IMG/VR virus record: IMGVR_UViG_2778261392_000002
Reading direction: 5' to 3' (one strand)
Source: a virus
Lineage: Duplodnaviria > Heunggongvirae > Uroviricota > Caudoviricetes
DNA: 10,810 nt
Shown: in pieces, positions 1 through 10,810 of the stretch
How the letters are laid out: every line of letters begins with the position of its first letter
How positions within the stretch are numbered: the first letter of the stretch is position 1
The notes under the pieces: model-generated
Databases searched by the model: none
Seen by the model: only the letters and a program-made list of their open reading frames with translations
What the model was told of the DNA's origin: nothing
Translations under genes and position numbers: made by a program

Positions 1-18
1 TACATTCCGTTTTGCCGC

Positions 19-44
19 TTCTCCCAAACCAACGTTTATGAAAA
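19..44. other. Candidate 26-bp invertase crossover site (gix/hix/cix/pix-like), imperfect dyad around a central AA dinucleotide
   Basis: TTCTCCCAAACC-AA-CGTTTATGAAAA: the half-sites match in 8 of 12 positions as inverted repeats, the AAACC / GTTT core resembles Hin/Gin/Cin crossover sites as I recall them, and it sits 56 bp upstream of the invertase start, as in Mu gin, P1 cin and e14 pin. Confidence 0.55.
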
Positions 45-99
45 TGCAGAGATAATGGCTAACTGGCATCATCCCCGGTTTTTATTCAGGGGGATGATC

Positions 100-666
100 A
101 TGCTTATTGGCTATGTACGCGTGTCAACAAATGACCAGAACACCGATTTGCAACGTAATGCACTGAACTGCGCGGGATGTGAGCGGATTTTTGAGGACAA
201 AATCAGTGGCACTAAGTCCGACAGACCGGGACTGAAAAAACTGCTCAGGACACTATCGGCAGGAGACACGCTGGTTGTCTGGAAGCTGGACAGGTTGGGG
301 CGCAGTATGCGGCATCTTGTTACGCTGATAGAAGAGTTACGCCAGCGTGGTGTGAATTTCAGAAGCCTGACTGACAGTATTGATACCAGTACCCCAATGG
401 GCCGTTTCTTTTTTCATGTCATGGGTGCCCTGGCTGAAATGGAACGCGAACTGATAGTTGAACGTACCAGGGCAGGGCTGGCTGCAGCTCGTGCCAAAGG
501 CAGAGTAGGTGGACGCCGTCCTAAGTTGACCACCGAACAGTGGGCACAGATTGGGCGTTTACTCGAGGCCGGAGAATCAAGACAGCGTATTGCACTGATT
601 TTTGATGTAGGCGTTTCTACCATTTATAGAAAATTTCCGGCAAATAAGAGCAATGAATCGCCCTGA
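100..666 (+). CDS. Serine DNA invertase (Pin/Gin/Cin/Hin family site-specific recombinase)
   Basis: Translation from ATG 100 begins MLIGYVRVSTNDQ (catalytic Ser motif of small serine recombinases) and ends with a helix-turn-helix (GVSTIYRKFP); about 188 aa, the family's typical size. AGGGGG at 88-93 is a good RBS for ATG 100; the ORF-track start at 55 adds 15 residues with no RBS and is probably not used. Confidence 0.9.
   Translation: MLIGYVRVSTNDQNTDLQRNALNCAGCERIFEDKISGTKSDRPGLKKLLRTLSAGDTLVVWKLDRLGRSMRHLVTLIEELRQRGVNFRSLTDSIDTSTPMGRFFFHVMGALAEMERELIVERTRAGLAAARAKGRVGGRRPKLTTEQWAQIGRLLEAGESRQRIALIFDVGVSTIYRKFPANKSNESP
121..200. promoter_or_regulatory. Possible Fis-dependent recombinational enhancer (sis-like) inside the 5' end of the invertase gene
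   Basis: In Hin/Gin/Cin systems the enhancer lies within the first ~100-200 bp of the invertase coding sequence. GTGTCAACAAATGACC...GATTTGCAACGTAATGC (121-162) resembles the hin/cin enhancer region as I recall it and contains a GTCA-N5-TGAC dyad at 123-135. Individual Fis sites could not be delimited. Confidence 0.3.
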
Positions 667-714
667 ATCAGCATTCTTTTGATTTTTCCTGTAAGCGGAC
701 AAATACCGTCATTT

Positions 715-732
715 TGTGTGAATAACGGCACA
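715..732 (+). promoter_or_regulatory. Candidate Ogr/Delta-type activator box (TGT-N12-ACA) of the P2 late promoter PF upstream of FI
   Basis: TGT(715-717)-N12-ACA(730-732), about 85 bp upstream of the FI start; P2/P4 late promoters carry this dyad near -55. No strong -10/-35 nearby, as expected for an activator-dependent promoter. Confidence 0.4.
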
Positions 733-808
733 ACTGCGATTAGCTGTTTGTCAGGCACAATCACTTCAACATAGGGCGAAGCCTAATCCAATCAGGAGGT
801 TCGCCACT

Positions 809-1981
809 ATGGCTCAGGATTACCACCACGGAGTGCGCGTTGTTGAAGTCAACGAAGGCACCCGATCCATTACCACGGTGAGCACCGCCATCGTGGGCAT
901 GGTCTGCACGGGCGATGATGCCGATGCAAAAATGTTTCCTCTTAATAAACCCGTGCTGATCACTGATGTGCTGACCGCCAGCGGTAAAGCGGGTGAGTCC
1001 GGCACGCTGGCCCGTTCGCTGGATGCTATCGCTGACCAGGCAAAACCCGTGACCGTTGTTGTGCGTGTGCCGCAGGGTGAAACGGAAGAAGAAACCACAA
1101 CCAATATCATCGGCGCAGTGACCGCCGAGGGTAAAAAAACAGGCATGAAAGCCCTGTTATCTTCCCAGTCACAACTCGGCGTTAAACCGCGCATTCTCGG
1201 CGTGCCAGGCCACGACACCAAGGCGGTAGCTACTGAGTTGCTGAGCGTGGCGCAAAGCCTGCGTGGGTTTGCTTACCTGTCAGCGTATGGCTGCAAGACG
1301 GTACAGGAGGCGATCACTTACCGTGAAAACTTCAGCCAGCGCGAAGGGATGCTGATCTGGCCTGACTTTACTGGCTGGGACACGGTGCTGAATGCCGAAG
1401 CAACGGCATATGCCACCGCCCGTGCGCTCGGTCTGCGCGCCAAAATTGATGAGCAGACCGGGTGGCACAAGAGCCTGTCCAACGTAGGCGTGAACGGTGT
1501 CACCGGAATTTCTGCTGATGTGTTCTGGGATCTGCAGGACCCGGCAACCGATGCAGGTCTGCTGAACCAGAACGACGTCACCACACTTGTGCGTAAAGAC
1601 GGCTTCCGCTTCTGGGGTTCCCGCTGCCTGAGTGATGACCCGCTCTTTGCCTTCGAAAACTACACCCGCACGGCGCAGGTGCTGATGGACACGATGGCAG
1701 AAGCACACATGTGGGCGGTGGATAAACCTCTTAACCCGTCGCTGGCCCGCGACATTATCGAAGGTATCCGCGCCAAAATGCGCAGCCTGGTCAGTCAGGG
1801 CTATCTCATTGGTGGTGATTGCTGGCTGGACGAGTCGGTGAACGACAAAGACACGCTGAAAGCCGGAAAACTCACCATCGACTACGACTACACGCCAGTG
1901 CCGCCACTTGAAAACCTGATGCTGCGTCAGCGCATCACCGATCAGTACCTGGTGAATTTCTCCAGCCAGGTCAGCGCGTAA
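809..1981 (+). CDS. FI: Contractile tail sheath protein (P2 gpFI family)
   Basis: 390-aa ORF; N-terminus [19 protein letters not shown]...AIVGMVCTG and C-terminal [13 protein letters not shown] closely resemble P2 FI as I recall it. AGGAGG at 793-798 precedes the ATG. Confidence 0.93.
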
Positions 1982-1990
1982 GGGGGCAAC

Positions 1991-2506
1991 ATGGCTTTAC
2001 CACGTAAATTAAAACACCTGAACCTGTTTAACGACGGGAACAACTGGCAGGGGATCGTTGAGTCGCTGACGCTGCCGAAATTTACCCGCAAATATGAGAA
2101 GTATCGCGGCGGCGGAATGCCGGGTGCGGTGGATGTGGATCTGGGGCTGGATGACGGCGCACTGGATACAGAATTTTCCATTGGCGGTACTGAGCTGCTG
2201 CTGTTTAAGCAGATGGGCAAAGCTACGGTGGATGGCATCCAGTTGCGCTTTACCGGCTCTATCCAGCGTGACGATACCGGGGAAGTGCAGGCCGTGGAGC
2301 TTGTGGTGCGTGGACGTCACAAAGAAGTAGATTCCGGCGAGTGGAAGACGGGCGAAAGCAACACCACCAAAGTGACCAGTACCAACAGCTACGCGAAGCT
2401 GACCATCAATGGTGAGGTGCTCTATGAAGTGGACCTTATCAACATGGTGGAAATTGTGGACGGTGTGGACCTGATGGAAGCGCACCGTAACGCCCTCGGC
2501 CTCTGA
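1991..2506 (+). CDS. FII: Tail tube protein (P2 gpFII family)
   Basis: 171-aa ORF immediately after FI with a GGGGG RBS at 1982-1986; size and position match P2 FII. Confidence 0.9.
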   Translation: MALPRKLKHLNLFNDGNNWQGIVESLTLPKFTRKYEKYRGGGMPGAVDVDLGLDDGALDTEFSIGGTELLLFKQMGKATVDGIQLRFTGSIQRDDTGEVQAVELVVRGRHKEVDSGEWKTGESNTTKVTSTNSYAKLTINGEVLYEVDLINMVEIVDGVDLMEAHRNALGL

Positions 2507-2517
2507 TGTATCTGAAC

Positions 2518-2535
2518 GGCGCGGAACGCCGCGCC
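2518..2535 (+). other. GC-rich hairpin between FII and E (7-bp stem GGCGCGG / CCGCGCC, loop AACG), not followed by a U-tract
   Basis: Perfect inverted repeat read directly from the sequence, 12 nt after the FII stop and 26 nt before the E start; could be an RNA stability or attenuation element, not a canonical intrinsic terminator. Confidence 0.3.
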
Positions 2536-2560
2536 AGAACCCAATTTACAGGACAGCAAA

Positions 2561-2863
2561 ATGAGCGATAAGCAGACTGAAAAGACCATTCAACTGGATA
2601 CTCCCATCATGCGCGGTAAAACAGAAATTACCGAAATTGTGCTGCGTAAACCGCAGTCCGGTGCGCTGCGCGGCACACGCCTGCAGGCCATTATGGATAT
2701 GGATGTGAACGCGATGATGACCGTGATCCCCCGCATCTCCAGTCCGGCACTGACTGCACAGGAAATTGCAGAGATGGACCCGGCAGATCTCACTGCCATG
2801 TCGGTTGAGGTTGTCACTTTTTTGTTGAAGAAGTCGGTGCTTGCCGGTTTACCGACAGCCTGA
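2561..2863 (+). CDS. E: Tail assembly chaperone gpE (zero-frame product)
   Basis: 100-aa ORF in the P2 position between FII and T; contains the slippery heptamer near its 3' end. Confidence 0.85.
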   Translation: MSDKQTEKTIQLDTPIMRGKTEITEIVLRKPQSGALRGTRLQAIMDMDVNAMMTVIPRISSPALTAQEIAEMDPADLTAMSVEVVTFLLKKSVLAGLPTA

Positions 2864-2997
2864 CGGTTGACGATCTGGTGGCTGATATCGCCACCATCTT
2901 TCACTGGCCGCCATCCGTTACTGACGTTATGCCGCTGACCGAAGTGCTGGAATGGCGGTATAAAGCGATTCAGAGAAGCGGGGCCAGCCATGAGTGA
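2561..2997 (+). CDS. E': Tail assembly chaperone gpE+E', predicted product of a programmed -1 frameshift at T_TTT_TTG (2818-2824)
   Basis: The heptamer T TTT TTG is in the correct phase of the E frame. The -1 frame from 2824 is open to TGA 2995-2997 and reads VEEVGACRFTDSLTVDDLVADIATIFHWPPSVTDVMPLTEVLEWRYKAIQRSGASHE, ending just inside the T start (2990). This is the arrangement described for P2 E/E' and analogous to lambda G/GT. Confidence 0.7.
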
Positions 2998-5900
2998 CAA
3001 TAACCTGCGTCTGCAGGTGATTCTTAATGCGGTTGACAAACTCACCCGCCCATTTCGTGCTGCACAGGCCAGTTCGAAAGAGCTGGCTGGCGCAATCAGA
3101 AACTCCCGTGACGCATTAAAGCAACTCAATCAGGCGGGTAACAGCCTGGAAAAATTTCGCAAGCTGCAGGCCGATAACAAGAAGTTAGGCGACAGGCTGA
3201 ACTATGCCAGACAGAAGGCTAATTTGCTTAGCTCTGAGCTGGAGGCGATGGAGCAACCATCACAACGACACCTTGTGGCTTTAGGTCGGCAAACGCTGGC
3301 AGTCCAACGTCTGGAAGAACAACAAAAATATTTGCAGAAGCAAACGGCGCTTGTGCGTGCAGAACTGTATCGGGCGGGAATTTCTGCGAAAGATGATGCA
3401 GGAGCAACTGCCCGTTTAGCCCGTGAAACATCACGTTATAACCAGGAACTGTCGAAACAGGAGGCGCGGCTGAAGCGACTGGGGGAAGCTCAGCGCAGGA
3501 TGAATGTAGCGCGTGCCAGTTATGCCCGTTCGCTGGAGGTGCGTGATCGTATTGCAGGTGCCGGAGCCACTACCACGGCGGCAGGGCTGGCAATGGGCGC
3601 GCCAGTGATGGCGGCAGTAAAAAGCTATACCAGCATGGAAGATGCCATGAAAGGTGTGGCAAAGCAGGTCAATGGTCTGCGTGACGATAATGGCAACCGC
3701 ACTGCACGTTTTTATGAAATGCAGGATGCCATCAAGGCTGCCAGCGAACAGTTGCCGATGGAAAACGGTGCTGTGGACTTCGCCGCACTGGTTGAAGGTG
3801 GTGCGCGCATGAACGTCGCAAACCCTGATGACAGCTGGGAAGACCAGAAACGTGACCTGCTGGCCTTCGCCAGCACGGCAGCAAAGGCGGCAACAGCCTT
3901 TGAGCTGCCAGCGGATGAACTGTCAGAAAGTCTGGGGAAAATCGCCCAGCTCTACAAAATCCCTACCCGCAATATTGAACAGCTCGGTGATGCGCTGAAC
4001 TTTCTGGATGATAACGCCATGTCGAAAGGGGCGGACATCATTGATGTGATGCAACGTCTGGGCGGTGTGGCTGACCGTCTGGATTATCGTAAAGCGGCGG
4101 CGCTGGGTTCCACCTTCCTGACACTGGGCGCTGCGCCGGAGGTTGCAGCCAGTGCAGCAAACGCGATGGTGCGTGAATTGTCCATTGCCACCATGCAAAG
4201 CAAGAGTTTCTTTGAAGGGATGAATCTGCTGAAACTCAATCCTGAAGTGATTGAAAAGCAGATGACGAAGGATGCGATGGGAACTATCCAGCGTGTGCTG
4301 GAGAAGGTGAACGCACTGCCGCAGGACAAGCGTCTGTCTGCCATGACCATGTTGTTTGGTAAAGAGTTTGGCGATGACGCGGCGAAACTGGCAAACAACC
4401 TGCCGGAACTACAGCGCCAGCTAAAACTGACTGCGGGCAATGATGCGCTCGGTTCCATGCAGAAAGAATCCGACATCAACAAAGACTCACTTTCTGCTCA
4501 GTGGTTGCTGGTCAAAACCGGAGCGCAGAACACCTTCAGCAGCCTGGGCGAAACGCTGCGCCAGCCGCTGATGGATATTCTGTACACGGTGAAAAGCGTC
4601 ACGGGGGCGTTGCGTCGCTGGGTGGAAGCTAACCCGGAACTGACAGGCACACTGATGAAAGCATCGGCTGTTGTAGCTGCGGTGACCGTCGGCCTCGGCA
4701 CCTTAGCGGTGGCGCTGGCTGCAGTGCTGGGGCCGCTGGCAGTGATCCGTCTGGGATTCTCTGTGCTGGGTATCAAAACGTTACCTTCCGTTACGGCAGC
4801 AGTAACTCGAACCAGCAGCGCGTTGTCCTGGCTGGCTGGCGCACCACTGGTACTGCTGCGACGCGGGCTTGCTTCATCGGGCAACGCTGCGGGTTTACTT
4901 ACTGCACCGTTGTCATCTTTGCGCCGCACGGCATCACTGACGGGAAATGTCATGAAAACTGTAGCAGGTGCGCCAGTTGCACTGTTGCGGTCTGGATTAT
5001 CCGGTTTACGTGCTGTTGCTGTGATGTTTATGAATCCACTGGCAGCACTGCGCGGTGGACTGACCGCCGCAGGCGCGGTGCTTCGTGTGCTTGCATCTGG
5101 TCCGCTGGCGATGCTGCGCGTTGCCCTGTATGCCATATCTGGTCTGTTAGGTGCTCTGCTCAGTCCGATAGGTCTTGTGGTTACTGCACTGGCGGGCGTG
5201 GCGCTGGTTGTCTGGAAATACTGGCAACCCATCACCGCATTTCTCGGTGGCGTGGTGGAAGGATTCAAAGCGGCGGCAGGTCCCATCAGTGCTGCATTCG
5301 AACCACTTAAGCCTGTGTTTCAGTGGATTGGCGACAAAGTACAGGCGCTGTGGGGCTGGTTTACTGATCTGCTGACGCCCGTTAAGTCGACCTCTGCCGA
5401 ACTGCAGAGCGCAGCGGCAATGGGGCGGCGATTCGGGGAGGCACTGGCGGAAGGGCTGAATATGGTCATGCATCCGCTGGACTCCCTGAAATCCGGCGTT
5501 TCCTGGTTGCTGGAGAAACTCGGCATTGTCAGTAAAGAGGCCGCAAAGGCAAAACTACCGGAAAGCGTGACGCGTCAGCAACCTGCGACGGTGAATGCAG
5601 ACGGTAAAGTGATGATGCCATCGGGTGGTTTTCCATCATGGGGATATGGCTTTGCGGGGATGTATGACAGCGGCGGCTATATTCCGCGCGGGCAGTTTGG
5701 CATCGTCGGTGAAAACGGGCCGGAAATTGTTAACGGCCCGGCAAATGTGACCAGCCGGAGAAATACAGCTGCACTGGCTGCCGTTGTTGCCGGAATGATG
5801 GGCGTTGCTGCCGCGCCTGCAGAGCTTCCACCGTTGCATCCTTTGGCACTTCCCGCGAAAGGCGGCGAAGCGATGGTGAGTCGTGCAGCCACTGTGCCGC

Positions 5901-6067
5901 CCGTTCACCGGATTGAGGCACCGACGCAGATCATCATTCAGACGCAGCCAGGACAAAGTGCGCAGGATATTGCGCGGGAGGTGGCACGCCAGCTTGATGA
6001 ACGTGAACGCAGGCTGAAGGCAAAAGCCAGGAGTAACTACAGCGATCAGGGGGGATACGACGCATGA
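2990..6067 (+). CDS. T: Tail tape measure protein (P2 gpT family), 1025 aa
   Basis: Very long ORF between the chaperone and gpU; coiled-coil-like N-terminal third, hydrophobic Ala/Leu/Gly-rich repeated middle, Gly-rich C-terminal part; position and composition typical of tape measure proteins. Confidence 0.9.
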   Translation: MSDNNLRLQVILNAVDKLTRPFRAAQASSKELAGAIRNSRDALKQLNQAGNSLEKFRKLQADNKKLGDRLNYARQKANLLSSELEAMEQPSQRHLVALGRQTLAVQRLEEQQKYLQKQTALVRAELYRAGISAKDDAGATARLARETSRYNQELSKQEARLKRLGEAQRRMNVARASYARSLEVRDRIAGAGATTTAAGLAMGAPVMAAVKSYTSMEDAMKGVAKQVNGLRDDNGNRTARFYEMQDAIKAASEQLPMENGAVDFAALVEGGARMNVANPDDSWEDQKRDLLAFASTAAKAATAFELPADELSESLGKIAQLYKIPTRNIEQLGDALNFLDDNAMSKGADIIDVMQRLGGVADRLDYRKAAALGSTFLTLGAAPEVAASAANAMVRELSIATMQSKSFFEGMNLLKLNPEVIEKQMTKDAMGTIQRVLEKVNALPQDKRLSAMTMLFGKEFGDDAAKLANNLPELQRQLKLTAGNDALGSMQKESDINKDSLSAQWLLVKTGAQNTFSSLGETLRQPLMDILYTVKSVTGALRRWVEANPELTGTLMKASAVVAAVTVGLGTLAVALAAVLGPLAVIRLGFSVLGIKTLPSVTAAVTRTSSALSWLAGAPLVLLRRGLASSGNAAGLLTAPLSSLRRTASLTGNVMKTVAGAPVALLRSGLSGLRAVAVMFMNPLAALRGGLTAAGAVLRVLASGPLAMLRVALYAISGLLGALLSPIGLVVTALAGVALVVWKYWQPITAFLGGVVEGFKAAAGPISAAFEPLKPVFQWIGDKVQALWGWFTDLLTPVKSTSAELQSAAAMGRRFGEALAEGLNMVMHPLDSLKSGVSWLLEKLGIVSKEAAKAKLPESVTRQQPATVNADGKVMMPSGGFPSWGYGFAGMYDSGGYIPRGQFGIVGENGPEIVNGPANVTSRRNTAALAAVVAGMMGVAAAPAELPPLHPLALPAKGGEAMVSRAATVPPVHRIEAPTQIIIQTQPGQSAQDIAREVARQLDERERRLKAKARSNYSDQGGYDA
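4830..5165 (+). repeat. About five degenerate tandem coding repeats (~22 aa each) inside the tape measure gene
   Basis: Protein-level repeats: GAPLVLLRRGLASSG / APLSSLRRTASLTG / APVALLRSGLSGLR / PLAALRGGLTAAG / PLAMLRVALYAISG, spaced roughly every 66 nt. Confidence 0.5.
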
Positions 6068-6549
6068 TGATGGTGCTGGGATTGTACGTGTTTATGCTGC
6101 GCACCGTTCCGTATCAGGAACTGCAGTATCAACGCAGCTGGCGACATGCGGCAAACAGCCGGGTAAACCGTCGTCCATCCACGCAGTTTCTGGGACCGGA
6201 CAACGACATGCTGACGCTTTCTGGTGTTCTTATGCCGGAGATAACGGGCGGCAGGCTGTCGTTGCTGGCTCTGGAGCAGATGGCAGAACAGGGAAAAGCA
6301 TGGCCCCTGATTGAAGGCAGCGGCACGATTTACGGCATGTATGTGATTGAGGGACTGAATCTGACTAAAACGGAGTTTTTCCGCGACGGTATGCCGCGCC
6401 GGATTGAGTTCACCCTGTCGCTCAAACGGGTGGATGAATCCCTGTCCGATATGTTCGGTGATCTCAGTACGCAACTGAATAATCTGCAGGACACGGCAAC
6501 ATCTGCCTTAAGTGATATCAGTAAAACGGTGGGAGGGCTGCTGTCGTGA
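6064..6549 (+). CDS. U: Tail protein gpU (P2 family)
   Basis: 161-aa ORF whose ATG (6064) overlaps the T stop TGA (6065-6067); GGGGGGA RBS upstream; size and position match P2 U. Confidence 0.88.
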   Translation: MMMVLGLYVFMLRTVPYQELQYQRSWRHAANSRVNRRPSTQFLGPDNDMLTLSGVLMPEITGGRLSLLALEQMAEQGKAWPLIEGSGTIYGMYVIEGLNLTKTEFFRDGMPRRIEFTLSLKRVDESLSDMFGDLSTQLNNLQDTATSALSDISKTVGGLLS

Positions 6550-7646
6550 ATTTCAGCTCTGAACTGCTTAACAAAGGCAACAAAACTCCCGCATTCAGCA
6601 TCAGTATTGAGGGCAGGGATATCACCACTGTGCTGGATAACCGCCTGATGAGGCTGACGCTGACGGATAACCGGGGCTTTGAAGCGGACCAGCTTGATCT
6701 GGAGCTGGACGACGCCGATGGAAAAATAGCGCTGCCGCGCCGTGGTGCGGTCATTACGCTGGCGCTGGGCTGGAAGGGGCAGCCGCTTTTCCCGAAAGGG
6801 GCATTCACGGTGGACGAGATTGAACACACTGGCGCACCGGACCGCCTGACTATCCGGGCGCGAAGTGCTGATTTTCGGGAAACGCTGAATACCCGCCGTG
6901 AAAAATCGTGGCATAAGACCACCGTCGGGGAAGTGGTGAAGGAAATAGCCTCGCGGCATAAGCTGAAGATGGCACTGGGTAAAGAGCTGTCGGATAAGCC
7001 CGTGGAGCATATAGACCAGACTAATGAGAGTGACGGTAGTTTTCTGATGCGGCTGGCGCGACAGTACGGTGCCATCGCGTCGGTGAAAAATGGCAATCTG
7101 TTATTCATCCGGCAGGGGCAGGGCAAAAGCGCCACTGGTAAACCACTGCCGGTGATCACTATCACACGCAAGGACGGCGACAGTCACCGCTTTACCCTGG
7201 CAGATCGCGGAGCCTACACGGGCGTAATTGCCAGCTGGTTGCATACCCGCGAACCCGCGAAGAAAGAAAGCACCACGGTGAAGCGTAAGCGCAGGACTAA
7301 GAAGCAGAAGAAAGAGCCGGAAGCGAAGCAGGGCGATTACTTGGTGGGTACGGATGAAAACGTGCTGGTACTTAATCGCACCTATGCCAACCGGGGCAAC
7401 GCCGAACGGGCAGCGAAAATGCAGTGGGAACGCCTGCAACGCGGTGTTGCGTCATTCTCGCTACAACTGGCAGAAGGTCGGGCAGATCTCTACACGGAAA
7501 TGCCAGTGAAAGTCAGTGGCTTTAAACAGCCGATAGATGATGCGGAATGGACTATTACCACCCTGACGCATACTGTCAGCCCGGATAACGGTTTTACAAC
7601 CAGTCTGGAACTTGAAGTGAGGATTGATGATTTCGAAATGGAATGA
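6546..7646 (+). CDS. D: Tail protein gpD (P2 family)
   Basis: 366-aa ORF with a GTG start overlapping the U stop (GTGA at 6546-6549); GGGAGGG RBS at 6529-6535; last gene of the FETUD operon before ogr, as in P2. Confidence 0.88.
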   Translation: MNFSSELLNKGNKTPAFSISIEGRDITTVLDNRLMRLTLTDNRGFEADQLDLELDDADGKIALPRRGAVITLALGWKGQPLFPKGAFTVDEIEHTGAPDRLTIRARSADFRETLNTRREKSWHKTTVGEVVKEIASRHKLKMALGKELSDKPVEHIDQTNESDGSFLMRLARQYGAIASVKNGNLLFIRQGQGKSATGKPLPVITITRKDGDSHRFTLADRGAYTGVIASWLHTREPAKKESTTVKRKRRTKKQKKEPEAKQGDYLVGTDENVLVLNRTYANRGNAERAAKMQWERLQRGVASFSLQLAEGRADLYTEMPVKVSGFKQPIDDAEWTITTLTHTVSPDNGFTTSLELEVRIDDFEME

Positions 7647-7736
7647 TTCTTCGCAATGGAGAACTTTTAAGTTTGCAAAATGGAATAATGCGGTATCATT
7701 ATTGTGAATTTAGCAAAAATGGGGAGAACTCGAAAA

Positions 7737-7955
7737 ATGATGATTTGCCCACTGTGTGGAAGTGCCGCCCATACTCGCAGCAGTTTTCAGGTATCTTCAT
7801 TGACCAAAGAGCGTTACAACCAGTGCCAGAATATTAACTGCAGCCATACTTTTGTAACCCATGAAACTTTTGTTCGTTCGATTGCAACGCCAAAAGAGTC
7901 AAATCCGGTTCAGCCGCATCCAATGAAATCAGGACAGGTGGCGCTCTCTCTTTGA
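7737..7955 (+). CDS. ogr: Late gene transcriptional activator Ogr (Ogr/Delta zinc-finger family)
   Basis: 72-aa product from ATG 7737: MMICPLCGSAAHTRSS...KERYNQCQNINCSHTF, with a CxxC...CxxxxC zinc-binding motif and size matching P2 Ogr. GGGGAGAA RBS at 7721-7728. The ORF-track start at 7704 adds 11 residues and is probably not used. Confidence 0.85.
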   Translation: MMICPLCGSAAHTRSSFQVSSLTKERYNQCQNINCSHTFVTHETFVRSIATPKESNPVQPHPMKSGQVALSL

Positions 7956-8041
7956 CGCTGCCGCCAATTTGTCGCCATCATTAAAAAACAGTGCGTCTAA
8001 CATCATGATTTTAAAAGGCATAAATTTCAGGCAACAAAAAA

Positions 8042-8078
8042 CCCATCAACCTTGAACCGAAATGGCGGGGTTGATGGG
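8042..8078 (-). terminator. Candidate intrinsic terminator for ybjL (minus strand): 10-bp stem CCCATCAACC / GGTTGATGGG with a U-tract on the minus strand
   Basis: Perfect 10-bp inverted repeat (8042-8051 and 8069-8078) preceded on the plus strand by the A-run 8036-8041, i.e. followed by UUUUUUGUU on the minus strand; about 113 nt downstream of the ybjL stop. The 17-nt loop is long for a canonical terminator. Confidence 0.4.
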
Positions 8079-8190
8079 CTCCACAAAATGGGGACATCAA
8101 AGAAAAGCAGTGGCACTAATTAAGACTGATGCCCTGCGGAAAAGTTCTGCGGTTGTGCAAAAAAATTTCATTTTCAGGGCAACTTCAGTT

Positions 8191-9876
8191 TTATCCTAAT
8201 CCTGGCCATACCATGACGATGATTGTCCCTGCCAGCGTCAGCAGGACGTTGGCGATTGCGTAGGTGCCCGCATAGCCCAGCGCAGGGATGTTACTGCGAG
8301 CTGTATCACTGATGATCTCCATTGCCGGCGCGCAGGTGCGTGCGCCCATCATTGCGCCGAACAACAGTGCGCGGTTCATTCGCAATACATAAGCACCGAA
8401 CAAGAAACAGATAACCACGGGCACAAGACTGACAATTAATCCGGCAATCAACATCTGACCGCCAATCGCGCCCAGGCCGTTATTAATACCGCTACCGGCG
8501 CTCAGACCAACGCCTGCCATAAACACCATCAAGCCGAACTCTTTCACCATGCTTAATGCACCTTGCGGAATGTAACCGAAGGTCGGGTGGTTAGCACGCA
8601 TAAAGCCCAGCATAATTCCGGCGAATAACAACCCGGCAGCGTTCCCCATGCCGAAACTGAATGTGCTGAACTGGAAGGTGATCATCCCGATCATCAGCCC
8701 AATAACAAAGAAGGCGCAAAATGCCAGCAGGTCAGTGACCTGGCTGTGAATCGAGATAAAGCCGATGCGATCGGCGATGGTTTTTACGCGACGGGCATCA
8801 CCGCTGACTTGTAAAACGTCACCTTTGTTAAGCACGACGTTGTCATCTATCGGCATCTCAATCTGGCTACGAATGACGCGGTTAAGGAAGCAACCGTGAT
8901 CGGTCAACTTCAGTTGTGCGAGACGTTTACCTACAGCGTTATGGTTTTTAACGACCACTTCTTCAGTGACGATACGCATGTCGAGAAGGTCACGATCGAA
9001 AACTTCTTTACCGTTACGGAAGCTGGGATCGAGTCGGGCATGGGCGTCGGGATAGCCTACCAACGCTATTTCATCGCCCATTTGTAGCACGGCATCACCG
9101 TCTGGATTTGCCAGAATCCCGTTACGTCGAATACGTTCAATGTAGCAGCCGGTTTGTCGATAAATACCCAGTTCACGCAGATTTTTGCCGTCGGTCCAGG
9201 CCACCAGCTCCGGGCCGACGCGATAGGCGCGGATCACCGGTAAATAAACCTTACGGTTGGCATCAGTGTCCAGGCCACGTTCGCGGGCGATTTGCTGGGC
9301 GCTGGTCTGTAAGTCCTGATGCTGCAATTTCGGCAAGTAACGCGCACCAACAATCAAACTCACCAGACCGATTAAATAGGTTAAGGCATACCCGAGGCTC
9401 AGATTATCCAGTGCCAGTGAGAGCTGCCTGCTTTCCATGCCGAAATGACGCAGTGTATCGCCAGCACCGACCAGAACCGGTGTCGACGTCATAGAGCCTG
9501 CTAACATACCGGCCGTCAGGCCAATATCCCAGCCAAACAGCTTACCTAACCCTAAGGCGATCACCAGCGCACTGCCAACCATCACCAGTGCTAACATTAG
9601 GTAATTTTTCCCATCGCGAAAAAAAATGGAAAAAAAGTTCGGTCCGGCTTCGACCCCGACGCAGAAAATAAACAGCATAAAGCCAAGATTAAGCGCATCG
9701 GTGTTAATGCTGAAATGTTGTTGGCCTAATAACAGCGATACGACTAAAACGCCAATGGAATTACCCAGTTGGATCGAACCAAGTCGTAACTTTCCGAGAC
9801 ATAGCCCAAGCGCGAGGACCACAAATAATAACAGAATGTAATTCCCATTTAACAATTCGGCGACGTTTATATTCAC
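8191..9876 (-). CDS. ybjL: Putative transporter YbjL (AAE-family membrane protein with central RCK_C/TrkA-C domains)
   Basis: 561-aa minus-strand ORF with hydrophobic N- and C-terminal halves flanking a soluble central region; sequence and length match E. coli YbjL as I recall it. Apparent GTG start at 9876. Confidence 0.92.
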
Positions 9877-10145
9877 GGAGGCTAACTTCTTGTTTACTAG
9901 TAAGCTGTTGAAAGAAATGGTAATTTACGATAATGTTTTTTACCAGAATTCAGGGCGCAGATTCATTCAGCGCACCTAAACGATAGTAAAGTAACAATAT
10001 ATTTTACTAGTGTAATCACATTAGGTATCAACGGCTATATGAATTGCGTTGGCCTATATTAGCATGGAATGCGAAGCGGCTTTATCTTACTGAACGCCAC
10101 ACTGGCGAAAAATGTGTTCGATAGACGCAGTGTCAGGAGGAACGA
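9877..10145. promoter_or_regulatory. Divergent ybjL/ybjM intergenic region, presumed to hold both promoters
   Basis: 269-bp AT-rich interval between divergently oriented genes; no specific -10/-35 pair could be assigned with confidence. Confidence 0.3.
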
Positions 10146-10523
10146 GTGAAACATAAACAACGTTGGGCGGGGGCAATCTGCTGTTTTGTCCTCTTCATTG
10201 TGGTGTGCCTTTTTCTGGCGACGCACATGAAAGGCGCTTTTCGGGCTGCCGGGCATCCTGAAATCGGCTTGCTATTTTTCATTCTTCCTGGAGCAGTTGC
10301 CAGTTTCTTTTCACAGCGTAGAGAAGTCCTGAAACCTCTATTTGGCGCAATGCTGGCGGCACCCTGTTCAATGCTCATTATGCGGCTGTTTTTTTCACCG
10401 ACGCGCTCATTCTGGCAAGAGCTGGCATGGTTACTAAGCGCGGTGTTCTGGTGTGCGCTGGGGGCACTGTGTTTCTTATTTATCAGTAGTTTGTTTAAAC
10501 CACAGCACAGAAAAAATCAGTAA
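10146..10523 (+). CDS. ybjM: Inner membrane protein YbjM
   Basis: 125-aa highly hydrophobic ORF with a GTG start preceded by AGGAGG at 10134-10139; gene order ybjL-ybjM-grxA matches the E. coli chromosome. Confidence 0.85.
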   Translation: MKHKQRWAGAICCFVLFIVVCLFLATHMKGAFRAAGHPEIGLLFFILPGAVASFFSQRREVLKPLFGAMLAAPCSMLIMRLFFSPTRSFWQELAWLLSAVFWCALGALCFLFISSLFKPQHRKNQ

Positions 10524-10544
10524 AGCCCTCAACGCGAGGGCTTG
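10523..10544. terminator. Hairpin between convergent ybjM and grxA (stem AAGCCCTC / GAGGGCTT, loop AACGCG), possible terminator mainly for grxA
   Basis: Perfect 8-bp inverted repeat between the two stop codons; on the minus strand a T-run (TTTTTT) follows six nt after the stem; there is no U-tract on the plus strand. Confidence 0.4.
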
Positions 10545-10552
10545 TCAGACGA

Positions 10553-10810
10553 TCAGGCGTCCAGATTTTCTTTCACCCATGCAGCAAAATCGGTATAGCC
10601 GCCGATATGTTGCTGATCGACAAAAATCTGCGGCACGGTTTCTACGGGTTTACCTGCCTTTTGTTGTAGATCTTCTTTAGTGATCCCTTCCGCACGAATA
10701 TCTACATACTGATACTGAAAATCATCGCGTTCATTGCTCAATTTCTCAGCCAGATCTTTTGCACGCACACAGTAAGGGCAACCCGAACGACCAAAAATAA
10801 CGGTTTGCAT
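10553..10810 (-). CDS. grxA: Glutaredoxin 1
   Basis: 85-aa minus-strand ORF MQTVIFGRSGCPYCVRAKD... with the CPYC active site; start codon is the last three bases of the window. The upstream regulatory region is off-window. Confidence 0.95.
   Translation of the reverse strand: MQTVIFGRSGCPYCVRAKDLAEKLSNERDDFQYQYVDIRAEGITKEDLQQKAGKPVETVPQIFVDQQHIGGYTDFAAWVKENLDA

Follow-up and report, generated by a model that had tools for sequence, protein, structure and literature searches.

The stretch of DNA that we analysed (the window, 10,810 nucleotides) runs from the right arm of a P2-like prophage of the Cartapus/Fels-2 type, integrated beside ybjL, into the E. coli chromosome, and the best-matching complete E. 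coli genomes span all of it at 97.7-97.8% identity. On the plus strand it carries a recombinase gene (100-666) encoding a DNA invertase of 188 amino acids (Pfam Resolvase and HTH_7), followed by the genes for the tail sheath FI (809-1981; Pfam Phage_sheath_1 and Phage_sheath_1C, and annotated relatives), the tail tube FII (1991-2506; Pfam tube match), E (2561-2863), the tape measure T (2990-6067), U (6064-6549), D (6546-7646) and ogr (7704-7955; Pfam Ogr_Delta). Beyond these lie ybjL (8191-9876, minus strand), ybjM (10146-10523, plus strand) and grxA (10553-10810, minus strand). The open reading frames of the window, their Pfam domains and a gene-by-gene reading of annotated relatives follow the gene order of P2, that is H, G, cargo, FI, FII, E/E+E', T, U, D and ogr. 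The invertase occupies the slot between G and FI (Z/fun), with FI as its conserved right-hand neighbour. This is the slot to which the earlier note had assigned it, in agreement with published descriptions of the P2 Z/fun hotspot between tail genes, where invertases are reported as frequent cargo, with inverted neighbouring genes (bioRxiv 10.1101/2024.10.15.618418, a 2024 preprint).

Several other features of this prophage arm were observed along the way. A slippery heptamer, T TTT TTG, lies in the E reading frame at 2818-2824 and is followed by a short open reading frame, labelled 'GpE family' in relatives, that ends at 2997; together we take them to be the usual E/E+E' programmed -1 frameshift of the P2 tail assembly chaperone. 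A TGT-N12-ACA dyad at 715-732 (TGTGTGAATAACGGCACA), some 77 nt 5' of the start of FI, bears what we take to be a resemblance to the Ogr-dependent late promoter element of P2, and the motif occurs 5 times in the window against 2.9 expected, which is not significant alone. If this dyad is a late promoter, the invertase would sit between two late transcription units. The right junction of prophage and chromosome falls within 7956-8190, between ogr and ybjL, and the positions at which two related contigs (L004 and L007) depart from the window are concentrated at 7967-8031, an indication that the end of the prophage is variable there. Outside the window, related contigs vary at another slot too, which separates the tail genes S and V (tail completion/baseplate V) and holds different cargo on the minus strand (L002 1930-2949, L004 21-1903, L005 1081-1887, L001 2401-2931); examples in relatives are a DUF5677 protein, an AAA_15/SMC_N ATPase with an HNH protein, and a DUF6216 protein, and the slot looks like a defence-type hotspot.

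The invertase and the adjoining crossover site

By its amino acid sequence, we assign the product of 100-666 to the small serine recombinases of the Din family, as an orthologue of Pin. The protein begins MLIGYVRVSTNDQ, matches Pfam Resolvase (E 2e-53) and HTH_7 (E 1e-15), and is 87% identical to PinE of e14. Its residues 1-184 align with 3UJ3 and 4M6F, two crystal structures of Mu Gin (E 8e-93 for 3UJ3), and the VRVSTNDQ stretch is present. It shows the features of the Din family, namely a length of about 190 amino acids, an N-terminal catalytic domain with a Ser9 nucleophile and a C-terminal helix-turn-helix; Ser9, His106 and Met114 are as in wild-type Gin, and the crystallised Gin proteins have V at 114. 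The mechanical open reading frame opens further upstream, with an ATG at 55. We nevertheless place the start at 100, because the N-termini of e14 PinE and P1 Cin (both MLIGYVRVST) and of Mu Gin (VLIGYVRVST) match there and relatives annotate the equivalent position. A purine run, GGGGGA, provides a ribosome-binding stretch just 5' of this ATG.

Upstream of the gene, at 19-44 on the plus strand, we found a crossover site of the pix/gix type, TTCTCCCAAACC AA CGTTTATGAAAA, with its AA core at 31-32. Its 12-bp half-sites match at 8/12 positions and thus form an imperfect dyad. The 26-mer has a single copy in the window, and 200 shuffles of the sequence gave 0 matches at three mismatches or fewer. 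It is identical at 26/26 positions to the e14 site adjoining pinE in E. coli K-12, and it aligns with Mu gixR (TTCCTGTAAACC GA GGTTTTGGATAA) and with P1 cixR, to which it is clearly related. A Pin/Gin/Cin-like invertase directly before the sheath gene, preceded by an imperfect dyad with a central AA resembling hix, gix and cix sites, was the core of the earlier note, and domain assignments and alignments bear it out; the gap between site and gene, which the note had given as 56 bp, measures 55 nt (45-99), the equivalent in Mu being 54 nt. This spacer is partly conserved with e14 and Mu in an alignment, and a scan of it for a sigma-70 consensus promoter of the invertase found none. It also contains, at 61-80 on the plus strand, a weak hairpin followed by a T run, which could shield the invertase from late transcription reading through the segment described below.

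A partner site and an invertible segment in near-identical contigs

The window itself reaches only 30 bases beyond the crossover core on the left and includes neither a partner site nor the tail-fibre genes; all evidence from beyond its edge was read in near-identical contigs, which are other molecules. Six loci were found on contigs whose tape-measure protein is exactly that of the window. One contig, L005 (ENA ERZ13404952), differs from the window by 1 mismatch in 10,810, base 1 of the window being its base 7012. At 5451-5476 of L005 there is a partner site, TTCTCGCATACC TT GGTTTGGGAGAA, in inverted orientation and 1,579 bp upstream, centre to centre. The core dinucleotides of the two sites match, the left being TT on the plus strand and the right being AA on the plus strand, which is TT on the other strand. 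The pair thus has the form known from the Din family (two 26-bp sites in inverted orientation, imperfect 12-bp inverted half-sites, a 2-bp core), each site departing from the family pattern at one or two positions. From the core inward the arms are a perfect inverted repeat for 32 bp and an imperfect one for about 75 bp, and the outer half-sites diverge. A third site, which would be the sign of a shufflon, was sought in L005, where we found two good sites only; the other matches have 7 mismatches and lie elsewhere.

The left core falls in codon 350 of the tail-fibre gene H of L005. The segment between the two sites holds a C-terminal tip of the tail fibre and a Caudo_TAP chaperone, then another chaperone and another tip, both encoded on the opposite strand and the tip lacking a promoter. 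Each orientation yields a complete H protein, of 473 or 471 amino acids, with the N-terminal 350 residues in common (343/350 identical between L004-type and L005-type prophages). The two tips (Gp53-like_C, 121-123 residues each) are identical at 47/130 positions, and the two oppositely oriented Caudo_TAP chaperones at 36/148. The arrangement is that of the tail-fibre switches of Mu (G segment) and P1 (C segment), with the crossover inside H, a constant N-terminus in frame with alternative C-termini, and a chaperone behind each of them.

Bases 1-30 of the window form the inner end of the right inverted-repeat arm and belong to the 32 bp over which the two arms do not differ. Read on the minus strand, they encode ...GLGEAAKRNV..., the shared join in the silent cassette for a tail-fibre C-terminus. 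On the same strand, the reading frame that opens with an ATG at 69-67 runs through the crossover site into this silent cassette (MPVSHYLCIFINVGLGEAAKRNV...; window 1-69), and gene callers therefore annotate in relatives a 'gp53-like domain-containing protein' or 'tail fiber protein' of 134-136 amino acids. This ATG is probably an accidental start and not the beginning of a separate gene.

Both orientations among near-identical prophages

The segment exists in both orientations in nature, among near-identical prophages. Over the 1,577 bp between the cores, contig L004 is the reverse complement of L005 at 1576/1577 positions and contig L006 at 1575/1577, and the right flank of L004 is identical to that of L005 at 2957/2957. 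Of 5,426 complete E. coli genomes, 47 have the L004-type junction and 12 the L005-type one. The sequences locate the breakpoint no more closely than to the core together with the 32 identical bases, a result that is compatible with exchange at the core but no proof of it. We also sought the orientation of the window itself. The last mismatch between L004 and L005 is at L005 7009, which corresponds to window position -2, so that the window is uninformative on this point, its bases 1-30 lying wholly within the 32-bp stretch common to both arms. With these comparisons the earlier expectations of an inverted partner upstream, of tail-fibre C-termini and assembly genes between the sites, and of two orientations were all realised, the exception being the distance, proposed as 2-4 kb and measured at 1.58 kb.

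Two draft-genome contigs, L007 and L008, begin at the base equivalent to 5498 of L004 and L005, which is 34 bp inside the left site and just past the 32-bp repeat, and they carry the segment in opposite orientations. We considered these contig ends as evidence of mixed orientations in the sequenced cultures and did not accept them as such. They may equally well be due to the constant part of H, of which other P2-like prophages in the same cell have copies, a repetition that would interrupt an assembly in any case.

A candidate enhancer within the invertase gene

Positions 118-189 of the window are equivalent to nucleotides 19-90 of P1 cin, which are annotated as the 'enhancer of Cin-mediated C-segment inversion', with 56/72 bases identical. 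Two G-N13-C motifs, at nucleotides 22-36 and 71-85 of the invertase gene, also occur in pinE and gin. We found no extra synonymous conservation in the candidate enhancer, where third positions agree at 17/24 with pinE, 9/24 with gin and 12/24 with cin, the values elsewhere in the invertase gene being 57, 43 and 39 per 100, respectively. From its position, and by analogy with P1, we presume that 118-189 is a Fis-bound recombinational enhancer.

Comparison with known inversion systems

The closest known system is the P segment of e14 with its invertase PinE. In addition to the 87% identical invertase and the 26/26 right site directly 5' of the invertase gene, e14 has the layout seen here, in which a tip and a chaperone are followed by an inverted chaperone and an inverted tip and the left site falls within the tail-fibre gene. 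It differs in being a lambdoid element that is defective, with stfE annotated as a pseudogene, whereas the prophage described here is of a P2-type myovirus with a full tail gene set in the window, and the tip cassettes of the two are unrelated immediately inside the site. The G segment of Mu, with Gin, has its site 54 nt before gin (55 here) and its invertase likewise outside and to the right of the segment, and its genes S/U and S'/U' follow the same logic of a constant N-terminus joined to a variable C-terminus with a chaperone. The Mu segment is, however, about 3 kb long with a GA/TC core, against 1.58 kb and AA/TT here; the variable parts are much shorter here (about 120 amino acids), and the phage family differs. 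The C segment of P1 belongs to the same family of enzymes and sites (TTCTCTTAAACC AA GG...), and its enhancer is the one annotated at nucleotides 19-90 of cin, but cin is found at the opposite side, with cixL overlapping its 3' end, and the C segment measures 4.2 kb. The geometry that the earlier note had attributed to Mu, P1 and e14 alike is consequently shared with Mu and e14 and not with P1.

Phage Cartapus (E. coli LF82) is 97.1% identical over positions 2-1200 of the window and agrees with it in gene order, and its invertase gene bears the label 'DNA-invertase, Mu Gin homolog'; the same layout is annotated in many E. coli chromosomes. Fels-2 reportedly carries an invertase as well, named Fin in work attributed to Kutsukake et al. 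from 2006. Cartapus is described as related to P2 and close to Fels-2 (PMC9928086). Read mapping and PCR have documented inversion in e14, and likewise in two P2-like prophages of EPEC E2348/69, which was read as an alternation of tail fibres (Goldberg et al. 2014, PMC4272514). We see no substantial difference between such P2-like invertible loci and the one described here, which has its own pair of tip cassettes; one of the EPEC E2348/69 prophages has three repeats and four variants, in contrast to the two sites here. The stretch comprising the invertase and the start of the sheath gene (window 1-1200) is covered to at least 80% in 661 of the 5,426 complete E. coli genomes, and also occurs in phage records listed under Klebsiella and Escherichia. 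The switch is thus already known, being widespread, annotated and published, and the locus is a further copy of a documented system.

Discussion

Taken together, the paired sites, the adjoining invertase and the two orientations of the segment are best read as a classical Din-invertase switch, which flips the 1,577-bp segment and thereby alternates the tip of the tail fibre H, a reading to which we give a probability of about 0.93. The invertase would bind both inverted 26-bp sites (at window 19-44 and at H codon 350) and, by analogy with Gin, Hin and Cin, would be activated by Fis bound to an enhancer in cis, within the 5' part of the gene that encodes it. Strand exchange at the 2-bp cores would then flip the segment, so that the constant 350 residues of H are fused in frame to either of two dissimilar tips, with the cognate chaperone placed behind, and a population of lysogens would release virions of two host specificities. 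We infer that the process depends on Fis and the enhancer and that it is currently active in the source strain; an effect of the tip swap on host range would follow from what is established for Mu and P1.

The two orientations could also be seen as the trace of old or rare events at a frozen relic whose invertase or sites no longer function. Such a reading would fit an invertase for which the scan found no consensus promoter upstream, and an enhancer deduced from its position. Against it, the open reading frame of the invertase is intact and retains the catalytic Ser9 and all the Gin-like residues, and the site is the same, base for base, as that of e14, whose inversion has been observed in cultures. 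Moreover, we conclude that the inversion is recent, since a single base in 1,577 separates the oppositely oriented segments and the right flank is identical, and related P2-like prophages do switch in culture. A decayed switch is for us an unlikely explanation. General homologous recombination between the inverted repeats of 32-75 bp, with no part played by the adjacent recombinase, seems more improbable still. The interval to which the breakpoint can be assigned, the core and the 32 identical bases, is of a length that permits exchange by RecA, though inefficiently; yet a dedicated Din-family invertase is encoded 55 nt from a canonical 26-bp site, the outer half-sites are fixed and the cores match, and the same architecture has been defined enzymatically in Mu, P1 and e14. 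With this canonical pair of enzyme and site, inversion by RecA is unnecessary as an explanation, and site-specific inversion by the Din invertase is the reading that we retain.

As a discovery the locus carries little weight, and it mainly shows that the inference drawn from sequence alone was sound. It has some practical consequences for annotation, given that the short 'gp53-like' or 'hypothetical' open reading frame that runs across the right site in such prophages is better described as a silent tail-fibre cassette with an accidental start. Assemblies of lysogens may show either orientation, and tail-fibre calls can for that reason differ between otherwise identical prophages.

Din invertases can replace one another. 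Because of this interchangeability, and because the site is identical to that of e14, the invertase could potentially act in trans on the segments of other prophages (e14-, Mu- or other P2-type), or its own segment could be served by their enzymes, a tentative idea that we hold at somewhat under even odds. If such action in trans occurs, a shared pool of invertases would link the states of the tail fibres of several prophages that reside in the same cell. For those who use these prophages, or tailocins derived from them, two receptor specificities may be expected from each lysogen.

Follow-up and report, generated by a model that had tools for sequence, protein, structure and literature searches.

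The window (the whole 10,810-nt stretch of DNA analysed here) carries on its plus strand a run of phage late genes, all of them full-length open reading frames (390, 171, 100, 1025, 161, 366 and 72 aa), whose homologues are annotated as sheath, tube, tape measure, gpU and gpD. As at the right end of P2-family phages, this block ends with gpD and an Ogr/Delta zinc-finger gene beside the attachment site. The ogr product matches Pfam Ogr_Delta (PF04606) with E=5e-22 and 78 bits; a mechanical reading of the frame begins at GTG 7704, and homologues are annotated from ATG 7737, which gives 72 aa. Upstream of the tail sheath gene, a 203-aa open reading frame on the plus strand (55-666) is probably a Cin/Gin-type invertase for tail-fibre switching, and genomes and phage records that match the window list a "recombinase family protein" or "DNA-invertase" under the match. 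Past ogr, ybjL reads in the opposite direction, with its stop codon at 8191-8193 on the minus strand. A preliminary description of this DNA had put the two genes about 235 bp apart and called ybjL apparently intact, and both statements hold: the gap is exactly 235 bp (7956-8190), and YbjL differs from its K-12 counterpart by a single substitution (F145S). The C-terminal codons, compared between this lysogen-type window and K-12, are unchanged.

Much of the gap is taken up by the gene of the small RNA RybB (Table 1). An Rfam scan of the window returned a single match, RybB (RF00110), at 105.3 bits against a gathering score of 40 (E=2e-21), and the gene is 100% identical to that of K-12. The K-12 RybB transcript, which we take to be GCCACUGC...GGGU6, maps to 8114-8036 of the window. 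A strong stem-loop noticed earlier at 8042-8078 is present and is followed on the minus strand by a U6 tract (8041-8036); it had been put down as a possibly phage-supplied terminator of ybjL, and is instead RybB's own, identical in prophage-free K-12. Only its last 5 nt and the U-tract fall inside the core shared by phage and chromosome, where the sequence is the same whichever its origin. A simple terminator scan of 7600-8400 gave no matches because the RybB loop is longer than the 8-nt limit of that scan. The predicted rybB promoter is composed of a -35 element GAACTT (8147-8142), a 16-nt spacer, a -10 element TCTTA (8125-8121) and a +1 G at 8114; the sigma-E consensus is GGAACTT-N16-TCAAA. 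When the RybB body was scanned in one genome per species, yielding 92 loci, the AAAAGTTC and TTAAGAC/TTATGAC promoter blocks were found to be kept in these rybB loci across many enterobacterial genera. With a full-model Rfam score, a Rho-independent terminator, a predicted sigma-E-type promoter and a position between rcdA (ybjK) and ybjL, the gene has the features of the RybB family. RefSeq tables carry no rybB feature between rcdA or ogr and ybjL in 2014C-3307 (excerpt 1271-3410), K-12 (2497-2672) or HS (33699-33935), which is probably the reason that the gene is easily missed. A scan of the window for tRNA and tmRNA genes found none, and a tRNA-type integration site was rejected on that result.

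Table 1. Features at the ogr-rybB-ybjL junction, in window coordinates.
Feature	Position	Strand	Basis or remark
ogr/Delta-type zinc-finger late-gene activator	7737-7955	+	last prophage gene; Pfam PF04606, RefSeq annotation of identical junction
Phage P arm of attP, retained in attR	7956-8032		last phage-specific DNA
Two tandem arm-type integrase sites (predicted), TGCCGCCAATT (7959-7969) and TGTCGCCATCA (7970-7980)	7959-7980	+	186-type consensus match
Possible IHF site AATCATGATGTTA (tentative)	7998-8010	-	one mismatch to WATCAANNNNTTR
Extended common core, 27 bp, ATAAATTTCAGGCAACAAAAAACCCAT	8020-8046		contains motif 1; copy of the native rybB 3' flank
Exact 14-bp core AACAAAAAACCCAT	8033-8046		common to attB, attL, attR and attP
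rybB sRNA gene	8033-8111	-	Rfam RF00110 match, model positions 1-79 of 79
RybB Rho-independent terminator stem-loop	8042-8078	-	-23.3 kcal/mol, z = -3.3; within Rfam match
rybB sigma-E-type promoter (predicted)	8121-8147	-	read from sequence against the sigma-E consensus
Motif 2, AAATTTCATTTTCAGGGCAAC	8163-8183		ybjL-rybB spacer, upstream of the rybB -35 element
ybjL (aspartate:alanine antiporter family), intact, 561 aa	8191-9876	-	K-12 comparison, RefSeq annotation

The limits of the phage DNA were set by a four-way comparison of attB (K-12), attL and attR (lysogens) and the intact attP of the Klebsiella phage KP12. Phage-specific DNA ends at 8032, chromosomal DNA runs from 8047 rightwards, and strand exchange must, on these alignments, fall inside the 14 bp between them. 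Exact identity with prophage-free K-12 begins at 8033 and runs through 8200 with zero differences, so of the 7956-8190 stretch, whose presence beside ybjL in a prophage-free reference would have spoken against a prophage end here, 8033-8190 is indeed found there and 7956-8032 is phage-only. In K-12 attB reads ...GATAACAAAAAACCCAT CAACC...; attL reads ...GATAACAAAAAACCCAT TTATGTAAATGGGTT..., with TTATGTAAATGGGTT on the phage side; and attR, as seen in the window, reads ...GGCAACAAAAAACCCAT CAACC..., the phage DNA before the core being ...TTTCAGGC. Read on the minus strand, the core, AUGGG-UUUUUU-GUU, takes in the final 5 nt of the RybB terminator stem and its U6 tract and closes with GUU; the sequence past U6GUU continues with GCC... 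in the window and with ATC... in K-12. We also considered narrowing the crossover by a C/T variation at 8035 and rejected this as uninformative, T being present in both occupied and empty sites.

These boundaries change two details of the layout as first described. The phage had been said to lie directly against ybjL, whereas some 144 bp of bacterial DNA (8047-8190), made up of the remainder of rybB, its promoter and a spacer, separate the core from that gene. Likewise, rcdA had been placed within a few tens of bp of the ybjL 3' end, whereas the two stop codons in K-12 are 174 bp apart (rcdA 2497 and ybjL 2672 in the excerpt), with rybB in between. In K-12 the core begins 17 nt past the rcdA stop and lies 144 nt from the ybjL stop, and neither coding sequence is touched.

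Outside K-12-type strains the likeness of phage and chromosome is longer. The 27-bp extended core is identical to the empty sites beside rcdA in E. whittamii and in an E. coli-like contig, and very similar to those in Kluyvera, Citrobacter, Scandinavium and others; in K-12-type E. coli 4 of its positions are different and 14 exact bases remain. The four changes, in K-12 (excerpt 2501-2513) against window 8020-8032, are seen in AAGTTTTAGAT against AAATTTCAGGC, and these do not keep K-12-type strains from being lysogenised: the flank at the attL of 2014C-3307 is of the K-12 type. Shigella and another E. coli have an intermediate form, AAATTTTAGAT.

The P arm on the phage side is absent from K-12 and contiguous with the int-proximal arm in free KP12 (excerpt 3057-3133). 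Its two predicted arm sites match tgccGCCActt, the arm-site consensus for 186-type integrases of P2-like phages (Nilsson & Haggard-Ljungquist 2011, PMC3448106), and the int-proximal arm, in attL and in attP, has the same pair again as a direct repeat, TGCCGCCACTT TGTCGCCAC. For the tentative IHF site, a consensus search of the window gave 9 matches against 7.3 expected, no enrichment over chance; a TAAC-N-TGATT motif recurs at the same position in the P arms of other genera. A tyrosine recombinase stands beside att, outside the window, with Pfam Phage_integrase and Int_N matches in the proteins of the 2014C-3307 prophage and KP12. The whole has the make-up of a 186-type attachment site: the core is repeated at both prophage ends and occurs once in the empty site, attP is contiguous, and arm repeats lie on both sides. 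In E. coli 2c3 (excerpt 5171-6000, corresponding to window 7650-7956), a related prophage at this site has a different ogr allele, and a 120-aa hypothetical open reading frame on the opposite strand, with about 200 bp more, is inserted between ogr and the P-arm repeats as a cargo slot at the attR arm. Despite the different ogr and the added frame, 2c3 keeps the arm from 7956 onward beside rybB, a retention that, judged from the sequence, would fit a functional att module.

The intact attP was observed directly in KP12, a sewage isolate that is not deposited as a prophage, where the equivalent of window 7956-8046 runs straight into the phage side of attL. Past the core, KP12 (excerpt 3057-3262) has a hairpin, AACCCGTTTAcaTAAATGGGTT on the int strand, two AACAATAAGTT repeats, the second arm pair and int; its Int is identical to that of the E. 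coli prophage at 336 of 339 positions. In both KP12 and the Klebsiella phage 4LV2017 (Elveevirus), the attP arms and core are the same as in the E. coli prophages and the integrase is 99% identical, and the late genes of the window are 96.6% identical to those of isolated Klebsiella phages. The GenBank record of 4LV2017 annotates attR as CAGGCAACAAAAAACCCAT, 19 bp that equal window 8028-8046, and an attL of 20 bp, and host rybB follows attR. The attB of K. pneumoniae matches attP over 19-20 bp, in contrast to 14 exact bp in K-12-type E. coli. The two groups also differ beside int: in the E. coli prophages about 330 bp, with an 89-aa open reading frame that gave no Pfam match, are inserted between int and the P' arm repeats (2014C-3307 35300-35630; HS 2447-2716), whereas the KP12 int coding sequence runs through these repeats and the C-terminal tail of its Int differs accordingly from that of the E. 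coli prophages.

Occupied and empty sites are both common in E. coli. A search with 7650-8400 matched 5419 of 5426 complete genomes, and 1109 of the 5426 (about one fifth) contain the whole ogr-rybB-ybjL junction; among the 30 records listed, the match of those that are prophage-free always starts at query position 371 (window 8020). As had been proposed, rcdA and ybjL are the neighbours of the prophage, which in 2014C-3307 and HS is complete, measures about 32 kb and has int adjoining rcdA and ogr adjoining ybjL. The predicted direct-repeat core and integrase-flanked far end were likewise found, AACAAAAAACCCAT occurring in both attL and attR of related lysogens that are 97-100% identical across the junction, while the window itself is without attL or int; the best complete-genome match to the whole window is 97.8%. 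A rearrangement bringing ybjL next to the phage was rejected, as ybjL-ybjM-grxA synteny runs on to the window end and, in lysogens, rcdA borders the far end of the prophage.

Across species, with one genome taken for each, the rcdA-rybB interval is empty in about 20 and holds ogr-type prophage ends in 8; in empty sites rcdA lies 22-75 nt from the core. Many other species have 0.4-2.7 kb of DNA in the interval, or lack rcdA in the adjoining 3 kb, and in many cases a phage-like P arm lies by the core; this suggests frequent remnants and other elements at the rybB site. Three contigs labelled Vagococcus sp., Actinoallomurus acaciae and Chryseobacterium sp. have an exact enterobacterial rybB with ybjL-type flanks, the E. 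coli-like one among them encoding an RcdA with 98.6% identity, and look like assembly contamination.

Taken together, 7956-8046 is very probably the attR of a P2-family prophage (Peduoviridae; Fels-2/186-like regulatory type) integrated into the 3' end of rybB. That the junction is the ogr-proximal end of a P2-like prophage had been recognized from the start, and the Pfam Ogr_Delta match and the comparison with lysogens and KP12 bear this out; as for the target, the 3' ends of ybjL and rcdA had been considered, and the Rfam match at 8033-8111 moves it to the small RNA gene. In the mechanism we propose, the tyrosine integrase would join attP to the rybB terminator, which lies in the rcdA-ybjL spacer, by a crossover within the 14 identical bp; attP carries a 27-bp copy of the rybB 3' flank, 14 bp of which are exact in K-12-type E. 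coli. A small phage hairpin with a U-tract lies downstream of int on the int sense strand of attP, and the 14 bp supply the 3' half of this structure. The core is the tail of the RybB terminator and of the phage hairpin alike, so recombination within it would rebuild two terminators, the RybB stem with an identical tail at attR and the phage hairpin with its tail at attL, by rcdA. Both RNAs would keep their 3' ends, and rcdA and ybjL would be left untouched, a logic like that of phages inserting into tRNA and tmRNA 3' ends (PMC3448106; PMC3603311). Folding makes the phage hairpin a weak one (-6.9 to -9 kcal/mol, z about -1.3 to -1.6), and a role for it in terminating int transcription is plausible. 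We infer that Int binds the arm repeats and that an IHF site is used, and place the exact strand cuts within the core on the same footing.

Whether the element in the source genome is still whole is a separate matter, and it could instead be a decayed, non-inducible remnant whose junction is a fossil. The window covers only the right 8 kb of the element, a tail gene of one close relative is interrupted by an internal stop, and leftover DNA of 0.4-2.7 kb between rcdA and rybB is present in many species, as described above. We nevertheless regard decay as unlikely here, given late genes that are all full-length where visible and match complete prophages and isolated phages at 96-98%, and a P arm whose arm sites are intact.

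Integration at rybB also points the rybB promoter, predicted to be strongly induced by sigma-E, towards ogr, and the shared terminator is all that separates these convergent units; on the plus strand ogr has no U-tract terminator to itself, the hairpin being followed there by CTCCACAAAATGG. It is conceivable, and in our view very doubtful, that read-through of rybB or ogr makes antisense RNA, or that substitutions in attB are selected against lysogenisation. Were this so, envelope stress could restrain the late activator of the phage, or induction of the prophage could restrain RybB, and the four K-12-type substitutions in the 27-bp core would reflect selection on attB to lower lysogenisation.

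Two similar short motifs had been pointed out in the gap, and both occur where they were reported, at 8022-8035 (motif 1) and in the ybjL-rybB spacer (motif 2). It is highly improbable that these AAATTTCA...GGCAAC motifs form a functional pair flanking rybB, whether as repeated integrase core sites, as a second attachment site or as a scar left by an older insertion. In favour of a pair, the pattern has 2 matches in the window against 0.01 expected, and in non-coli Escherichia both copies are native to the chromosome, one on each side of rybB; the significance of that count is overstated, the pattern having been written post hoc, after both copies had been seen. Against a pair, motif 1 is the left part of the 27-bp extended core, thus part of the att common core and wholly accounted for by it, and motif 2 has no counterpart of the AAAAAACCCAT (A6CCCAT) stretch to which strand exchange must be confined. 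Prophage-free K-12 has motif 2 as well, and in the 92-locus comparison it was conserved only in Escherichia; Klebsiella, Kluyvera, Citrobacter and other genera with the same att core, used there by the same phages, lack it. Because it is absent from Klebsiella, a host of the same phages, motif 2 has no evident att role, and we treat its likeness to motif 1 as fortuitous. Finally, it is extremely improbable that the phage entered ybjL or rcdA at its extreme 3' end and supplied the ybjL 3' UTR and the 8042-8078 hairpin. In favour of this, ybjL and rybB are co-oriented with no other terminator-like site between them in the simple scan (loops up to 8 nt), so that the RybB terminator could also stop ybjL read-through, and the stem's final 5 nt, together with the U-tract, may physically derive from the phage. 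Against it, the hairpin belongs to RybB, it and all of 8033-8200 are identical in prophage-free K-12, and the core lies outside both coding sequences.

Integration of a P2-family prophage at the 3' end of rybB, including the attR seen here, is an already described and ordinary arrangement, and nothing in it is new. The gene is integration hotspot #29 of Hochhauser et al. 2023 (PMC10121019). PhiECO1 has been located at 916812-948276 of E. coli HS, with PhiECO2 and PhiECO3 given the same site (Nilsson & Haggard-Ljungquist 2011, PMC3448106); in the HS annotation this interval spans from just after rcdA to just after ogr, beside ybjL, and rybB is mentioned nowhere in the text of that paper. A 2026 paper (PMC12803456) locates prophage NC-MV "between ybjL and rcdA", and a literature search for rybB as attB returned unrelated papers only. 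PhiECO1-type prophages (HS, ATCC 8739, CFT073) have the same locus and gene order, rcdA, int ... ogr, rybB-ybjL, and the same CI/CII/Fil-type switch, and HS and 2014C-3307 share the Ogr protein WP_000972391.1; we found no substantive difference between them and the window, whose tail genes are only about 97-98% identical to those of any complete genome. E. coli W matches the window in two places. An identification of the E. coli W prophage at the rybB site as WPhi was rejected, the 2014C-3307 and HS prophages having the CI/CII/Fil (186/Fels-2) switch and WPhi, by the abstract of PMC1904263, a P2-type C/Cox switch.

Among better-known systems, the closest parallels are the Int/att of coliphage 186 and Fels-2/SopEPhi at ssrA, also P2-family, whose integrase is of the 186 type and whose arm repeats have the tgccGCCActt form, and which likewise insert at the 3' end of a structured RNA and regenerate it from phage sequence (PMC3448106). 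They differ in target, which is a tRNA or tmRNA for the 186/Fels-2 type and the terminator of an Hfq-dependent sRNA for the rybB phages, and the duplicated segment at rybB is short, 14-27 bp against the 50-110 nt shared by attL and attR in the tRNA-inserting PhiESP and PhiKPN (PMC3448106). The ryeB/sdsR (Salmonella) and ryeE (E. coli) hotspots, as cited in Bobay et al. 2013 (PMC3603311), likewise use the hairpin-containing 3' region of a conserved sRNA gene as attB; these loci involve other sRNAs and phage families and varied elements, whereas the rybB site is reported with only one phage type in E. coli.

For annotation, the ogr-ybjL spacer should read attR plus rybB rather than a phage-derived ybjL 3' UTR. 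One attP serves E. coli, Klebsiella and other Enterobacteriaceae, since conservation of the final 14-27 bp of the rybB region extends across genera. The junction is a further clean case of a temperate phage that lands on the terminator belonging to a conserved structured RNA gene and restores that terminator exactly.
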